Assembly (NCBI GenBank): GCA_964242815.1 | Contig: CAXSZV010000014.1 | Coordinates: 4,994 to 68,993, forward strand | DNA length: 64,000 nt | Source of the DNA: an uncultured Novosphingobium sp. | GTDB taxonomy: Bacteria > Pseudomonadota > Alphaproteobacteria > Sphingomonadales > Sphingomonadaceae | Direction: 5' to 3' | Shown: in pieces, positions 1 to 64,000 of the stretch | Numbering within the stretch: the first letter of the stretch is position 1 | How the letters are laid out: every line of letters starts with the position of its first letter | Made by a program: the position numbers and the translations under genes | The notes under the pieces: generated by a model | Database searches by the model: none | Told to the model about the DNA's origin: nothing | Seen by the model: the letters and a program-made list of their open reading frames with translations, nothing else

Positions 1-162
1 GACCTGCCCCGCCTCGAACGCTATATCGAGACCGACTATCACCGGCCAAGCGACGATCTCAAACACCCGATCGAACTCGGCGGTGCGGCCGAAGATGTCT
101 TGTTCGACACGGCGCTGGCGCGGTGGTTTGGCGATGCGAAGCGGGTTCCGGCCCCGCGATAG

Positions 163-1716
<1,554 letters not shown>

Positions 1717-1724
1717 TGCTCCTC

Positions 1725-1850
1725 GTCCTCCGCAAGCGCGCCTGGGGAGGGGGACCGCAGCGCGAAGCGGTGGAGTGGCGGGGTCTTGCTTGACCCGGCG
1801 GATCGAGCGCGGTGACCCCTCCCCCGTCACTAAGCGAGCTTGGGGAGGAC
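1725..1850. repeat. Palindromic REP/CIR-like element with two inverted arms (family A)
   Basis: Arm 1 gtcctccgcaagcgcgcctggggagggggaccgcagcgcgaagcggtggag starts at 1725. Arm 2 aagcgagcttggggaggac (1832-1850) is the exact reverse complement of valS 21302-21320. Confidence 0.8.
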
Positions 1851-1857
1851 AAACCGG

Positions 1858-3063
1858 ATGACCCCCGCGGCGCGCGTCCAGGCAGCGATCGAGATCCTCG
1901 ACCTGATCGTCGATGCCGCGCGGCACCAAGGCGCGCCCGCCGACCGCGTGATCGCCGACTGGTTCCGCGCGCGACGCTTTGCCGGCAGCGGCGATCGACG
2001 CGCGGTGCGCGAGCTCGCCTACGCGGCAATCCGCGCGTGCGGCGAAGCGCCGGTCAGCGGCCGCGCGGCGATGCTTGCGCTGGCCGACGCCGATTCAGAT
2101 GGCATACTTGGGCTCGCCGTGCTGTTCGACGGATCGCGGCACGCCCCCGCGCCGATCGACCCGGCCGAACCGCGCGGTGTGCCAGGCGTCGCGCCGGCGT
2201 GGCTCATGGCCGAGCTGGCGAACAGCGGCGTGACCGGCGTCGAAGCTCAGGCGCTGCTCGGCCGCGCGCCGCTCGACATCCGGGTCAACGCGCTCAAGGC
2301 CGATCGCGCGACGATCGCACTCCCCTTGCAGGGGGAGCTGACCGCCGCGCCGCAGGGACTTCGTTATCCCGCCGGCACGCAGGTCGAAGGCTGGGACGCC
2401 TTCAACCAAGGCCTGATCGAGGTGCAGGACACCGGCTCACAACTCGTCTGCGAGGCGCTCGCGGCGCGGGGCGGCGAGACGGTGATCGACTTGTGCGCCG
2501 GCGCGGGCGGTAAGACGCTGTCGCTCGCCGCTGCGATGAGTAGCGCGGTGGGCACCGACGCGGGCACGCTGATCGCCTGCGACACCGATCGCGGCCGCCT
2601 GTCGCGTCTCCGGCCCCGCGCCGAGCGGGCCGGCGCGCGGATCGCCGAGACGCTGTTGCTCGATCCCGGCCGCGAGCTTGACGCGCTCGGGACCTGGGAG
2701 CATCGCGCCGATGCGGTGCTGGTCGACGCGCCGTGCTCGGGCAGCGGCACCTGGCGGCGCAATCCCGAGGCGCGCTGGCGGCTTTCCCCGCGCGAGCTTG
2801 CCCGGCTGACCGCGTTGCAGGCGCACGTGCTCGATCTCGCGGCGCGGTTGGTGAAGCCCGGCGGGCGGATCGTCTATGCCACCTGTTCGCTGCTCGATGC
2901 CGAAGGCGCGGACCAGGTGCAGGCGTTCCTGACGCGGCATCGCGGCTGGCGCGCCGATCCGCCGGTGCTGCCCGCCGGACGTGCGCACGGAGCGACGCTG
3001 CGCCTTGATCCGCTCCACGCTGGCACCGATGGGTTTGCGATTGCGCGGCTGCAATCCATATGA
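1858..3063 (+). CDS. RsmB/NOP-family SAM-dependent RNA m5C methyltransferase
   Basis: EVQDTGSQL, VIDLCAGAGGKTL, VLVDAPCSGSGTWRRNP and IVYATCS motifs. Confidence 0.93.
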   Translation: MTPAARVQAAIEILDLIVDAARHQGAPADRVIADWFRARRFAGSGDRRAVRELAYAAIRACGEAPVSGRAAMLALADADSDGILGLAVLFDGSRHAPAPIDPAEPRGVPGVAPAWLMAELANSGVTGVEAQALLGRAPLDIRVNALKADRATIALPLQGELTAAPQGLRYPAGTQVEGWDAFNQGLIEVQDTGSQLVCEALAARGGETVIDLCAGAGGKTLSLAAAMSSAVGTDAGTLIACDTDRGRLSRLRPRAERAGARIAETLLLDPGRELDALGTWEHRADAVLVDAPCSGSGTWRRNPEARWRLSPRELARLTALQAHVLDLAARLVKPGGRIVYATCSLLDAEGADQVQAFLTRHRGWRADPPVLPAGRAHGATLRLDPLHAGTDGFAIARLQSI

Positions 3064-3140
3064 CAGCCTGATCGCTTATGCCGCAGTCGGTTGTCCGCGC
3101 CTCCGGCGCACCGCAGCTCGCCCGCGCGAAGGACGTGTTG

Positions 3141-3647
3141 ATGCGCTTTACGCCCCCCGTGCTTGCCTTGTCGCTCGTCGCGCTGTTGACCGCGAGCGCG
3201 GGGTTCTCCGCCGCGCCGCCGCCGCTGGATCCGCGCGCGGCGGCGTTGATCGCGCAAGGCGAGGCGGCGCTGGGTGCCGGGCGGGTCGACGAGGCGGTCG
3301 ATGCCTACGAAGCCGCGCTGACCGTGCAGCCGGGCAGCGCAGAAATCCTCGTCGATCTGGCGCAGGCAACGCGGCGGCAGGGGATGCAGGGCAAGGCGCT
3401 GCATTATTACCGCGAGGCGCTGCAACTCGATCCGCAGGACCTGTCGGCGATATCGGGCGAAGGCGCTGCGCTGGCCGAAAAAGGCGCGCTCGACAAGGCG
3501 CGGCGCAACCTCACGCGGTTACAGGGCATCTGCGGTGATAGCTGCGCGCCGACCCGCGACCTCGCTGCCGCGATCGCGCGCGGGCCCGTACCGCGCGTGG
3601 TCAGCGCCGAGCCGCTGCCGGGCAAGCCGCCCGCCTCCGATAACTGA
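3141..3647 (+). CDS. Exported TPR-repeat protein
   Basis: Signal-peptide-like N-terminus (LALSLVALLTASA), TPR-like helices (AVDAYEAALTVQP, ALHYYREALQLDP) and a C-terminal CxxxC. Confidence 0.8.
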   Translation: MRFTPPVLALSLVALLTASAGFSAAPPPLDPRAAALIAQGEAALGAGRVDEAVDAYEAALTVQPGSAEILVDLAQATRRQGMQGKALHYYREALQLDPQDLSAISGEGAALAEKGALDKARRNLTRLQGICGDSCAPTRDLAAAIARGPVPRVVSAEPLPGKPPASDN

Positions 3648-3667
3648 GCGTTACCGGGCGAACAGCG

Positions 3668-4939
3668 TCAGCCGCGAACGCGGCCGCCGCGCAACGCCCG
3701 GCCGGCGAACGCCATCAGCCCACCCGCGATCAGGTAGCAGCCGAGCCCCCCTAGCAGCGCCAGCCGCAGCGCGTCGGCGCCGAAGCGCGGCGTCAGCGTG
3801 GTCGACACCACGCCGATGAGCCACGGGCCGAGGCCGAGGCCGATCAGGTTGTTGATCAGCAGGAACAGCGCCGACGCGGTCGCGCGCTCACCTGGCTCGA
3901 CCAGGCCCTGGATCGCGGCGGCGACCGGGCCTAACCAGACGTACGACAGCCCGGTAGGCAAAAGCAGGAGCGCGAACGCCAACGTCGGCGAACGCGTGAC
4001 GAACGCCGCCGCGAACAGCGGCGCGCTGGCGAGGTAGGCGATTCCCGGCACCCACGCGTGGTACGCCCGCTCGCGCGCGGCGAGCCGGTCCGCGATCCGG
4101 CCGCCGAGCAGCATCCCGGCGATCCCCGTGGTGAGGAGCAGCGCCGCGATGAAGCGCGAGCTGTCCACCAGGCTCAGCCCGAAGCCACGCTGGAGCAGGC
4201 TGGGCAGCCAGAACGCGATGCCATAGCCGATCGTCGAGCCCGCCGCCGCGCCCAGCGACAAGAGTCCGAACGCCGGGCGCTTGAGCACCATGGACAGCGT
4301 CGCGGCGAACGTGGGCTCCGCCTCGTCCGGTGCGGCTGGGGGCGCGGACGGCGCGTCGCGCACCAGCCAGGCGAACGGCGCGACGAACGCGAGCCCGGCG
4401 AGCCCGGCGACGACGAACGCCGCGCGCCAGTCCACCGCCGCGGCGATCGCCGCGCCGAGCAGCAGCCCGGCGGCCGAGCCGAGCGGAATGCCGAGCGAAT
4501 GGATCGCCAGCGCCAGCGCGCGACGTTCGGCCGGAAACCGCGCGGCGATCAGCGCATGCGCTGGCGCGACGCCCCCCGCCTCACCGATGCCGACGCCGAG
4601 CCGAGCCGCGAACAGCTGCGCGAAGCCGCCGGCAAGCCCGCAGAGCGCGGTCGCCACGCTCCATATCGCCAGCGCCGCCGCGATGACCCGCGCCGGACCG
4701 CGCCGATCGGCGATCCGCGCCACCGGCACGGCGAGTGTCGCGTAGACCGAGGCGAAGGCGAGCCCGCCAAGCAGGCCCATCCGCGCGTCGCTCAGATGCA
4801 GTTCGCGCTGGATCGGCCCCGCGAGGATCGCGAGAATCTGCCGATCGACGAAATTGAAGACGTAGACGCCGAGCAGCAGCGCCAGCATCAGGTTGGCGCT
4901 GCTTTCACGGGCTGAAACCAGGCCGATACGTTCCGTCAT
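3668..4939 (-). CDS. MFS transporter (spinster-like)
   Basis: NFVDRQIL, ARIADRR and RLGVGIGEAG motifs; about 12 hydrophobic segments. Confidence 0.9.
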   Translation of the reverse strand: MTERIGLVSARESSANLMLALLLGVYVFNFVDRQILAILAGPIQRELHLSDARMGLLGGLAFASVYATLAVPVARIADRRGPARVIAAALAIWSVATALCGLAGGFAQLFAARLGVGIGEAGGVAPAHALIAARFPAERRALALAIHSLGIPLGSAAGLLLGAAIAAAVDWRAAFVVAGLAGLAFVAPFAWLVRDAPSAPPAAPDEAEPTFAATLSMVLKRPAFGLLSLGAAAGSTIGYGIAFWLPSLLQRGFGLSLVDSSRFIAALLLTTGIAGMLLGGRIADRLAARERAYHAWVPGIAYLASAPLFAAAFVTRSPTLAFALLLLPTGLSYVWLGPVAAAIQGLVEPGERATASALFLLINNLIGLGLGPWLIGVVSTTLTPRFGADALRLALLGGLGCYLIAGGLMAFAGRALRGGRVRG

Positions 4940-4948
4940 CCGTCCCTG

Positions 4949-5024
4949 CTGAGCTTGTCGAAGCACCGTTCTTCTTACGGCAGGCGTGGCGGTTTCAAGG
5001 AAAACAACCCTTCGACAAGCTCAG
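4949..5024. repeat. Inverted-repeat element (ctgagcttgtcgaag / cttcgacaagctcag)
   Basis: Perfect 15-bp inverted repeat at 4949-4963 and 5010-5024 between gatB and the MFS gene. Confidence 0.85.
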
Positions 5025-5136
5025 GGGGAGACGAAGGGGAAAGGCGGAAGGGCGGGTTGGCTCGCAGCGCTTGGCGGTAATCCGTTGGTTCCGCCATCGC
5101 AAAACCCGTGATCGCTCTGCGCTCCGTATCGCAGCG

Positions 5137-6642
5137 TCAGGCCAGCGCAGCCTTGACCGCCGCGTTGACCACTTGCGGGTTGGCCTTGCCCGCCATCGCC
5201 TTCATCGTCTGGCCGACGAAGAAGCCGAACAACGCCTCCTTGCCCGCGCGATATTGCGCGACCTTGTCGGCGTTGTCGGCCAGGACCTTGGCGACCGCTA
5301 CGTCGATCGCGCCGCTATCGCTGGTCTGGCGCAGCCCCTCGCGTTCGACGATCGTCGCCGCGCCGTCGCCGGTCTCGAGCATCAGCTCGAACACCTGCTT
5401 GCCGATGCTGCCCGATATCGTGCCATCGCCGATCAGCGCGAGCAGCTCGGCCGCGCGCGCGGGCGTGACCGGCGCGTCGGCCAGCTCGACCCCCAGCCGG
5501 TTCAACGCTCCGAACAGTTCGGAGATCACCCAATTCGCCGCTTGCTTGGCCACTTCGGCCTCGGGCCGCGCCTGCCGCTCCGCGCTCGCGGCGAGCAGCC
5601 GCTCGAACCAGCGCGCGGTGTCCGCCTCGGCGGTCAGCACTTCGGCGTTGTACGTGCTGAGCCCCAGCCCCTCTTCGTACCGCGTGCGCTTCGCGTCGGG
5701 CAGTTCGGGCAGCGAATCGCGGCATTCGTCGAGGAACGCATCGTCGAGTTCGAGCGGCAGCAGGTCGGGATCGGGAAAATAGCGATAGTCCTGCGCGTCT
5801 TCCTTCGAGCGCATCGACCGCGTCTCGTTGCGGTCGGGATCGTAGAGCCGCGTCTCCTGCGCGACCGCGCCGCCGCTCTCGATCAGCGCGACCTGCCGCC
5901 GCGCTTCGCCTTCGACCACCGCCATCACGAAGCGCACCGAATTGACGTTCTTGGTCTCGGTCCGCGTGCCGAGCTCGCCCCCAAGCTTCCGCACGCTGAC
6001 GTTGACGTCGGCGCGCATCGAGCCTTCCTCCATGTTGCCGTCGCACGATCCGACATAGCGCAGGATCGCGCGCAGCTTGCGCAAGTACGCGCCGGCTTCG
6101 GCCGGGCTGCGCATGTCGGGGCGGCTGACGATCTCCATCAGCGCGACGCCCGACCGGTTGAGATCGACGTAGCTCATGCTCGGGTGCTGATCGTGCATCA
6201 GCTTGCCCGCGTCCTGCTCGACATGGATGCGCTCGATGCCGATCGTCTTGACGTTCGCCGGGTCCTTGTCGTCGGGGGTGATGGCGATCGCGCCTTCGCC
6301 GACCAGCGGATGGTAGAGCTGGCTGATCTGATAGCCCTGCGGCAGGTCGGCGTAGAAATAGTTCTTGCGATCGAACCGCGACCAGCGGTTGATCGCGGCG
6401 CCGACCGCCATGCCGGTGCGCACCGCCTGGCGGATGCATTCGCGGTTGGGCACGGGCAGCATCCCCGGCATCGCCGCGTCGACCAGGCTGACCTGCGCGT
6501 TGGGCTCCGCGCCGAACGCGGTCGCCGCCCCGCTGAAGAGCTTCGATGCACTGGTGATCTGTGCGTGGACCTCCAGCCCGATCACCACTTCCCACTCGCC
6601 GGTGGCGCCCTTGATGCGATAGTCGTTGGTCTGGCTTGCCAT
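5137..6642 (-). CDS. gatB: Asp/Glu-tRNA amidotransferase subunit B
   Basis: [50 protein letters not shown]. Confidence 0.98.
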
Positions 6643-6711
6643 AGCGACGCACAGTAGGGATCGCCATCGCGCTTGCCAATCGCGCGATCTGCCGCCAGAC
6701 GGCAGGCCGCG

Positions 6712-7857
6712 ATGCACGCGAGCATATCACCCGATCGAACCCTGTCGTTTGCATTGGCGCCCGCGATCGACGCGCCGCTCGCGCTGACCGTGATCGTCCC
6801 GACGTTCAACGAAGCGCCCAACGTCGCGCCGATGGTGGCGGCGCTCGACGTGGCCCTCGCCGGGCTCGCCTGGGAAGTCGTGTTCGTCGATGATAACTCG
6901 CCCGACCAGACATCGGAGGCGGTACGCGCGATCGCCAGGGCCGACCGCCGCGTGCGGATCGTCCAGCGCGTCGGCCGGCGCGGGCTGTCATCCGCGGTGG
7001 TCGAAGGCATGCTGTCGAGCGCAGCGCCGGTGGTGGCGGTGATCGACGGCGATATGCAGCACGACGAAGCGGTGCTCGCGACGCTCTATGCGGCGATCGC
7101 CGAGCAGGGCCACGATCTCGCGATCGGCACGCGCTATACTGAGGGCGGATCGACCGGCGACTGGAGCCGCTCGCGCCTGATCGCCAGCCGCTTCGCGACG
7201 CGGTTGTCGCACCTGCTGCTCAAGAACGACGTCAAGGACCCGATGAGCGGCTTTTTCGCGGTGCGCCGCGACGTGTTCATGGAAGCGCTGCCGAAACTTT
7301 CGATGGTCGGCTTCAAGATCCTGCTCGACATGGTCGCCTCGGTCCCGCGCAAGCTGTCGATCGCCGAAATCCCCTACACCTTCCGCTGTCGCGTCGCGGG
7401 GGAGAGCAAACTCGACAGCAAGGTCGCGCAGGAATTCGGCGCTCTGTTGCTCGAGAAGCTGTTCGGCCACATCATTCCCGTGCGCTTCTTGATGTTCGCG
7501 ATGGTCGGCGGGCTGGGGCTCGTGGTGAACCTGGGCGTGCTCGGCCTGTTGTTCCGCATCGGCGGACTGTCATTCAACGTCAGCCTGACCATCGCGGTGT
7601 TCACCGCGATGACGTTCAACTACGTGCTCAACAACAGCTTCACGTATCGGGATATGAGATTGCGCGGCGCGAAGTTCGTGCGCGGGCTGCTGAGCTTCTA
7701 CGCGGTGTGCCTGATCGGCGCGATCGGCAACATCGGCGTCGGCGATTACGTCAACAACATGCACTATCGCTGGTGGCTGGCGGGGTTGGCGGGGACGGTC
7801 GTCGGTGTCGTGTGGAACTACGCGGCGAGCTCGCTAGTGACGTGGAGAAGGAAGTAG
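6712..7857 (+). CDS. GT2 (DPM1-like) glycosyltransferase fused to a GtrA flippase-like domain
   Basis: [32 protein letters not shown], followed by a four-helix GtrA-like C-terminus (FAMVGGLG...WNY). Confidence 0.9.
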
Positions 7858-7884
7858 TATTTTATAGAGAGGTCAAGCAATTGA

Positions 7885-7920
7885 TGGTGTCTGGGGACGT
7901 GCGTATATTCCCAGACACCA
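7885..7920. terminator. Stem-loop between convergent genes
   Basis: Perfect 11-bp inverted repeat tggtgtctggg / cccagacacca with a 14-nt loop. Confidence 0.5.
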
Positions 7921-7952
7921 GCGTTAAGCCATATGCATATATTCGGACGAAA

Positions 7953-9152
7953 TTAGATATTTGCTAGAATAGAGTTGGGAGTAGTTCCATTATTACTAAT
8001 CCCTGCAGTGATGTTCCCCGTCGTATCATTGGACGAAATAATGTAGTTACTAGCAGAAGTTTGTGCAAAAATGCCGGTTCTCTGTTGCCCAGTTGCACCA
8101 TTTACACCACCAACTCGACAACCTGTAATGATAGTATGACTATTATTAAAGAATACGCCGTGAAATGTATTAGTTGCTTGTTGACCATTGAGCCCGATAA
8201 CGCAATTACCTAACGTAATGTCCTTGGGTCCATTATTTATCAAGATACCATTCTGAGCATTACCGGCAATCCGTGTTGCGGTTATCGATACATCTCCAAG
8301 GTAAGATGATCCGATAAAGACCCCATTGCCGGCAAGACATGATCCAACGAAAGCGCCTGTAAGGTAGAAGGCGGTTCCGCCAGTGAGATTTACACCGCCC
8401 GCCTGATTGTGATCGCATTCGAGATCAAAGACGTAGGCAAACTGCGGCCGACTGGCCGCTCCCTGACCAGCAGAATCAGCCATTACAAAGCCGACACCAC
8501 CTTGCAGCAAAGCGGCGCGTTTAATTGTAAGTGAGTTGGCGTAAGAGTCCATTTGAAATAGATTTGCCGAGGTATTTCCGGTATCAATCGTATCTACGAC
8601 TAGATCGGTTGCAGTCATGCCATAGCAGATATTATTAGCACCTGCTGTACCCCCATAGAAGACGCCATACGATCCGTAGGGTCCACGGATTAAAACCTGT
8701 TCAATCAGCGTCTCTGTCGAAGAAAGTACCTTAATTCCGTTCCAACAATAACCTATGTTAGTATTAGAAACGTGATTATCATAAGAGTTGCCATTACCAT
8801 TATTATTATTGAACTCGATTGCCACGCCACCGGTAGGGTTACCAGTGGTTCGATCGCTATAAATAGCGAGGTCTTCAACTCCACTATACGCACAACCCGA
8901 GAAGGTAATGGCATTAGATGATCTATTTGAATTTTTTATGAAGGTTGCTCCATGACCTTCACCACGAAGAGTACATCCGTTTTTCATACTAATATTTAGG
9001 GGGTTAGTTATCTTATAGGTTCCAGCAGGAAAGTACACAATTCCTCCGTTGGAACTTGCGATGCAGTCATTAATCGCAGCCTGAATAGCGGCGGTGTCAT
9101 CAGTTGATCCGTTGCCCGAAGCGCCTTTTGCGGTAACATTATAGACCGTCAT
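7953..9152 (-). CDS. Right-handed parallel beta-helix protein (Pectate_lyase_3/GH28-like N-terminus), low GC
   Basis: YNVTAKGASGNGSTDDTAAIQAAI...VYFPAGTYKI motif; Asn/Gly/Ile-rich beta-helix pattern; no signal peptide. Sampled lines are 37-45% GC. Confidence 0.85.
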   Translation of the reverse strand: MTVYNVTAKGASGNGSTDDTAAIQAAINDCIASSNGGIVYFPAGTYKITNPLNISMKNGCTLRGEGHGATFIKNSNRSSNAITFSGCAYSGVEDLAIYSDRTTGNPTGGVAIEFNNNNGNGNSYDNHVSNTNIGYCWNGIKVLSSTETLIEQVLIRGPYGSYGVFYGGTAGANNICYGMTATDLVVDTIDTGNTSANLFQMDSYANSLTIKRAALLQGGVGFVMADSAGQGAASRPQFAYVFDLECDHNQAGGVNLTGGTAFYLTGAFVGSCLAGNGVFIGSSYLGDVSITATRIAGNAQNGILINNGPKDITLGNCVIGLNGQQATNTFHGVFFNNSHTIITGCRVGGVNGATGQQRTGIFAQTSASNYIISSNDTTGNITAGISNNGTTPNSILANI

Positions 9153-9423
9153 GACTAAATACCTTTTCAAAAAAAATTGATATGTTGATAAAAACCGGCA
9201 TTATTATTAATAATTCTCGGTTGAAAAATACGTCGATATATATCCCTTTTCAGCAGGTAGCGAATCATATGTTCACGATTCGTTCCGTGTAGGAAAGTGA
9301 AATTTAATCGACATTCGCTTCGCGGATGGGGCGTGTCACCGATGCGTTCACGGTGTCATTTGAAGCGGCGTGAATGACGTAAGAACCCTGCTCTGAGGGA
9401 CCGTCAGGGGGTCGTTTATGGGC

Positions 9424-10911
9424 TTACCACCACTGCTGGGGCTTGGCGTTGAACCCGGCGCGCTGCTCGATCGCTCGCCCCGCATTCAGCACGCCCTGCT
9501 CGTCGAGCGGGCGGCCGATCAGCTGCAAGCCCAGCGGCAGGCCCTCGCGGTTCAGTCCCGCCGGCACCGACATCGCGGGCAGCCCGGCCAGGCTGGCGGG
9601 CACCGAGAAAACGTCGTTCAGGTACATCGCCAACGGATCGTCGCTCTTCTCGCCGAGCGCGAACGCGGCGGTCGGCGTGGTCGGCGCGAGGATCACGTCG
9701 CAACTTGCCCAGGCGTCCTCGAAGTCACGCGCGATCAGCGTGCGCACCTTCTGCGCCTGCGTGTAATAGGCGTCGTAGTACCCGGCCGACAGAACATACG
9801 TGCCGATCAGGATGCGGCGCTTGACCTCGCCGCCGAAGCCCGCCGCGCGCGTCGCTGCGTACATGTCCTGCAACCCCGCGCCGGCGGGCAGATCGCGCAG
9901 GCCGAAGCGCACGCCGTCGTAGCGCGCGAGGTTGGACGAGGCTTCGGCGGGCGCGATGATGTAATACGTCGGCAGCGCGTATTTCGTATGGGGCAGGCTG
10001 ATGTCGACGATCGTCGCGCCTGCGTCGCGGAGCCAGGCGATGCCCTGCTCCCAGCTCGCGGCGACATCGGCGTCCATGCCGTCCATCCGGTATTCGCGCG
10101 GGATGCCGACGCGCTTGCCCCCAAGATCGCCCGATAGCGCCGCTTCCCAATCGGGCACGGCTAGCGCGAGGCTGGTCGCGTCCTTCGCATCGAAGCCCGC
10201 CATCGCGCCGAGCATGATCGCGCAGTCGCGCACCGTCCGCGCCATCGGCCCCGCCTGGTCGAGCGAGGAGGCGAACGCGACGATGCCCCAGCGCGAGCAG
10301 CGGCCATAGGTCGGCTTGATCCCGCAGATGCCGGTGAACGCGGCAGGCTGCCGGATCGATCCGCCGGTGTCGGTGCCGGTCGCCGCCGGGCACAGCCGCG
10401 CGGCGACGCTAGCGCTGCTGCCGCCCGACGAGCCGCCCGGCGCGAGCGCGGCGTTGCCGCCGTCGGAACGCCGCCACGGCGAGTTGACGTTGCCGAAATA
10501 CGACGTCTCGTTCGACGATCCCATCGCGAACTGATCGAGGTTCAGCTTGCCGAGCATCCCCGCGCCCGCGTCCCACAGCTTCTGCGAGACGGTGCTTTCA
10601 TACTGCGGCATGAACCCTTCGAGGATATGGCTGGCGGCGGTCGTCTGTACCCCGGCGGTCGCGAACAGATCCTTCATCCCGATCGGCACGCCGCCCATCG
10701 CGCCCAGCGGCTCGCCTGCCGCGCGCTTCGCATCGACGCCGCGCGCAGCGTCGAGCGCGTGGTCGGGCGTCGCCACGATGAACGCGTTGAGCGCGGTTTG
10801 CGCGGCGGCGACGTTGGCGTTGAACGCCTCGGCCACCTCGACCGCGCTGAAGCTGCCGGCGACGACGCCATCGCGCAGGTCGGCGACGGTAAGTTCGGTG
10901 AGGTCGGTCAT
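9424..10911 (-). CDS. gatA: Asp/Glu-tRNA amidotransferase subunit A
   Basis: Amidase signature [33 protein letters not shown]. Confidence 0.98.
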
Positions 10912-10988
10912 GACAGGCGCGTTAAAGTCGTGCGATCAACAGGGCAAGGCGAGGCAGAGCGGGATCGGCCATGCATAGCATGTAAACC

Positions 10989-11092
10989 CCGTCGCCCCTG
11001 CGAAGGCAGGGGCCCATACGAGCTTTCCGCGTCGACGCGACGCCGCGTTTCTCGGTGAGCGTGATGGGCCCCTGCCTGCGCAGGGGCGACGG
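10989..11092. repeat. Inverted-repeat element with 29-bp arms
   Basis: ccgtcgcccctgcgaaggcaggggcccat (10989-11017) and atgggcccctgcctgcgcaggggcgacgg (11064-11092) differ by one mismatch; each arm is internally palindromic. Confidence 0.9.
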
Positions 11093-11193
11093 CGGCCTAT
11101 AATGAGAGAGCGAACCCCTAACTCTCCTTACGGTGTAAAGTCGCATCCATGGGAACCGGCCCAACCTGCCGACGGTGCGCCGAGAGGATAGTT

Positions 11194-11240
11194 CCCTCAA
11201 CCAGCCTGCGGCTGGTCCTCCTCCCCGTGCCGGGGAGGAT
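11194..11240 (-). repeat. Single arm of repeat family A
   Basis: Minus strand reads atcctccccggcacggggaggaggaccagccgcaggctggttgaggg, similar to the valS and ligD inserts. It begins about 10 nt after the gatC stop. Confidence 0.75.
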
Positions 11241-11250
11241 CAGGCAGGCG

Positions 11251-11553
11251 CTATTCGATCACTTTGGGCACGCCGAAGAAACCGTGCTCGGCCGCCGGCG
11301 CGTTCGCCAGCACCGCGTCGCGCTTGCCGCCGCCGGTCAGCGGATCTGCGTCGATCACATCGTCGCGCAGGCGCAGATGGTTGGGGATGACGGCAGTCAT
11401 GGGCTCGACGCCGGTCACGTCGACTTCGGCGAGCTGCTGTACCCAGGCGAAAATACCGTTGAGTTCAGGCACCATCGCCGCGATCTCGCGCTCGTCGAGC
11501 CGGATACGCGCAAGCGATGCGATCCGCGCGACGGTTGCAGTGTCGATCGCCAT
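11251..11553 (-). CDS. gatC: Asp/Glu-tRNA amidotransferase subunit C
   Basis: [38 protein letters not shown]; lies upstream of gatA. Confidence 0.97.
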
Positions 11554-11577
11554 GTCAGCGCTCGCCGGCCAGACCGA

Positions 11578-12165
11578 TCAGGGCTGCTGCGGCGCGGGGG
11601 CGATGTCGCCGCCGGGCCCGGCACCCTCGGGTGCCGGCGCTTCGGCCGGCCCAGCGGCGGAAGGCCCACCGGCGCCGCCCCGGCCCGCCTGCATCTGCTG
11701 CAGCTGCTGCATCACCTGCCGCTGCCGCTCGAACTCGGCGCGGCTGACGAAATCGAACAGCTGGACGTCGAACGTCAGGTCGGTGTTCGCCGGGATCGGA
11801 CCCATCGCGCGGTCGCCATAAGCCAGGCTCGCGGGGATCACGACGCGATACTTGCCGCCGCGCTGCATCCGCTCGAGCGCCTTGGTGAACCCGGGAACCA
11901 CGCCGCTCACCGGCATCAGCGTCTGCGGGTTCTCGTCGAACAGCTTGCCGTCGGGCAACGTGCCGCGATAGCCGACCACCGCGATATCGTCGGCGGTCGG
12001 CGATGCGCCGGTCCCCGCCTTGATCGTCTGGAACCGGATCGACGCGGGTATCGTTGCATAAGCGATGCCGGCGGCCGCGAGCATGAGCACGACAAGCCCC
12101 AGCCACAGCTTCGACAGCGCTCCGCGGGATATCGGTCTCAGCGGGACACGGGTGATCTCGGTCAT
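11578..12165 (-). CDS. FKBP-type peptidyl-prolyl isomerase
   Basis: VGYRGTLPDGKLFD, VVPGFTKAL, IPASLAYG, IPANTDLTFDVQL; N-terminal TM segment. Confidence 0.93.
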   Translation of the reverse strand: MTEITRVPLRPISRGALSKLWLGLVVLMLAAAGIAYATIPASIRFQTIKAGTGASPTADDIAVVGYRGTLPDGKLFDENPQTLMPVSGVVPGFTKALERMQRGGKYRVVIPASLAYGDRAMGPIPANTDLTFDVQLFDFVSRAEFERQRQVMQQLQQMQAGRGGAGGPSAAGPAEAPAPEGAGPGGDIAPAPQQP

Positions 12166-12276
12166 GCGACTAGCCTCAGGTGAACGCGGAACAGGGCGCG
12201 ATACAAACGCGCATGCCTGATGGCGCAAGCCGGGCGGCGGTTCAAGCGCCGGGCAAAGCGGCGCGGCGCGGGGATG

Positions 12277-12483
12277 CTACTTCGCGCCGTCGCGCTCGGC
12301 GCGCTTGCGCTCCAGCTTGCGCGCGCGGCGGATCGCGGCGGCCTTTTCGCGCGCGCGCTTTTCCGAAGGCTTCTCGAAATGGCGACGCAGCTTCATCTCG
12401 CGATAGACGCCTTCGCGCTGCAGCTTTTTCTTGAGCGCGCGAAGAGCCTGATCGACGTTGTTGTCGCGTACCATGATCTGCAT
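12277..12483 (-). CDS. rpsU: 30S ribosomal protein S21
   Basis: [25 protein letters not shown]...FEKPSEKR. Confidence 0.98.
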
Positions 12484-12698
12484 AAACCGTCATACCTCAC
12501 GTGGGCCGGCAGAGCCCCCGCGCGTCATGACGGGGATGGCCGGCTCGAATCGAAACACGAAAAACGGCCCGATCCGCATCGGACCAACCGCGAGCGAGCG
12601 CGCCTAGCAGCGGCGTGTTTGGTTGGCAAGCAGCCGCCGATCGCGACTGCGGGTCCTGTGCAACCAGATGGAGCGCCGCTATATGGCGCAATCCAACC

Positions 12699-13109
12699 AT
12701 GACATCCACGTTCGCCCTTCCCTCGTTCCTCGTCGTCGTCGGCGGCGGCATCGGCGCGTGGCTGCGCTATCTGGTCAGCCGCCTGACGGTGGTCTGGCTG
12801 GGGGCGGACGCGGGCTTTCCCTGGGCGACGCTCGCCTGCAACGTCGGCGGCAGCCTCGCGATGGGCATATTGATCGCATGGCTCTCGCGCGGCGGCGAGC
12901 TTGGTAGCCTTGGTGGCGAGGGCGCGCGGCTGCTGCTCGGGGTCGGTGTGCTCGGCGGGTTCACGACGTTCTCGTCGTTCGCGCTCGAGTTCGCGGTGAT
13001 GGTCGAGCGCGGAACGCTGGGCCTCGCCGCGCTCTATGTCGGCGTGTCGCTGGTCGCGGGCTTCGTCGCGCTGTTCGCCGGTCTCACGCTGGTCAGGAGC
13101 CTTGCATGA
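12699..13109 (+). CDS. crcB: Fluoride efflux channel Fluc/CrcB
   Basis: GGGIGAWLRY, FPWATLACNVGGS, GVLGGFTTFSSF. Confidence 0.95.
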   Translation: MTSTFALPSFLVVVGGGIGAWLRYLVSRLTVVWLGADAGFPWATLACNVGGSLAMGILIAWLSRGGELGSLGGEGARLLLGVGVLGGFTTFSSFALEFAVMVERGTLGLAALYVGVSLVAGFVALFAGLTLVRSLA

Positions 13110-14365
13110 GCGTACTTGCAACCGACAAGCCCGCCGACAGCGTGCGGCAGTTCACCGTCGCGGCCGACGATGACGGGGTGCGGCTTGATCGCTGGTTCAA
13201 GCGCCATCTGCCGCAGGTCGGCTTCGCCACCGTCTCGCGCTGGGCGCGCACCGGGCAGATCAGGCTCGACGGCAAGCGCGCCGATCCGGCCGATCGGATC
13301 GAGACCGGCCAAGTGCTGCGCGTGCCCCCCGGCGGTGCGCTGCCGTCGCGGACGCGCGATCCCCGCCAGCGCCGCGAGCTCAGCGAAGACGAGATCGCGC
13401 GCGCGCAAGCCATGGCGATCCACCGCGATCGCGCGGCGATCGTGCTCAACAAGCCGCCGGGCCTGCCGACGCAAGGCGGCAGCGGCGTGACCGAGCATGT
13501 CGACGGCCTGCTCGATGCCTTCGCCGCGCCCGGCGCGCCGCGTCCGCGCCTGGTCCATCGGCTCGACAAGGACACTTCGGGCGTGCTGCTGATCGCTGCG
13601 ACGCCGGGCAGCGCGGCGTATTTTTCCAAGCGCTTCTCCGGCCGATCGGCGCGCAAGACCTATTGGGCGCTGGTCGCCGGCGTGCCCGATCGCGACGAGG
13701 GCGAGATCGACCTGCCGCTTTCCAAGCAGCCCGGCACCGGCGGCGAGAAGATGATGGTCGACCAGAGCGAGCACGGCGCGCCGGCGCGCACCCGCTATCG
13801 CGTGCTCGACCGCGCGGGCAACCGCGCCGCCTGGGTCGAGCTGCAGCCGCTGACCGGTCGCACGCACCAGCTGCGCGTGCATATGGCCGCGATCGGCCAT
13901 CCGATCGTCGGCGACGGCAAGTACGGCGGGCCCGACGCGTTCCTGACGGGCAGCATCAGCCGCAAGATGCACCTCCATGCGCGCCGCCTGGTGATCGATC
14001 ATCCCGATGGCGCGCCATTGGACGTCACCGCCCCGCTGCCCGAGCATTTCGCCGCGACGATGGCGCAGATGGGCTTCGATCAGCAAGATGGCGACAGCGG
14101 ACCCGTGACAAAGCCCGAGCCGGATCGCGAACAGAAGAAGGCGGCGGCCAAGGCGCACGCCAAGCAATACCGCAAGGAACGGCGCGGCGAACGGCGCAAG
14201 CGCGGCGAGGGTCCCGGCGCGAACCCGCCCGCGCGCACGCCGGCACGCGCCAGCACCCGCAAGTCGGCCACCCGCACGACGTCGCCGCAAGCTGCGCGCA
14301 CACCGCCTGGCAAGCGCGCGCCGCCGGGCAAGCGCACACCGCCGACCAAGCCCGGGGGGCGATGA
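13106..14365 (+). CDS. RluA-family pseudouridine synthase with basic C-terminal tail
   Basis: S4-like start RLDRW, LVHRLDKDTSG catalytic motif, LTGRTHQLRVH. Confidence 0.95.
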   Translation: MSVLATDKPADSVRQFTVAADDDGVRLDRWFKRHLPQVGFATVSRWARTGQIRLDGKRADPADRIETGQVLRVPPGGALPSRTRDPRQRRELSEDEIARAQAMAIHRDRAAIVLNKPPGLPTQGGSGVTEHVDGLLDAFAAPGAPRPRLVHRLDKDTSGVLLIAATPGSAAYFSKRFSGRSARKTYWALVAGVPDRDEGEIDLPLSKQPGTGGEKMMVDQSEHGAPARTRYRVLDRAGNRAAWVELQPLTGRTHQLRVHMAAIGHPIVGDGKYGGPDAFLTGSISRKMHLHARRLVIDHPDGAPLDVTAPLPEHFAATMAQMGFDQQDGDSGPVTKPEPDREQKKAAAKAHAKQYRKERRGERRKRGEGPGANPPARTPARASTRKSATRTTSPQAARTPPGKRAPPGKRTPPTKPGGR

Positions 14366-15012
14366 AGCTCGCCGTATTCGATTGCGACGGCACGCTGATC
14401 GACGGGCAGGCGGAAATCTGCGCGGGCATGATCCGCGCCTTCGCCGACGTCGGCCTGCCCGCGCCCGATCTCGATGAGGTACGGCGCAGCGTCGGCCTAA
14501 GCCTGCCGCAGGCGCTGGCGCGACTGCTGCCCGATGCGGACGGCTCGCAACGTGATCGCGCGGTCGAGGCGTACAGGCACGCGTTCCGCGCCGCACGACA
14601 GGCGGGTGAGCTCGCGCAGCCGTTGTTCGCCGGGCTCGCCGATCTGCTCGACGCGTTGCGCGGCGCGGGCTGGACGCTCGCGGTGGCGACCGGCATGTCG
14701 CGGCGCGGGCTCGACCATTGCCTCGCCGTCAACGGCATCGCGACACGCTTCGTCAGCTTGCAGACCGCCGACGATCATCCGTCGAAGCCGCACCCGGCGA
14801 TGCTGCGCGCGGCGCTGGCCGAAGCTGGCGCGATGCCGAGCGAAGCGGTGATGATCGGCGATACGCAGTACGACATGCTGATGGCTGCTGACGCGGGGGT
14901 GCGCGGAGTCGGCGTCGGTTGGGGATACCATACGCCCGACGATCTGCGCGCGGCGGGCGCAGCCTTTGTCGCGCGCGATCCGGCCGCGCTCGCTGCGTAC
15001 CTGCTCGCATGA
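14362..15012 (+). CDS. HAD-IA hydrolase (phosphoglycolate phosphatase-like)
   Basis: MKLAVFDCDGTL, SKPHP, MIGDTQYD; ATGA overlap with the rluA stop. Confidence 0.92.
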   Translation: MKLAVFDCDGTLIDGQAEICAGMIRAFADVGLPAPDLDEVRRSVGLSLPQALARLLPDADGSQRDRAVEAYRHAFRAARQAGELAQPLFAGLADLLDALRGAGWTLAVATGMSRRGLDHCLAVNGIATRFVSLQTADDHPSKPHPAMLRAALAEAGAMPSEAVMIGDTQYDMLMAADAGVRGVGVGWGYHTPDDLRAAGAAFVARDPAALAAYLLA

Positions 15013-15266
15013 GCGACCTGGGCAAGATACCCGACGGTGCCGTGCCCGATGATGGCGTGCCCGATGCGGTGGCGAAGCGACGCTTCCTGACGATCCAGGC
15101 GGCGCGGCTAGGCGGGGTCGCCTGCGTGCTGCTCGCGGTGCTCGCGGTCAACCATGCGATCCCCGTGCCGCCGGCGATCGGCTATGTGCTGCTGGCGATC
15201 GGCATTCTGGGGTTCGCGGTGATCCCGGTGAGGCTCGCGCGGCAGTGGAAGAGCAAACGGCGATGA
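15009..15266 (+). CDS. Small two-TM membrane protein
   Basis: ATGA-coupled on both sides within the operon; two hydrophobic helices. Confidence 0.7.
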   Translation: MSDLGKIPDGAVPDDGVPDAVAKRRFLTIQAARLGGVACVLLAVLAVNHAIPVPPAIGYVLLAIGILGFAVIPVRLARQWKSKRR

Positions 15267-15961
15267 AGCGGTTCTATAAGGACGTGAGCGTCGACGGTAG
15301 CGACGCGCAATGGGGCGTGCTGCTCGACGGACGGCCGATCCGCACCGCCGGCGGCCGTGCGCAGATCGCGCCGACGCGCGCCTTGGCGCAAGCGCTGGCT
15401 GAGGAATGGGCCGGCCAACCCGAAGAGATCGAACCGGGCCGCTTCGCGCTGGGCGACCTCGCCGACTATGCGATCGATGTCGCCGGGCCGGATCGCGCGA
15501 GCGTGATCGCCGAGATGCTGCCTTTCGCGCAGACCGACACGCTGTGCTATCGCGCCGACCCCGACGAGCCGCTCTATCGCCGCCAGCGCGAGGTTTGGGA
15601 GCCCGCGCTGACCGCCGCCGAGACGCGGCTCGGCGTGCGGTTCGAGCGCGTCAGCGGCGTGATCCACCGTGCGCAACCGCCCGAAACGCTGGCCCGGCTG
15701 CGCGCGCTGCTCGACGGCGAGGACGCCTTCGTGCTCGCCGCGCTGCGGATGCTGACGAGCCTCGCCGCGTCGCTGGTGATCGCGCTCGAGGCGTGCCGGC
15801 CCGGCGCGGACGCCGAAGCGCTATGGGCGATCGCCGACCTCGAAGCCGACTGGCAGGCCGAGCTCTGGGGACGCGACTGGGAAGCCCAAGACCGGCGTGC
15901 GACGCGGCTGACGGCGTTCAGCGAGGCAATGCGCTTCGCGGAGTTGGCGAAGTCCGTTTAA
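15263..15961 (+). CDS. ATP12-family chaperone
   Basis: MKRFYK, LDGRPIRT, DTLCYRA. Confidence 0.92.
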   Translation: MKRFYKDVSVDGSDAQWGVLLDGRPIRTAGGRAQIAPTRALAQALAEEWAGQPEEIEPGRFALGDLADYAIDVAGPDRASVIAEMLPFAQTDTLCYRADPDEPLYRRQREVWEPALTAAETRLGVRFERVSGVIHRAQPPETLARLRALLDGEDAFVLAALRMLTSLAASLVIALEACRPGADAEALWAIADLEADWQAELWGRDWEAQDRRATRLTAFSEAMRFAELAKSV

Positions 15962-15969
15962 GCCTTAAA

Positions 15970-15993
15970 CCCTCTCTCCTGAAAGGGAGAGGG
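15970..15993. terminator. Hairpin between convergent operons
   Basis: ccctctctcc-tgaaa-gggagaggg, located between the stops at 15961 and 16017. Confidence 0.55.
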
Positions 15994-16016
15994 CTATAGC
16001 GCTCTACCTCCCACAA

Positions 16017-16664
16017 TCACCCCGCCCAGCTTGCCACTTGCGCGGCGACCGTGTTCGCCGCCTGGTTGAGCGCCGGGGCGACGCCGGCACCGGTCGCGGC
16101 GACGCCGGGGACTTCGGCTTCGAAACGGCGCGCCTTGATCGCGCCGCCGGGCACCGTCAGCAGCGCGTCGTAGCGGATGATGACCGAGCCGCGCGAAGCA
16201 TCATAACCCATCGCGAGCAGGCGGCCCGACAGCACCGCGCGGCCGCCGTTGTCCGCGCCGCCCAGGCCGTCGGGCCCCTCCAGCACCATCCGCCGCCCCT
16301 GCGCGCGCAGCGTCTCGGCGAGCAGGCTGCGGAACTGGCGCGCTGGCTTGGCGATCCAGGCGGCATCCTTGATGAACGCGACGCCCGAATTGCTGACCTT
16401 GACCGGCACACGCAGCACGTCGATCTCGCGCTCGGTCTCGGGATCGAGCACGACGATCGGCGGCAGCGCGCCAAGCGTCGGCAGGTCGCCCGCCGGAGCC
16501 GACGCGGTCGGCGTCAGGCTGATCAGCTGCTTGGGCACTTTGGGGCCGAAGCTGATGCAACCGCCCAACAGCAGCGCGGCCGCGCCGGCCATGCTCAACG
16601 CTGCGATCCGCGTACGCCTGTTTGTCGCTCGGATCGTCGCCTCCTGGATCGTCACCTGCGCCAT
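16017..16664 (-). CDS. PqiC-like ABC auxiliary lipoprotein
   Basis: Lipobox LLGGC; last gene of the MCE/Mla-type operon. Confidence 0.85.
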   Translation of the reverse strand: MAQVTIQEATIRATNRRTRIAALSMAGAAALLLGGCISFGPKVPKQLISLTPTASAPAGDLPTLGALPPIVVLDPETEREIDVLRVPVKVSNSGVAFIKDAAWIAKPARQFRSLLAETLRAQGRRMVLEGPDGLGGADNGGRAVLSGRLLAMGYDASRGSVIIRYDALLTVPGGAIKARRFEAEVPGVAATGAGVAPALNQAANTVAAQVASWAG

Positions 16665-16690
16665 GATGTCCCCACTCGTCCCGCCCCGTT

Positions 16691-17629
16691 TCACTTCTTG
16701 TAATCCGGCAGCTTGCCGCCCTTCAGCAGCGCGCCCGCGCCCTGCTCGTCGATCTTCTCGGTCAGGTTGCGCAGCGCGCGCGTGGTAGCGCGCAGATCGC
16801 GGATCGCCGATTCGGCGGCGGGCAGCGTGGTGCTCGAGACTTCCTTCAACGCGGGCCGCGCATCGCCCAGCGTATCGCGCAGCGCGTCGGCGGCGGACTT
16901 CGCCGAGGCGAGCGTCTGGCGCAACTGTGCGGCGAGCCCGTTGTCCTTGTCATCGAGCAGCCCATTGGCACGATCGGCGACTCCCTGGAACGAGGCGAGC
17001 GCCCCCTGCGCCTGATGCAGCGTCGCCTGCAGCTCGGCCATCGTCGTCTTCAGCTGCGGCGTCGCGTCGGACAGATCGCCCGATATCTTGTCGGCGTGCG
17101 CGAGGATGCCCGAGATCGAGCGCTGGTTCTCGTCCGACAGCAGCTGGTTGAACCGATCGGTCAGCGTCGACAATCGTTCGAGCAGCAGCGGCGCGTTGTT
17201 CAGCAGCGCACCGAGCCCGCCGGCCTTGGTCGGGATCACCGGCGCGCCTTCGGGCCCGCGCTGGCTGATCGGCGGCGCGCCGCGCACGCCGCCATCGAGG
17301 ATGATGTCCGACACGCCCGTAAAGCTGCCCTGGATCGTCGCGGTGGTGCCCTGCAGCACCGGCGTGCTCGCCTTGATGCTGATCCGCACGCGCTTGACGC
17401 TGGGATCCTGCGGCCACAGTTCGATCTTCTTGATTTGTCCGACCGGCACACCCGAATACGTGACCTGCGATCCCTGCGCCAGGCCATCCACGGACTGCTT
17501 GAAGAAGATATCGTATTCGCTCTGATCGCCCGAGCCAAGCCGCGCGATCCAGATGATGAACGCGGCGACCAGCGCCAGCAGCACCAGCGTCACCGCGCCG
17601 ACGAACACGTTGTTTGACCGGGTCTCCAT
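16691..17629 (-). CDS. MCE/MlaD-family protein
   Basis: METRSNNVFVG, FKQSVDGLAQGSQVTYSGVPVGQI, followed by a long helical region. Confidence 0.93.
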   Translation of the reverse strand: METRSNNVFVGAVTLVLLALVAAFIIWIARLGSGDQSEYDIFFKQSVDGLAQGSQVTYSGVPVGQIKKIELWPQDPSVKRVRISIKASTPVLQGTTATIQGSFTGVSDIILDGGVRGAPPISQRGPEGAPVIPTKAGGLGALLNNAPLLLERLSTLTDRFNQLLSDENQRSISGILAHADKISGDLSDATPQLKTTMAELQATLHQAQGALASFQGVADRANGLLDDKDNGLAAQLRQTLASAKSAADALRDTLGDARPALKEVSSTTLPAAESAIRDLRATTRALRNLTEKIDEQGAGALLKGGKLPDYKK

Positions 17630-17638
17630 CTCCGTCGC

Positions 17639-18571
17639 CTATGCCCCCTGATCGCCGGCGCTGTCCATCGCCGCCTTGCGCCGTTCCCGGTCCGCCCCGT
17701 CATCCCGATCGGCCGCGCGGTCCTTCGCCCCGTGCGCCGCGCGACCGCGCGGGCCGTTGAAGTATTCCTGGATCCACGGATGGTCCATCGCCAGCAGTTC
17801 ATCGATCGTGCCGACCGCGATCACCTGCTTGTCCGCCAGTACCGCCACCCGGTCGCATATCTCGTATAGCGTATCGAGATCGTGGGTGATCAGGAACACC
17901 GTCAGCCCCAGCGTCTCCTTCAGCTCGCGCGTCAGTTCGTCGAACGCCGCCGCGCCGATCGGGTCGAGGCCGGCGGTCGGCTCGTCAAGGAACAACAGCT
18001 CGGGATCGAGCGCGAGAGCGCGCGCGAGGCCAGCGCGCTTGCGCATGCCCCCCGAAAGCTCGGACGGGTATTTGAACGCGGTATCCTCGCTGAGGCCTGA
18101 CAGCACGACCTTGAAACGCGCGATCTCGGCGCGCAACGTATCGCGCAACTCGGGATGAAACTGGAGCAGCGGCACCTCGACGTTTTCGCCTACGGTCAGC
18201 GTCGAGAACAGTGCGCCGCCCTGGAACAGCACGCCCCAGCGGCTGCGGATGTCGCGATCGTCGTCGGCATCGCGCTCGATTGCATCGGGCATCGCGCGGC
18301 CGAGCACGGTGATCGAGCCTTCGTCGGGCACCTGCAGCCCGATGATCGAGCGCATCAGCACCGACTTACCGGTGCCCGACCCGCCGACCACGCCGAGGAT
18401 TTCACCCCGCCGGACCTTCAGCGACAGGTTGTCGTGGATCACGTGCTCGCCGAAGCTGCTGCGCAAGCCCTCGACGACGATCGAGAATTCGTCCTGCCCG
18501 TGATCGTCGCCGCGCGGGGCGGCGCCATCATCGACGGTGGTCGCGGGGGCGGGCGGCGCGGGGGCGGTCAC
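17639..18571 (-). CDS. ABC ATPase, MlaF-like
   Basis: Walker A GGSGTGKS, signature LSGGM, Walker B LFLDEPT, THD. Confidence 0.95.
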   Translation of the reverse strand: MTAPAPPAPATTVDDGAAPRGDDHGQDEFSIVVEGLRSSFGEHVIHDNLSLKVRRGEILGVVGGSGTGKSVLMRSIIGLQVPDEGSITVLGRAMPDAIERDADDDRDIRSRWGVLFQGGALFSTLTVGENVEVPLLQFHPELRDTLRAEIARFKVVLSGLSEDTAFKYPSELSGGMRKRAGLARALALDPELLFLDEPTAGLDPIGAAAFDELTRELKETLGLTVFLITHDLDTLYEICDRVAVLADKQVIAVGTIDELLAMDHPWIQEYFNGPRGRAAHGAKDRAADRDDGADRERRKAAMDSAGDQGA

Positions 18572-19704
18572 GACCAGCCGATCTTGGTGAAGAACACCGC
18601 GAAGAACGCATCGAGCACGATCACGGTAAAGATCGCGGTGACCACCGCCTGCGTCGTGCGCAGCCCGACTTCCTCGGCGTTGCCTTTGACCTGCATGCCC
18701 TGATAGCAGCCGGTCAACCCGATGATCAGGCCGAACACCGGCCCCTTGCTCAGCCCGACCCAGACATCGTGCAACGGCACCACTTCCTGCACGCGCAGCA
18801 CGAAAGTGAAGAACGGGATGTCGAGCGTGAACGCCGAGATGAACGCGCCTCCCAGGATCGCCATCATCGACGCGTAGAACCCGAGCAGCGGCAGCATGAT
18901 CACCGAGGCGAGCACGCGCGGGAGGATCAGCGCCTCCATCGGCGAAACGCCGATCGTGCGCATCGCATCGACTTCCTCGGTCAGCCGCATCGTGCCGATC
19001 TGCGCGGCGAAGGCGCTGCCCGATCGCCCGGCGATCATGATCGCGGTCATCAGCACGCCGAGCTCGCGCAGAGACAGCCGCCCGGTAAGGTTGATCGTGT
19101 AGATCGACGCGCCGAACTGTTCGAGCTGTACCGCGCCCTGCTGCGCGATGACGATGCCGATGAGGAAGCTCATCAGCCCGACGATGCCGAGCGAATTGAT
19201 CCCGACCAGCTCGATCTGGCGAACGAGCGCCTTGGGCCGCATCCGCTTGGGATGGCGCAGCACCGCCAAGGCGCCGATCAGGAGGTCGCCGAGAAACCCG
19301 ATGATGCCGAGCGCGCCTGGCCCCCAGGCGATCACCCGCTTGCCGATGAAGGCAAGCGCGCGCTCCACCGTGCCGAGCCGCGCGGGCTGCTTCGCTCGTT
19401 CGCCTTCTTCGGGCGCGACCGCATCGATCAGCCGCTGCGCCTTGTCGCTGGCCCCGGCGATCGGCGCGTGGTGATCGTCCGACCAGCGGCGGACCAGCCA
19501 GGCACCCGAAGTATCGATGTCGGTCACGCCGGTCAGGTCGAGTTGGTCGAACTCGGCGTGCTCGGCTTCGAGCCGCCGGTCGAGATCGCCGATCGAAAAG
19601 ACGCGCAACGGGCCGCTCAGCGCCAGCGTGCGGCCGCGCGAACCAGACGCGCTGTCGGCCGCGACGTCACCGTCGGTCAGCTTGAAGTCCGCATGGCCGC
19701 CCAT
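18568..19704 (-). CDS. MlaE-family permease with N-terminal STAS-like domain
   Basis: [41 protein letters not shown]. Confidence 0.93.
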
Positions 19705-19817
19705 CGCACAGGGTCATGAACGCAATCGGCGTTTGTCGCAAGCGCAGCATCGACCGACAGGCGCGCCCGACCGCGCCGGGCTTGCGACGGGCGGGGGGCG
19801 CTGGCAAGGCCGCGGGC

Positions 19818-22583
19818 ATGACGCAGACACTCGGCCGGACGCACCCCCAGATGCCACAGGACCAGACGCCACAGGTCCACACGATGCTCGACAAGACGTT
19901 CGACCCCGCGGCGATCGAGGCGAAGTGGTACGCGCATTGGGAGGCGAACGGCCTGTTTCAACCCGACCGGCCCGACGCCGTGCCTTACACGATCGTCAAC
20001 CCGCCGCCCAACGTCACCGGATCGCTGCACGTCGGCCACGCGCTCGACAACACGTTGCAGGATATCATGATCCGTTACGAGCGGCTGCGCGGCAAGGATG
20101 CGCTGTGGGTGGTCGGCACCGATCACGCGGGCATCGCGACGCAGATGGTGGTCGAGCGGCGTTTGGAGGAACGCCAGGACAAGCGCGCGAACTACACGCG
20201 CGAAGCCTTCGTCGAGAAGGTGTGGGAGTGGAGGCACGAAAGCGGCGGCGCGATCACTCGCCAGCTCCGCCGGTTGGGCTGCTCGATGGACTGGAGTCGC
20301 GAACAGTTCACCATGAGCCCCGAGTTCAGCCGCGCGGTGACCAAGGTGTTCGTCGACCTCTACAACGAGGGGCTGATCTATCGCGACAAGCGGCTGGTGA
20401 ACTGGGATCCGCATTTCCGCACCGCGATTAGCGATCTCGAAGTGGAGCAGCGTGAGGTCAACGGGCACTTCTGGCACTTCCGCTATCCGCTGGCCGACGG
20501 CGCGCGACAGCTGGACGGCCGCGACTATCTGGTCGTCGCCACGACGCGCCCCGAAACGATCCTCGGCGACGGCGCGGTGGCGGTGAACGCGGCAGATGAG
20601 CGGTATCGTCACCTCGTCGGCGCGTGCGTGCGGCTGCCGCTGGTCGACCGGCTGATCCCGGTGATCGCCGACGATTACGTCAAGATCGACTTCGGCTCGG
20701 GCGCGGTGAAGATCACCGCCGCGCACGACCACAACGACTATGACGTTGCCAAGCGCCACCCCGAGGCGAACATCCCGCTCATCAACCTGATGAACGCCGA
20801 CGCGAGCATGAGCGACGCCTGCCCGCCGGGCTATCGTGGGCTGGACAGGTACGAGGCGCGCGCGAAAGTGGTCGCCGATTTCGATGCACTGGGCCTGCTC
20901 GATCATATCGAGGATCACGTCCACCAGGTTCCCTATGGCGACCGCAGCGGCGTCGTCATCGAGCCGTGGCTCACCGACCAGTGGTACGTCGACGCCAAGA
21001 CGCTCGCCCAACCGGCGATCGCGGCGGTGCGCGATGGGCGGATCGATATCGTGCCCAAGAGCTGGGAGAAGACGTTCTTCAACTGGATGGAGAACATCCA
21101 GCCTTGGTGTGTGAGCCGGCAGCTGTGGTGGGGCCATCGGATCCCGGCTTGGTATGGCGATGACGGCTCGATCGTCGTCGCGCAAAGCGAGGGTGAAGCG
21201 CGACGTCTCGCCAATGGAGAGCGGCTGACTCAGGACGAGGACGTCCTCGACACCTGGTTCTCCTCCGCGCTCTGGCCCTTCGCAACGCTCGGCTGGCCCT
21301 TGTCCTCCCCAAGCTCGCTTGGGGCGGGGGACCAGCCGCAGACCGGTGGAGGGGTTCGCTTCGCGGATAGCCTCCTCACCCGCCATTATCCCAACGACCT
21401 GCTCATCTCGGGTTTCGATATCCTGTTTTTCTGGGATGCGCGGATGGCGATGCAGGGGTTGCACTTCATGGGCGATGTGCCGTGGAAGCGGCTGTATCTG
21501 CATGGCTTGGTGCGCGCGGCGGATGGCGCGAAGATGTCGAAGTCCAAGGGCAACGTCGTCGATCCGCTGCTGCTGATCGATCGCTTCGGCGCGGACGCGC
21601 TGCGGTTCTTCATGGCGGCGATGGAGAGCCAGGGCCGCGACGTGAAGATGGACGAGCGGCGGCTCGAGGGATACCGCAACTTCGCCACCAAGCTGTGGAA
21701 CGCCGCGCGGTTCTGCCAGAGCAACGGCATCGGCGCGTCGACGACGCTCGCCGCGCCGGCGGCGACGCTGGCGGTCAACAGGTGGATCGTCGGCGAGGTG
21801 GTCGAGACGCTTGCCGCCATCGACAAGGCGCTCGCCGACCTGCGCTTCGACGCAGCGGCAAACGCGATCTACCACTTCGCGTGGGACACGTTCTGCGACT
21901 GGTACGTGGAGTTGATCAAGCCGGTGCTCGGTCCTCCCGGACCTGAGGAGGACGAGACGCGCGCGGTCGCGGGTTGGGTGCTCGACCAGATCCTGGTCAT
22001 GCTCCACCCGTTCATGCCATTCGTGACCGAGGAGCTGTGGGCCGCGCTCGGCGCGCGGGAGACCGACTTGATCGTCGCGCGATGGCCAGCGCCCGAGGCG
22101 GTGGTCGACGCGGAAGCTAAGACCGACGTTGAATGGCTGATCGCACTCACCGGCAATCTGCGCGCGGCGAAGGCAGAGCTCGGCATCGCCCCCGGTGCGC
22201 GGCTGGATGCGTTCCTGCCGGATCCCGGCGAGCGGACCCGCGCGATCATCGCGGCGAACGCGAGCATCATCGAGCGAGTGACGCGATTGTCGACGATCAG
22301 CTTCGCGCCGCCGCCGGCGGGGGCGGCGATGCAGGTGGGCGTGGGGGACGCCAGCCTGTCGATCCCGCTCGCGGGCGTGATCGACTTGTCCGCCGAACGC
22401 GCGCGCCTGACGAAGTCGCTCGCCACGTCCGAAAAGGAGCGCGACGCGCTCGCCAAGCGGCTCGCCAACACGGCGTTCGTCGAAAAGGCCAAACCCGAGG
22501 CGATCGACAAGGCGCGGGCCGACCATGCGGGCCATGCGGCCGAAGCCGAGCGTCTTGCGGCCGCATTGGCGCGGCTCAATTAG
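19818..22583 (+). CDS. valS: Valine--tRNA ligase
   Basis: [13 protein letters not shown] (HIGH), [18 protein letters not shown]-terminal coiled coil. Start may instead be the Met of MLDKTF. Confidence 0.98.
21302..21355 (+). repeat. Family-A repeat arm inserted in frame in valS
   Basis: gtcctccccaagctcgcttggggcgggggaccagccgcagaccggtggaggggt; its first 19 bp match the intergenic copy at 1832-1850 (reverse complement). Translated as [18 protein letters not shown]. Confidence 0.85.
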
Positions 22584-22727
22584 AGGGACGCTAAATCCAC
22601 GTCGGTGGGGGTATTCGGTAGGCGCCTACCATCGTGCCTCGACGGCACTGGCGCAGCCGCGCGACAGTTCCCATAAGGCACGCTCCCCCTGGACGCTGCC
22701 AACCATGTCAATCCTCAGTGTCCCCTC

Positions 22728-23462
22728 ATGCCGCTGACGCTCGCCACCACCACGCCCGGTGAGCCCGAGATATTCGCCTCGTTGCAGGGCGAAGGGGTAT
22801 CGGCCGGGCGGCCTTGCGCGTTCGTGCGGCTGTCGCGATGCAACCTCGCCTGCGTCTGGTGCGACACCGCCTACACCTGGCGCTTCGACGACCGGCGATC
22901 GCATCGTGACCATGCGGTGTTCGATCGCGACGCCAACCAGATCGCGCTCGGCGAGGCGGAGGTCGCGGCGCGGATCGCCGCGCTCGACCAGCCGCGGCTG
23001 GTGATCACCGGGGGCGAGCCGCTGTTGCAGGGCGCGGGCCTCGCGCGGATGGCGGCACTGCTGCCGGGCGAGATGGCGATCGAGGTCGAGACCAACGGCA
23101 CCGTCGCGCCGCACGCCGCGCTCGACCGTCACGTCTCGCATTACACGATCAGTCCCAAGCTCGCGCATAGCGGCAACCCGGCGCGCCAAGCGCTGCCGCC
23201 CGAACGGCTCGCCGCATGGGCCGCGCACCCGCGCGCATGGTTCAAGTTCGTGATCGCCGATCCGGGCGATGCGGGGGAAGTGCTGGCGCTCGCCGAGCGA
23301 TACGGCATCGCGCCCGCGCGCGTGTTCCTGATGCCCGAGGGACGCGATCCCACAACGATCGCCACGCGCGCGAAGTGGCTCGCGCCGCTATGCCTCGCGC
23401 ACGGTTTCGCGTACTCGGGACGTCTGCATATCGACCTTTACGGCGATACCAGGGGCACATGA
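22728..23462 (+). CDS. queE: 7-carboxy-7-deazaguanine synthase (radical SAM)
   Basis: EIFASLQGEG, CNLACVWCDT, VITGGEPLLQ, IEVETNGT, ISPK. Confidence 0.93.
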   Translation: MPLTLATTTPGEPEIFASLQGEGVSAGRPCAFVRLSRCNLACVWCDTAYTWRFDDRRSHRDHAVFDRDANQIALGEAEVAARIAALDQPRLVITGGEPLLQGAGLARMAALLPGEMAIEVETNGTVAPHAALDRHVSHYTISPKLAHSGNPARQALPPERLAAWAAHPRAWFKFVIADPGDAGEVLALAERYGIAPARVFLMPEGRDPTTIATRAKWLAPLCLAHGFAYSGRLHIDLYGDTRGT

Positions 23463-24994
23463 AGCCAAGGCATGAAGAGCGTGACGTGAACGAAGCATCG
23501 CCGATCCCCACCGCACAAGCCGAGCCCGCGATTGGGCCACCGCTCGACGTGCCGACGGCGGCTAATACGCGGCCGATGCAGGGCGACCTGGTGAATGGGC
23601 CGATCCTGATGACGCTGCTCGCGTTCAGCGTGCCGACGCTGATCTCGAACGTGCTGCAGACGCTGAACGGATCGATCAACGCGATCTGGGTCGGGCGGCT
23701 GATCGGCGCGAGCGCGCTGGCGGCGACCGCCAATGCCAACATCGTCATGTTCCTGTTGTTCGCTGCGGTGTTCGGGTTCGGCATGGCGACGACGGTGCGG
23801 GTGGGGCAGCGCTATGGCGCGCGCGACGTGGCCGGCGCGCGCCGCACGTTCGGCGCGGGCATGGGGTTCTGCATCGCGATCTCGATCGTCACGGGCATAG
23901 CCGGCTGGTTCGGCTCGCCCACGCTGCTCCGCGCGCTGAAGACGCCCGACGCGAGCTTCATCGAGGCGGGCGACTATCTGCGCGTGGTGTTCGTCACGAT
24001 GCCGCTGGGTACGATCTCGGTGATCGCCGCGATGGGGTTGCGCGGCGTCGGCGATTCGAAGACGCCGCTCTATGCGATGATCATCACCGTGATCCTCGAC
24101 GTCTGTCTCAACCCGCTGCTGATCCGGGGCGCGGGGCCGCTGCCCCCGCTTGGCATCGCGGGCTCGGCGATCTCGACCGGGCTTGCCAACGCGATCGGCG
24201 CGACGTGGATGCTGTGGCGGATCTATGCGCGCGATCTGCCGTTGCGGCTGCGCGGGGCCGAGTGGCGCCATCTGATCCCGGCGCGCGCGGAAATCGGCTA
24301 CATCGTCGCCAAGGGGCTGCCGATGGGCGCGCAGATGCTGATCATCTCTTCGGCGGGGCTCGTCATGATAAGCCTCGTTAATCGCGAAGGGCTGGCGACG
24401 GCGGCGGCCTATGGCGCGTCGCTGCAGCTGTGGAACTACCTGCAGATGCCCGCGCTGGCGATCGGATCGGCGGTCAGCGCGATGGTCGCGCAGGCGATCG
24501 GCGCGGGCGCGCATGGCCGCGTCGGCGCGGTGACCGTCGTCGGGCTGGTGACGAACCTCGCCATATCGAGCGCGGTCGCCGCGGCGATCGTGGTGTTCGA
24601 CCACCCGCTGCTCGCGCTGTTCCTGGGCGGCGACAGCCCGGCGATGCCGATCGCGAGGCATATCCAGCTGGTCTGCACCGTCTCGTTCGTGCTGATCGGC
24701 GTGACGATGATCCTGATCGGCACGATGCGCGCCTATGGCGTGGTGCTGGCGCCGCTGCTGATCCTGGTCGTGGCGCTCTATGCGGGCCGGCTGGGGTTCT
24801 ACGCGCTTGCCTATCCCCGGATCGGCGGCGAGGCGGTGTGGTGGGCCTATCCGGCGGGTTCGATCATATCGCTGGCGCTGACCGTCGGCTATTACCTGTT
24901 CGGGCCGTGGGGCAAGCGTCTGCCGCAGCCGGGCGAGAGGCGGCCCGCGTCCCAGCCGCTGCCGACCGACGCGCCGATCGTCGGAACTCTATAG
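23459..24994 (+). CDS. MATE-family efflux transporter
   Basis: LRGVGDSKTPL, NPLLI, 12 TM pattern with two internal halves. Confidence 0.92.
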   Translation: MKPRHEERDVNEASPIPTAQAEPAIGPPLDVPTAANTRPMQGDLVNGPILMTLLAFSVPTLISNVLQTLNGSINAIWVGRLIGASALAATANANIVMFLLFAAVFGFGMATTVRVGQRYGARDVAGARRTFGAGMGFCIAISIVTGIAGWFGSPTLLRALKTPDASFIEAGDYLRVVFVTMPLGTISVIAAMGLRGVGDSKTPLYAMIITVILDVCLNPLLIRGAGPLPPLGIAGSAISTGLANAIGATWMLWRIYARDLPLRLRGAEWRHLIPARAEIGYIVAKGLPMGAQMLIISSAGLVMISLVNREGLATAAAYGASLQLWNYLQMPALAIGSAVSAMVAQAIGAGAHGRVGAVTVVGLVTNLAISSAVAAAIVVFDHPLLALFLGGDSPAMPIARHIQLVCTVSFVLIGVTMILIGTMRAYGVVLAPLLILVVALYAGRLGFYALAYPRIGGEAVWWAYPAGSIISLALTVGYYLFGPWGKRLPQPGERRPASQPLPTDAPIVGTL

Positions 24995-25036
24995 AGCGCG
25001 AATCGCGAACGTCTAAGGGACAGATGACATCTGGCT

Positions 25037-26164
25037 TTAGAACCCGGCGGACGCGGTCAGCGCGGGGCCCGAGCCGGGCTGCGCATTGCCGGCGACATGC
25101 AGCCGATAGTCGAGCGCCAGCCGGCCGAAGATGCGGCTGTTGAGCTTGACGTCGACGCGGGTCGAGGGGCCGATGTCGAGCCGCGCCGCGTCTTTCTGCG
25201 CGCCGCCCCAGACGCCGCCGCCGAGCCGCACCTGATGGCCGAGCACCCGCGCGAACGGGCGATCGAAGGTGAACTGCCCGTCGAAGAACGGCGTCGCGCC
25301 TCGGCCCGCGACATAGCCGCCTTGCGCATAAGCCTCGCCGCGTAGACCCAGCGGCAGCGCGAACGGCGGCAACTGGCTGACGAGCATCGCCGCGGGCCGG
25401 AACCGCAGCTTCCCGTCCGATCGCGTCGCGCGAACTTCGCCCAGCGCGATCACCGGAACCGACGGCAGTGGCCGCGCCGACAGGCCGAGCGCGACCTCGC
25501 TCTCGCCCGCGCCGCCGAGCGCGCTGTCGACGCGCGCATAGGCCGAAGGACGATAGCGGCTCGACGGCGCGAACGCATAGCGCACGATCGCGCCCGCCTG
25601 GCTCGCGCCGTAGCTCGCGGGAGCGGGTCCGCCTGCGAGCGTCGGGCCGGTCCCCTTGCGCGCCAGCAGCCAGGCATCCATCGACCAGCGCTTCGCTTTG
25701 CCAGGGGGGACGGCGGACGGCACCGGAAACGGCGCCGCGTTGCCTCCGGGCGAGCGCGTAGAGGCGAGCTGCGCACCCGATGCGGCCGGCTCCCCGCGCG
25801 GCAGGGTCCAAGAAAGATACGATCCAGCAGCGCGCGACCGGCTGACGCCCCATGTCGGCGCGCCGCCGTGAGCGAATGCGGGCCTGCGCCAATCGCCGCC
25901 GACGCCCGCATCCTCATCGCCATCATCGGCCCCGCCGACCGGCCGTACGGCGGCGGGCGGAGCCATGTTCTCGGGCCACGGCGTGAAGCGGGCCTCGGCG
26001 AGCGCCAGCGTCGCGTCTGGCGCCCGTGGCGCAAGGACATCCGCACGCGTCAACAATGCGCTGCCGACACGATCCCATGCCAGCGCGCGCACCCCGATCC
26101 AGCTCGACACGATCACCGCGAGCGCGATCAGCGGGTCGCCGCGCCGGCGGCGCGGGTTGTTCAT
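25037..26164 (-). CDS. Hypothetical protein: N-terminal hydrophobic anchor, Pro/Ala linker, C-terminal beta-barrel-like domain (NfrA C-terminus-like)
   Basis: ATGA-coupled to the NfrB-like gene; alternating hydrophobic/Gly strands; ends in aromatic F (LTASAGF). Confidence 0.65.
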   Translation of the reverse strand: MNNPRRRRGDPLIALAVIVSSWIGVRALAWDRVGSALLTRADVLAPRAPDATLALAEARFTPWPENMAPPAAVRPVGGADDGDEDAGVGGDWRRPAFAHGGAPTWGVSRSRAAGSYLSWTLPRGEPAASGAQLASTRSPGGNAAPFPVPSAVPPGKAKRWSMDAWLLARKGTGPTLAGGPAPASYGASQAGAIVRYAFAPSSRYRPSAYARVDSALGGAGESEVALGLSARPLPSVPVIALGEVRATRSDGKLRFRPAAMLVSQLPPFALPLGLRGEAYAQGGYVAGRGATPFFDGQFTFDRPFARVLGHQVRLGGGVWGGAQKDAARLDIGPSTRVDVKLNSRIFGRLALDYRLHVAGNAQPGSGPALTASAGF

Positions 26165-27573
26165 CGGGCGAGCGCGCCCGACGTCATCGTCGCGGGATGC
26201 GCCGCGTGATCGGTCTTGTCCCAGCGCAGCGCGCCGCCGCGCAACGTCGCGATATACGCGGTCAACGCGCGGTGGCCGGCCATGATCGCGATGACGTTCG
26301 CGACCGGGATCCGCAGCAGCGAGCGAACCCCTTCGAGCCAGCCGTATTCGTACGCGGTGAGCGAGACGCGCCACGTCGCCCGCCAGACAAAGCTTACGAA
26401 ACTGGCCATCACCAGCCAGGCAAGCAACGGCGACGGGCTAGCCGGCGGCGATGCGTGCGGATGCGGCACGATCAGCAGCAGGCCTTCGACCAGCACCAGC
26501 GCATAGGCGCTCGCGAGCACCAGCGCGAGCAATGGCCCCTTGCGATCGCGCAGCGCCATCCAGCTCGCGACGGTGAGCCCGGTCCAGCCCATGCGGTCCC
26601 AACCCTGCAACGCAATGCCGTGGATCCACCGCGTTTTCTGCCGGACCGCCGTCTGGATCGTCGAGGGAAAGAACGCGCGCGTCGCGACCAGCGCGCCGTC
26701 GGCATCGCGCAGGCGCACGAACCGTCCGCGCGCGCCCGACCGGGCAAGCAGCAGGCCGACCTCGTAATCCTCGGTCAGGCTGTCGGGCGCGAACGGCCCC
26801 TTGCCTCCGTGATCCGCGCGCCACCGCGCCATGCGCGACACCGCCGCGCGGGAGAAACCGCAACCGACGCCCGCGGTCGGGATGCCCGCGCCCAGCGCAT
26901 CGCGTACGACCAGCGTCTTGGCGTGCGCCTCGGTGAATTCGTCCGAGTAGTGCCCGGCGATCCACGGCGACCGCGATTGCGGCTCCGGCCGGACCGGCAA
27001 CTGCACGTAATCGTTGGCCTCGAGCGTGTTGTCGATGACCGCGAGCGCGGCAGGGTGCACCATGTCCTCGGCATCGTGCAGCACGACACCGGTGAAGTCG
27101 CGGCTGGATCGCCGTTCGTCGGCGACCATCGCGGCGTAAAGCCGATTGAGGCAATCTGCCTTCGTCGTGGGACCGGCGCGATCGTGCACCACCAGCCTGA
27201 CGCGCGGATCGCCATGCGCGCCAATGATGGCGGCCGCGAGCGTCGCGGCGTCGTTACGGTAACAGCCGACATAGAGCGTCAGGTTCGGCTGCGGCCACGC
27301 CGCCAGCGTATGCGCGATCATCTCGCCGATCACGTCGGGCTCGCGCCAGGCGGGAACCATCACCGCCAGCCGGCCGACCAGCGGGCGCGCTTCGTAGCCC
27401 GGCGGCAGGCTTTCCTCGCGAACGCGCCCTGTCGCGCGCAGCCACAGCCAGACCGCGTCTATCGCGAGTTCGTCCAACGCGCCGATCGTGAACCAGAACG
27501 CCGCAAACACCAGCAATTCGTGCTCTGCCAAGCGCAGAGCATCCACACCCCAATCCATCGCGATCGCCCCCAA
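26161..27573 (-). CDS. NfrB-like processive GT2 glycosyltransferase
   Basis: VPAWRE, GPTTKADCLN, LHDAED, LTEDY and RQKTRW (D,D,D,QxxRW), flanked by TM helices. Confidence 0.88.
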   Translation of the reverse strand: MGAIAMDWGVDALRLAEHELLVFAAFWFTIGALDELAIDAVWLWLRATGRVREESLPPGYEARPLVGRLAVMVPAWREPDVIGEMIAHTLAAWPQPNLTLYVGCYRNDAATLAAAIIGAHGDPRVRLVVHDRAGPTTKADCLNRLYAAMVADERRSSRDFTGVVLHDAEDMVHPAALAVIDNTLEANDYVQLPVRPEPQSRSPWIAGHYSDEFTEAHAKTLVVRDALGAGIPTAGVGCGFSRAAVSRMARWRADHGGKGPFAPDSLTEDYEVGLLLARSGARGRFVRLRDADGALVATRAFFPSTIQTAVRQKTRWIHGIALQGWDRMGWTGLTVASWMALRDRKGPLLALVLASAYALVLVEGLLLIVPHPHASPPASPSPLLAWLVMASFVSFVWRATWRVSLTAYEYGWLEGVRSLLRIPVANVIAIMAGHRALTAYIATLRGGALRWDKTDHAAHPATMTSGALAR

Positions 27574-27687
27574 CCCAACGGAACCGCAAATTACCCTGAG
27601 TTTGCCCCTGACGGCGCCATCAGAACACGAAGCCTATGGTGATCGCAGGGGGCTTGCAACCGGTAAAGCTCTCGCCGATCAGGCATC

Positions 27688-28872
27688 ATGCGGGCGGCGC
27701 ACACCAGATCCTGGCTCGGCGCGCGAGCCCGCGCCCTGCTGGCGGGCGAGGCGCCGGAAAGCGTGCTGTTGATCGCGGTCGCGCTGATCGCGATGGCGCT
27801 CGCCAATTCGGACGTGTCACACGCCTATCACAAGCTGTTCCTCGACCCGTTGCCATGGACGCCGATCGGCGTGCTGACGACGCCGCACCAGTGGATCAAC
27901 GACGCGCTGATGGCCGTGTTCTTCCTGATCGTCGGCCTCGAGATCAGACGCGAAGTCGCGACCGGCGAGCTTTCCGACCCCGGGCGGCGTCGCCTGCCGA
28001 TGATCGCCGCGCTCGCCGGCATGGCGGCCCCCGCGCTGTGCTTCATCGCGATCGCGGGACCGACGGCCCCCTGGCACCGCGGCTGGGCGATACCGGGCGC
28101 GACCGACATCGCCTTCGCGGTCGGCGTGATCGCGCTGCTCGGCAGCCGCGTGCCGCCGACGCTGCGGTTATTCCTTTTGACCGTCGCCATCGTCGACGAT
28201 CTGGGCGCGGTGGCGATCATCGCCCTGCTTTACACCGCCTCGATCTCACTCGGCTGGCTGATGGCGGCGCTGCTGATCTGGGCGGTCATGCTCGCACTCG
28301 CCCGCACGGTCAGGACTACCTGGCCCTACGTCGTGCTGGCGATCATGCTGTGGTTGTGCGTGCTGCGCTCGGGCATACACCCGACGGTCGCCGGCGTGCT
28401 CGCCGGGCTCGCGATCCCGCTCGCGCCCGATCGCGCAGGGGCCAGCATGTCGCTGCGGCTGGAGGAACGCCTGCAGCCGTGGGTGCGCTACGCGATCCTG
28501 CCACTGTTCGCGCTCGCTAATGCGGGCGTATCAATCGAGGGTCTGGCGGGTTTCGCCGCGCCGCTGCCGCTGGCGATCGCGACGGGGCTGTTCGTCGGCA
28601 AACAGCTCGGCGTGTTCGGCGCGATCGTGCTCGCCGAGAGGCTGGGCCTCGCGACCCGGCCCGCCGGCGCGAGCTGGGTGCAGCTGTGGGGCGTCGCCAT
28701 CCTGTGCGGCATCGGCTTCACGATGAGCCTGTTCATCGCCGGGCTCGCGTTCGCCGATCAGCCTACGTTGTTCGAAGCGGCGAAGCTCGGCGTGATCGGC
28801 GGATCGCTGCTATCGATGATCGCCGGATATGCGGTGCTGTGGTTCGCGGGTCGCCCGACGGCGGTAGCGTAG
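27688..28872 (+). CDS. nhaA: Na+/H+ antiporter NhaA
   Basis: WINDALMAVFF, GWAIPGATDIAF, AIVDDLGA, GIGFTMSLFI. Confidence 0.96.
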   Translation: MRAAHTRSWLGARARALLAGEAPESVLLIAVALIAMALANSDVSHAYHKLFLDPLPWTPIGVLTTPHQWINDALMAVFFLIVGLEIRREVATGELSDPGRRRLPMIAALAGMAAPALCFIAIAGPTAPWHRGWAIPGATDIAFAVGVIALLGSRVPPTLRLFLLTVAIVDDLGAVAIIALLYTASISLGWLMAALLIWAVMLALARTVRTTWPYVVLAIMLWLCVLRSGIHPTVAGVLAGLAIPLAPDRAGASMSLRLEERLQPWVRYAILPLFALANAGVSIEGLAGFAAPLPLAIATGLFVGKQLGVFGAIVLAERLGLATRPAGASWVQLWGVAILCGIGFTMSLFIAGLAFADQPTLFEAAKLGVIGGSLLSMIAGYAVLWFAGRPTAVA

Positions 28873-28873
28873 C

Positions 28874-29290
28874 CTACCACACCCCGACGTTGGGCATGCT
28901 CGTCCAGGGTTCGCGCGGCGGCAGCGAACCGTCCTGCAGCAGTTCGATCGAAATGCCGTCGGGCGTGCGGACGAAGGCCATGTGCCCATCGCGCGGCGGC
29001 CGGTTGATCGTAACGCCCGCTTCCGTCAGCCGCGCGCAGGTCGCATAGATATCGTCGACGAGGTATGCGAGATGGCCGAAGTTGCGTCCGCCGTCGTATG
29101 GCTCCGGATCCCAGTTGTGCGTCAGCTCGACTTGCGTGTCCTCCTGCCCGGGAGCGGCGAGGAAGATCAGCGTGAAGCGGCCTTTCTCGCTGTCGTGGCG
29201 ACGCACTTCGCGAAGGCCGATGAGTTCGAAGAAGCGGATCGTCGCGACGGGGTCGCTGACGCGGATCATGGTGTGGAGGTAGCGGGTCAT
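28874..29290 (-). CDS. VOC-family lactoylglutathione lyase (glyoxalase I-like)
   Basis: YLHTMIRV, ELTHNWDPEPYDGGRNFGHLAY, PDGISIEL. Confidence 0.92.
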   Translation of the reverse strand: MTRYLHTMIRVSDPVATIRFFELIGLREVRRHDSEKGRFTLIFLAAPGQEDTQVELTHNWDPEPYDGGRNFGHLAYLVDDIYATCARLTEAGVTINRPPRDGHMAFVRTPDGISIELLQDGSLPPREPWTSMPNVGVW

Positions 29291-29339
29291 ACGGACGCCT
29301 GTACCGCGTATCGAGGCATCGGGCCACCGGCGTCGCGCA

Positions 29340-29373
29340 TAAAAAGGGGCCGCGCGATTGCCCGCGCGACCCC
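29340..29373 (-). terminator. Rho-independent terminator of the porin gene
   Basis: Minus strand GGGGTCGCGCG-GGCAA-TCGCGCGGCCCC followed by a T run, about 20 nt after the stop. Confidence 0.75.
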
Positions 29374-29392
29374 TCGATATTCAAATCGAAGC

Positions 29393-30304
29393 TTAGAAGC
29401 TAGCGGTGATCGATCCCACCGCGACGGTCTTCGCCGGACGGCGGAAGTACGTGGCACACGAGCCGACGCTGTCGAAGACTTCGCCGAAACCACCGTTGGC
29501 GCAGCTTGCGTTGGCGCCGACACCACCGAAGTTGGCGTTCGCAATGTCCCGGCGGCTGAGGTCGGTGCCGACGACCGAGATGTCGAACGACAGCGCCTTC
29601 CACTTGTAAGTCACGCCTGCAGTATAGTCGAAATACTGCTTGCCATAGTCGAACCCGCCAGCGGTGTGGCCGAGGTGCGTGTGGATCGTCACCGGCGTAT
29701 TAGGAATGCCGCCACTCAGCTCACCGTAAATATAGGCATTATGCTGTCTCGGCGACGAGAAGTTGAAATCGAACACGTGCTGGTCAGGTGCATAGTACAG
29801 GCCTACCTTGGCGCTCACCGGACCATAGGTCTTGGCAACCGAGCCATAGACTTCAAAGTAGTTACCAGCAGGCGCACCCGGATAGATATAGCCATAACCA
29901 CCGACGTCGATGGTGAAGCCGCTGTGCGCGATCTCGTGCGTAAAGCCGCCATAAACGTCGATTTCCGTCCCGCCGATCTGGATAGGCGCATCGCCACCCG
30001 ACGCGCTCGACCCCCAAGTGGAAACGTAGAAGCCCGAGCTATGCGCGACGGTGAAGGTGCCCTGCACGACCGGGCGATTGTTCGACTGAGACAGACCGCG
30101 GAACCGGTACTGCGAGGCGATCGTCGCGGCACCCGTGATGGTGAACGCGCTGGCGGCCGGGGGGGTCGCGGCGACCGCTTCGGACGGAGTCGGTGTCTGC
30201 GCCGGGGTGCCGGCGGCGGAAGACTCTTGAGCGAACGCGGGGGCGGCAAGCGCCGAGCCCGCCAGAAGCGTGGCGGCGATCAGGCCGCGGGTGGACGTGT
30301 GCAT
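29393..30304 (-). CDS. TorF-family putative outer-membrane porin
   Basis: Signal peptide, ASQYRFRGLSQS, VQGTF, EIDVYGG, C-terminal F. Confidence 0.88.
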   Translation of the reverse strand: MHTSTRGLIAATLLAGSALAAPAFAQESSAAGTPAQTPTPSEAVAATPPAASAFTITGAATIASQYRFRGLSQSNNRPVVQGTFTVAHSSGFYVSTWGSSASGGDAPIQIGGTEIDVYGGFTHEIAHSGFTIDVGGYGYIYPGAPAGNYFEVYGSVAKTYGPVSAKVGLYYAPDQHVFDFNFSSPRQHNAYIYGELSGGIPNTPVTIHTHLGHTAGGFDYGKQYFDYTAGVTYKWKALSFDISVVGTDLSRRDIANANFGGVGANASCANGGFGEVFDSVGSCATYFRRPAKTVAVGSITASF

Positions 30305-30552
30305 GATGCGTATCCTCGATAGTTGCAAACTGCCTCGTCCCGCCTGCACGTTCGTCTTGCTCTCATTGACTGGATGCAACTTGCGAACGCGGTAGGTTAG
30401 CTGCCGATAATTGTTGCGACGCACAAGAACGAAGCGGTATCGACCATTCCGATTGACCCGCACCTGTTGATTTCTTGCCACGGTTCTTGGGCTATTTATT
30501 ATGAGGCGCGACTATCCGTTCGGCCCGGCGAGCGGTATCGGCACGACCTGGC

Positions 30553-31359
30553 ATGGGTATGATAGGCAGTCTGCGTCAGATACTTCGCCGACGCGCGCCC
30601 GCCCCGCCGGCTGTCGCCGCCGGCCGTCGCGTCTATGCGGTCGGCGACATTCATGGTCGGCTCGATCTGTTCCACGCGATCACCGATGCGATCGATACGG
30701 ACGATCGGGCCCGCGGCGAGGCGAATACTACATGCATACTGCTCGGCGATCTGGTCGATCGCGGGCCGCACAGCGCCGATGTCGTCGCGCACGCCATTGC
30801 CTGGAGCCGCGGCCGCGCGGTGCAGCTGATCGCCGGCAATCACGAGGAGATGTTCCTCATCGCGCTAGAGGATATCGAGGCATTCCGTCATTTCGTGAAG
30901 ATCGGCGGTCGCGAGACTATCGATTCGTACGGCGTTGACCCGGAGCTGTTCGACGGCGCGACCTATGGCGAAGCGATGGCGCTCGCTCGCGCCGCGATCC
31001 CTGCGGACCATCTCGATTTCCTCGCGAGCGCACCGGGATCGATCCGCATCGACGATTACCTGTTCGCGCACGCCGGCATCCGCCCCGGGGTCGATCTGGC
31101 ATCACAGAGCGACGAGGATCTGCGCTGGATCCGCGAGCCCTTCCTCGCGTCGCACGCCGACCACGGCTGCATCGTCGTGCACGGGCACACGATCACCGAA
31201 GATGCGGTCGTGCGGCACAACCGGATCGGCCTCGACACGGGCGCCTACCGATCGGGGCGATTGACCGCGATCGGCATCGAAGGCACGCGTCGCTGGCTGA
31301 TCGAGGCGCGCACCGGCGCGGGGGACGAGGCGATAGCGATCACGCAGCGACCGGTCTGA
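30553..31359 (+). CDS. Metallophosphoesterase (PPP-like Ser/Thr phosphatase family)
   Basis: GDIHG, GDLVDRGP, GNHE, HAG and VHGHT motifs. Confidence 0.92.
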   Translation: MGMIGSLRQILRRRAPAPPAVAAGRRVYAVGDIHGRLDLFHAITDAIDTDDRARGEANTTCILLGDLVDRGPHSADVVAHAIAWSRGRAVQLIAGNHEEMFLIALEDIEAFRHFVKIGGRETIDSYGVDPELFDGATYGEAMALARAAIPADHLDFLASAPGSIRIDDYLFAHAGIRPGVDLASQSDEDLRWIREPFLASHADHGCIVVHGHTITEDAVVRHNRIGLDTGAYRSGRLTAIGIEGTRRWLIEARTGAGDEAIAITQRPV

Positions 31360-31459
31360 TGCCTCTCTGAGGGCCGCACCGGGCTCGGCAGCGACGGTTT
31401 GTTAACGCCGATCGGCTATCCGGCCGGCTCCAGCCAATCGAGCACGAGGCGGGCAAGCG

Positions 31460-32554
31460 GTGCGCATCTTCAATTTCGCTAGGCGCGACGTCGATGCTCC
31501 GGCAATGGAGGACGACCTCGACGAGCGCGAGCTTGCGGTACTCCACGATCATGCGCTGGCGACGCGGCGCGATCTGCTGAGCGACATCACCGGCTTCCTG
31601 CTCGAAAACCTGCTCGACGTGACGCCCGACAACCTGGTCATCGCCTGGCATCTGTTCGCCGGCAGCGAGCAGCGCCTGTCGCGCCGGGTCGCCGAACGAC
31701 GCGCCGCCAAGGAGCCGATCACGCCCGAATGGTTCACCGGCATCGGCGTCGAGTACGGAATCGTCAGAGACCGCAAGCAGGAACTCGAGGAACTGATGAA
31801 GCGGCTCGGCGAGGCGTTGACCCGCTTCGTCGCGACCAGCGGCAGCGCCAAGACGGCGAGCTCGGACTATGGCGCGGCGATCGAGGAGCACGCGCGGCTT
31901 GCCGAAGCGTGCACGCACGACCTCGATCCGGCGGCGATGGCGCAGCTTGCCCGCGCGATGCTCGACCGCACGCGGCAGGTCGAGGCGGACATGGCGAAGT
32001 CCGAGCGCGAGGCGCGGAACCTGCGCGACAGCCTGCAGCGCGCGCGGCGCGACGCCGAACTCGACTATCTGACCGGGCTGCCCAACCGGCGCGCGTTCGA
32101 CCATCTGTACGAGCGCGAATATCGCGAGGCGCGCGCGCAGATCGATTTCCTGAGCGTCGCGTTCTGCGACATCGACAACTTCAAGGCGATCAACGACACG
32201 CACGGACACCCGGTCGGCGATCGGGTCATCCAGGCAATATCGGAGCACTTCAAGCGCATCACCGGCGACAACTGCCATGTCGCGCGCCATGGCGGTGAGG
32301 AATTCGTGCTCTTGTTCCGCGGGCTGACCGTCGCGCAGGCGGCCGATCGGCTCGACGAGGCGCGGATCACCTTCAGCCGGCGGCGGCTGGTCAACCGCGA
32401 TACCGACGAGCCGATCGGCGTGGTGACGTTCTCGGGCGGCGTCGCCGATGCCTTTGCCTACGACACCGCATCGACCGCGCTCAAGGCGGCGGACGACGCG
32501 CTCTATGACGCGAAGGCCTCGGGCCGCAATTGCATCAAGCTGGCGAAGACCTGA
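31460..32554 (+). CDS. Diguanylate cyclase (GGEEF) with helical N-terminus
   Basis: DYLTGLPNRR, DIDNFKAIND, GHPVGD, RHGGEEF, ADDALYDAK. Start may be ATG 31505. Confidence 0.93.
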   Translation: MRIFNFARRDVDAPAMEDDLDERELAVLHDHALATRRDLLSDITGFLLENLLDVTPDNLVIAWHLFAGSEQRLSRRVAERRAAKEPITPEWFTGIGVEYGIVRDRKQELEELMKRLGEALTRFVATSGSAKTASSDYGAAIEEHARLAEACTHDLDPAAMAQLARAMLDRTRQVEADMAKSEREARNLRDSLQRARRDAELDYLTGLPNRRAFDHLYEREYREARAQIDFLSVAFCDIDNFKAINDTHGHPVGDRVIQAISEHFKRITGDNCHVARHGGEEFVLLFRGLTVAQAADRLDEARITFSRRRLVNRDTDEPIGVVTFSGGVADAFAYDTASTALKAADDALYDAKASGRNCIKLAKT

Positions 32555-32594
32555 GTGGAGCGCAGGCGGTTAGCCGAGCTGCCGACGATCGACC

Positions 32595-33018
<424 letters not shown>

Positions 33019-33028
33019 GGTCGCGCCG

Positions 33029-33733
33029 CTATCTAGCACGTCCCAGATCGCGCTCCAACAAAAGCTCGAACAGCAGTCCGCCGATCTGTCCGTCGATCTC
33101 GCCGTCGATCAACGCCGGGCGAAAGCGTCGCTGGAACGCGGTTATCGCCGCGCGGCCATCGGTGATGTCGTAGCCGAAGCGTTCGAGCGCCAGGAAGAAC
33201 GCGCCCGGATTGTCGTAGACCAGCCAGATCTTGGGCCTGGGCACGCTCAACGCCAGCCGCAGCCGCGCGAGGCGCGGCCAGTCGAACAGCTCGCCCGGAT
33301 CCTGCTTGCGGCTCGGCGCGACGTCGGAGTGGCCGACCACGTTGTCCGGCGCGATGCCGTGCCGGTCGACGATGTCCGCCAGCAGCGGCAGCAGCGCTTC
33401 GATCTGCGCATCGGGAAAGGCGCGATAGCCGAACTCGTGCCCCGGGTTGACCAGCTCGATGCCGATGCTGGCCGAGTTCACATCGGTGATCCCGCGCCAG
33501 AACGATGCGCCCGCGTGCCACGCGCGCTTGGCTTCGGGCACCAGCGCGGTGACCGCACCGTCCTCGTCGATCAGGTAATGCGCGGAGACCTTGGCCCCCG
33601 GATCGCGCAACCGCGCGAGCGCCTCGTCCGCGCCGCGCATCCCGGTGTAGTGCAGCACAACCATCGACACCGGCAAGCGGCGTTCGTCGAAATTGGGCGA
33701 AGGCGCCTCGTGGTGGACGAGCCAGCGGCGCAT
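33029..33733 (-). CDS. N-acetylmuramoyl-L-alanine amidase (Amidase_2, AmpD/AmiD-like)
   Basis: VVLHYTGM, VSAHY, RAWHAG, SIGIE, GHSDVAPSRKQDPGE. Confidence 0.94.
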   Translation of the reverse strand: MRRWLVHHEAPSPNFDERRLPVSMVVLHYTGMRGADEALARLRDPGAKVSAHYLIDEDGAVTALVPEAKRAWHAGASFWRGITDVNSASIGIELVNPGHEFGYRAFPDAQIEALLPLLADIVDRHGIAPDNVVGHSDVAPSRKQDPGELFDWPRLARLRLALSVPRPKIWLVYDNPGAFFLALERFGYDITDGRAAITAFQRRFRPALIDGEIDGQIGGLLFELLLERDLGRAR

Positions 33734-33744
33734 GTCGCGCGCGC

Positions 33745-34440
33745 TCACGGCAAGGTCGACGGGGTGGCGCGCGGCAGGCCCACATGAGGCAGGTTGGCGC
33801 CGAGCAGTAGCGTATCGTCGGTCTTCAAATGCTGGACCGTGCCGCCCCCGGCGCGGGCGAGGTCGTGCACCAGCGCGGCGGCGACGGTGCGGCTGGTCAG
33901 CGCATCGGCGGCTAGCGAGCCGTCGAGAGCGCGGCCGAGATCGGGATCGAACACCACGCGCGGTGCCGAGGCGCGCACGACGATGTCGCAGCCGCCGTCG
34001 GCGGTCCGCTCCACCCCGCAATCGAGCGTGCCGCCGCGCACCAGCGCCTGGAGGCCGATCAGCGCGAGGTTCAGCAGCACCTTGGTGGCGGCCACCGACA
34101 ACGCCTCGTCGGCGATCAGCCAGGTGATCGCGATCGGATGCGGACCCTTCGCCAGCGCTTCAATCAGCGCACGCGTTTCCGCGACCGGGATCGGCGCATC
34201 GCCATCCGGGCCGCCCCCGCTCGCGCCGAACGCGACGCGGAAGAAGCGCAGCTTGTCGCCGGCGGTACGCGCGCTCTGCTCGAGCAGCGCCAGGCACCGT
34301 TCGCGCATCCCGGGCTCGGTCTCGTCGGCGAGCAATTCGAGCCCGTTGGCAAGCGCGCCGACCGGGCTCATTAGATCGTGACACAGCCGCGAGCACAGCA
34401 GCGCCGCAAGGTCGGGCGCGTGATCAGCGATCTGCGTCAC
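33745..34440 (-). CDS. chpT: Histidine phosphotransferase ChpT
   Basis: LCSRLCHDLMSPVGALANGLELL, KLRFFRVAFG. Confidence 0.92.
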   Translation of the reverse strand: MTQIADHAPDLAALLCSRLCHDLMSPVGALANGLELLADETEPGMRERCLALLEQSARTAGDKLRFFRVAFGASGGGPDGDAPIPVAETRALIEALAKGPHPIAITWLIADEALSVAATKVLLNLALIGLQALVRGGTLDCGVERTADGGCDIVVRASAPRVVFDPDLGRALDGSLAADALTSRTVAAALVHDLARAGGGTVQHLKTDDTLLLGANLPHVGLPRATPSTLP

Positions 34441-34520
34441 GCGATCAAAAGCCTTGCCCCGCATGGATTTGCGCAGCGTGCGAAATCGGTGGTCGACGGG
34501 GCATGGCGCATCGCCTGCCC

Positions 34521-34970
34521 CTACCCGTCAATCACGTCATAGGAAAGCGAGGCGAACCCTTGCGGCGTATCGCGCCACAGCGTGGTTTCGTCGTTCGCGA
34601 CGATCGCCCAGAGCCGGCCATCGCCGCTGGCGTGCTCGCAATCGGTGGCGGACGGACGCGGATGGCCGACCGGATGCGAGTGGAAATAGCCGACCAGCGC
34701 CATGCCGCCGGCGCGCTCGGCGCGATGCGCGGCGATCAACGCGCCGGGGTCGATCTCGAAGCGGAAGAGCGGCTCTGCGGCGACGTTCGCGACAGGCGTC
34801 GCGTGCTCGATCGTGCGCGCGTCGCCGAGCAGCAGTCCGCACGACTCTTGCGGCGCGGCATCGTTCGAAGCGGCGATCATCGCGGCAAGCGCGGAGCGGC
34901 GGACCGCTACCGTCGGCGCGTCCGCTCCTCCAAGCGGATTGGGTGGCTCTGGCTGAGACCGCAGCACCAT
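34521..34970 (-). CDS. JAB/MPN (Mov34) metalloprotease-domain protein
   Basis: ESCGLL, GYFHSHP-x-G-x3-PS-x2-D JAMM motif. Confidence 0.9.
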   Translation of the reverse strand: MVLRSQPEPPNPLGGADAPTVAVRRSALAAMIAASNDAAPQESCGLLLGDARTIEHATPVANVAAEPLFRFEIDPGALIAAHRAERAGGMALVGYFHSHPVGHPRPSATDCEHASGDGRLWAIVANDETTLWRDTPQGFASLSYDVIDG

Positions 34971-35041
34971 CGCGCAACGGTGACACTTCCACCCCTGTCA
35001 GACCAGCGCAAAACGTCCGTGCGGACTAAAGCCGGGTACGA

Positions 35042-36340
35042 TCAGGCGGCGATCGCGCTCCGCCCGATGAAGTTTTCCGCGCGCTTCGCCGCTTCCCACG
35101 ATGTCGGGATATAGGCGAACTGGCCCTGCCGCCCCAGCATATCGACGCCGTAACGACCGATCCGCTCGACGATGCCCGCCGCCGCCGCGGATGTCCCGTG
35201 CGTATAGACGGGATATGCCTTCCCGGTGAACTGGTGGCCCACCAGTTCAGCGCTATCGAGCATCAGCCCGCGCTTGTGCATGAAGTCGATGAACGCCGCG
35301 AACTCCGCCTCGCCCGACAGCTCGGGAGTATTCTCGGGAAACGGCACCTCGACGCTCAGATATTCGCAGCCTTCGCGGTTGCCATAGGCGCGCGAATGAA
35401 CCGTCAGCCGTTTCCAGCTGCATTCGGCCGAGAAATTATACAGGATCGTCGATGGAAAGCCGAGGTCGCCACGGTACTTGATATAGAGCGAGAGCAGCGT
35501 CAGCGATGGCAGCTCGGGAATATCGTTGATACCGCACAGTCGCGCGGTCTGCTCGACCGGCAAAGTCGATACCACGCGCGAGGCCTTGATCACCTCGTGC
35601 TGCCCGGCGATCGACAGTTCATCGCCGTGCTTGCGGATCGACTTGATCGGAAAACCGGTGCGCACGGTGATGCCGCGCTGTTTGAGTTCCCGCCGCACAT
35701 CCTCGAACATCGGCTCAAAGCCCTGTTGCGGCCTGACCATGCTCTGCGACGGCGGGGGACGGCGACGCCGCTTCATCAGCCGCTTGACGATCGCGGTGGG
35801 CGTGGTCGCGCGGGGCAGCCATTCGAGCCGTTGCTCGGCAAAGCACGCCTCGACCTCGTCGGCGGGCACACCGTTGAAGCGCTTGACGTAATGCGACAGA
35901 CCGCTTCGTTCGAACAAGCGCCGCCCCAGGTAATAGCGCGCAAACGCACCGCTGTTGAGGCGCGGATTGCCGCGGATGCGTCCGATCGCCATCGATAGCA
36001 CGCTGAGGACGATCTCGACCGGTCCCTGCCCGATCAGATCCTGTTTGACCGAATAGGGAAACGCATGGACCCGGCCTTGCGGCGTGACGCGCTCGATCGG
36101 CATGGGCGAGGGAACGCAGAGCCGCTCGGCTGAAGGGAAGCGTCTGAAGAAAGCGCCGCCGGGGAAGAACATGAAGGCGCCGATATCGAAGGTAAACGGG
36201 CCGATGTTGCGCGACAGGAAGTTGCCGCCAAGCGTGTCCCTGGGCTCGAGCAACGTCACTTTACAGCCTGACGACGCCAAAGCATCCGCCGCGACAATGC
36301 CGCTTATCCCGCCGCCCAACACGGCAACACGCTTTTGCAT
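35042..36340 (-). CDS. FAD-dependent oxidoreductase (UDP-galactopyranose mutase/HemY-like fold), lower GC
   Basis: N-terminal VAVLGGGISG Rossmann motif, LGG, DIG, C-terminal GRQGQFAY. A sampled line is 53% GC. Confidence 0.8.
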   Translation of the reverse strand: MQKRVAVLGGGISGIVAADALASSGCKVTLLEPRDTLGGNFLSRNIGPFTFDIGAFMFFPGGAFFRRFPSAERLCVPSPMPIERVTPQGRVHAFPYSVKQDLIGQGPVEIVLSVLSMAIGRIRGNPRLNSGAFARYYLGRRLFERSGLSHYVKRFNGVPADEVEACFAEQRLEWLPRATTPTAIVKRLMKRRRRPPPSQSMVRPQQGFEPMFEDVRRELKQRGITVRTGFPIKSIRKHGDELSIAGQHEVIKASRVVSTLPVEQTARLCGINDIPELPSLTLLSLYIKYRGDLGFPSTILYNFSAECSWKRLTVHSRAYGNREGCEYLSVEVPFPENTPELSGEAEFAAFIDFMHKRGLMLDSAELVGHQFTGKAYPVYTHGTSAAAAGIVERIGRYGVDMLGRQGQFAYIPTSWEAAKRAENFIGRSAIAA

Positions 36341-36700
36341 AAGCTACCCCAATAGCTTCCTAGCGCCGTGAATCATGAATTCACTGCGGCAGTTGTTCGC
36401 CAACAAGGGTGCACGATGACACCCCAACCCAGGCAAAGATTAAGATCAGGTTGCCAGCGCTGGCAAGACAAAAAGCCGCCGTTTTGCTTATTTTCGTTGT
36501 TCTACAGTTTCACGCGACTGGTGCCCGTCTTTTGACCGCACTGAAAACGGGCGGTGGTCTTTCAACCGGTATCGCCAAAGTTGCCGACGATCGCGAGCGT
36601 TGCCGGTCGAGCGGACGATGGCGTTTGCCGGGGCGGAGCGTGGCGGAATACGGCGTGCGAGCCCGTTCCGATCATGCGCCATCGCGCCTTACGAAAGCCC

Positions 36701-37060
36701 CTACCCGACCACCTTGAGCAGTCGCCGTTCGATCGGCGACAGCACGTTCGCCAGATCGTGTCCGCGCCGCAGCACCTGGCCTGCTTCGCCGAACAGCGTC
36801 CACATGCCCTGCTTACCGCGCAGCACGGGACGTTTCTCGATCCGCGCCTGCGGGCGTTCGGCGGCGCGGCGAAACGCGCTGAAGCTTGCGGCGTCGCGCG
36901 CGAAGTCCATCGCATAGTCGCGCCACTGCCCGGCAGCGACCATGCGGCCGTACAGGTCGAGGATGCGCTGCAGCTCGATCCTGTCGAACGCGATCTGCAG
37001 CGGCGCGCGCTGGGGGAAAGCGATGACGGTGCCGCCGGCAGCCTCGTCGCGCCGCTCCAC
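36701..37060 (-). CDS. DUF2794-family protein
   Basis: FDRIELQRILDLYGRMVAAGQWRDYAMD, VLRRGHDL. Confidence 0.85.
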   Translation of the reverse strand: MERRDEAAGGTVIAFPQRAPLQIAFDRIELQRILDLYGRMVAAGQWRDYAMDFARDAASFSAFRRAAERPQARIEKRPVLRGKQGMWTLFGEAGQVLRRGHDLANVLSPIERRLLKVVG

Positions 37061-37065
37061 CCGGC

Positions 37066-37779
37066 TCAGCCCCGCCGACGGCCGGGCGATGGATCCGATA
37101 TGGATGCGTCCCGCTCACGCCGCAGATCGGCGATCTGCGCGCGCAGTTTCGCAAGATCGCGCTCCAACGCCTCGATCCGCGCCCCGCCCGCCGCAGTGCC
37201 GCTCGGCTCGCAGGGCTCGGTGCACGGCGTGCCATAAGGCATGAACTCGCGCGCCCAGGTCTCGGCCGGCACCAGCGTCGAGCGCGCCTTTGCCCCCACC
37301 ATCGTCGCGCCTTCGGGCACGTCTTCGACGATGACGGCGTTCGCGCCGACCCGCGCGCGCGCGCCGACGACGATCGGCCCAAGGATCTGCGCGCCCGAGC
37401 CGATGATGACGTTATCGGCCAGCGTCGGATGCCGCTTGCCACCGATGCCGTTCGCCGGGTTGGTGCCGCCGAGCGTCACGCATTGATAGATCGTCACGTT
37501 GTCGCCGATCACGGCGGTCTCGCCGATCACGGTGAAGCCATGGTCGATGAACAGATGCCGACCGATCGTCGCACCCGGATGGATGTCGATCCCCGTCAGG
37601 AACCGCGCGAGATGGTTGACCGCGCGCGCGAGGAAGAACAGGCGCGCGGCGAACAGCGCGTGGGCGACGCGGTGATAGCCGACCGCCCATAAGCCCGGAT
37701 AGAGCAGCACTTCCCAACGCGAACGCGGCGCGGGATCGCGCGCGACGATCGAGTCCAGATACCGGATGAGCCCTGCCAT
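37066..37779 (-). CDS. cysE: Serine O-acetyltransferase
   Basis: [32 protein letters not shown] hexapeptide repeats. Confidence 0.93.
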
Positions 37780-37843
37780 CGCCGCCTGATCCTATCCTCA
37801 CGCCTCGCCCGTGCGAAACTGCGCCTCAAGCAGACCGCGCGAT

Positions 37844-38479
37844 CTAAAGCAAACACATCTGATCGTCGGTATCGCCATCGTGTACCCCGAACTCGAGTAA
37901 CGCATCGCGGCAGATCGCCAGCGTCGGCGGCTGCAGGCGTTCGAGGCTCAGGCGATCGATCACGGCGATCAGCGTCTCGGCCGCGCGGTGGCTGCGCTCG
38001 CAGCGCGGCGCGAGATAGGCGATCAGCGCGGCGTCGAGAAAGAAGCCGCGCGCCTCGGCATGGCGGCTCAGCAGCATGGCGAGCATCGCATCGTCGGGCT
38101 CGCCGATCGTCAGGTGCAGCGCCGCGCCGAGCCGCGAGGCGAGATCGGGCAGGCCCGCGCGCCAGGTGCCCGGCTCCCCGCCGACGATCAGCAGCGCCAC
38201 GCGATCCTCCTGCGCGCGGTTCCAGCGGTGGAACAGATCGGCCTCGGGCAACGAACGCGCGTCGTCGATCGCCTGACCCGCGCCGGTCCGCTCGAACCAG
38301 CGCGCGAGCAGGCTCTTGCCCGAGCGAGGCGGCCCCGCCAGCACCGCGGTGCCGAACGGCCACGATGCAGCCCGCGCGAAAGCATCGATCACGGGCGCGT
38401 TGGCATTGCCGATCGCGATGCGCGCGTTTGCCGTCCGCAAAGGCTCGACCGGCGGCAGCGGCAGCGCGATCTGGCTCAC
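37844..38479 (-). CDS. Hda/DnaA-related AAA+ protein (HdaA-like)
   Basis: QIALPL clamp-binding-like motif, [26 protein letters not shown]; GTG start inferred. Confidence 0.85.
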
Positions 38480-38484
38480 ACGCG

Positions 38485-39756
38485 TCAGCGCCGGATGGTG
38501 AGGCCGCCGTTCGCGACGCTCACCTGGAACCCGCGCGCGCGAAGCGCCGTCGCCAGCGCCTCGATATCGCCGGCAAAGCCGACGCGCATCACCGACGCGC
38601 CGCCGATCGCGAGGCTGGTGGTGGTGGCACCGCGCACGCCGATCGCACCGCGCACCGCGGCGATCGTCGCGTCGAGCGCGGCGGGATCGGGCGTGGCGAA
38701 CTGGACCGAATAGTTCGTGACCGTCGCGGCCGGGGCTGCGCTCGCCGAAGTCGAGGGCGCGCTCGTCTCGCCGCCGATCGCGGCATCGCCGACGCCGGCC
38801 GGATCGGTGGGGAGCCGCGCGCGGACCTGTGCGATCAGTGCCGCCAACGTGCGCGATTCGCTGGTGAGGCTGGGATCGGGGCGCAGATCGCCGCGCGCCA
38901 GCGCATCGCGATAGATGAGGTCGATGCGTACCAGCGCTTCGTTCAGCATCGCGACGAGCCCGCCATCGTCGCGCGCGGTCAGCGTGAAGCTGTCGAGATA
39001 GGTATCGTCGGGGCCGTAGCGCGCGGTAAAGGTGCCTTTGATCGGCCCGCCCGGCCACTCACGCTCGATCCGGGCGACCGGCACGATCACGTCGGACGCA
39101 TCGTAGCGATCGAGCACGGTACGCCACCAGGAGCGGCTTCGCCGCCCGACCTGCCCGGCGTTGAGCAGCAGCGAATCGACGCCCGCGCCGTTGGGCCGCA
39201 CGTAGTCGATGCTGCTCGCGCCGGTCTGAAAGTTCGCCCAGGCGCGCTGCCACGCGGTGCGCACCTCGAACACCTGGCCGACCCCGCCCGAGATCATCAG
39301 CGGGATCACCAGCAGCGGGGCCGAGCGGACATAGCTCGCGCCGCTGGCGGCGGCGGCGAATTCGCCGGCCTTCGCGCGATCGAAGACCACGCCGAGCGTC
39401 GCGATATAGCGGCGCGGGCCGATCTGCTCGCGCTGCACGACGATCGCCGAGGTCATCGCGTCGAGCTGCGCGTCGCTCAATTGCGCGCCGCCGTACTTCT
39501 GCCAGGCGAGCCGCCGCGCCAGCGCATAGCCCGCGTCGCGCGCTTCGCGCCCCGACTTGCCGGTGGTGTCGACCGCGATGCCGTCGACCTCGATGTCGGT
39601 CGTGCTGGCGACCGGCGCGATGCCGCGATCGCCTTCGATCTGCGCGATCAGGCGTCCCGAGCCGATGCCCGCGAGCGCCAGCACGCCCGCGCCGCCCACG
39701 CCGATCACGAGCTTTGCGCGCGGATCGAGCCGCCGGAGGGTTCGGGCAAAGACCAT
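38485..39756 (-). CDS. Membrane-anchored periplasmic protein (DUF2066-like)
   Basis: N-terminal TM, AREAGY/ARRLAW-like segment, [17 protein letters not shown]; lies between purM and hda. Family assignment is partly from synteny. Confidence 0.7.
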
Positions 39757-39867
39757 GGCAAGCAAGCCCGCGCTTGTGCCCAATGCCGCGCGCAAATCCA
39801 AGCTTGGAAATCGCGGGGGAAAATCGAGGCGTGGCAATCCGGACGCCGACACGCTACCCGCGCGGCG

Positions 39868-40959
39868 ATGGACGATGTCCCCTACAGCTATGCGCGCGCC
39901 GGCGTCTCGATCGCGGCGGGCAACGCGCTGGTGCAGCGAATCGCGCCGCTGGCTAAGGCGACCGCGCGGCCCGGCGCGGACGCGGAGCTCGGCGGCTTCG
40001 GCGGCTTCTTCGATCCGCGCGCGGCGGGCTATACCGATCCACTGCTCGTCGCGGCGAACGACGGCGTCGGCACCAAGGTCAAGCTCGCGATCGACCACGA
40101 CCGGCACGAAGGCATCGGCATCGACCTCGTCGCGATGTGCGCCAACGACTTGATCGTCCAGGGCGCGGAGCCGTTGTTCTTCCTTGACTATTTCGCCACC
40201 GGAAAGCTCGACGGCGATGTTGCGGAGCGCGTCGTCGCGAGCATCGCGAAAGGGTGCCGCATCGCCGGCTGCGCGCTGATCGGCGGCGAGACCGCCGAGA
40301 TGCCGGGGATGTACGCCGACGGCGACTACGACCTCGCGGGCTTCTGCGTCGGCGCGGTCGAGCGCGGGCAACAGCTGACTGGCGACAAGGTGGCGGCCGG
40401 CGACGTGCTGCTCGGCCTCGCCTCCTCGGGCGTGCATTCGAACGGCTATTCGCTCGTGCGGCGGCTCGCGGCCGACAAGGGCTGGAAGCTCAACCGTCCC
40501 GCGCTGTTCGACCCCGAGGTGCTGCTGATCGACGCGCTGATCGAGCCGACGCGCATATACGTGGCGAGCCTGCTGCCTTTAGTGCGCGCGGGAAAGATCT
40601 ACGCGCTCGCGCACATCACCGGCGGCGGCCTGCTGGAAAACGTGCCGCGCGTGCTGCCGCAGGGCCTCAACGCGCGCATCGATGCGGGTGCCTGGCCGCA
40701 ACCCCGCCTGATGGCGTTCCTTCAGGCGCAGGGCCGGATCGAACCCGAGGAAATGGCGCGCACCTTCAACTGCGGCATCGGCATGGTGCTGGCGGTCGCT
40801 GCGGACGAGGCGGCGGCGGTGACGGCCGAGCTCGAGGCGGCAGGCGAGACGGTGTTCGCGATCGGCGTGGTCGAGCCGGGCGAGCGCGGGTGCACGGTCA
40901 GCGGCGCGGACGAGGTCTGGGCGGGGCGCGGGGCTTGGGAAGCGGTGTATCGTGGGTGA
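39868..40959 (+). CDS. purM: Phosphoribosylformylglycinamidine cyclo-ligase
   Basis: [52 protein letters not shown]. Confidence 0.98.
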
Positions 40960-41127
40960 GTGTGCAAGCCTTATCAGCTTACGATCCGTTAGACCGCAAT
41001 ACTGGAGATCGTGATCGTTCGTGAGTAGTGAAGCCGAAAACAGCGGGTTCTGGAAAAATCGTGCGGACCTGCGCCTATCCCGCTTAAAACTGTGTCCATG
41101 CGGCACCACCATTGCCATCGCTGGCGC

Positions 41128-41772
41128 ATGATCCGCTACGTAAACACTTGGCTGACCCTGCCGCGCTCCCAGCGTGCAGCGCTTCTTACGCTTGTCGTGG
41201 CTGTTGTTTCCGCCAATGTCCGCCAGCCTTATCCGGAGATCGCGCCGCTTCAGCACGTGCCAACGGTATTGCTGATCCTCGCTGCGCCATTGTTGCTGGC
41301 CCGCTGGCCTTTATCAAACAAGGCGGTTGGAGCGCTCTTGGTTTTCTGGCTGCTGCACACACTCGGCGGGCGCTACACCTATTCCAACGTCCCTTATGAC
41401 AATTGGGGGAAAGCGCTCACCGGACATACGATCAGCGGCTTGTTAGGCCTTGCGCGGAACGGGTATGACCGGCTCGTGCACCTTGCCTTCGGACTGTTGT
41501 GGGTCTTGCCCTTTGGCGAAACAATGCGGCGTTATGCAGGGATGGGGCGACGTGCGAGCCTATGGACGGCATTCTTATTCGTCGGAGCAGTGAGTGCGCT
41601 TTACGAGATATTCGAGCGGCTGTTGACCATCATTCTCGCGCCTGGAATGGCCGACGATTATAACGGCCAGCAGGGCGACTTCTGGGATTCTCAAAAGGAT
41701 ATGGCCATAGCAATCGTCGGCGCGGCGATCGCGGTTTTATGGCAGAGCCGTCGCGCTACAAGAACTGCTTAG
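41128..41772 (+). CDS. DUF2238-family membrane protein, lower GC
   Basis: HTLGGRYTYSNVP, RNGYDRLVH, YEIFE, GQQGDFWDSQKDMA. Confidence 0.88.
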   Translation: MIRYVNTWLTLPRSQRAALLTLVVAVVSANVRQPYPEIAPLQHVPTVLLILAAPLLLARWPLSNKAVGALLVFWLLHTLGGRYTYSNVPYDNWGKALTGHTISGLLGLARNGYDRLVHLAFGLLWVLPFGETMRRYAGMGRRASLWTAFLFVGAVSALYEIFERLLTIILAPGMADDYNGQQGDFWDSQKDMAIAIVGAAIAVLWQSRRATRTA

Positions 41773-41849
41773 AGGCAACCTGCTTTCGATGTCTGTCGCG
41801 TCCGCTCTGGGGATCGTCACAGCTCACCTGAACGGCTAACATTTGGGCG

Positions 41850-42929
41850 TTAGCCGCCATCCCTGATCTCCGCACCCCCACCCCCGTTGGGCACCGCCTC
41901 GATCGCCTCGCCCAGGGTGTCGCGCAAATACAGCTCGCGCACCAGGACGAAGAACACGACGAGCAGCGCGGCGGAGAAGAACAGGCCGTAGATGCCGAAC
42001 ACCGCGCCGACGCCCAGGATCACGAACAGCGTCAGCGCGGGCGGGATCGAGACGACGCGGCGGGTGACGAACGGCGTGACGAGGCTCGACTGGACGATGC
42101 GCACGAGGAAATAGATCAGCACCACCAGCAGCATCTGGTTGCCTCCCTGTGGCGCCGCCACCGCGAGCGCGGGCAGCATCGCCACCAGCGGGCCGACATA
42201 AGGCACGAACTCGGACAGCCCGGCGAGCAACCCCAGCGCGGCCCAGCTGCGCGAGCCGATGATCCACAGGCCCAGCGCAATGAGCAGCCCCATGCTCGTC
42301 ATGCAGAGGAGCTGCGCGCGCAGCCACAGCCCGAGCGCCTCGCCGACGACATCGAGCGCGCGATCGACTTGCGCGCGGCCCGAGCGGGGGACCAGCAGGA
42401 TGAGGCCGCGCTTGTAGACGCTAGGATCAGCCGCGAGGAACATCGCGCCGACCAGCACGACGAGGAAGTTCGCCAGGATTTCGCCGATACCGACGCTCAG
42501 CCGGCCGAGCGTGTCGGCGAAGGTCGATCCGCCCACTGAAGCTCGCGAGGCGGCGACCAGCGCCTCGCCCACCGGCGTGCCCGAAACCGCGCCAATCACG
42601 TTGCGCACCGCCTGCGGCAGGTTGATGATCAGCACCGCCAGCTGACGACCGAACTGCGCGGTCAGCAGCCAAGTGGTGAGGGCGAACAGCACGAGCACCA
42701 CGATCACGCCCAGCGTCAGCGCGAGCTTGTGGTTGCAATGCGTGCGCCGCTCGATCGCGCCGCCGGTACTGCGGAACACGACCGCGCCGAGCACCGAGCC
42801 GAAGATCAGCATCAGCAGGTCGGACGCGCGCCAGACCACCAGCAGCACCGCCGCGATCGCGATCGTATAGGCGAGCCGCCGCAGGTAGGGCAGGTCCTCG
42901 GCGGGCGGCATGAACGGCGCACGCGCCAT
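41850..42929 (-). CDS. AI-2E-family transporter
   Basis: GLSEFVPYVGP, IPPALTL, FGIYGLFFSAAL; multiple TM segments. Confidence 0.9.
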   Translation of the reverse strand: MARAPFMPPAEDLPYLRRLAYTIAIAAVLLVVWRASDLLMLIFGSVLGAVVFRSTGGAIERRTHCNHKLALTLGVIVVLVLFALTTWLLTAQFGRQLAVLIINLPQAVRNVIGAVSGTPVGEALVAASRASVGGSTFADTLGRLSVGIGEILANFLVVLVGAMFLAADPSVYKRGLILLVPRSGRAQVDRALDVVGEALGLWLRAQLLCMTSMGLLIALGLWIIGSRSWAALGLLAGLSEFVPYVGPLVAMLPALAVAAPQGGNQMLLVVLIYFLVRIVQSSLVTPFVTRRVVSIPPALTLFVILGVGAVFGIYGLFFSAALLVVFFVLVRELYLRDTLGEAIEAVPNGGGGAEIRDGG

Positions 42930-42995
42930 CAGGTTGCGGCCCCGGCGGCGCGCGCATAGGACAACGCCGATGCAGCGCTTGCCCGAGCAGACACG

Positions 42996-43985
42996 ATGAC
43001 CGCGACAGAGGCGGCACACCTACGCGCGAAGGTCGGGGTGATGATTTCGGGGACGGGTTCGAACATGGCGGCGCTGCTCTATGCCAGCCGTTCGCCAGCT
43101 TGTCCCTATGAGATCGTGCTGGTCGCAAGCAATGCGCCCGCGGCGCCGGGGCTCGTCCTGGCGGCGGCCGAGGGCATCGCGACGTTCGCGCTGCCGCACG
43201 CCGGGATGGCGCGCGCCGATCACGACGCGGCGATCGATGCGGCGCTGCGCGGCGCGGGCGTCGAGGTCGTCGCGCTCGCCGGATATATGCGCGTGCTGAC
43301 CGAAGGCTTCGTCGCGCGCTGGCAAGGGCGGATGCTCAACATCCACCCCTCGCTGCTGCCGCTGTACAAGGGACTGCACACGCACGAGCGCGCGCTGGCC
43401 AACGGCGATGCCCATGCGGGCTGTTCGGTGCATATCGTCACCCCGACGCTCGACGATGGGCCGGTGCTCGGCCAGACGCGTGTCGCGGTGATCGCCGGCG
43501 ATACGCCCGCGAGCCTCGCCGCGCGCGTGCTGATCGCCGAGCATCAGCTCTATGCGCCGTGCCTCGCCGCCTTCGTTTCGCGCACCGTCGATCCCCAGTA
43601 CCTGACCGGGCAGGTCCGCGCGTTGGCGCTGGCTCAGCCGCAGGCCGAGGAGACACTGTCGCACGGCATGGCCTGCTTTGGCATCGGCGCCGGCACCGGC
43701 AAGACCAAGGGCAAGAAGTTCGCCTGGGTCAGCAACGATCACCATGGGGACGGCCGCGTCGCGCTGCTCGCCAAGATTAGCGGTATGGACGAGCGGGCGA
43801 TGCTGATCGAACGCGATCCGGAACGCTATTATCGCCCGGCCTACTTCAGCGACGGCTGGATTGCGATGCGATTGGATCTAGGTGACAACGATTGGGATGA
43901 GATCGGCGCGTGGATCGCGCGCAGCTGGCGCATGGTTGCACCGGCGAAGCTCACGCGGCTGCTCGATGCGGCGAACGAGTTCTGA
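42996..43985 (+). CDS. purN: Phosphoribosylglycinamide formyltransferase fused to a C-terminal MmcQ/YjbR-like domain
   Basis: ISGTGSNM, LAGYMR, LNIHPSLLP, GCSVH, LDDGP; then about 120 aa with EETLSHG..F, YYRPAY..GWIAMRLD, DWDEI..SWR. Confidence 0.93.
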   Translation: MTATEAAHLRAKVGVMISGTGSNMAALLYASRSPACPYEIVLVASNAPAAPGLVLAAAEGIATFALPHAGMARADHDAAIDAALRGAGVEVVALAGYMRVLTEGFVARWQGRMLNIHPSLLPLYKGLHTHERALANGDAHAGCSVHIVTPTLDDGPVLGQTRVAVIAGDTPASLAARVLIAEHQLYAPCLAAFVSRTVDPQYLTGQVRALALAQPQAEETLSHGMACFGIGAGTGKTKGKKFAWVSNDHHGDGRVALLAKISGMDERAMLIERDPERYYRPAYFSDGWIAMRLDLGDNDWDEIGAWIARSWRMVAPAKLTRLLDAANEF

Positions 43986-44023
43986 CACTCGCCCGGAAGC
44001 CCCGATCACGCTATGTTCCGCGG

Positions 44024-45154
44024 ATGAGCGACGCCCCGTCCACTATCGGTGGTCATGATCCGGAGGAAGACGATACGCCGCCGCGCAAGATCATCCATGT
44101 CGACATGGATGCCTTCTTCGCCAGCGTCGAGCAGCGCGACGATCCGTCGATCCGGGGCAAGCCGGTCGCGGTCGGCGGATCGGCGGCGCGCGGCGTGGTC
44201 GCGGCGGCGAGCTATGAGGCGCGCGCGTTCGGCGTGCGATCGGCGATGCCCTCGGTCCGCGCCGCGCGGCTGTGCCCGGGGCTGATCTTCCGCAAGTCGC
44301 GCTTCGACGTCTATCGCGAGGTGTCGCAGCAGATCCGCGAAATCTTCGGCGAGTTCACCGAGCTGGTCGAGCCGCTGTCGCTCGACGAGGCTTATCTTGA
44401 TGTCACGCACGACCGCCAGGGGATCGGCTCGGCGGTGCGCATCGCGCGACTGATCCGCAGCCGGATCGCCGCGCGGACCGGGCTGACGGCGAGCGCGGGC
44501 GTTTCGTACAACAAGCTGCTGGCCAAGCTTGCCAGCGATCACAACAAGCCTGATGGGCTTTGCGTGATCCGGCCCGGCGAAGGCGAGGCGTTCGTCGCGA
44601 CGCTGCCCGTCCGCCGCATCCACGGCGTCGGCCCGCGCGGCGCGGAGAAGATGGCGCGACTGGGCATCGCGACCGGAGCGGACCTTGCCGGCCGCGACAT
44701 CGCGTTTTTGCGCGCGAACTTCGGCAGTTTCGCCGAATACCTGCACCGCGCGGCGCGCGGGGTGGACCTGCGCCAGGTGCGCGCGAGCCGCCAGCGCAAG
44801 TCGGTCGGCGGCGAGCGGACATTCGACCGCGACATCGCCGCGCCCGCCGAGCTCTATGACGCGCTCGACCGGATCGTCGACATCGTCTGGGAAAGGATCG
44901 CGCACAACGGCGCGCGCGGGCGGACGGTGACGCTGAAGTACAAGCACATCGACTTCACCATCCACAGCCGCGCCCGATCGCTGCCCCGCCCGGTGGCGGA
45001 CAAGGCCGAGTTCGCCGCGATCGGCCAGGCGCTGCTCGCCTCGGTGCTGCCGCTGGCGCAGCCGGTGCGGCTGATCGGGCTGACGTTGTCGGCGTTGCAA
45101 AGCGAGCCGGATGCGGACGCGCCACCGCCAGACCGGCAACTTGCGTTGCTATGA
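44024..45154 (+). CDS. dinB: DNA polymerase IV
   Basis: IIHVDMDAFFASVEQRDDP, SYEARAFGVRSAM, SLDEAYLD, NKLLAK. Confidence 0.97.
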   Translation: MSDAPSTIGGHDPEEDDTPPRKIIHVDMDAFFASVEQRDDPSIRGKPVAVGGSAARGVVAAASYEARAFGVRSAMPSVRAARLCPGLIFRKSRFDVYREVSQQIREIFGEFTELVEPLSLDEAYLDVTHDRQGIGSAVRIARLIRSRIAARTGLTASAGVSYNKLLAKLASDHNKPDGLCVIRPGEGEAFVATLPVRRIHGVGPRGAEKMARLGIATGADLAGRDIAFLRANFGSFAEYLHRAARGVDLRQVRASRQRKSVGGERTFDRDIAAPAELYDALDRIVDIVWERIAHNGARGRTVTLKYKHIDFTIHSRARSLPRPVADKAEFAAIGQALLASVLPLAQPVRLIGLTLSALQSEPDADAPPPDRQLALL

Positions 45155-45164
45155 GCGGACTGCA

Positions 45165-45656
45165 CTATAAGCCGACTACCCGCTCCGCTGCATAAGCCGC
45201 CACCAATCGATCGAGCCTGTCGCACAAGCTCGGACTAACTCCCTGTGGCAGCGCATCGCGCGCGAAGAACGCCGCCGCGACGATCTCACGCCGATCGATC
45301 GTCACCGGTCCCGACGCGCGGCCGACGACGGCGAAGTGCCGCCGACCCGTTGCTTGGGGGCGGCCGAGCTCGATCGCGTCGCGCAACACGCACCCCGTCT
45401 CCTCGCGCAGCTCGCGCGTCGCGGTCGCGACCGGGTCTTCGCCCTGCTCCGCGCCGCCGCCGGGCAGCGTCCAGCGGCCGTGGCCGTAGCTGTGCCGGAC
45501 GAGCAGCACGCGGCCGGCTTCGTCGAGCGCGACGACGCGGCAATCGTCGGGCAGCCAGCCCCGCGCGCGCCACCAGACCACTCGTACCCGGTGGGCGAGG
45601 TTGAGCGCCAAACGGTGCAGCGGCGCAGGTAGCGCATCGATCAGCCGATGCGCCAC
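45165..45656 (-). CDS. NUDIX hydrolase
   Basis: Nudix box GGGAEQGEDPVATATRELREETG. Confidence 0.92.
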   Translation of the reverse strand: MAHRLIDALPAPLHRLALNLAHRVRVVWWRARGWLPDDCRVVALDEAGRVLLVRHSYGHGRWTLPGGGAEQGEDPVATATRELREETGCVLRDAIELGRPQATGRRHFAVVGRASGPVTIDRREIVAAAFFARDALPQGVSPSLCDRLDRLVAAYAAERVVGL

Positions 45657-45660
45657 GTGC

Positions 45661-46284
45661 TCAAACGAAGCACGTCACCGGCTGGCGCGCCGCCGCCAGC
45701 ACCCGCGCGACCGGCAGGTCGTTCTCGCCGCGCGCCGCCGCTTCGAATAGCGCGCGCTTGTCCGCGCCGCGGATTACGAACAGCAGCGCGTCGCTGTCCA
45801 CCAGCGCCGGGATCGTCATCGACAGACGGTCATAGGGCGCTTCGGGCGGCAGCGGATCGGGGGTGATCCGGCACACGTACCGCGCGTCGTCGGCGCGCGG
45901 ATCGGTGTTGGGAAACAGCGAGGCGACGTGTCCGTCATCGCCCATGCCGAGCCAGGCGAAGGCGAAATGCGGCGGGTGGGCGTCCTCGCGCAACGGGACG
46001 ATCCGCGCACCAACGGGCTCGAGCGTCGCGCGGATACGGCCGACGTTGCTCGCAGGGTCGCTTTCGGGAACGACCCGGTCGTCGCCCGGCCAGACCGCGA
46101 TGCGCGGCCAGTCAAGCGGCAGCTTGGCGAGCTCGGCGAATATCGGAAACGGCGTCGATCCGCCCGGCACGCTGATCGCCACCTCGCCGCCGCCCGCCAG
46201 CGCGGTGGTCAGGCGTTCATGCAACCAGGCTGCGATATCTCCATCGCTTGCGCCTTCGACGATACGCGGGGGTACATCCGCCAT
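45661..46284 (-). CDS. pgl: 6-phosphogluconolactonase
   Basis: VPGGSTP, DDRVV, SNVG, LGMGDDGHVASLFP, RLSMT. Confidence 0.92.
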   Translation of the reverse strand: MADVPPRIVEGASDGDIAAWLHERLTTALAGGGEVAISVPGGSTPFPIFAELAKLPLDWPRIAVWPGDDRVVPESDPASNVGRIRATLEPVGARIVPLREDAHPPHFAFAWLGMGDDGHVASLFPNTDPRADDARYVCRITPDPLPPEAPYDRLSMTIPALVDSDALLFVIRGADKRALFEAAARGENDLPVARVLAAARQPVTCFV

Positions 46285-46324
46285 AGCCAGCTCTTAGTAG
46301 ATTACGCCACGACATCGCTTGAAG

Positions 46325-47089
46325 TCACGCGGCGACCGCGTCAAGCTCGCGCATCACGCGCAGCGATCCGCCGCCATAGAGGTAGTCGGGGGTGAACGTC
46401 GCGAACCGTTCAAGATCGGCACGATCTGGGATCGACACGCGCCCCCGCGCGATCTCCACCAGGCCGCGTTCGCGCAGCGTCCGCACCACGCGGTTGATGT
46501 GCACCGCGGTCGTGCCGCAAGCGTCGGCAAGGTCGGCCTGCATCAGCGGCATGTGGAACCCGTGCGCGTCGGACAGTTCGACGAACGCCAGCCGATGCCA
46601 GAGCTCGACGATGATGTGCGCCAGCCGCTGATCCGCCTTCAGCTCCTCCATCTTGAGGATCCATTCACGGTGGATCGCCGCGTCGAGCAGGGTCGAGAAC
46701 CACAGCAGCCGCGTCAGGTGCGGGTTCTGCTCCATCAGCCGCTCTAGCCGATGGTGCGGCACGATGCCGACCCGGACCGGGCCGATCGCGACGACATCGT
46801 GATCGAGCCGCTTGAGCGCGAAACCATGCAGATCGACGAAATCGCCGGGCACTTGCAGCCCGACGATATGGCGGTTGCCGCCATCGTTGATCACGCGCGC
46901 GATGAACCCGTCGAGCAGCAGCGTGCTGTTATGGACGAGCGCGCCACGTTCGAGCACGACGTGACCGTCGGGCACACGCTCGGTCCGATCGATCAGGCCT
47001 TCGAGCATGTCCTTTTCAAGCGGCGTCAGCGCATGGCGCAGCCGGCCTTTGAGGAACATATGCGTCAAGGGATAGGACTTCACCGGCAT
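46325..47089 (-). CDS. Crp/Fnr-family transcriptional regulator
   Basis: cNMP-like domain (PGDFVDL), C-terminal HTH QADLADACGTTAVHINR. Confidence 0.92.
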   Translation of the reverse strand: MPVKSYPLTHMFLKGRLRHALTPLEKDMLEGLIDRTERVPDGHVVLERGALVHNSTLLLDGFIARVINDGGNRHIVGLQVPGDFVDLHGFALKRLDHDVVAIGPVRVGIVPHHRLERLMEQNPHLTRLLWFSTLLDAAIHREWILKMEELKADQRLAHIIVELWHRLAFVELSDAHGFHMPLMQADLADACGTTAVHINRVVRTLRERGLVEIARGRVSIPDRADLERFATFTPDYLYGGGSLRVMRELDAVAA

Positions 47090-47323
47090 CGGCCCACCTG
47101 CAATCACGGTCGATCCGCGGATCTATCGGTATAACATCGCGTCCGATCGCGGAACCGCCGAGCGGCCCGGCGTTCACCACACCTTCCCGATTAGGGACGA
47201 TCGCCCGGGCGTGTCTTGCAAGGATAATCCGTTTGCAAACGATGCTTCGTAATCGCGGTGTAATCGTTCTTCATGCAGATGCGCGAATCGGCGGGTAATT
47301 GTCTTCCGCCCATGCGGAAATGA

Positions 47324-47599
47324 GTGATGGTGATGGCGATATACGGCGAATGCATATCCAGCGCGGCGCGGGCGCCGGTGACGATATCGCGGCTCGACCG
47401 CGATGGCTGCGAGATCGTGGTCGGCCGATCGGATAGGGCGCGCAGCCTCGGCGCGGAGCCCGACCTCGCGCTGTGGATCGGCGCGATCGGGCCGTTGCCG
47501 ATCACCGCGCAAGCCGAGCGCGCGCGCCACGGCAGCCGGCTGACCGCGCGCTTCACCCAGCCGCTCGAGCCCGCAATCCTCGCGCATTTCAGCGCATGA
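47324..47599 (+). CDS. Small hypothetical protein, possible PilZ-like fold
   Basis: RLDRDGCEI resembles the PilZ D/NxSxxG strand; C-terminal RF.QPL..AIL.H; good codon usage; upstream of ku. Confidence 0.5.
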   Translation: MMVMAIYGECISSAARAPVTISRLDRDGCEIVVGRSDRARSLGAEPDLALWIGAIGPLPITAQAERARHGSRLTARFTQPLEPAILAHFSA

Positions 47600-47622
47600 G
47601 CAGCGCGTGACCACGGGGATAC

Positions 47623-47647
47623 GAAACCTGGAACCAATGCGCGCGTC
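47623..47647 (+). promoter_or_regulatory. Possible ECF (sigma-EcfG-type) promoter for ku-ligD
   Basis: GAAAC-N16-CGTC versus consensus GGAAC-N16/17-CGTT, 35 nt before the ku ATG; two mismatches. Confidence 0.35.
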
Positions 47648-47682
47648 GTGACATAAGAGTCGGCGAAACGAGGGATCGGCCG

Positions 47683-48618
47683 ATGGCGGCGCGTGCATAT
47701 TGGCAGGGACAGATCAGGCTGGCGCTCGTCTCGATCCCGGTCGAGGTCTATCCGGCGACCAAGTCCGGCCCGGCGATCGCCTTCCACCAGATCCATGAGC
47801 CGAGCGGCCAGCGCATCAAGTACGAAAAGACCGCGCCCGGCATCGGCGCGGTGCCGAACGAGGAAATCGCCAAGGGCTTCGAGATTTCCAAGGGCAACTA
47901 TGTGCTGCTCGAGGACAAGGAGATCGACGCGGTCAAGATCGAGAGCCGCAAGACACTGGAGCTCGTACAGTTCGTCGACAGCCATGAGATCGACGTGTTC
48001 TACTTCGACAAGCCCTATTTCGTCGTGCCCGCCGACGACCTGGCCGAGGAGGCCTATATCGTGCTGCGCGAGGCGCTGCGCGCGGCGCACAAGGTCGCGA
48101 TCGGCCAGCTCTCGGTGCGGGGACGCGAGCAGCTCGTCAGCCTCAAACCCTGCGGGCGCGGCATCGTCATGGAGGTGCTGCGCTATGCCGACGAAGTGCG
48201 CCGCGCGCAGACCTATTTCAATGAGATCGCCGAGGCCAAGCCCGACGAGGAACTGCTCGACCTCGCCACCACGCTGATCGACAAGAAGGCCGCGCCGTTC
48301 AAGCCCGACGTGTTCCACGATCGCTATGTCGATGCGCTGCGCGCGCTGATCGACAAGAAGAGCAAGGCCAAGGGCAAGACGCTGATCGAGGATCCCGACG
48401 ATGCGCCCGCCGCGCGCGGCGGCAACGTGATCGATCTGATGGCGGCGCTCAAGAAATCGGTGGGCGGCGGCGCGAAGGCCGCCTCGGACGATGGTGCGAG
48501 CGCAAAGAGTCCAGCCGCGAAAAAGCCGGCTGCGAGAAAGGCGACCCCCAAAAAGCCCGCGACGGTTAAGACCGATGATGATGCGCCGGCGCCGGCGCGC
48601 ACGCGCAAGCGCGCCTGA
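47683..48618 (+). CDS. ku: NHEJ Ku protein
   Basis: RAYWQGQIRLALVSIPV, KGFE, FDKPYF, DLMAALKKS, Lys/Ala-rich tail. Confidence 0.97.
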   Translation: MAARAYWQGQIRLALVSIPVEVYPATKSGPAIAFHQIHEPSGQRIKYEKTAPGIGAVPNEEIAKGFEISKGNYVLLEDKEIDAVKIESRKTLELVQFVDSHEIDVFYFDKPYFVVPADDLAEEAYIVLREALRAAHKVAIGQLSVRGREQLVSLKPCGRGIVMEVLRYADEVRRAQTYFNEIAEAKPDEELLDLATTLIDKKAAPFKPDVFHDRYVDALRALIDKKSKAKGKTLIEDPDDAPAARGGNVIDLMAALKKSVGGGAKAASDDGASAKSPAAKKPAARKATPKKPATVKTDDDAPAPARTRKRA

Positions 48619-48620
48619 CC

Positions 48621-51317
48621 GTGGCGCGCGGCAGGCCCAAGGTATCGCCAGCCGCGCCCGACCCCTCCGGCGACCCGCTCGCCGAATACAACCGCAAGCG
48701 CGATTTCGCCAAGACGCCCGAGCCCGCGGGCACGCGCGCGCGCAGCGACACCGGCAACCGCTTCATCGTGCAGAAGCATGCGGCGACACGGCTGCACTGG
48801 GATTTTCGCCTCGAGGTCGACGGCGTGCTCAAGAGCTGGGCGGTGACGCGCGGCCCCAGCCCCGACCCGGCCGACAAGCGCCTGGCGGTGCGCACCGAGG
48901 ACCACCCGCTCGCCTATGCCAACTTCGAGGGCATCATCGCCAAGGGCGAATACGGCGGCGGATCGGTGATGCTGTGGGACCAGGGCACCTGGGCGCCGAT
49001 CGCGGGCAAGAGCGCGAAAGATATCGACGCTGGGCACCTGCACTTCACGCTCGACGGCGAGCGGATGAAGGGCGAGTGGATCCTGATCCGCCTGAAGCCG
49101 CGCCCGGGCGAGAAGCGCGAAAACTGGCTGCTGCGCAAGGTCGCCGATCAGCACGCGCAGGAAGGCGACCAGCTCGTCGAGCACGGGCTGACCAGCGTGC
49201 TGACCGGGCGCAGCATGGCGCAGATCGCCGGCGACGAGGCGGGCGAGGTGTCGCTGAAGGGCAAGCGAGGCCAAGCCTTCGCCAAGGAGATGGACGCGGC
49301 GGCCGAGCATAACGCGGAGCTTGGCGCCCCCTCCACCACCGCTACGCGGCGGTCCCCCTCTCCCGGAGGGGGAGGATTGAAGAAGCGCGCGAAACCCCAT
49401 CCTCCCCCGCCGGGGGAGGGGGACCGGTCGAAGACCGGTGGAGGGGGATTTCGCGCGACGGCGCCCCCCTTCCAACCCCCCCAGCTCGCGACGCTGGTCG
49501 ATGCGGTGCCCACCGGCAACGGCTGGATGCACGAGATCAAGTTCGACGGCTATCGCGCGCTGATCGCCGCGTCGGGCGACGAGGTGCGCGTCTACACGCG
49601 CAACGGGCATGACTGGACCGAAAAGTTCGCGCCGCTGGTGCGCGCGCTCGCCGCGCTCGACCTGCCGCCGTGCCTGATCGACGGTGAGATCGTCGCCTAT
49701 GGCGCGGACGGCAACCCCGACTTCTCGTCGCTACAGAACGTGCTGAAGCGCGGACACGGATCGCAGACCGACGCCGACGCGCTGACGCTGCACGCGTTCG
49801 ACCTGCTGACGCTCGACGGCGAGGACCTGACGCCGCGCGGCAATATCGAGCGCAAGGAAGTGCTCGAACGCCTGCTCGAGCACGCCGCACCGCCGATCCA
49901 TGTCGCCGACTACGTGATCGGCGCGGGCGAGAAACTGTTCGCCGCGATGTGCGCGGCGGGGCAGGAAGGCATCATCTCGAAAGTGATCGACGCGGCTTAT
50001 GCGGGCCGGCGGACGAAGAACTGGGTCAAGGTCAAGTGCACGAACCGGCAGGAGTTCGTGATCGTCGGGTATAGCAAAAGCTCGACCAAGGCCCGGCCGT
50101 TCGCGTCGCTGCTGCTCGCGCAGCATGAAGCCGATGGAAACGGAAAAACCGCGCTGGTCTACAAGGGCAAGGTCGGCACCGGTTTCGACAGCGCGACGCT
50201 CGATACGGTCGCGGCGGCGCTGGCGAAGCACGCGCGCGACGACGCGCCGCTCGAGGTGCCGCGCGTCGAGGCGCGCGGCGCGCGCTGGGTCGAGCCCAAG
50301 CTGGTCGCCGAAGTCGCGTTCGCCGAGTTCACCGGCGACGGCCGCGTGCGCCATGCAAGCTTCGTCGGGCTGCGCGCGGACAAGCCGGCGAAGGCGGTTC
50401 GGCCCGAACGCGCCGAACCCGCTCCCAAAGCGTCCAAAGCACAGGCTACACCGACGCCGCTGGTCGCGATCAGCAACCGCGATCGCGTGATCGATCCCGA
50501 CAGCGGGCGCACCAAGGGCGAGCTAGCCGACTATTACCAGGCCATCGCGCCGCTGCTGCTACAGACCGCCGCCAACCGCCCGTTGAGCCTGGTTCGCTGT
50601 CCGCAAGGCCGCGCCAAGAAATGCTTCTTCCAGAAGCACGATAGCGGGGCGATCGGCGACCATGTACGGCACGTTCCGGTCGCCGAAAAGGATGGCGGCA
50701 CGGAGGATTACCTGTGGGTCGACGACGCCATGGGGCTGTTGCAGTGCGTGCAGATGGGGACGATCGAGTTCCACGGCTGGGGCGCGCCGGCGAGCGCGGT
50801 CGAGCGGCCCGACCGCATGGTGTTCGACCTCGATCCCGACGAAGGCCTCGACTTCGCCGACGTCCGTTCGGCGGCGGTGCATATCCGCGACCGGCTCACC
50901 GAGATCGGGCTCACGAGCTTCGCGATGCTGTCGGGCGGCAAGGGCGTGCACGTCGTCGTGCCGCTGCAGCCGGGTCATGACTGGGAGACGCACAAGGATT
51001 TCTCGCGCCGCTTCTCGGAGGCGCTGTCGGCGGCGGAACCCGAGCGTTTCGTCGCGACGATGAGCAAGGCGAAGCGCGTCGGCCGCATCTTCATCGACTG
51101 GCTGCGCAACCAGCGCGGCGCAACCGCGGTGATGCCCTATTCGGCACGCAGTCGGACGGGCACGCCGGTCGCGCTGCCGATCGCCTGGGGCGAGCTCGAA
51201 GGCATGGCCGACGCGCACCCGTTCACCATCCTCGACAGAGACGCTCTGATCGAACGAGCGGGTGCGAAGGCCCTAGCGGGCTGGGGCGTGGCGGATCAGG
51301 CGTTGCCGGCGCTCTGA
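48621..51317 (+). CDS. ligD: NHEJ DNA ligase D (phosphoesterase-ligase-polymerase)
   Basis: QKHAATRLHWDFRLE, HEIKFDGYR, EGIISK, WVKVK, FDLDPD, SGGKGVHV, IFIDWLRN. Confidence 0.97.
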   Translation: MARGRPKVSPAAPDPSGDPLAEYNRKRDFAKTPEPAGTRARSDTGNRFIVQKHAATRLHWDFRLEVDGVLKSWAVTRGPSPDPADKRLAVRTEDHPLAYANFEGIIAKGEYGGGSVMLWDQGTWAPIAGKSAKDIDAGHLHFTLDGERMKGEWILIRLKPRPGEKRENWLLRKVADQHAQEGDQLVEHGLTSVLTGRSMAQIAGDEAGEVSLKGKRGQAFAKEMDAAAEHNAELGAPSTTATRRSPSPGGGGLKKRAKPHPPPPGEGDRSKTGGGGFRATAPPFQPPQLATLVDAVPTGNGWMHEIKFDGYRALIAASGDEVRVYTRNGHDWTEKFAPLVRALAALDLPPCLIDGEIVAYGADGNPDFSSLQNVLKRGHGSQTDADALTLHAFDLLTLDGEDLTPRGNIERKEVLERLLEHAAPPIHVADYVIGAGEKLFAAMCAAGQEGIISKVIDAAYAGRRTKNWVKVKCTNRQEFVIVGYSKSSTKARPFASLLLAQHEADGNGKTALVYKGKVGTGFDSATLDTVAAALAKHARDDAPLEVPRVEARGARWVEPKLVAEVAFAEFTGDGRVRHASFVGLRADKPAKAVRPERAEPAPKASKAQATPTPLVAISNRDRVIDPDSGRTKGELADYYQAIAPLLLQTAANRPLSLVRCPQGRAKKCFFQKHDSGAIGDHVRHVPVAEKDGGTEDYLWVDDAMGLLQCVQMGTIEFHGWGAPASAVERPDRMVFDLDPDEGLDFADVRSAAVHIRDRLTEIGLTSFAMLSGGKGVHVVVPLQPGHDWETHKDFSRRFSEALSAAEPERFVATMSKAKRVGRIFIDWLRNQRGATAVMPYSARSRTGTPVALPIAWGELEGMADAHPFTILDRDALIERAGAKALAGWGVADQALPAL
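49327..49447. repeat. Two-arm family-A palindromic element inserted in frame in ligD
   Basis: Arm cccctccaccaccgctacgcggcggtccccctctcccggagggggaggat is inverted relative to atcctcccccgccgggggagggggaccggtcgaagaccggtggaggggg. Translated as PSTTATRRSPSPGGGGLKKRAKPHPPPPGEGDRSKTGGGG. Confidence 0.88.
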
Positions 51318-51346
51318 CGACGCCGGCAAGACCACTCCGGGTGAGG

Positions 51347-51685
51347 TCAGCTATGTCCGGGCTTCAGCCCGACGCACTGCTTCCAGATGCCACCGACCGT
51401 GCCAAAAGCCTTGCGATATTCAATACGGCTCCCGGTTCCTTCCGGAAAAATCGTAAACGCAAGCGATACGCCGCCGTATCCGTTTTTCAACAAGACAACC
51501 TTAGACCCATCGTCCCGATCGAGAGCGCCCGTATTGTTTTTGTTGGCTAGGCAGAACGCGGTTTCCTTGGCGCTCTTATCCGAATGAAACGTTTCCGTTA
51601 CCGGCATACTAAGAACTTTGCTGGTCGATGCGCAGCCGCCCATCAGCAAAGCGCCGGTCAATACGATCGACGATGCCCTCTTCAT
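51347..51685 (-). CDS. Small lipoprotein of unknown function, lower GC
   Basis: Lipobox LMGGC, two further Cys; a sampled line is 48% GC. Confidence 0.8.
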   Translation of the reverse strand: MKRASSIVLTGALLMGGCASTSKVLSMPVTETFHSDKSAKETAFCLANKNNTGALDRDDGSKVVLLKNGYGGVSLAFTIFPEGTGSRIEYRKAFGTVGGIWKQCVGLKPGHS

Positions 51686-51745
51686 GATATATACCCCCTC
51701 TTGTATCGATCCGGTCCCCCGACCGGACTTTATTACTCGAAATTG

Positions 51746-52306
51746 TCAGATCGCGCCGATCGCCTGATCGACGAGCGTCTTGTCCGCCTCGGGCGTGTGC
51801 CCGTCCTTGATCAGGCGGCGGGCGGCGGTGGTGGCGACGGTGGCAGTGCGCGCGCGGATGTCGGCGATCGCGGCGCGTTCGGCGGCGGCGATCTTGTCCT
51901 GCGCCATGCGTTCGCGCCGGCCGATCACCGCGGTCGTGTCGGTCTGCGCCTTGGCGACGATCGCGTCGGCCTCGTGCCGCGCGTGATCGAGCATCGCCGC
52001 CGCGTCGCGTTCGGCATTGGCGATCTTGTCCGCGTATTCGCGGCGCAGCGCCTCGGCCTCGGCGCGCAGCGACTTCGCCTCGTCGAGCTGACGCTTGATC
52101 TCGGCGATCGACTTGTCGAGCCCGCCGGTGATGATGCCGGGCACCTTGCGCCAGATCATGACGACGATCAGCACCGCCATCGACGCGGCGACCCACGCGC
52201 CCGGGCCGATGCCGAACGCGGCCGGCTCGGTGGGTTCCACGCCATGCGCGGCGGCCCCATGAACGACATCGCCGGCGGCGGCGGCGAGCATGATCAGATC
52301 AAGCAT
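51746..52306 (-). CDS. atpF: F0F1 ATP synthase subunit b
   Basis: TM then LDKSIAEIKRQLDEAKSLRAEAE, KIAAAERAA. Confidence 0.93.
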   Translation of the reverse strand: MLDLIMLAAAAGDVVHGAAAHGVEPTEPAAFGIGPGAWVAASMAVLIVVMIWRKVPGIITGGLDKSIAEIKRQLDEAKSLRAEAEALRREYADKIANAERDAAAMLDHARHEADAIVAKAQTDTTAVIGRRERMAQDKIAAAERAAIADIRARTATVATTAARRLIKDGHTPEADKTLVDQAIGAI

Positions 52307-52790
52307 GGAGCGCCTCCCGTACCGCGCCGCGCGCGGCATCGGCCGAGACCGAGACGCCGGCGAGCCGGCTGACGATATCGCCCGCCGCTTCGGTGGCGAC
52401 AGTTTCGATCTCGCCGAGCGCGCCATCGCGCGCGGTGGCGATACGCTGGTCGGCCGCGCCGACGCGCTCGTCGATCGCGGCATTGGCCTCGACGAGGCGC
52501 GCCGAGCTCGCCTTCGCCGCGTCGCCCTTGGCCTTGGCGATGATCGCCTGCGCCTCGGCACGCTGATGCGCGGCGTGCGTCTTCCACGCCTCTTCCTCGG
52601 CATCGGCGGCCTTGCGCGCGGCCTCGGCGGCGGAAAGGTCGCCGACGATCTGGTGATCGCGCGTCTCCACCGTCGCCATGACGCGGGGCACCATGCCCCG
52701 CCCGATGACGAAGAAGATGAAGCCGAAGACGATCAGGACCCAGAAGACCTGGCTCGCATACGTCTGCGAAAGCTGCGCGATTTGGGGCAT
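52299..52790 (-). CDS. F0F1 ATP synthase subunit b'
   Basis: MPQIAQL..TYASQVFW, TM, charged helix; position between subunits c and b. Confidence 0.92.
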   Translation of the reverse strand: MPQIAQLSQTYASQVFWVLIVFGFIFFVIGRGMVPRVMATVETRDHQIVGDLSAAEAARKAADAEEEAWKTHAAHQRAEAQAIIAKAKGDAAKASSARLVEANAAIDERVGAADQRIATARDGALGEIETVATEAAGDIVSRLAGVSVSADAARGAVREALHA

Positions 52791-52870
52791 CAGATAATCC
52801 GGTCGGTTGGAGAAATCATCAGCGCCGGAAGCCTTTGTGGTTCTGTGCCGACAAGATCACGACAGCGAGA

Positions 52871-53098
52871 TCAGGCGACGAAGATCAGGATCATCGCGAC
52901 GACGAACGACAGCAGGCCGAGCAGCTCGGCGGCGGCGAAACCGATGAACAAACGCCCTTGCTGACCATCGGCCGCACCGGGATTGCGCAGCGCGCTCTCG
53001 AGGAACGAGCCGAACACGTTGCCCACGCCGATCGCGGCCATGCCCGCACCGATCGCGGCGAGACCTGCGCCGATCAGCTTGGCTGCTTGAGGATCCAT
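52871..53098 (-). CDS. atpE: F0F1 ATP synthase subunit c
   Basis: [17 protein letters not shown]...ALRNP...FAAAELLG. Confidence 0.97.
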
Positions 53099-53163
53099 GG
53101 TAAAAACTCCTTCAGGTTCGGTTAAGCGGGACGATGCGTCCCATGAGGGTGCCGTCGACCGCC

Positions 53164-53952
53164 TTAGTGCAGGTTCTCGGCGTCGTTGATGTAGAGCGAG
53201 GTGAGCAGCGCGAAGACATAGGCCTGGATGCCCGCGACCAGCAGTTCGAGCGCGCAGATCGCGATCATCAGGATGAAGCTGGGGATGCCGACGACGGTGC
53301 CCCACAGCGGCCCCGAATTGGCGCTGGTGATGACGAAGCTCGACAGCACTTCGAGCAGCACGTGCCCCGCCATCATCGCGACGAACAGCCGCAGCGCCAG
53401 GCTGAACGGCCGGACCAGGAAGCTGACCAGCTCGATCACCGGGATCAGCCACATCAGCCACAGCGGCGTGCCGTGCGGCACGAACAGCGAGAAGAAATGC
53501 AGCCCATGCTTCTTGAAGCCGACGATCAGCACGATCGCGAACGACAGGATCGCCAGCACGGCGGTCGCGCTGAAATGGCTGGTGAAGGTGAACGGATGCA
53601 CGCCGATCAGGCCCAGCGGCAGCAGTCCGAGGAAGTTGGCGAACAGGATGAACATGAACAGCGAGAAGATGAACGGCACGTACTTCTTGCCGGCGGGGCC
53701 GATGTTGGCCGCGAGCATCCCGTCGATGAACCCGGTCATCGTCTCGACCGCCATCTGCCAGCGGCCAGGCACGAGCTGGCGCTTCATGCCGCCGGCGACG
53801 AAGATCAGCAGGCCGACCGCCGCGAGCGTCATCCACAGCGCCGAATTGGTGAACGCGATGTTGTATTGGCCGACATGCCAGTGATCGGAGCCGAACAACG
53901 GCTCGATCATGAACTGGTGCATCGGATCGACCCTGCCGCTCGCGTCCGCCAC
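53164..53952 (-). CDS. atpB: F0F1 ATP synthase subunit a
   Basis: [37 protein letters not shown]. Confidence 0.97.
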
Positions 53953-53992
53953 CTGTACCCTCGCCCTATGCGTTTACCGGCAGACGGTGCCC

Positions 53993-54310
53993 TCAATCGG
54001 GACGCCGGCTCGCCATCCGGATGATGTTCCTGAAAGCGACGAAGATGCCCAGGGCCATCATCACCAGCAGACCCCAGGGCGTGGTTCTGGCGAAATGGTC
54101 GATGACCCAGCCGATGAACGCGCCGCCGCCGATGCCCCCGATCAGATCGGCGAGAACGCGGTTGCCCATGCGATAGCCCGCATCGGCCCCCACTCCCCCG
54201 GCCGGTTTCCCGCGCTGCTCCTCGCGGCTCTTGGCGGCGGCGAGCCGCGCCTCGAGCGCGTCGATCCGCGCGTCCCCGACAGGCTCTCGTGCGTCCGGTT
54301 CCTCGCTCAT
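53993..54310 (-). CDS. atpI: AtpZ/AtpI-family protein
   Basis: GWVID...TTPWGLL; first gene of the F0 operon. Confidence 0.88.
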   Translation of the reverse strand: MSEEPDAREPVGDARIDALEARLAAAKSREEQRGKPAGGVGADAGYRMGNRVLADLIGGIGGGAFIGWVIDHFARTTPWGLLVMMALGIFVAFRNIIRMASRRPD

Positions 54311-54438
54311 GCCAACTCTCCCGGAAACGCCATGTTCAGGAAACGCGACACGCGCAACGCCCGTCCGCCGAGGGCACCCGCCCCTTAGGGGGGGCGATTT
54401 TACGAGTCAACCGCGCGGGGGATTTGAGCGGCGCGTCA

Positions 54439-54473
54439 CTCCCCTCCCGCCTGCGGGAGGGGTGGGGGTGGGC
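54439..54473. repeat. Short GC palindromic REP-like element
   Basis: ctcccctcccgcctgcgggaggggtgggggtgggc hairpin about 60 nt after the ydbL stop. Confidence 0.6.
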
Positions 54474-54530
54474 CTGTACCAGCGCAGAAAGCGTCGCTTG
54501 TGGAAGGGGGATGAGGTTGAAGCTACAGCC

Positions 54531-54932
54531 TTACGGACACCGTGGATCGCGTTGCGCGGGCCCGGATCCGCGCGTCAGCCAGTTGCCGCCGGGGCCCTGG
54601 TACTTCTCGCCGGGCTCGGTCTGCGCGATCAGCAGGCAGCCCGAGGTGAACGCGTATTCCTCGACCGTCGCGCGCTGCGCCTGCGCCTTGCCCGCGTAGA
54701 CCGCGCGCCGCTTGATGTTGAGATCGTCGACCATCGCGCGCAGGCCCGGCGCGCCGCCGACGACGACGCCGAGGTAGCCGTCGGTCTTCTCGCCGATCTG
54801 CCCCGACGAGCGCGCCGCCGCATAGGCCGCGTCGCGCTGCGCGAGCGCGGCGCCTGACGGGCCAGCCACCGCGATGGCGACGGCGGCAAGGGCGATGGCG
54901 AATCGGCTGCCTGCTGACATGACCTTGGACAT
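54531..54932 (-). CDS. YdbL/DUF1318-family protein
   Basis: Signal peptide, IGEKTDGYLG, NIKRRAVY, PGEKYQ. Confidence 0.88.
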   Translation of the reverse strand: MSKVMSAGSRFAIALAAVAIAVAGPSGAALAQRDAAYAAARSSGQIGEKTDGYLGVVVGGAPGLRAMVDDLNIKRRAVYAGKAQAQRATVEEYAFTSGCLLIAQTEPGEKYQGPGGNWLTRGSGPAQRDPRCP

Positions 54933-54952
54933 GGACGTTCTCGAAACCTCGT

Positions 54953-55162
54953 TCAGAAAATCTGCTTGTTCTCGTCGATTGTCTTGTTCGCGTCGGCGGC
55001 GAGACGATAGACGACTTCCTGCTTCACGTTGATGTTGAGCTCGATGACGATCGGCTTGTCGGGCGCGCTGACCGAAACGCACGCCGCCAGGACCGAGACG
55101 CCGAGCGCCACACCAGCGATATATACCGCGACCCTGGCCGCATCCCCCACCCACACCGTCAT
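54953..55162 (-). CDS. YnbE-family lipoprotein
   Basis: LAAC lipobox, APDKPIVIELNINVKQEV. Confidence 0.88.
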   Translation of the reverse strand: MTVWVGDAARVAVYIAGVALGVSVLAACVSVSAPDKPIVIELNINVKQEVVYRLAADANKTIDENKQIF

Positions 55163-55209
55163 ACTTCGGCTTTTCGCAAGTGAAACGATCCAGGTCAATC
55201 GTATCGCGT

Positions 55210-58200
55210 TCATCTCACGGGCCCGCTTGCTGAAGGCTGAACCTTCGGCTCTGGCGGCACCACTCGCGTGCCGTCACGGGTGATGAGGCCGAGCTCGCGC
55301 GGATCGCGGATGAACGTCGGGTCCCACAACGAGCGGAACGAGCTGATCAGCTGCACGAACGGCGCGCGGACGTTGACGTTGAACTGGATCGGCAGCCGGC
55401 CGATGCGTGTCGTGAGGAAGTTGCGTTTCGCGCCCGCGCCTTGGCTCACGCCGGAAAACCGCAGCCGCGTGACGATCTCGCCGGTCAACGCGCCGTCGAC
55501 GCCGACGCCCATCTGCTTGTAATCGAGCGAGCGGAGCGCGGCGAACGCGAAGTTCGCCATCGGCGACAGGTTCTTGTACGTCAGCGCGCCGACATACGAC
55601 ACGTTGCCGCCGGGCGCGCGCGAACGCAGCGCGCCGCCGTCGATGCGCGCGCCGTCCTGGTCGATCACCAGCGGCAGGCGGCCGTCGAACACCCCGGTGA
55701 CCGCGAGGTTATCGAGGTCCATCTGTTGGACGAGCCGCGCCGCGTCGAGCGCCTCGATGCTCAGCGCGAAATGGCGGATTTCCGCTGCCCCGATCGTCAT
55801 GCTCGCGGGCTCGAGCGTCAGCGTGCCGCCAAGGAACGGCCAGCGCGCGCCTTCGATCGCGAGCACATGGCCGGGGCGCAGCGCATAGGTCAGCACGCCG
55901 TCGCGTGCCTCGATCCCCGGATTGACCGAGGCGATCTGCAAGGCTTGGTGCGGCGGCGTGACGAGCCCCAGCAGGTCGGTGAACACGATCGTCCCCGCCA
56001 CGCCCTTCGCCGGGCCGAACGCGGCGGCGAGATCGAGCGAATCGGTAGTGAAGCGCCCGCTGCTGGTGACGCCATGCGGGCTCCAGTCGATGCCCCCCCC
56101 GCCGCGCACGGTGCCCACCGTGTTGGCGATCACGCCCAATGCGAGCCGGCTCAGCGTATCGGGCTGCACCTGCTTGTCGAACGTCAAGCCATCGACGAAC
56201 AGCCCGGCGTTGCCGCGCCCGGCGGCGAGATCGTGGACGATATGCGTGCGCAGCACTTCGCGACCGCTGGCCGGCTCGCGCAGCACCGCGTCGGCGACGA
56301 TGCGGTTGGCGGCGAGCGTCAGGCTGGCCCCGCGCGCGATCAGCGGCTGGAACCGCGCGACCCGCTCGCGATCGACGAGCCGCAGCGAACCGTCGGCGAT
56401 CGTCAGCCGGCCGTTCGCATAGCGCCACGCGCCGCCGGTCTCGACCAGATCGAGCGGCACCGCCGCGAGCCGGATCTGCGATCCCGCGAAGCGCCCGGCG
56501 ATGTCGTGACCGATGCGCGCGTCGAGCCGGGCAATCGTGAAACGCGAGGCACTCGCCCCCGGCCCCAACGCGACGTCGAGCGCGCGCGCGGTGAGCATGC
56601 CGGGCACCGCGACGCCGACCGCGCCGGTGGTGAGCCGGATCAACGTCGCGCCGAGCCGTCCGGTCAGCGCGAGCGACGGCGTTCCCGCCGCGATCCGCGT
56701 GCCGGCGGCGTCGCTGCGCACGATTGCGCCGCCCGGCCCCGCCGGCGGGCACAGCTGGAGCCGGCGCGAATCGATCGCGAGGTTGGCGATCCGCAACGCG
56801 TCGAAGCCCACGTCCACGCACCGCGGCCAGAGCGCCAGCCCGCCGCGCCGCGTCCAGTTGCCGGCGATCGGCAGCACGAGCCCACGCACCTCGCCGCCGG
56901 GCAAGGCGCCCGACAGCCGCGCCTCACCCGCGATGCCGATCGCGCCGGTGGCAGAACCAAAGAGCGACACCGCAGGCAGCGCGAGGCTCGCCGAGCCCGC
57001 ATCGTAGCGCGCCATGCTCGTCTTGAGGGTGAACCCCGCCCGGTCGCGCGCGATCGCACCGGCGAGCACGGGCATGCCGGGTCCGCCGGTGCTGAACGTG
57101 CCCGATAGCGACCGTCGACCGTCGGCCATCCCGAACTGCACGCGCCGCAGCGACACCAGCGGTGCGCCTCCGCCCGTCCGCCAGTCGAGCCGCGGCGCGA
57201 CCAGCGCCAGCCGCGCGCCGTCGCGGCGGAGCAGATAGCCGCCCGCCAGCGTGCTCGCGGGGCCAGCGCGCCGCAGCGCCTCGCGCAGCCTGGCGATCAG
57301 CGGCGCGGCGAGGCTGTCCGCGCTCGCGCCGATCGCTTGGCGCAGCAGCGCGTCGGTCGCCGCGCCGGGGCCGATCCCCCCGCCCGATACGCTGCCTTCG
57401 GCGACCAGCCGCGCCAAGCCGCGCGGCGCGCGCAGCGTCCCCTCGAGGCCCAGCGTGCGCGCAATCACCTGCGGGGTGGCAACGTCGCTCGCGGCAAGAT
57501 CATAGCGCACGGTCGCGCGTCCCTTGCCGTAGGACAGCCGCGCGCCGCCATGCACCGCCCGCGCGGCGCCGCCGGGAAAGCGCGCGTCTGCGCCGTTGGC
57601 GACGAGCGCGCCGTCGATCCGGTCGAGCGCTTCGCCGGCGGTGGCGCTCACCCCCGCCGCGACGGGCCCAAGCGCTAGGCCGGCGGCGCGACAGCTGAGG
57701 TCCGCGAGCCGGACGGGGCCCGCCAGATGCGGCTTGCCGCCGCTGATCGCGACCCGGCCGGCGAACGTCAGCCCGCGCGTATCGCATGCGCCGATGCCCG
57801 CCCCTATGCCCGCAACTGGCGCAGTCAGCGTCATTCGCCCTTTGAAGCCATCGCGCAGATTGCCGCCGCCGGCAGCGATGATGTCGGCGCGGCCGCGATC
57901 GAGCGCGACGCTTGCGCGCGCATCGCTCAGCACGAGGTCGAGGTCGGGCAGGCGCGAGGGCGCGGACGATCCTGTCGGCGCTAACAGCCTGTCGAGGCTG
58001 CCGAAGCTCAGCGTACCGCGCCGATAGCGCCCGTGCAGCCGCGCGCCGACGAGGCGGATCCGGCCGATGCCGGGCAAGCCGAACCGCGATGTCGTGGCGA
58101 TCTCGATCCGCTCGGCGGTGAGGTCGGGATGCGCGGGATCGCCGACGACGACATCGGCGAGCACCTGGCTGCCCGGGGCGACCGACACGACGCGGAACGT

Positions 58201-58443
58201 CGCGGGCAGTCCGGCGCGGCGGACCTGTTCGACCAGATAGCCGCGCAGCAGGCCGACGCGCTCGATCCAGACGACGGTGATCGCGGTGACCGCGAGCAGC
58301 AGCAATCCGCCCGCGAGCAACCGCCCACGCCTGCTCCGCGTATGTGCTTGTTCGCTCGCGACCGCTTCGATCGGATCGGGGTCGTTCAGAGCATGGGCAA
58401 CCTGCGACGGCATGTCATCGTACGGCACGGTCATCGGCCGCAC
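55210..58443 (-). CDS. YdbH-family (AsmA-like) intermembrane lipid-bridge protein
   Basis: N-terminal TM, long beta-strand repeats, WPFLGG, FDGRLPL, ALRSLDY; upstream of ynbE-ydbL. Confidence 0.88.
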   Translation of the reverse strand: MRPMTVPYDDMPSQVAHALNDPDPIEAVASEQAHTRSRRGRLLAGGLLLLAVTAITVVWIERVGLLRGYLVEQVRRAGLPATFRVVSVAPGSQVLADVVVGDPAHPDLTAERIEIATTSRFGLPGIGRIRLVGARLHGRYRRGTLSFGSLDRLLAPTGSSAPSRLPDLDLVLSDARASVALDRGRADIIAAGGGNLRDGFKGRMTLTAPVAGIGAGIGACDTRGLTFAGRVAISGGKPHLAGPVRLADLSCRAAGLALGPVAAGVSATAGEALDRIDGALVANGADARFPGGAARAVHGGARLSYGKGRATVRYDLAASDVATPQVIARTLGLEGTLRAPRGLARLVAEGSVSGGGIGPGAATDALLRQAIGASADSLAAPLIARLREALRRAGPASTLAGGYLLRRDGARLALVAPRLDWRTGGGAPLVSLRRVQFGMADGRRSLSGTFSTGGPGMPVLAGAIARDRAGFTLKTSMARYDAGSASLALPAVSLFGSATGAIGIAGEARLSGALPGGEVRGLVLPIAGNWTRRGGLALWPRCVDVGFDALRIANLAIDSRRLQLCPPAGPGGAIVRSDAAGTRIAAGTPSLALTGRLGATLIRLTTGAVGVAVPGMLTARALDVALGPGASASRFTIARLDARIGHDIAGRFAGSQIRLAAVPLDLVETGGAWRYANGRLTIADGSLRLVDRERVARFQPLIARGASLTLAANRIVADAVLREPASGREVLRTHIVHDLAAGRGNAGLFVDGLTFDKQVQPDTLSRLALGVIANTVGTVRGGGGIDWSPHGVTSSGRFTTDSLDLAAAFGPAKGVAGTIVFTDLLGLVTPPHQALQIASVNPGIEARDGVLTYALRPGHVLAIEGARWPFLGGTLTLEPASMTIGAAEIRHFALSIEALDAARLVQQMDLDNLAVTGVFDGRLPLVIDQDGARIDGGALRSRAPGGNVSYVGALTYKNLSPMANFAFAALRSLDYKQMGVGVDGALTGEIVTRLRFSGVSQGAGAKRNFLTTRIGRLPIQFNVNVRAPFVQLISSFRSLWDPTFIRDPRELGLITRDGTRVVPPEPKVQPSASGPVR

Positions 58444-58499
58444 ACTTGCGCCCCTGCTCCGTCAAAGGCAATGCTGCGCGCCGACCCCCGCGATCACCG

Positions 58500-59252
58500 A
58501 TGGACGCACCGCCAGCGATGCCAGACGATGCCGGACTGTTCGATGATTCGCCGCCCCGGCCCTCATCCGCCGCGACCGACGTCGGCCATACCAGCGGACA
58601 TCGCGCGCGGCTGCGCAAGCGGCTGCTCGACGGCGGGGCCGAGGCGCTCGCCGACCACGAGATCGTCGAATACCTGCTCGCTGTCGGGCGCCCGCGGATC
58701 GATACCAAGCCGATCGCGCATTCGCTGATCCGCCGGTTCGGGTCGCTCGCGGGCGTGATGAACGCCGACTGGAAGGCGCTCGAAAGCCACCCCGGCATGG
58801 GCGAAACCAGCGCCGCCGCGCTCAAGATCGTCGCGCTCGCGGCGCGGCGCCTGGCGCGCGCGCAGGCGCAGGAGCAGCCGTTGCTGGGCAACTGGCAAGC
58901 GCTGGTCGACTATCTGACGGTCGACATGGCGCACCTGACGGTCGAGCGCGTGCGCATCCTCTACCTCAATTCGGCGAACCGCCTGATCCTCGACCATCAC
59001 GTCGGCGACGGCACGATCGACGAGGCGGCGATCCACCCGCGCGAAGTGGTCAAGCGCGCGCTCGAGATCGGCGCGACCGCGCTGATCATGGTGCACAACC
59101 ACCCCTCGGGCTTCCCCCAGCCGAGCCGCGCCGACATCCAGATGACCAACCGCATCGCCGAGGCCGGGCGACTGCTGGGCATCGTCGTCCACGATCACCT
59201 GGTGATCGGCCGCGAGGGGTACGTGAGCCTGAAGGCGCAGGGGTTGGTCTGA
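58500..59252 (+). CDS. radC: RadC/UPF0758 JAB-domain protein
   Basis: GHRARLR, HhH region, HPREVVK, HNHPSG, HDHLVIG. Confidence 0.95.
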   Translation: MDAPPAMPDDAGLFDDSPPRPSSAATDVGHTSGHRARLRKRLLDGGAEALADHEIVEYLLAVGRPRIDTKPIAHSLIRRFGSLAGVMNADWKALESHPGMGETSAAALKIVALAARRLARAQAQEQPLLGNWQALVDYLTVDMAHLTVERVRILYLNSANRLILDHHVGDGTIDEAAIHPREVVKRALEIGATALIMVHNHPSGFPQPSRADIQMTNRIAEAGRLLGIVVHDHLVIGREGYVSLKAQGLV

Positions 59253-59268
59253 GCAAAGCCCCGCACGC

Positions 59269-62058
59269 TCAGGGCAGCACGCCGAACGAGCGGTAGCGAT
59301 AGGCAAGGCCGGGGCTGCGACGCAGCGCCTCGGCGATATCGGCCGCGCCGCCCGCCGCGTCGCCCGCCTTTCGCTTGATTGCCCCGCGCAGCAGCAGGGT
59401 CGGCGCCAGGCGCGGATTGCGATCGAGCGCAGCGTCCGCGTCGGCTCGGGCAGCGTCGAGCTTGCCGAGGCGAAAGTTCACCATCGCGCGGCTGTCGAGT
59501 ACGCTCGCGGCATAGTCTGAACTGCGGAGCGCCTGATCGCATTGCAAAGCGGCAGCGGCGACGTCGTAATTCCAGCTGCCATGATACCAGCATGCTGCGT
59601 TGAGCACCTCGGCATCGCCGGGCCGTTCGCCAAGCAACGTATCCAGCAGCTTCGCGCCTTCCGCCTTGCGGCCCTGCTCGCTCAGTAGGTCCGCCCTGGT
59701 CGAAACCACCTTCGGCCGATCGTCGCCCTGGGTGTCGCTGAACGGATCGAGCAACGCCAGACCTTGATCCGCATGCCCCTGCAATCCTAGCAGCATCGCG
59801 ACGCCGGCCGCCCTTGCCGGACTGGAGTCGAGCGCCTGCGCCGCGCGAAGGTCCGCCAGCGCATGCGGCAAATCGCCGGTATCGATATACAGATCGGCGC
59901 GCGTCGTCAGATTGTCCGCAGTGCCGTCCAGCGTGATCGCCGCGTTCATATCGTTGAGCGCGCCCTGGCGGTCGCCGATGCCGCGCAGGAACAGCGAGCG
60001 GTTCACGTAACTTTGTGCCTTGTCGGCTTCCTTGGCCTGCGCGATCGCCTGCGCATAGGCGGCCTCGATCGGCCGCAGCGCGCGGCGATCCGCGGCGGTG
60101 CGCACGTCCCAGGAGCGGCGACCGCCGGTGCCGCCGCGAACCCGCAACGCCGATCCGCTGAGCTCGGTCAGCTTCGCGCGTTCGGCCGCGATCGCATCGG
60201 CGCGAAGTTCGCCGCCGGGCGATGCCAGGTCCTCAGTGATCGTCAACTTGTTGCCGACGAGCGTCGTTTCGCGATCGACGGTTCCGCTCGCGGCGGTCAG
60301 ATGAACCGCGCCGCCCTCGATCGTCGCGCCTTTCCCGCCATCGGGCAGCAGCACCGTGTACTCGGCCCTGACCCGGCTCGGACCATCGACGATGGTCGGG
60401 ATATCATGCCAGGACGCGCGGCTGCGATCGGCGGAAAAGCTGGCGCCGGAGCTCGGCAGCTTAGGGACATAGACCGGCCGCTTGGAACTCGTATCCCACG
60501 GCGTCGTCGCCAAACCTTTGGCGATTATCAGACCGATGCCGGTCGCCGTATCATAGGCGATCGTCCGTTCGTAGATGACCGGATCGTTGTCGAGCAGCTT
60601 GCTGACGACCATGTCGATCGCGTCGTTGCGATCGTGACCGGCGGGAGCCGCCGCGAGCTGCTGGACCGGCGCGCCGATAGGGCCGGCGAAGGCGAAACGC
60701 GCATCGAACAGCATCGGCATGTCGATGCCGAACGTTTGATCGAAGATGATCGTCGTGGTCATCCACGGCTTCGTCGGGGCTGTCGCCGGCAGGGCGATCA
60801 GCTGTGAGCCTTCGGCGCGCAACGGCAGGCCCCAGCGGAACGGCGGCACGTCCGCGATCGAAGCCTGCCGCGTCCCCACGCCGGTGCCGTCGAGCCAATA
60901 ATCCCGCCCCGCGATCGTCGCATGGACGATCACGTGATTGAACGCGCCCGGCATCGGACCCCACTCGGGTACGGCGTCCCCCGTCGTCGCGTTGACCAGC
61001 AGCGCGTCGCCGTTGATGCCGAGCTCGCGCAGCATGGCAAGCAGCAGCAGCGTCTTCGCCTTGCAATCGCCCTGACGGGATGTCCAGGTTTTGGCGGGGC
61101 TCTGCGGCACGTAGTTGCCGCCGTTCATGCCGTTGGCGAAGTAGGCGATGCGATCCTGCACCAGTATCAGCGCGGAGGTCATCCGCGCGACGGGATCGGT
61201 GCCGGCTGCCGCGATCCGCGCGACTTCGGCGGCGATCGGGCCGTCCTTGGCGATCGTGCCGGCGGTGGCGAACAGCGGCGCCATCGTGCGCGAGACGTCG
61301 GGCCAGTCGGCAAAGCTCGTGATGCGCAGCACTTCGGGCATGCGAAAGCGGGCGGGCGAATCTGCCGGCATCTCGATCGGCTTCGGCCGCGGCAGATCGA
61401 TCGCCAGTGTCCGATCGGCGCCAGCGACGCGACTGGGCGGGAGCAAGGCGCGCGGGCCGGCGGTGGCGGTGATCGCGCGCGCCGCCGGCCATCGTGCGAT
61501 CATCCGGCCGAGCCCAGGCTGATCGGCAAAATACGGCATCAGTTCCACCGCCTGGACGTTGCCGCCCAGCGCCTTGTCGCTCACCGTGGCCGAGCTCGAA
61601 ACGCGCAGGACATCGCCGACCCGTGCGCCCGCCACCTGCAACGTCGCGGTGAGCATGCCGTTCAGCTCGCGCTGCTCAAGTTGCTGTTCGCGCCGCAGCA
61701 CCTCGAACTTGGCATCCTTCAGCACATCGATCACCGCGCCGTCGCGCAGCAGCTGGACCCGGTGGACGATCAGATCGCCCTTGTCCGGCATCCAGGTCAG
61801 CGTGAGCGTAGCGTTCTGGGTCAGGCTCTGCGGCGAATCGAGCCGCATCGCGATGTCCGAATACGTGGTTTCGCTCGCGCCCTCGACGTGGATCTGCTTG
61901 TCGTAGATCACCAGCCGACCCTTGCCCTTGGCGATCGCCGTGGCCGCATCGGCCTGCGTCACCCATGACGGCGCCGGCGCGTAGATCGGCGTTTCGCCGG
62001 CATGCGCGGCCGGGGCCCAGACGCATGAAGCCGCCGCCGCCCATTTATAAAATTGCAT
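59269..62058 (-). CDS. Exported DUF3857 + transglutaminase-like + TPR protein
   Basis: Signal peptide, GDCKAK, FNHVIV, WLDGT (Cys-His-Asp triad), C-terminal TPRs. Confidence 0.88.
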   Translation of the reverse strand: MQFYKWAAAASCVWAPAAHAGETPIYAPAPSWVTQADAATAIAKGKGRLVIYDKQIHVEGASETTYSDIAMRLDSPQSLTQNATLTLTWMPDKGDLIVHRVQLLRDGAVIDVLKDAKFEVLRREQQLEQRELNGMLTATLQVAGARVGDVLRVSSSATVSDKALGGNVQAVELMPYFADQPGLGRMIARWPAARAITATAGPRALLPPSRVAGADRTLAIDLPRPKPIEMPADSPARFRMPEVLRITSFADWPDVSRTMAPLFATAGTIAKDGPIAAEVARIAAAGTDPVARMTSALILVQDRIAYFANGMNGGNYVPQSPAKTWTSRQGDCKAKTLLLLAMLRELGINGDALLVNATTGDAVPEWGPMPGAFNHVIVHATIAGRDYWLDGTGVGTRQASIADVPPFRWGLPLRAEGSQLIALPATAPTKPWMTTTIIFDQTFGIDMPMLFDARFAFAGPIGAPVQQLAAAPAGHDRNDAIDMVVSKLLDNDPVIYERTIAYDTATGIGLIIAKGLATTPWDTSSKRPVYVPKLPSSGASFSADRSRASWHDIPTIVDGPSRVRAEYTVLLPDGGKGATIEGGAVHLTAASGTVDRETTLVGNKLTITEDLASPGGELRADAIAAERAKLTELSGSALRVRGGTGGRRSWDVRTAADRRALRPIEAAYAQAIAQAKEADKAQSYVNRSLFLRGIGDRQGALNDMNAAITLDGTADNLTTRADLYIDTGDLPHALADLRAAQALDSSPARAAGVAMLLGLQGHADQGLALLDPFSDTQGDDRPKVVSTRADLLSEQGRKAEGAKLLDTLLGERPGDAEVLNAACWYHGSWNYDVAAAALQCDQALRSSDYAASVLDSRAMVNFRLGKLDAARADADAALDRNPRLAPTLLLRGAIKRKAGDAAGGAADIAEALRRSPGLAYRYRSFGVLP

Positions 62059-62188
62059 CGAACGCCCCCGTGCTCGCTTGAGCGTCAACGGACCAGATCG
62101 GCGCACCGATGACAAGCGGTCTCCGCGCGCTTGCCATCCGGCGTCCGCGATCCTAGCCCCCGCCCGTCACAGCCAAGCCGGAGCTTTC

Positions 62189-63517
62189 ATGGTCCCCCGT
62201 TATGCCCGCCCCGCGATGACCGCGATCTGGGAGGCGGAGGCGCGTTATCGGATCTGGTTCGAGATCGAGGCGCATGCGACCGACAAGCTCGGCGAGCTCG
62301 GCGTCGTACCGACGAGCGCGGGCAAGGCGCTGTGGGACTGGTGGGCGACGGACCCCACGATCGACGTTGAGGCTATCGACGCGATCGAGGCGGTGACGAA
62401 GCACGACGTGATCGCGTTCCTGACGTGGGTGTCCGAACAGGTGTCCGCGCATTCGGGCGGCGACCTCGCGCGCTTCATGCATCAGGGGATGACCAGTTCG
62501 GACGTGCTCGACACCACGCTGTCGGTGCAGCTCGCGCGCGCATCGGACCTGCTGCTTGCCGATCTCGACGGCTTGCTCGCCGCGCTGAAGCGCCGCGCGA
62601 TCGAGCACCGGCATACGCCGACGATCGGCCGCAGCCACGGCATCCATGCCGAGCCGACCACCTTCGGGCTAAAGCTCGCGCAGGCCCATGCCGAGTTCGC
62701 TCGGGCGAAGGCGCGGCTGATCTCGGCGCGCGCCGAGATCGCCACTTGCGCGATATCGGGCGCAGTCGGCACTTTCGCCAACATCGATCCGGCGGTGGAG
62801 GAATACGTCGCGGACAAGCTCGGCCTGGCGATAGAGCCGGTCAGCACGCAGGTGATCCCGCGCGATCGGCATGCGATGTTCTTTGCGACATTGGGCGTGA
62901 TCGCCAGCTCGATCGAGCGGCTGGCGACCGAGATACGCCACCTGCAGCGCACCGAGGTGCTCGAGGTCGAGGAGTATTTCGCGCCCGGTCAGAAGGGCAG
63001 CAGCGCGATGCCGCACAAGCGCAATCCAGTCCTGACCGAGAACCTGACCGGGCTCGCCCGCATGGTCCGGTCAGCGGTGACGCCCGCGCTGGAAAACGTC
63101 GCGCTGTGGCACGAGCGCGACATCTCGCATTCGTCGGTCGAACGCTTCATCGGCCCCGACGCGACGATCACGCTGGATTTCGCGCTGGCGCGGCTGACCG
63201 GGGTGGTCGACAAGCTGCTGATCTATCCCGAGCGGATGCGGCGCAACCTCGATCGCATGGGCGGCCTCGTCCATTCGCAGCGCGTACTGCTCGCGCTGAC
63301 GCAGGCGGGGATCAGCCGCGAGGACGCCTATGCGCTCGTGCAGCGCAACGCGATGAAGGTGTGGGACAGCGACGGCGCGCTGTCGCTGCTCGATCTGCTC
63401 AAGGCCGATCCGCAAGTCGCGGCGCGGGTGCCGGCGGCCGAGCTGGAGGAGAAGTTCGGGCTCGACTATCACTTCGTGGCTGTCGACCGCATCTTCGCCC
63501 GCGTGTTCGGCGAGTAG
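62189..63517 (+). CDS. purB: Adenylosuccinate lyase
   Basis: MVPRYARP, TKHDVIAF, HQGMTSSD, GRSHGIHAEP, GSSAMPHKRNP. Confidence 0.98.
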   Translation: MVPRYARPAMTAIWEAEARYRIWFEIEAHATDKLGELGVVPTSAGKALWDWWATDPTIDVEAIDAIEAVTKHDVIAFLTWVSEQVSAHSGGDLARFMHQGMTSSDVLDTTLSVQLARASDLLLADLDGLLAALKRRAIEHRHTPTIGRSHGIHAEPTTFGLKLAQAHAEFARAKARLISARAEIATCAISGAVGTFANIDPAVEEYVADKLGLAIEPVSTQVIPRDRHAMFFATLGVIASSIERLATEIRHLQRTEVLEVEEYFAPGQKGSSAMPHKRNPVLTENLTGLARMVRSAVTPALENVALWHERDISHSSVERFIGPDATITLDFALARLTGVVDKLLIYPERMRRNLDRMGGLVHSQRVLLALTQAGISREDAYALVQRNAMKVWDSDGALSLLDLLKADPQVAARVPAAELEEKFGLDYHFVAVDRIFARVFGE

Positions 63518-63654
63518 GCGCAGCATGGTGGAGGGGTAGGGCTTCGCGCCGCACAGCTCGCAGTTGATCAGGCGCGCCGGGGAGGACAGCCCGCACCCTT
63601 CCCATAGCCGCGAACCGTGGCTACCATCGGCACGATAAAGGAGGACGCGAGGCC

Positions 63655-63999
63655 ATGCAGATCATCCGCACGATCCTGTGGATCGCGCTCACCGCCATCC
63701 TGGTCGCGTTCATCGCAATGAACTGGGAGCCCGCGCCGGTGAATTTCTGGCCGTTGCAGCAAAGCTACCTGCATTTCGTCTGGCCGGTCGGCGTGATCGC
63801 GCTGGTGTTCTTCCTGCTCGGTCTGCTGCCGATGTACCTCGTGCATCGCGCGGCGCGCTGGCAGCTGCATCGCCGGATCGGCAGCCTCGAAAACACGCTC
63901 GCCGCCACTGCGCCGCCCGCGCCCCTGATCACGCCATCGGTCGCCGCGACGACGTACGCCGATATCGGCGCGACGCAGAGCGAGCGGCCGCTGGCGTGA
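63655..63999 (+). CDS. LapA/DUF1049-family small membrane protein
   Basis: Two TM helices (FIAMNW..V.VNF) followed by a short helix and a low-complexity tail. Confidence 0.75.
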   Translation: MQIIRTILWIALTAILVAFIAMNWEPAPVNFWPLQQSYLHFVWPVGVIALVFFLLGLLPMYLVHRAARWQLHRRIGSLENTLAATAPPAPLITPSVAATTYADIGATQSERPLA

Positions 64000-64000
64000 A

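Follow-up and report, generated by a model that had tools for sequence, protein, structure and literature searches.

A phage-type beta-helix gene in a low-GC islet between gatA and gatB of an uncultured Novosphingobium

The gatCAB operon of an uncultured Novosphingobium sp. raises the question of how a very AT-rich gene for a beta-helix protein came to lie between gatA and gatB, from where it was derived and what its product may do. In the window, i.e. the whole stretch of 64,000 nucleotides that was analysed, positions 7858-9423 form a sharp low-GC islet (44% versus 66-68% GC). As judged from 300-bp windows, the GC content falls from 0.58-0.73 to 0.39-0.50 across approximately 7750-9400 and then returns to 0.60-0.70. 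The left edge is sharp in 60-bp windows and coincides with the stop codon of a glycosyltransferase (GT2-GtrA) gene (7857/7858); on the right side, moderate GC is reached gradually, just past the gatA stop codon, and GC is back to 0.70 within gatA, from 9424 on. The beta-helix gene itself has a GC content of 0.444 and a GC3 of 0.378, the minimum among the 1650 ORFs with 300 aa or more that the 2.54-Mb genome contains, compared with GC3 values of 0.89-0.90 for gatA, gatB and the GT2 gene. Upstream of it, at 9150-9270, GC is only 0.23-0.35 (60-bp windows). The islet belongs to the three lowest-GC 1-kb stretches of the genome, about 6 SD under the genome mean. Both the GC drop over approximately 1.5 kb, deeper still upstream, and the gene's own AT-rich upstream region, as recorded in a preliminary description, were confirmed by these values. 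About 28 comparable small low-GC islets are present across the same genome. The features of the locus are as follows (window coordinates, strand):

5137-6642, minus strand: gatB (NCBIfam GatB equivalog, E 1.4e-239; 73-86% identical to gatB of the genus)
6643-6711, no strand: divergent spacer of 69 bp between the starts of gatB and the GT2-GtrA gene (from coordinates)
6712-7857, plus strand: fusion of GT2 and a GtrA-type transmembrane domain, a glycosyltransferase resembling polyprenyl-phosphate sugar synthases (PF00535, 9.1e-30; PF04138, 1.7e-19)
7858-7952, no strand: AT-rich spacer with a hairpin, between convergent genes
7953-9152, minus strand: stand-alone right-handed beta-helix protein of the PF12708 family, phage tail-fibre type (399 aa)
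9153-9423, no strand: AT-rich region 5' of the beta-helix gene (GC 0.43, minimum 0.23)
9424-10911, minus strand: gatA (PF01425 Amidase, 1.4e-142; 78-89% identical to the gatB-adjacent gatA of relatives)
11251-11553, minus strand: gatC, the first gene of the operon (PF02686 at G000:C14:16262-16492, i.e. window 11269-11499; gene call in L155)

The DNA between gatA and gatB amounts to 2781 bp (6643-9423). The insertion into the gatCAB operon was therefore described correctly at the outset; its extent of about 1.5 kb was not, since the insert also includes the GC-rich GT2-GtrA gene. An ORF at 10922-11200 was considered as gatC and rejected, the real gatC being the gene at 11251-11553. In the 69-bp spacer a promoter of its own is presumably needed by gatB. 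Within the 5' region of the beta-helix gene, promoter-like hexamers were not more frequent than in shuffled sequence. The hairpin in the other spacer (7885-7895 / 7910-7920, inverted repeat I21) consists of a perfect 11/11-bp stem with a 14-nt loop and, when folded, forms 12-13 pairs with -23 to -27 kcal/mol. The terminal hairpin of the preliminary description thus exists; a canonical intrinsic terminator it is not, because no U-tract or T-run follows it on either strand. It was also considered as a copy of a repeat family, and this was rejected, as it is present in a single copy in the genome. An inverted repeat between gatC and gatA proved not to belong to the palindromic family of the window. 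An Rfam scan of 6500-11600 returned nothing except one sub-threshold sRNA match.

An abrupt change in composition within a 33-contig assembly of metagenome type could result from assembly or binning, by which the DNA of a low-GC organism had been joined to a sphingomonad contig. The islet, however, is internal to a 69.7-kb contig and has host genes on both sides, and both junctions are spanned by two further assemblies, namely a 121-kb ENA contig (L155, identity 99.97% across 13.2 kb) and, independently of it, a Logan assembly of run ERR5059413 (L156, 100% identical over window 6457-9510). A chimera is therefore extremely improbable.

The beta-helix gene had no match in 40 relatives, nor in 400 genomes from the same bacterial family (112 genera), so that it is not a gene conserved at this locus throughout the family; when approximately 186,000 species genomes were searched with an alignment of four sequences as the query, the best full-length match was 29% identical. 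At the gatA-gatB junction of relatives, which was surveyed for its presence or absence, the gene is lacking, and gatA is either directly coupled to gatB or separated from it by other cargo. The extreme composition, the absence from kin and the coupled genes of the relatives support a recent acquisition from a lower-GC source, in agreement with the low-GC donor proposed originally.

The ancestral junction, ...TGGTGGTAA-G-ATG..., is found in 10 of 23 genus genomes and in five of six outgroup genomes, and this gatA-TAA-G-ATG-gatB coupling is broken in the present genome. The 23 genus loci comprise 10 with abutting genes, one with a 92-bp gap, 10 with inserts, one that is rearranged and one cut by a contig end. 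The inserts in these other genomes (10/23) measure 273-1923 bp and are unrelated; their cargo includes Acyl_transf_3, an FkbM methyltransferase, a PIN toxin and a 2OG oxygenase. Furthermore, a genome from another family carries a 2.5-kb low-GC insert at the same position. The gatA-gatB junction is a hotspot for cargo in this genus that operates without mobility genes, and the recurrent use of this junction would explain why the islet has none. As already noted from the ORF list, neither an integrase nor a transposase nor any other mobility ORF is present in the islet, and the search for flanking direct or inverted repeats and att-like sites around it gave nothing beyond chance-length matches. 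The junction DNA of the islet does not resemble that of relatives, and an exact 24-mer from the 3' end of gatA, used for the empty-site allele, had no match in JGI metagenome contigs. Most simply, new cargo would be brought in by double homologous recombination within the conserved genes on either side, a process for which integrase, transposase and repeats would not be needed and which would account for their absence.

The second gene of the insert, encoding the GT2-GtrA protein, has a GC3 of 0.89, lies on the strand opposite to the beta-helix gene and is convergent with it. Homologues of this gene occur in 24 of 24 genus members; they are just 42-50% identical and located elsewhere, and their ancestral genus-wide locus is empty in this genome. 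The foreign gene of the insert, a putative lipid-sugar synthase, replaces the genus-wide copy deleted from the ancestral locus. The two genes of the insert are far apart in GC content (0.65 for GT2-GtrA versus 0.44 for the beta-helix gene), so that they probably arrived separately and cooperation between them is not required. Neither of the two was matched by the defence-system models of PADLOC.

The sole ORF of the islet encodes 399 aa when counted from the ATG (405 aa would result from a TTG six codons 5'). It is the only PF12708 gene in this genome. The Pfam domain (Pect-lyase_RHGA_epim, formerly Pectate_lyase_3) covers residues 4-212 with an E-value of 1.9e-17 and 64.2 bits (cut-off 27), a weak Beta_helix match is present at residues 248-394, and PHROG 2234 'tail spike' matches the cap region only (E 1.7e-9). 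A single-chain AlphaFold2 model (pLDDT 94.2, pTM 0.93) predicts a single right-handed beta-helix, with a helix at 20-32 as the N-terminal cap, followed by approximately 35 short strands. The ORF, its Pectate_lyase_3-type N-terminus and the beta-helix are thus as first described. The protein begins at the helix cap (MTVYNV...) with nothing before it, the frame being open for just six codons further upstream, and it stops with the helix at residue 399, no further domain being given by Pfam. Direct reading of the N-terminus, MTVYNVTAKGASGNGSTDD, showed no hydrophobic stretch and no signal peptide, as had been stated before, and no lipobox, Tat motif or recognisable secretion tag was seen in the 399-aa protein. 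This lack weighs against an action on a surface glycan.

Collections built from about 15 billion proteins contain only about five close relatives (45-74% identity), all of them stand-alone proteins; those at least 45% identical are P0002, P0003, P0005, P0121 and the split L007 copy. The loci of three of four close homologues are likewise lower-GC islets within GC-richer contigs, and the genes flanking the four close homologues are mutually unrelated and without Pfam matches. A protein encoded next to the homologue L005 had no match in 150 Sphingomonadales genomes. The stand-alone clade has five members with the MxVYNV start in common, identities of 45-61% and GC contents of 0.43-0.60; dN with respect to clade members is 0.18-0.53, and dS is saturated in every pair. 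The tree joins this clade (support 99) to long proteins. Long phage tail-fibre proteins with the domain at the C-terminus predominate in the wider family, and in 78 of the 151 best representatives the domain is preceded by more than 100 aa; other members are cellular, with a signal peptide or a lipobox/lipoprotein signal.

The nearest full-length relatives beyond the five-member clade are C-terminal domains of tail-fibre proteins of 800-1700 aa on viral contigs. Thirteen IMG/VR loci are 30-40% identical over residues 3-398, within frames of 766-1699 aa that contain collagen-like or fibre repeats, and in these phage relatives 86-1281 aa precede the point where the 399-aa protein starts. One of them (L147) is placed directly after baseplate hub and wedge genes, and a Methylobacterium relative adjoins tail-tube and tape-measure genes. 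Structural comparison at E <= 0.001 gave 212 matches in PDB and 479 in BFVD, and among the matches listed all are beta-helix proteins. The best BFVD matches are phage proteins, with TM scores of 0.90 (a Caudovirales protein) and 0.87, whereas the best PDB matches, in which the cellular side of the comparison is represented by solved cellular enzymes, do not exceed 0.66. Sequence and structure searches of phage versus cellular neighbours thus agree that phage fibres are nearer, and a captured phage receptor-binding or depolymerase domain, one of the origins suggested in the preliminary description, is the best-supported origin as far as homology and a predicted model can tell, while the tree does not prove the direction of transfer from phage to cell.

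The same searches bear on a cellular origin, according to which the protein would be a polysaccharide-processing enzyme (an epimerase, lyase or hydrolase of the AlgE, RbmB or GH87 type) from a low-GC bacterium, working together with the GT2-GtrA protein on the cell's own glycan. The best solved matches are indeed the A-modules of AlgE4 and AlgE6 (TMq 0.62-0.66), alginate epimerase/lyase, GH87 glucanases and RbmB, which are single-chain helices of similar size, and the N-terminal third of AlgE4 is matched by profile with an E-value of 5e-29. Signal peptides or lipoboxes occur in some members of the family, and glycan-modifying enzymes are encoded by the neighbouring gene and by other hotspot cargo. 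However, phage proteins are much nearer both in structure (TM 0.90 versus 0.66 for solved cellular enzymes) and in sequence (30-40% over the full length versus 12-20% for solved enzymes), and the AlgE motif YGFDPHE, RTX/R-modules and a signal peptide are all absent. In addition, the beta-helix and GT2-GtrA genes are 20 GC points apart, convergent and not co-transcribed. A cellular origin is accordingly regarded as unlikely.

A phage-type domain might also be supplied in trans, as a spike for a gene transfer agent (GTA) or prophage particle of the same genome. Alphaproteobacterial GTAs are known to rely on fibre genes located at other sites of the genome, and the present genome contains, on contigs C17 and C21, two structural clusters of phage type in each of which a capsid gene is accompanied by a Phage-tail_3 gene. 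Against such a role, the protein has no residues before the helix cap for docking to a baseplate or fibre, the gene is recent and foreign in composition while GTA genes are vertically inherited, and it was not found in any relative with the same kind of cluster. This explanation is very improbable.

The preferred reading remains that of a recently acquired single-gene cargo of 1.5 kb, which would comprise solely the enzymatic or receptor-binding barrel of a protein of phage tail-fibre or tailspike type, devoid of a virion anchor, a stalk and an export signal, and which is predicted to form a right-handed beta-helix of monomer size. Residues R156, D202, D226, E245, D247, H248, S271, R294, N322 and Q357 show 82-97% conservation among 119 relatives, and none of them is missing here; three lie in the family-conserved row FDLECDHN (residues 242-249). 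Since every conserved polar residue of the family is kept, the product, judging by its sequence, is most likely active as an enzyme that cleaves or modifies polysaccharides; its candidate active site consists of the E245-x-D247-H248 row plus D202, D226 and R294. Hydrolase, lyase and epimerase chemistries are all compatible with it, the best solved matches being alginate epimerases. The substrate may be an exopolysaccharide or the glycan of a glycolipid, either of the cell itself or of its neighbours, and the signal-less protein could meet it through release on lysis or by acting at the cytoplasmic face.

That the gene could instead be a neutral or silenced passenger, an orphan phage-derived fragment in a permissive hotspot with no role in the cell, is suggested by its very foreign composition, AT-rich DNA being often silenced, and by its having neither partner genes nor an export route. 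In L007, its nearest relative, the reading frame is already broken into ORFs of 134 and 221 aa, and similar small islets, some 28 in number, occur in the genome. On the other hand, the ORF is intact, all polar residues conserved in the family are retained, and the stand-alone architecture, shared by five members with the MxVYNV start, is old and conserved, which speaks in favour of its having been under selection somewhere, although not necessarily in this host. A mere passenger is on this evidence distinctly unlikely.

Overall, a foreign barrel of phage type in the gatA-gatB hotspot, likely an active glycan enzyme beside a GT2-GtrA gene, is considered the probable explanation, held with some reserve. 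The locus looks like a cassette for the diversification of surface glycans, in which the two products might cooperate. More speculative, and rather doubtful as a whole, is the idea that the five-member clade represents host-borne 'naked tailspike barrels', lacking anchor and signal, that move as single-gene islets among unrelated high-GC bacteria and are kept as a weapon or shield. Lysing cells, for instance, might release the enzyme and the receptor glycan might be stripped from kin, resulting in phage exclusion at the level of the population; alternatively, the matrix of competitors might be degraded. In the present genome the paired swap of a lipid-sugar glycosyltransferase would in addition alter the cell's own glycan.

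Current ideas are not overturned by these results, as there are well-documented cases both of beta-helix enzymes gained by horizontal transfer and of hotspots without an integrase, and the locus is an ordinary if tidy case of gene transfer. It would be a clean and well-bounded example of the conversion of a phage receptor-binding or depolymerase barrel into a free-standing bacterial gene, and a precise one, with an ancestral junction defined to the base, a single cargo gene and a hotspot set by two essential genes. Furthermore, gatCAB shows that even a translationally coupled essential operon tolerates repeated insertion of cargo within one genus. If active, the protein, with its compact size of 399 aa, would be a candidate glycan depolymerase acting on sphingomonad polysaccharides, and in its E-x-D-H row a large subfamily of PF12708, carried mostly by phages, would have an active site that can be tested.

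Hotspots of horizontal gene transfer bracketed by core genes and free of mobile elements have been described by Oliveira et al. 2017 (PMC5635113). The present junction resembles them in that the same pair of core genes encloses different cargo in each genome with no integrase, transposase or repeat, and differs in being situated inside an essential, normally translationally coupled operon. With the C-terminal PF12708 domains of phage tail fibres and tailspikes, such as A0A6J5TB16 (uncultured Caudovirales), Q58MX8 (Prochlorococcus phage P-SSM2) and the IMG/VR proteins L140-L152, the protein shares 25-40% identity over the whole length, TM scores of 0.87-0.90 and the E-x-D-H row. In those proteins the domain is usually the last part, whereas the 399-aa protein is the domain alone, with no N-terminal anchor, collagen-like stalk or fibre repeats; some phage versions have an extra domain of approximately 100 aa between residues 170 and 202, which is missing here. 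Unlike the fibre genes, moreover, the gene lies outside any tail module, and its neighbours are gatA, the GT2-GtrA gene and gatB, with no phage ORFs.

Among solved structures, the A-modules of the Azotobacter mannuronan C5-epimerases AlgE4 and AlgE6 (PDB 2pyg, 5lw3) are the best matches (E 4e-13). They are similar in being single monomeric beta-helices of approximately 380 aa with a strongly similar N-terminal cap, and dissimilar in that the TM score reaches merely 0.62-0.66 and the identity 16-20%. The catalytic stretch of the AlgE-type A-module is YG(F/I)DPH(D/E), seen as ...SGYGFDPHEQ... in AlgE4 chain 2pyg; direct reading of the 399-aa sequence revealed neither DPH nor YGFDPHE. AlgE-type epimerases also possess C-terminal R-modules of the RTX type for type I secretion, and the 399-aa protein contains no RTX or R-modules. 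The assignment as an epimerase was rejected, the motif being absent and the alignment to it ambiguous in register. The polysaccharide lyase RbmB of Vibrio cholerae (PDB 9ozl, 9ozd) is a cell-encoded single beta-helix of approximately 360 aa and is part of a conserved biofilm gene cluster rather than a foreign islet; it acts on the cell's own matrix polysaccharide, according to the title of the PDB entry, and differs from the present protein by an identity of only 12-15% and a TMq of 0.52-0.58.

A further parallel may be drawn with WceF of Pantoea stewartii, a chromosomal tailspike-like exopolysaccharide hydrolase (PMC7949094). Both are chromosome-encoded bacterial beta-helices of phage-tailspike type with a link to glycan genes. 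WceF, a trimer conserved within an EPS cluster, has chains of 736 aa that combine a Tat signal with a P22-like head domain, a neck and C-terminal domains (PMC7949094). By comparison, the present protein has 399 aa, is helix-only, lacks a signal, a twin-arginine motif and an N-terminal extension, and is strain-specific and compositionally foreign, the GT2-GtrA gene being its sole neighbouring glycan gene. WceF nevertheless provides a precedent for a beta-helix of phage type at the service of the cell, whose own exopolysaccharide it trims (PMC7949094).

The interval between gatA and gatB (window 6643–9423) spans 2781 bp. It contains two convergent genes that differ strongly in composition, arranged with their neighbours as follows.

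11251–11553, minus strand: gatC
9424–10911, minus strand: gatA
9153–9423: AT-rich spacer
7953–9152, minus strand: beta-helix gene, the only long ORF of the low-GC islet (399 aa from ATG)
7858–7952: spacer with hairpin
6712–7857, plus strand: fusion glycosyltransferase, GT2 + GtrA-TM (PF00535, 9e-30; PF04138, 2e-19)
between the GT2-GtrA gene and gatB: spacer of 69 bp
5137–6642, minus strand: gatB (GatB equivalog, 1.4e-239)

In 300-bp windows the GC content falls from 0.58–0.73 to 0.39–0.50 at about 7750–9400 and then returns to about 0.70. Windows of 60 bp place the left edge of the islet at the stop codon of the GT2-GtrA gene (7857/7858), the minimum of 0.23 upstream of the beta-helix ORF and the recovery only within gatA, from 9424. 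The beta-helix gene has a GC content of 0.444 and a GC3 of 0.378, the lowest among the 1650 ORFs that reach 300 aa or more in this 2.54-Mb genome and far from the 0.89–0.90 of the three neighbouring genes; in 1-kb windows (mean 0.662, sd 0.036) the islet is among the three lowest-GC kilobases genome-wide. The abrupt fall in GC and the single 399-aa ORF of the preliminary description are thus borne out; the insert described there corresponds to the AT-rich half with the beta-helix gene, its full extent including the GT2-GtrA gene as well. About 28 small islets (1–4 kb) with GC below 0.55 occur in the source genome G000 (C19:36041–36754, C9:60254–61096, C20:16351–18117, C20:37699–38427, C2:8288–9244, C1:16474–19934 and others). 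Judged by eye, the lowest code for an AAA-ATPase-like protein, Abi-like proteins, a large protein whose C-terminus is deaminase-like, a glycosyltransferase and FkbM-type methyltransferases, a set resembling the usual defence and glycan cargo of a flexible genome.

The islet is not an assembly artefact. Two further assemblies encode an identical beta-helix protein: an ENA metagenome contig of 121 kb (99.97% identity to the window across 13.2 kb) and a 3,054-bp Logan contig (run ERR5059413; 100% identity to window 6457–9510). Each extends without a break from gatA across the islet and the GT2 gene to gatB. With both junctions recurring in this way, a chimera in which the islet was joined to the contig artificially is hardly conceivable.

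The hairpin noted earlier as terminal does exist (7885–7895/7910–7920; 11/11 bp, -23 to -27 kcal/mol, a single occurrence in the genome), but it was rejected as a canonical terminator because no U-tract lies beside it on either strand. The 339-bp gap between gatC and gatA (10912–11250) contains a 29-nt inverted-repeat pair (10989–11017/11064–11092), its arms 97% complementary, separated by a 46-nt spacer and each itself a small palindrome; only about five such arms occur genome-wide, and they are distinct from the palindromic family at 21302 and 49327.

In relatives, one or two bases lie between the gatA stop and the gatB start (...TGGTGGTAA-G-ATG...), and the 2.8-kb insert therefore broke a translationally coupled pair; for its expression, gatB would now depend on the 69-bp divergent spacer or on read-through. 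Among the 23 same-genus gatA|gatB loci recovered, the two genes abut in 10, are 92 bp apart in one, enclose unrelated inserts of 273–1923 bp in 10 and lie more than 8 kb apart in one, the last locus being truncated where its contig ends. Among the inserts are membrane acyltransferases of the Acyl_transf_3 type (confirmed by Pfam in two genomes, with two more alike by eye), an FkbM methyltransferase, a further methyltransferase fragment, a 2OG-Fe(II) oxygenase, a PIN toxin accompanied by a small partner, and small ORFs. The genes also abut in five of six genomes from other families; the sixth (junction L160, G028:C1:2053000–2061638) has a 2471-bp insert at bases 6169–8639 with a GC of 0.36–0.48 in a 0.70 background, encoding a HATPase_c protein of about 390 aa. 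From genome to genome the junction DNA shows no relationship, and gatA|gatB is a hotspot of repeated insertion within an operon that is essential and normally coupled in translation. This would account for the missing mobility gene, a point on which the preliminary description was right: the ORF list and a repeat search of the insert gave no integrase, transposase or flanking repeats.

The beta-helix protein had no match in 24 same-genus and 16 same-order genomes, save weak cap-only matches, and none in 400 same-family genomes (112 genera) at E ≤ 1e-15, so that conservation at this locus across the family does not apply. Together with the extreme GC3 and the coupled gatA/gatB of relatives, this supports the proposed low-GC donor, and the gene was most likely gained very recently. 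A search of 5.8 billion clusters gave only four close proteins (60%, 56%, 74% for a fragment, and 45% identity), and an exhaustive phmmer search one further relative, P0121 (50%). Close relatives have 392–401 aa and all start M-x-V-Y-N-V at the cap. The closest (L007, 1319–2496; 74% identity in the C-terminal part) is split into ORFs of 134 and 221 aa within a 0.40–0.46 GC islet of a contig of about 0.6 GC, and is thus a decaying copy in another host. Three of four homologue loci are lower-GC islets in GC-richer contigs (0.43 vs 0.56, 0.49 vs 0.62, 0.52 vs 0.61). Nucleotide similarity to the nearest homologue ends at the ORF and the neighbours of homologue genes are unrelated; what was transferred is the gene alone. 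Since dS is saturated against every clade member (dN 0.18–0.53), the actual donor is unsampled and the stand-alone form old.

The GT2-GtrA gene is likewise an incomer at this locus. Each of the 24 genus members has one homologue, at only 42–50% identity as compared with 73–89% for gatA and gatB, and in none does it adjoin gat genes. The ancestral flanking genes are now neighbours in G000 (C16:27400–28158 and 28315–29370, about 156 bp between them), with no GT2-GtrA remnant in the interval G000:C16:28158–28315. The empty ancestral locus and the divergent hotspot copy therefore indicate that the genus's own lipid-sugar synthase has been lost from this genome, whose sole copy is a xenologue foreign to the gat locus. 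Its host-like GC3 of 0.89 points to an earlier acquisition or to a donor of high GC, and hence to an arrival apart from the beta-helix gene. In serotype-converting phages, gtr genes are convergent with the tailspike gene. The locus recalls that arrangement, as a resemblance only, but the 20-point GC difference argues against a single prophage remnant for both genes.

The protein matches PF12708 (formerly Pectate_lyase_3) at residues 4–212 (E 1.9e-17) and, weakly, Beta_helix at 248–394, and its N-terminus MTVYNVTAKGASGNGSTDD has no hydrophobic segment, in keeping with the earlier assignment of fold and lack of a signal peptide. AlphaFold2, given an 18-sequence alignment, predicted one right-handed beta-helix, capped at its N-terminus by a helix (pLDDT 94.2, pTM 0.93). 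A search of about 186,000 species genomes gave a best full-length match of 29% identity, all others covering the cap only. IMG/VR gave 13 loci with 30–40% identity over residues 3–398, every one within an open frame of 766–1699 aa whose N-terminal part consists of collagen-like G-x-T or fibre repeats. One such fibre protein (L147, 1378 aa) lies downstream of baseplate hub and wedge genes; another locus (L141) has a phage clamp loader and an 866-aa protein matching many tail-fibre and tailspike PHROGs. Several fibres (L140, L143, L147–L149) have two successive cap-like N-terminal motifs, the second match to residues 4–72 coming about 500 aa on, and several have a ~100-aa domain inserted between helix residues 170 and 202; the barrel evidently undergoes duplication and decoration in phages, as judged from these sequences. 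On a Methylobacterium aquaticum replicon of 1.57 Mb, a 543-aa relative (L165, 7990–9621) adjoins genes for a phage tail tube and tape measure; it is unannotated (pMaq22A_1p 1248044–1249675; the distributed annotation lists a single feature) and has an inserted CBM5/12 module. Among cultured phages, full-length matches occur only in Prochlorococcus phages P-SSM2 and P-SSM5 (25.6% identity).

Structural comparison of the model covered viral predictions (BFVD) and solved structures. A cellular AlgE/RbmB-like enzyme from a low-GC bacterium would agree with the signal peptides or lipoboxes of some PF12708-family relatives; it is nevertheless rather unlikely, as the best BFVD matches, an uncultured Caudovirales protein (TM 0.90, rmsd 2.6 Å, 29% identity) and P-SSM2 Q58MX8 (TM 0.87), are far closer than any solved structure, of which the A-modules of the epimerases AlgE4 and AlgE6 come nearest (TM only 0.62–0.66), and the AlgE4 motif YGFDPHE (in the 2pyg alignment) is absent. 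Of the best 151 representatives, 81 exceed 600 aa, 78 have more than 100 aa before the domain and 88 continue for no more than 20 aa after it. A quick maximum-likelihood tree unites the five stand-alone proteins in one clade (SH-aLRT 99), which joins long proteins (support 94); architecture shifts many times and the root is not fixed. Thus the earlier idea of a captured phage receptor-binding or depolymerase domain is upheld as to fibre kinship, and a phage-derived origin is the best-supported reading, on a tree that gives no direction of transfer.

Over 119 near-full-length relatives, the polar positions R156, D202, D226, E245, D247, H248, S271, R294, N322 and Q357 are 82–97% conserved. The window protein keeps all ten, departing only at a few aromatic or glycine positions, and F-D-L-E-C-D-H-N (242–249) with D202 and D226 on neighbouring coils forms a candidate active site. 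The protein is probably an active enzyme, for which hydrolase, lyase or epimerase chemistry would be alike possible; that the gene is a silent passenger without a role seems improbable. Most likely, a phage-type depolymerase barrel occupies a recombination hotspot that, in this genus, collects mostly single glycan-modifying genes, and cleaves or modifies a polysaccharide. Substrate access is the unexplained weak point: the protein, like phage tailspikes in general, carries no export signal and would act after lysis of some cells, or else on polymer at the cytoplasmic face or after export by an unrecognised route. Two phage-like structural clusters (G000:C17:7440–15852 and G000:C21:10945–19483) each have a PF05065 capsid and a PF13550 Phage-tail_3 gene, the former spaced as compactly as an RcGTA-like gene transfer agent. 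A spike provided in trans to these GTA-like clusters is very improbable, the beta-helix protein having no docking segment.

The protein belongs to PF12708 and, by fold, to the beta-helix class. Phage tail-fibre depolymerase domains are related to it and probably work alike, but it is not filed as a tailspike because the virion anchor and the tail-module context are both missing. For the retention of this kind of fold by a bacterium, the closest functional precedent is WceF, a Tat-exported, multi-domain trimer of 736 aa conserved in an EPS cluster (PMC7949094), in contrast to the 399-aa protein without export signal described here. Overall, a beta-helix glycanase gained by horizontal transfer and a hotspot flanked by core genes are of already known kinds; the locus adds a very small clade of stand-alone proteins, an essential coupled operon that has been split, and a GT2-GtrA gene replaced by a xenologue. 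Hotspots free of mobile elements are described as turning over through double homologous recombination in the core genes on either side (PMC5635113), and the gatA|gatB junction, with varied cargo between the same core genes and no mobile element, fits the pattern described for them.

Follow-up and report, generated by a model that had tools for sequence, protein, structure and literature searches.

A palindromic repeat arm read in frame within valS of an uncultured Novosphingobium and its probable origin as the relic of a selfish element

How does an essential gene come to carry, in frame, an arm of a dispersed palindromic repeat, and does the added peptide serve the enzyme? The question is raised by valS, the valyl-tRNA synthetase (ValRS) gene, of an uncultured Novosphingobium sp. 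whose genome (GCA_964242815.1) is a 33-contig draft of 2.54 Mb, 97.7% complete and 68% GC. All coordinates are positions in the window, that is, the 64,000-nt stretch of contig CAXSZV010000014.1 that was analysed. An initial annotation had placed a repeat at 21302-21355 and proposed that a non-autonomous repeat family adds peptide segments to tolerant loops of essential proteins in this lineage.

The repeat family and its copy in valS

The reading frame of valS is open as far back as 19716, but alignments with relatives begin at Met57, which makes the start given in Table 1 the likely one. Its product matched the T. thermophilus ValRS 1GAX (E = 1e-52). It is the sole full-length ValRS gene in the genome, the remaining matches being paralogues at 25-33% identity, and the repeat is read in frame in this only valS gene. 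The family HMM recovered this copy with E = 4e-16 in round 1 and 1e-12 in round 3. Positions 21300-21320 (TTGTCCTCCCCAAGCTCGCTT) are the exact reverse complement of 1832-1852, which extends to 21 nt an identity first reported as 19 bp, and none of 100 shuffled controls gave such a match. The copy at 11194-11240, to which the tail of the repeat had been likened, proved to be a real member of the family on the minus strand.

Using the family HMM with nhmmer, we found about 30 arms at about 23 loci of the genome, and we refer to this family as family A. The arm unit spans about 53 nt: hairpin 1 (TCCTCCCC..GGGGAGG) is followed by GGGACC, then by hairpin 2, whose 7-bp stem carries a loop of GCA or GAA, and last by the box GGTGGAGGGGT. 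The motif GGACC-N8-12-GGTGGAGGGG occurred 14 times in the genome versus 0 in a reversed control. Two-arm copies are 95-151 nt long, and the miniature copies, of 120-150 nt, have two inverted arms of about 50 nt separated by a spacer of 30-45 nt. The two-arm element nearest the start of the window occupies the spacer between two co-directional genes (end 1716; start ~1859). Seven loci lie in frame inside recognisable genes, namely valS, metH, uvrC, trmD, truB, ligD and a Polysacc_synt flippase gene. In metH, uvrC, trmD and the flippase gene the copy splits a Pfam domain, while the ligD arms fall in the LigD linker with the phosphoesterase and ligase domains on either side. The six genes besides valS bear out the proposal that the family adds peptide to tolerant protein loops. 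Target-site duplications, looked for at eleven family-A copies, were not consistently present, and an Rfam scan of the window returned RNase P RNA as its single match, the repeat being covered by no known RNA family. Low-complexity convergence as a source of the similarity was ruled out by alignments of 52-58 nt at 86-88% identity together with the HMM E-values.

Table 1. Positions of valS, the valS-resident arm and other family-A copies in the window
Feature	Position	Strand	Basis and details
valS (valyl-tRNA synthetase) CDS	19884..22583	+	aligns with relatives from Met57
Family-A repeat arm	21303..21355	+	blastn and nhmmer against own genome; translated in frame, 18 residues
Hairpin 1	21303..21328	+	ViennaRNA; stem TCC(T)CCCCAAG / CTTGGGG(C)GGG, loop CTCG, one mismatched pair
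Hairpin 2, decayed	21331..21347	+	ViennaRNA; ACCAGCC-GCA-GACCGGT; 2 of 4 variable pairs mismatched
Candidate cargo remnant	21356..21362	+	TCGCTTC (codons ..V-R-F), 7 nt past arm; DNA alignment with L154
Ambiguous stretch	21363..21371	+	GCGGATAGC (A-D-S)
Insertion-free valS site flanks			..GGCTGGCCGGAR before junction, ..CTGCTCGCC.. after
Complete two-arm element	1726..1852	.	plus arm 1726-1777, minus arm 1817-1852
Solo arm	11194..11240	-	gene boundary; both hairpins intact; nhmmer E = 6.7e-9
Two head-to-head arms in ligD	49328..49446	+	minus arm 49328-49377, plus arm 49399-49446

The whole valS arm was predicted to fold with an energy of about -26.6 kcal/mol (ViennaRNA). The family normally preserves the variable pairs of hairpin 2 through compensatory changes: all four free pairs are intact in 40 of 46 distinct variants, compared with 15% when the halves were combined randomly. 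No variant other than the valS copy has two broken pairs. It is also composite in sequence, with a 5′ part close to 1832-1852, a middle close to the valS-resident elements of relatives described below and a 3′ half of hairpin 2 close to the ligD copy. In the 5′ half of hairpin 1, its loop and the TTG before it, the valS copy does not differ from the 1832-1852 copy; hairpin 1 and this TTG agree with intergenic copies of this genome rather than with the elements that reside in valS in other lineages. The valS copy is thus a mosaic, and an independent solo-arm insertion or gene conversion is conceivable.

The ValRS loop across Sphingomonadales

The repeat lies in a ValRS loop of 29 residues, compared with 9-10 residues in 88 of 107 relatives. 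In T. thermophilus ValRS the aligned blocks are separated by residues 473-476 only. In the alignment of orthologues proposed by the initial annotation, the loop of 9-10 residues was found without the peptide outside the genus and also in most members inside it. The loop modelling that it had called for likewise pointed to disorder. An AlphaFold2 model of the protein had a mean pLDDT of 83.7, with residues 475-494 as the longest segment below 50 and no secondary structure there, and the added Ser/Pro/Gly-rich segment of about 20-23 residues is probably disordered.

Palindromic inserts occur in the same loop in 19 of the 107 Sphingomonadales ValS proteins. They are unrelated; those of other lineages stem from different repeat families with no common sequence. 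The ValS tree requires at least 11-14 gains or losses of loop inserts. In-frame insertion here is thus not peculiar to the lineage of the window, several repeat families having hit the loop across Sphingomonadales. The ValS of the window clusters with a protein carrying a full element (P0036) and with one that has no insert (L079), with an SH-aLRT of 99. L001 and L079 are on long branches, and their grouping may be artefactual. In an ungapped comparison of near and far flanks, made to look for co-conversion, element-bearing and empty valS alleles were uniformly 85-95% identical, with upstream indels interrupting the comparison.

Origin of the valS segment

In relatives, family-A arms form the inverted ends of a longer element, about 480 nt in all, with a DUF559 nuclease ORF (Vsr-like, PD-(D/E)XK) between them; the element is a single ORF throughout its length, inverted arms included. 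Arms 376-415 nt apart flanked DUF559 ORFs at three distinct loci in five relatives, and these ORFs matched Pfam PF04480 with E = 1e-25 to 1e-26. About half of the ~105 best matches among 301 genomes of the family had both arms and DUF559 in one frame. The label "non-autonomous" accordingly describes the family incompletely. In the host genome, the one DUF559 gene lies between palindromes of another family, family B, and family A therefore lacks a cognate nuclease there.

The arm-DUF559-arm arrangement was found at the GWP+1 codon of ValS in P0003, P0004, P0036 and P0039 and in genomes G385 and G362, and a full element occupies the identical valS codon in at least six other lineages. In the DNA alignment of the window with the valS-resident elements L152-L154, every arm begins exactly 3 nt past the Pro codon, and the valS arm follows the 5′ arm of these elements base by base. 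Compared with full elements, the window tracked the arm plus 7 nt of cargo and resumed at or near the 3′ end. These 7 nt, TCGCTTC, resemble the first cargo codons (V-R-Y, TCGCTAC) of the full elements at the site, where the cargo starts with VRY, VSY or VAY (P0004, P0039, P0003, P0036, G362). The alignment suggests that the valS copy is a 5′ arm with 7 nt of cargo, left by an in-frame internal deletion. The element-derived stretch runs from 21303 to 21362, possibly to 21371, and is somewhat longer than first given.

The cargo remnant is just 7-8 nt long and matches well with the L154-type element alone (7 of 8 bases). The 3′ boundary of the segment is ambiguous, as GCGGAT could be host sequence: GCGGATAGC may represent either the end of the 3′ arm, which reads GAGGATAGC in L152, or loop codons that the host had from the outset, comparable to those for PEADAPLL in relatives.

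We consider that valS 21303-21362 (or -21371) is probably the relic of a selfish palindromic family-A element without an evident role in ValRS function. A full element would have inserted in the loop after TLGWP and could have persisted there, being in frame, free of stops and sited in a short surface connection of the enzyme. In this lineage, the loss of about 0.4 kb from its interior, with the frame kept, would then have taken out the nuclease and the 3′ arm, leaving the 5′ arm to be translated as the extension described above. We infer this order of events, the mobilisation of the arms by the putative DUF559 nuclease and the neutrality of the insert peptide.

Alternatively, a solo or miniature copy consisting of arms only might have entered valS alone, with no DUF559 element ever at the locus, which we regard as unlikely. 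Solo arms are present elsewhere in the genome, at 11194-11240 and several further loci. In valS, such an arm would have had to reach the very nucleotide, in the same phase, that full elements occupy in at least six other valS genes. The V-R-F codons past the arm fit the cargo start V-R-Y, unlike the post-arm sequence of other own-genome copies, and the tree joins the window's ValS with full-element P0036, along with insert-free L079. On the other side, the exact 21-nt identity, which includes the TTG outside the arm, is with the genome's own intergenic copy, and the hairpin-1 loop is of the own-genome type (AAGCTCGCTT), unlike the ATCGCCAGAT of valS-resident elements.

It is much less probable still that the insert has been co-opted, the loop giving ValRS a new interaction or hairpin 1 regulating translation or stability of the valS mRNA. 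The strength of hairpin 1, in an arm that folds stably as a whole, and the retention of the loop in an essential single-copy gene would agree with such a role, but hairpin 2 is decayed, the peptide is of low complexity and predicted to be disordered, the inserts of other lineages come from unrelated repeat families and share no sequence, and 88 of the 107 relatives have no insert at all. An assembly or binning artefact that mis-joined a repeat into valS, for which the metagenome-type 33-contig draft and a visibly chimeric database ValS fragment (P0002) might speak, is hardly credible given that the frame is exactly kept, the flanking valS sequence is continuous and the insert sits at the very codon occupied by full elements in independent assemblies.

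Beyond the relic itself, a wider reading is offered tentatively. DUF559 (Vsr-like) nucleases with cognate GC-rich hairpin arms might constitute a widespread, seemingly undescribed class of selfish elements that invade tolerant loops of essential genes at a precise codon, with a preference for ValS after TLGWP, are translated through without splicing and give rise to miniatures and deletion relics; the mosaicism of the valS arm might then reflect short-patch conversion between copies. In-frame repeats as such are already known, while the link to a nuclease and the repeated use of one loop are absent from the literature searched. That search, which did not cover subscription journals, returned no direct account of Sphingomonas intragenic palindromes, palindromic insertion in valS or a DUF559-repeat link.

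In-frame selfish repeats are one of few routes by which bacterial housekeeping proteins obtain new peptide segments, and here the process spans a large free-living order. The inserts flag insertion-tolerant loops in essential enzymes. Unusual stretches rich in Pro, Gly and Ser, and spurious "hypothetical proteins", in annotations of GC-rich genomes are in many cases explained by them. DUF559 is a very common nuclease family of "unknown function"; if it does mobilise the arms, it would gain an assigned function, and the element would be homing-like without an intron or intein.

Comparison with known repeat systems

Homing endonuclease genes reside in inteins and group I introns. Like them, the nuclease element recurs at one exact site in a conserved essential gene, and does so in lineages whose nearest relatives are free of it. 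Unlike inteins, for which Cys, Ser or Thr at +1 and a C-terminal His-Asn are expected, the full element starts SSP.. (SSPSP) and ends ..GED, followed by S, N or L, without intein-like termini, and its nuclease is of the PD-(D/E)XK type (PF04480), not of the LAGLIDADG or HNH type. Judged by its sequence, the full element has no apparent splicing element and appears to be simply translated within the host protein.

The REPIN concept is reportedly that of Bertels and Rainey (2011). As in REPIN-RAYT systems, inverted hairpin doublets of family A form a larger palindrome, and a repeat-flanked single-copy protein gene is the suspected mobiliser. That gene, however, is DUF559 (PD-(D/E)XK, Vsr-like) and not a Y1 (IS200-like) transposase, and there is no GTAG tag. 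REP mobilisation has been linked to the RAYT transposase (PMC3733652). No match to RAYT (Y1_Tnp, PF01797) was found in the 97.7%-complete genome, in which controls did match, and membership in RAYT-mobilised REPINs is excluded by this absence.

The CGTC/GTAG intragenic REPs (Di Nocera, De Gregorio and Rocco 2013, PMC3733652) are short hairpin repeats, often in inverted pairs, reported in alphaproteobacteria including Sphingomonadales (E. litoralis ileS, glyS and truB; S. alaskensis), and the CGTC type has no known transposase of its own. Family A recalls them in its recurrent hosts, which are truB, uvr genes and tRNA synthetase genes; valS is absent from the host genes listed in the supplement of PMC3733652. 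A CGTC REP has a single stem of 8-9 bp whose first two pairs are A-T, a 4-5 nt loop, a 3-nt CCA tail and an unpaired 5′ CGTC tag (variants TGTC, CCTC), and encodes peptides such as VIPAKAGI and RHPREGGDP (PMC3733652). Hairpin 1 of family A has instead a stem of 10-11 bp beginning CCTCCCC, followed by a second hairpin and the GGTGGAGGGG box, and the encoded peptides are of the form ..GEGDxxxxGGGV.. or PLHHxxxGPPPxxGED. Several copies begin TGTCC or TATCC, and the valS copy TTGTCC, with the TCC lying within the stem. In view of how stem, loop and tail are built, membership in the CGTC/GTAG REPs is excluded.

Rickettsia palindromic elements (RPE-1 and others; Ogata et al. 2000, as cited in PMC10969869) are palindromic repeats, many of them in frame in housekeeping genes, and nearly half of the RPEs of R. 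conorii were reported to lie in ORFs. Family A is likewise a dispersed palindromic repeat, of roughly 100-150 bp, whose copies at 7 of the ~23 loci are translated as extra peptide in unrelated ORFs. Unlike RPEs, it resides in a free-living, GC-rich member of the Sphingomonadales and has a full-length form encoding DUF559, while the literature searched describes no protein-coding partner of RPEs. Homology is unlikely in view of the host and its GC content, and family A is likened to RPEs by behaviour, not by a consensus alignment.

The miniature copies are MITE-like in being short elements whose two arms, each about 50 nt long, are inverted about a spacer of 30-45 nt. The longer relative carries DUF559 and not a known transposase, and the eleven copies examined showed no consistent duplication. 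In the DUF559-plus-palindrome form the arms flank the DUF559 ORF in relatives, and the valS of the window keeps the 5′ arm only.

A family-A arm within the valS reading frame

The window (C14:4994-68993) belongs to a genome of 2.54 Mb in 33 contigs with 66-68% GC, which encodes one full-length ValRS gene, the other matches being paralogues with 25-33% identity. The likely start of this gene was assigned because relatives align only from Met57. The initial annotation had described part of valS as the reverse complement of an intergenic repeat copy translated in frame, and this was borne out: window 21300-21371 reads TTG TCC TCC CCA AGC TCG CTT GGG GCG GGG GAC CAG CCG CAG ACC GGT GGA GGG GTT CGC TTC GCG GAT AGC, in which 21300-21320 is the exact 21-nt reverse complement of 1832-1852, while 0 of 100 shuffled controls gave any match. 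The second copy it had named as related also proved to be a true family member (see table).

Searching the whole genome with blastn and iterated nhmmer, we found ~30 family-A arms at ~23 loci, and the valS copy matched the nhmmer profile with E = 4e-16 in the first round and 1e-12 in the third. The arm (~53 nt) consists of hairpin 1 (TCCTCCCC, a variable-length loop and GGGGAGG), GGGACC, hairpin 2 (7-bp stem, loop GCA or GAA) and the box GGTGGAGGGGT. At many loci, two inverted arms with a 30-45 nt spacer form palindromes of 95-151 nt; solo arms occur at other loci, and the two arms in ligD are joined in the opposite arrangement. The motif GGACC-N8-12-GGTGGAGGGG was counted 14 times in the genome, against none in the reversed control. 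Across 151 genomes of the order it was nearly restricted to the GTDB family of the window, being present in 12 of 54 genera at up to 83 copies per genome. All four variable pairs of hairpin 2 were kept in 40 of 46 distinct variants, compared with 15% for randomly paired halves, and each of two variable positions showed four different pair types. This co-variation argues that selection acts on arm structure, as DNA or RNA, within family A. The valS copy was the only one of the 46 variants with two broken pairs, which argues that it is decaying.

For each family-A locus, the coding signal was tested on both flanks (GC3) and the host proteins were then compared with Pfam, so that the division into intragenic and intergenic loci is based on GC3 and Pfam. 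Copies were in frame at 7 of the ~23 loci, namely valS and six other genes. The copies in valS, metH, uvrC, ligD, trmD and the flippase gene share one phase, in which the arm reads ..GEGDxxxxGGGV.. and the reverse arm PLHHxxxGPPPxxGED, and the truB copy is read in a phase different from the other six. As a separate feature of the window, GC drops to 0.52 at 8001-10000, compared with 0.64-0.75 in the rest.

Window features, in-frame family-A copies and repeat families found in the ValS loop
Feature	Window position	Strand	Description
valS	19716-22583	+	open frame; likely start 19884
Family-A copy	11194-11240	-	family-A member
ligD	49328-49446		family-A copy in frame, LigD linker
metH			family-A copy in frame, within Met_synt_B12 domain
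uvrC			family-A copy in frame, within UvrC_RNaseH_dom
trmD			family-A copy in frame, tRNA_m1G_MT match broken into two
truB			family-A copy in frame
Polysacc_synt flippase gene			family-A copy in frame
RNase P RNA, bacterial class A	32589-33020	-	full-length match, 257.8 bits
Loop insert families A and A'			PPRSGEVAARSADGGG...PLHHPADGPPPRSGED
Loop insert family B			PLPLAGGxGGG...PTPNPSRKREGD
Loop insert family C			PSPLAGEGGERSE...
Loop insert family D			PELVEG...LRQAQG
Loop insert family E			FVSSAVET...STTLDANG

The ValRS connecting loop is recurrently hit by repeats

Counted from the Pro of GWP up to the residue that precedes HYP, the loop is 29 residues long in the window's ValS and 9-10 residues, in a few cases 13-15, in 88 of 107 Sphingomonadales ValS. 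Relative to these orthologues, the family-A arm in valS is an insertion. Alignment with T. thermophilus ValRS (1GAX) breaks off at its residue 472 and restarts at 477. In an AlphaFold2 model of the window's ValRS (47-sequence alignment, mean pLDDT 83.7), the insert (residues 475-494 from Met57) lies between a short helix and a helix-strand unit leading into GFDILFFW, and is the longest segment with pLDDT < 50, with no secondary structure. The connecting loop, only four residues in 1GAX, is predicted to be disordered in the window's ValRS.

Inserts extend the loop to 20-55 residues in 19 of the 107 ValS, and all 19 are GC-rich palindromes in DNA, derived from five or more distinct repeat families. 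When insert presence was mapped on a ValS tree built after removal of the loop, at least 14 changes were needed, at least 11 of them forced by well-supported branches, and the inserts were dispersed nearly as widely as shuffled labels. These results show that the ValS loop has been hit recurrently by repeats. A second, weaker palindrome site follows FCDWYLELIKP (~residue 681 from Met57; window ~21920-21960) and is occupied in L065, L066, L070, L084, P0036 and G075 (L121); G075 is a related genome in which this site and the main loop both carry family-A elements. At the second site, the window's ValS exceeds the consensus length only slightly.

Residues ~419-445 from Met57 (window ~21140-21220) vary in another way: many relatives (e.g., L027, L030, L044, L046, L069 and L105) carry acidic/aromatic insertions of 12-40 residues that are not palindromic repeats. 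In the partial ValS P0002, from a Croceibacterium sp. MAG, TLGWP...KMSKS is present in duplicate, and one of the two copies carries a family-C insert. A chimeric contig is the probable cause, but two alleles in one sample could also account for it.

Full DUF559 elements and a proposed origin of the valS arm

The DUF559 nuclease would be the obvious candidate for moving the arms. DUF559 was present in 54 of 61 genomes of the family, usually with flanking palindromic arms of some family. In relatives, a DUF559 ORF is enclosed by family-A arm pairs 376-415 nt apart (e.g., L112-L114 in the pntA spacer, L117 + L118, and L119), the arms and nuclease forming one open frame, and these ORFs matched PF04480 with E ~1e-26. 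When such an arm-DUF559-arm query was searched against 301 genomes of the family, about half of the ~105 best matches spanned both arms and the nuclease. The sole DUF559 gene of the window's own genome (C1:237363-237677) is bracketed on both sides by palindrome family B, not A, with the pairs CCCCTCCCGCTTGCGGGAGGGG then TTGGGGGTGGG within C1:237300-237800. Family-B peptides occupy the ValS loop in L043 and L084.

A protein search limited to residues 470-620 identified PF04480-containing ValS (P0003, P0004, P0036 and P0039), named 'valyl-tRNA synthetase/very-short-patch-repair endonuclease' in one source, which read GWPE-SSPSPDGEGDQPQAGGGV(S/R/A)Y..[DUF559]..PLHHPADGPPPRQAGED-SLLARHYP. The related genomes G385 and G362 carry the same full element in valS. 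When the window was aligned with three valS-resident full elements (L152-L154), all four sequences had the arm start exactly 3 nt past the Pro codon. Past the arm, the window tracks the full elements for 7 more bases, TCGCTTC versus TCGCTAC in L154 (V-R-F versus V-R-Y), after which ~0.4 kb is absent and the alignment restarts at GCGGATAGC. These bases could be the last of the 3' arm (GAGGATAGC in L152) or host loop codons (cf. PEADAPLL). As judged from this alignment, the valS segment shares with full DUF559 elements the site, the phase and the first cargo codons, a putative short cargo remnant. The four full-element ValS occupy at least three separate tree positions beside insert-free relatives. 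The window's ValS (L001) clusters with P0036 and the insert-free L079 (SH-aLRT 99), a grouping to be read with caution given the long branches.

We propose that a full family-A element entered the valS codon and would have been tolerated because its open frame lay in a short, predicted-disordered connecting loop. A later in-frame deletion may then have removed the nuclease and the 3' arm, leaving a relic that would now be decaying, with hairpin 2 broken and no cognate nuclease remaining in the genome. The arm itself has a mosaic make-up. Over its first 21 nt, counting a TTG outside the arm, it is identical to the intergenic 1832-1852 copy; its middle matches the valS-resident type, and in the 3' half of hairpin 2 it agrees with the ligD copy. 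This pattern suggests conversion among copies, and would also fit the less likely alternative that a solo family-A arm inserted in valS without a full element.

Further arrangements were seen in other genomes and on another contig. In G385, an extra reverse arm (PPPPSAVPLPGGAGED) lies upstream of the full element in the ValS loop (L155, C1:1109648-1110202); therefore, insertions can be nested or serial. In the valS full element of G362 (L156, C1:1418083-1418700), the reading frame is lost over a stretch containing one TGA and then recovered, which points either to a sequencing error or to decay of the nuclease, the latter of which would disrupt an essential gene. At C20:15968-18657 of the window's genome, a low-GC segment of ~2.6 kb (GC3 ~0.45) is bounded by two family-A arms that face each other. 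The protein it encodes, ~510 aa long, has a cytidine/dCMP deaminase domain (PF00383, MafB19-like) at its C terminus, and the gene, possibly defence-related, seems to be foreign DNA lodged between the arms of an element. In two genomes of another family, where family A is otherwise absent, an 846-nt low-GC segment encoding a TIR-domain protein (PF13676) lies between two direct ~70-nt arm-containing copies (L115, G044:C3:43900-45500; L116, G035:C50:125300-126900).

Comparison with known repeat systems

Family A was considered as CGTC REPs and rejected, since it departs from their structural definition, and no RAYT was found in the genome. In the literature searched, which covered few subscription journals, no description was found of a link between DUF559 and palindromic arms or of the ValS hot spot. 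Functionally, the valS insert resembles the Rickettsia RPE phenomenon (PMC10969869) and likewise the intragenic REPs of Di Nocera et al. (PMC3733652), and in-frame CGTC REPs are already known in ileS, glyS and truB of Sphingomonadales (PMC3733652). The in-frame repeat itself is ordinary; what is new is that a full form with a nuclease occupies the same codon and that a single loop has been used recurrently.

What the first reader, a model, noticed from the sequence alone, without database searches (positions are those of the whole stretch)
49327..49447. Complete two-arm palindromic element forms part of the LigD interdomain linker
Seen: two inverted arms of about 50 bp with a roughly 20-bp spacer lie in frame between the phosphoesterase and ligase domains. 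They encode PSTTATRRSPSPGGGGLKKRAKPHPPPPGEGDRSKTGGGG, so one arm is read in each orientation without a stop. It is the same family as the valS insert and the copies after guaB and gatC. Inference: the element is stop-free in several frames and orientations, which would let it colonise coding DNA. It should also form a strong mRNA hairpin within a DNA-repair gene.
Basis: partly seen in the sequence, partly recalled or inferred. Interest (0 to 1): 0.68.

Follow-up and report, generated by a model that had tools for sequence, protein, structure and literature searches.

The report
Selfish palindromic repeat translated inside LigD
The DNA-repair gene ligD of this Sphingomonadales bacterium carries, in frame in a floppy linker, two inverted copies of a selfish hairpin repeat; in-frame repeats of this kind are already known, but in related genomes the same repeat brackets its own clade of small DUF559 nuclease genes, a link I could not find in the papers I could search.

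Summary
Two inverted ~55-nt arms (49322-49381 +, 49395-49452 -) lie in frame in LigD. They add about 41 residues between the phosphoesterase and ligase domains. This stretch is absent from 7 orthologs and makes the linker 88 aa against a median of 55. AlphaFold models it as coil, and the RNA is predicted to fold at -102 kcal/mol.

The arms belong to a repeat family spread patchily through the genus (about 53 arms here). The family also sits in frame in valS, metH, uvrC and a flippase gene.

- The LigD copy is not the family's canonical unit. Its arms are tail-to-tail (+/-), as in 3 of 21 pairs here; the other 18 are -/+.
- Stop-freeness is only modestly above background (5.0 against 4.5 open frames of 6).

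In relatives, canonical -/+ arms bracket a DUF559 (Vsr-like) nuclease gene. All 10 arm-linked nucleases fall in one clade. This genome has no nuclease of that clade and no RAYT, so the LigD copy looks like an orphan relic.

The LigD linker has been colonised by this family at least twice. In-frame palindromic repeats are a known kind (RPEs, intragenic REPs). I did not find the nuclease link in the searched literature.

The parts
47683..48618 (+). Ku gene directly upstream of ligD (NHEJ operon)
   Evidence: Pfam Ku domain, E 1e-47.
48621..51317 (+). ligD ORF, 898 aa: phosphoesterase (aa 51-157), ligase (aa 299-588), primase-polymerase (aa 631-878)
   Evidence: ORF list and Pfam. The catalytic motifs are invariant in the 58-sequence alignment, for example K307/D309/G310 and D736/D738.
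49322..49381 (+). Left arm (+ orientation): CCCCTCCACC, small hairpin ACCGC-TAC-GCGG, then TCCCCCTCTCCC-GGAGGGGGAGGAT
   Evidence: Covariance model R1, 54.5 bits, E 2e-10. Arm grammar.
49378..49398 (+). 21-nt spacer TGAAGAAGCGCGCGAAACCCC between the paired arm cores; encodes (L)KKRAKP. Origin unresolved: arm tail or native basic linker
   Evidence: Inverted-repeat geometry. The tail resembles C1:180921 and a G165 solo arm. The peptide resembles the orthologs' basic linker.
49395..49452 (-). Right arm (- orientation), with small hairpin CCGGTC-TTCG-ACCGG
   Evidence: Covariance model R1, 72.5 bits, E 2e-14.
49326..49448 (+). Inserted coding stretch, codons 236-276: APSTTATRRSPSPGGGGLKKRAKPHPPPPGEGDRSKTGGGG
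   Evidence: Absent from 7 orthologs. pLDDT is below 50 and the model is coil for residues 235-277. Codon-position GC is 0.68/0.80/0.73 against 0.70/0.48/0.88 for the rest of the gene.
21303..21360 (-). Solo arm of the same family, in frame in valS after TLGWP
   Evidence: R1, 57.6 bits. The Pfam tRNA-synt_1 match (aa 80-656) spans the insert at aa 539-557.
11187..11244 (+). Solo arm of the same family, intergenic, beside the gatC/gatA genes
   Evidence: R1, 68.8 bits. gatA is identified as Amidase at 9424-10911 (-).
1721..1784 (-). Weak, degenerate arm directly after the guaB stop codon
   Evidence: R1, 24.6 bits, E 9e-4. guaB is identified as IMPDH at 214-1716.

Best explanation
The 41 extra residues in the LigD linker come from a nuclease-less, tail-to-tail doublet of arms of a selfish palindromic repeat family.

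Shown:
- The family's canonical form is [- arm][DUF559 Vsr-like nuclease gene][+ arm], or the same two arms about 30 nt apart with no gene between them.
- The doublet lies in the naturally disordered, length-tolerant tether between the phosphoesterase and ligase domains.
- It keeps the reading frame and contains no stop codon.

Inferred:
- It is translated as a Pro/Gly/Ser/Arg-rich coil and tolerated as near-neutral baggage. Out-of-frame or domain-breaking insertions would have been purged by selection.
- The family spreads through its cognate DUF559 nuclease. The nuclease would cut or nick DNA, and repair would copy the element into sites with short similarity to the arm ends.
- This genome has about 53 arms but no nuclease of the cognate clade, so the LigD copy is now an immobile relic.
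- The predicted mRNA hairpin is a by-product of the palindrome. It may slow ribosomes but has no T-tract and should not terminate transcription.
For: Secondary insertion:
- Seven orthologs lack it.
- The anchor-to-anchor linker is 88 aa against a median of 55, with 95 of 100 homologs between 52 and 65.
- The insert lacks the host gene's codon-position GC signature.
- AlphaFold gives pLDDT below 50 and coil for residues 235-277, directly after helix 218-235.

Family membership:
- Both halves score 54-72 bits against the arm model.
- The genome holds about 53 arms. The arm hairpins vary by compensatory changes: covariation score 0.232 against 0.100 in shuffles, 0 of 500 shuffles as high, and 0.08 or less when partners are slid.
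- The family is patchy across the genus, at 0-79 arms per genome, and 93 of 151 genomes have a match.

In-frame tolerance elsewhere: valS, metH, uvrC and a Polysacc_synt flippase each have a Pfam domain match that spans the insert. The metH site is empty in 14 or more relatives.

Nuclease link:
- -/+ arms bracket intact DUF559 ORFs (Pfam E 1e-24 to 1e-30), and the + arm encodes the ORF's C-terminus.
- 10 of 30 DUF559 loci have arms within about 400 nt, 6 as an exact bracket.
- All 10 fall in one 100/97-supported clade of 12. The other two clade members have degenerate arms at bracket positions. None of the 18 nucleases outside the clade has arms.

Orphan status: the only DUF559 gene here belongs to another clade and is bracketed by a different hairpin family. 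There is no RAYT.

Recurrence in this linker: a -/+ miniature in L057 and a solo - arm in L058, against an empty site in L104.

No terminator-like site lies at the hairpin.
Against: - No experiment or read data show that the insert is transcribed or translated, or that LigD is active.
- The nuclease-arm association is a correlation. DUF559 activity on these arms is untested, and the nuclease could itself be a passenger.
- The LigD doublet has the non-canonical +/- order, and I cannot say how it arose.
- Its 21-nt spacer encodes LKKRAKP, which resembles the orthologs' native basic linker. Two separate solo-arm insertions flanking native sequence therefore remain possible.
- The assembly is 97.7% complete in 33 contigs, so a cognate nuclease cassette could lie in a gap.
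- No close LigD relative exists in the collections (best non-self hit 64% identical over residues 160-340), so the empty ancestral site could not be reconstructed at nucleotide level.
Confidence: 0.75

Rival explanations
1. It is a REP/REPIN doublet mobilised by a RAYT (IS200/IS605-type tyrosine transposase), like classical repetitive extragenic palindromes.
For: It shares several REP features: short GC-rich palindromic units, frequent inverted doublets in both head-to-head and tail-to-tail forms, and location between genes or sometimes inside repair genes, as described for REPs (PMC3733652).
Against: No Y1_Tnp (PF01797) match exists in this 97.7%-complete genome, while the control genomes ring. 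The arms are about 55 nt with two hairpins and have no GTAG tag. In relatives the gene bracketed by these arms is a DUF559 nuclease, not a RAYT.
Confidence: 0.04
2. It is a classical MITE: a deletion derivative of an insertion sequence, moved in trans by a DDE transposase that recognises terminal inverted repeats and makes target-site duplications.
For: It has inverted arms, a size of about 120-145 nt, many dispersed copies and a patchy distribution among species.
Against: At the metH site the element replaces about 25 nt of native sequence and has no target-site duplication. Solo arms and both arm orders occur. The only gene found between arms is a PD-(D/E)XK-type nuclease. The 9-nt direct repeat GGCGCCCCC flanking the LigD copy is 137 nt apart, which is not a multiple of 3 and so does not fit a simple duplication in an in-frame insert.
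Confidence: 0.05
3. It is two independent solo-arm insertions rather than one doublet. The 21-nt spacer is the original basic core of the LigD linker, and one arm landed on each side of it.
For: Removing only the arms leaves ELGA-LKKRAKP-FRATAP, 17 aa with a K/R cluster. That resembles the 15-aa basic linkers of orthologs (KQKRKAKAAAK, RARAKKPKD). Removing the whole doublet leaves 10 aa with no basic cluster. Solo arms are common, at 11 of 53.
Against: +/- doublets with 10-48-nt spacers recur, with 3 in this genome and at least 4 in other genomes. The first ~11 nt of the spacer (TTGAAGAAGCG) resemble the tails of two other copies: C1:180921 (TTGAAGAGCG) and a G165 solo arm (TTGGAAAAGCG). Two random hits 21 nt apart would require strong targeting.
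Confidence: 0.3
4. The insert has been co-opted. The extra coil or the mRNA hairpin tunes LigD, for example through domain spacing, translational pausing or mRNA stability, and is kept by selection.
For: The frame and openness are preserved, and the arms are still 93% complementary. The same linker position carries family copies in other lineages.
Against: Codon-position GC shows no adaptation to coding. The region is predicted disordered. Most homologs, 95 of 100, do without it. The filled lineages differ in arm number and order, which argues against one selected design.
Confidence: 0.07

Closest known systems
Rickettsia palindromic elements (RPE-1 to RPE-10; Ogata et al. 2000, as summarised in PMC10969869)
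   Same: Both are palindromic repeats of about 100-150 bp dispersed in an alphaproteobacterial genome. In both, many copies are inserted in frame into unrelated housekeeping genes and read through as extra peptide at sites compatible with the fold.
   Different: The sequence family and host order differ (Sphingomonadales, 66% GC). The units are modular ~55-nt arms that also occur solo and in two orders. A full-length form carrying a DUF559 nuclease exists in relatives, whereas the searched review describes no mobilising enzyme for RPEs.
Intragenic GTAG/CGTC-tagged REPs (Di Nocera, De Gregorio and Rocco 2013, PMC3733652)
   Same: [quoted passage not shown] Here the hosts include ligD and uvrC. 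[quoted passage not shown]
   Different: The arms here are longer (about 55 nt, two hairpins) and the LigD arms carry no GTAG or CGTC end tag. Only the B-subtype arms of this genome contain CGTC before the first hairpin. ligD is not among the hosts named in the passages I read.
REPIN-RAYT / REPtron systems
   Same: In both, a single-copy enzyme gene is bracketed by inverted palindromic units while many enzyme-less doublets are dispersed in the genome. In both, enzyme lineage and repeat family co-vary.
   Different: The bracketed gene is a PD-(D/E)XK Vsr-like nuclease (DUF559), not an HUH tyrosine transposase, and there is no RAYT in this genome.
Vsr-fold homing endonuclease of a group I intron (PDB 3r3p, placed in one clade with VSR/DUF559 in PMC3424549)
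   Same: It shows that this nuclease fold can drive the spread of a selfish insert in genes.
   Different: The elements here have no intron or intein features and no Rfam match, and they stay in the mature coding sequence. Homing activity of these DUF559 proteins is untested.

Membership tests
In-frame palindromic repeat elements (RPE-like / intragenic REP-like) | Member of a dispersed multi-copy palindromic repeat family | tested here: met
   About 53 arms in this genome. Both LigD halves score 54-72 bits against the arm model. 93 of 151 genomes of the genus have a match.
In-frame palindromic repeat elements (RPE-like / intragenic REP-like) | Inserted inside a conserved protein-coding gene with the frame kept and no stop codon, and absent from orthologs | tested here: met
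   Continuous 898-aa ORF. The insert is absent from 7 orthologs. The linker is 88 aa against a median of 55.
In-frame palindromic repeat elements (RPE-like / intragenic REP-like) | The insert is actually transcribed and translated as part of the host protein | not testable with these tools
REP / REPIN-RAYT | A cognate RAYT (Y1_Tnp, PF01797) gene, typically flanked by the repeats | tested here: not met
   No match in the own genome while control genomes ring. The arms bracket DUF559 genes instead.
REP / REPIN-RAYT | A short (20-40 nt) single imperfect palindrome with a conserved GTAG end tag | tested here: not met
   The arms are about 55 nt with two hairpins and have no GTAG in the consensus.
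MITE (transposase-mobilised) | Target-site duplication flanking the element | tested here: not met
   In the metH filled-versus-empty alignment about 25 nt of native sequence is replaced and nothing is duplicated. For LigD the result is inconclusive because no close empty site is available.
MITE (transposase-mobilised) | A parent insertion sequence with the same termini and a transposase gene | not tested
   I only looked at what lies between widely spaced arm pairs in relatives. All six examined held DUF559.
DUF559-nuclease palindromic cassette family (seen in this scan; not found in the searched literature) | Arms of the same family bracket a DUF559 ORF in some genomes | tested here: met
   Six exact -/+ brackets, and 10 of 30 DUF559 loci with arms within 400 nt. 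Pfam DUF559 E values of 1e-24 to 1e-30.
DUF559-nuclease palindromic cassette family (seen in this scan; not found in the searched literature) | Nuclease lineage and arm family co-vary | tested here: met
   All 10 arm-linked nucleases lie in one 100/97 clade, and none of the 18 outside it has arms. Only 1 of 500 label shuffles clusters as tightly. The two remaining clade members have degenerate arms.
DUF559-nuclease palindromic cassette family (seen in this scan; not found in the searched literature) | The LigD copy has the canonical architecture (-/+ arms, CCCCTCCACC ends inward) | tested here: not met
   The LigD arms are +/-, as in 3 of 21 pairs here. It is a derivative layout. One possible source is the inner arms of a nuclease flanked by two doublets, as in L091.
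DUF559-nuclease palindromic cassette family (seen in this scan; not found in the searched literature) | The nuclease cuts or mobilises the arms | not testable with these tools
   This needs biochemistry or an in-vivo mobilisation assay.
Intein / self-splicing intron | A splicing domain or ribozyme that removes the insert | tested here: not met
   The insert encodes 41 aa of low-complexity coil with no Pfam domain. No Rfam family comes near its gathering score.

The most novel reading that the evidence does not exclude
DUF559 (Vsr-like) nucleases are the long-missing mobilising or homing enzymes of a class of structured palindromic repeats that live inside genes by being translated (RPE-like elements). 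Each nuclease clade would recognise its own arm family. Permissive loops such as the LigD linker, the metH activation-domain loop and the valS loop would be hit repeatedly because their sequence mimics the arm termini (CCTC..GAGG or CCCCTCC-like).
Probability: 0.4. Interest if true: 0.8.

Novelty: new variant of a known kind. Interest (0 to 1): 0.55.

Why it matters
In-frame selfish palindromes have been known since the Rickettsia RPEs, but how they move has stayed unclear. This locus is itself an ordinary example of a tolerated insert. Its family, however, gives a testable candidate enzyme: a DUF559 clade that co-varies with the arms. It also gives natural filled and empty sites in ligD and metH that can be used to work out the insertion rule. 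In addition, the locus shows that the tether between the LigD phosphoesterase and ligase domains accepts 25-35 extra residues of arbitrary coil, which is useful for understanding and engineering bacterial NHEJ ligases. Finally, such inserts inflate or confuse automated annotation of housekeeping genes.

Tried and rejected
- **Rfam scan of the locus.** Only generic hairpin (miRNA-like) matches far below gathering scores.
- **RAYT search in the own genome.** None found.
- **This genome's only DUF559 gene as the cognate nuclease.** Rejected. It is bracketed by a different hairpin family (GCCCACCCC..CCCCTCCCGCnnGCGGGAGGGG) and sits in another DUF559 clade.
- **The +/- doublet as one conserved unit.** Rejected. 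Spacers differ between the +/- copies of different genomes.
- **Target-site duplication.** None at metH. The GGCGCCCCC direct repeat around the LigD copy is 137 nt apart and in different frames, so it is not a clean duplication.
- **Terminator or promoter at the hairpin.** None predicted.
- **A closer LigD relative to reconstruct the empty site.** None exists in 5.8 billion proteins; the best non-self hit is 64% identical over the queried region, residues 160-340.
- **Operational notes.** A first ortholog script failed because relatives' loci were not in the Python box. A get_proteins call exceeded the id limit.
Full report
**What is at the locus**

Window 48621-51317 (+) is one uninterrupted 898-aa ORF. 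It has the full LigD domain set: LigD_N phosphoesterase (aa 51-157), ATP-dependent ligase (aa 299-588) and LigD primase-polymerase (aa 631-878). A Ku gene lies directly upstream, so this is a normal NHEJ operon.

Codons 236-276 are encoded by 49326-49448. This stretch is a GC-rich palindrome:
- A 28-nt inverted repeat, 93% complementary, with 21 nt between the arms.
- An outer perfect 11-nt stem.
- As RNA the region folds at -102.4 kcal/mol, z = -5.8, with 0 of 200 shuffles folding as well.
- No T-tract follows the hairpin, and no terminator-like or promoter-like site is predicted there.
- Rfam has nothing that fits.

**It is an insertion**

- Seven full-length orthologs from the same genus align end to end, but they lack about 30-35 residues between the conserved AAxHNA and PxFQPPQLATLVD blocks.
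- Among 100 homologs from a search of 5.8 billion proteins, the anchor-to-anchor linker has a median of 55 aa, and 95 of them fall between 52 and 65. Here it is 88.
- The insert has codon-position GC of 0.68/0.80/0.73, against 0.70/0.48/0.88 for the rest of the gene. It therefore does not look like native coding sequence.
- An AlphaFold model built on 58 sequences gives one continuous coil segment with pLDDT below 50 at residues 235-277. The segment starts exactly where helix 218-235 ends.
- The catalytic motifs of all three domains are invariant, so the gene does not look like a pseudogene.
- The identical protein is on record from two contigs, which argues against an assembly artefact.

**The repeat family**

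Iterated nhmmer finds about 53 arms in this 2.54-Mb, 66%-GC genome. Each arm has the same grammar: CCCCTCCACC, a small variable hairpin, then GGTCCCCCTCCCC-loop-GGGGAGGAT.

The small hairpin changes by compensatory substitutions between copies. One pair reads CG 11, GC 10, UA 3 and AU 1. The covariation score is 0.232 against 0.100 in shuffles, with 0 of 500 shuffles as high, and slid controls give 0.08 or less.

A covariance model (R1) scores both LigD halves as full arms (54.5 and 72.5 bits). It also finds the valS copy, the copy beside gatCA and a weak one after guaB.

The family is patchy in the genus, at 0-79 arms per genome, and nearly absent in other genera of the order. With BLAST, 93 of 151 genomes of the genus have a match.

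**Arm order**

Of 21 arm pairs in this genome, 18 are -/+, with the CCCCTCCACC ends facing inward and about 15-40 nt between the arms. Three are +/-: LigD, C1:180921 (intergenic) and C1:163293. Eleven arms are solo.

+/- doublets of similar size occur in at least four other genomes, but their spacers are not conserved. The LigD copy is therefore a minority, tail-to-tail layout and not the family's standard unit.

How it arose is open. In L091 a nuclease gene is flanked on each side by a full -/+ doublet, and the inner arms of that arrangement form a +/- bracket. That is one possible source.

The 21-nt LigD spacer has two competing readings:
- It encodes LKKRAKP, which resembles the orthologs' native basic linker.
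- Its first ~11 nt resemble the tails of two other copies.

I rate 'one doublet' above 'two solo insertions around native sequence', at roughly 60:30.

**Other genes carrying the repeat in frame**

A test based on open frames and GC3, followed by Pfam, shows in-frame copies in four more genes:
- valS: a solo arm directly after TLGWP.
- metH: a -/+ pair, 46 aa, inside the activation domain.
- uvrC: a -/+ pair, 49 aa, inside the RNase H endonuclease domain.
- A Polysacc_synt flippase: a solo arm.

In each case one Pfam domain match stretches across the insert.

For metH, 14 or more relatives have the empty site. The sister genome G003 carries a different hairpin family at the same site. In G000 about 25 nt of native sequence is replaced rather than duplicated, so there is no target-site duplication. 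The empty site (CTCTACCTCnCC GAGGAnGAG..CACATC) resembles the element's outer termini.

**The 'stop-free' claim**

Arms are open in 5.0 of 6 frames on average, and 40% are open in all six. Random same-length pieces of this genome give 4.5 of 6 and 15%. The LigD doublet is open in 4 of 6 frames. The claim is true, but most of the effect comes from a short, GC-rich sequence. Selection against disruptive insertions must do the rest.

**The nuclease link**

Earlier notes of this scan pointed to DUF559 cassettes, and I tested this here.

- The genome has no RAYT. It has one DUF559 gene, and that gene is bracketed by a different hairpin family.
- In relatives, -/+ arm pairs about 340-450 nt apart enclose an intact DUF559 ORF (Pfam E 1e-24 to 1e-30). 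The ORF's last ~17 codons and its stop codon lie in the + arm.
- Of 30 DUF559 loci in 25 genomes, 10 have arms within about 400 nt, and 6 of those are exact brackets. At about one arm per 100 kb, chance predicts under 1% per locus.
- In a DUF559 tree, all 10 arm-linked nucleases fall in one clade of 12 with 100/97 support. None of the 18 nucleases outside the clade has arms, and only 1 of 500 label shuffles clusters as tightly.
- The two remaining clade members have degenerate arms at the bracket positions.
- This genome's own DUF559 sits in another clade.

The arms here are therefore orphans of a nuclease-associated element. That the nuclease moves them is an inference.

**Recurrent use of the LigD linker**

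Four of the five other long-linker homologs carry the same family at the same spot, 2-4 codons after (H/R)N(A/E). At DNA level:
- L057, a metagenome contig, has a canonical -/+ miniature.
- L058, the contig encoding P0088 (NCBI source name Tsuneonella troitsensis LigD), has a solo - arm.
- L104, the contig encoding P0085 (T. dongtanensis), has the empty site.

Arm order and gene context both differ (Ku-MgtC-LigD there, Ku-LigD here). The linker was therefore colonised at least twice.

**Comparison with what is known**

- In-frame palindromic repeats are established: the RPEs (PMC10969869) and the intragenic GTAG/CGTC REPs (PMC3733652). The latter paper notes that many lie in replication and repair genes, that head-to-head and tail-to-tail dimers occur, and that CGTC REPs lack a known transposase.
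- A survey of PD-(D/E)XK nucleases groups DUF559 with Vsr and with a group I intron homing endonuclease (PMC3424549).
- I found no paper linking DUF559 to palindromic repeat elements. The library is limited to open-access papers and preprints, so absence there is not proof of novelty.

**Limits**

- No close LigD relative exists, so the ancestral site is unknown.
- Genome names are hidden. The nearest named LigD proteins are from Novosphingobium and Erythrobacteraceae.

**Verdict**

As an event it is an ordinary member of a known kind: a selfish palindrome tolerated in frame in a disordered linker. What is less ordinary is the arm-specific DUF559 nuclease clade, the reversed arm order, and the repeated colonisation of the same loops.

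Noticed in passing
G000:C2:25801-25937 (L092) and G003:C49 (L093), metH activation domain: Two different hairpin families occupy the same metH loop in two sister genomes. G000 has the R1-type -/+ miniature. G003 has the CCCCTCCCGCnnGCGGGAGGGG family. Fourteen or more relatives are empty. The native site resembles the element termini, and about 25 nt are replaced without a target-site duplication.
   Followed up: partly
G000:C1:237279-237800 (L031); one core also at about window 54441: A second hairpin family (GCCCACCCC..CCCCTCCCGCnnGCGGGAGGGG, 39 core hairpins in the genome) brackets this genome's only DUF559 gene, which belongs to a different DUF559 clade. This looks like a second nuclease/arm pairing.
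   Followed up: partly
L091 (G004:C4:243665-244625): A DUF559 gene is flanked on each side by a complete -/+ doublet with a conserved ~90-nt spacer (GGAGTACTCC..GGGAGTACTGG), much as RAYT genes are flanked by REPINs. The inner arms form a +/- bracket.
   Followed up: partly
G013:C33:131569-131880; G008:C178:5165-5476; G004:C4:244066-244386; G013:C33:64143-64346: DUF559 matches lie inside open frames of 322-683 aa, with no stops inside the matches. These may be nuclease cassettes inserted in frame in host genes of relatives.
   Followed up: no
L032:734-794 and other cassettes: The + arm encodes the C-terminus (..PLHRPADGPPPRAGEDK) and is followed at once by the stop codon of the DUF559 ORF. The same arm frame is the one read in metH and uvrC. 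Arms end in GGAGGA, which resembles a Shine-Dalgarno sequence.
   Followed up: no
G000 arms of subtype B, e.g. C1:186609-186659, C2:52185-52237: About a quarter of the arms are a second subtype (CCCCTCCGTCAGC..GCTGCCACCTCCCC) whose first hairpin is preceded by CGTC. That is the tag of the CGTC REP superfamily, which is reported to lack a transposase (PMC3733652).
   Followed up: no
window 49322-49381 compared with G165:C68:9813-9872 and three more G165 copies: The left LigD arm is 93-94% identical to copies in another species (G165; the best one lies between hisH and hisA), but about 84% or less identical to any other copy in its own genome. This may point to a subfamily that is otherwise lost here, or to lateral origin.
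   Followed up: no
window 49323-49331 and 49460-49468: A 9-nt direct repeat, GGCGCCCCC, flanks the doublet. The native codons for PPFQPP (CCCCCCTTCCAACC) resemble the arm's 5' end (CCCCCTCCACC). This may be microhomology used at insertion.
   Followed up: no
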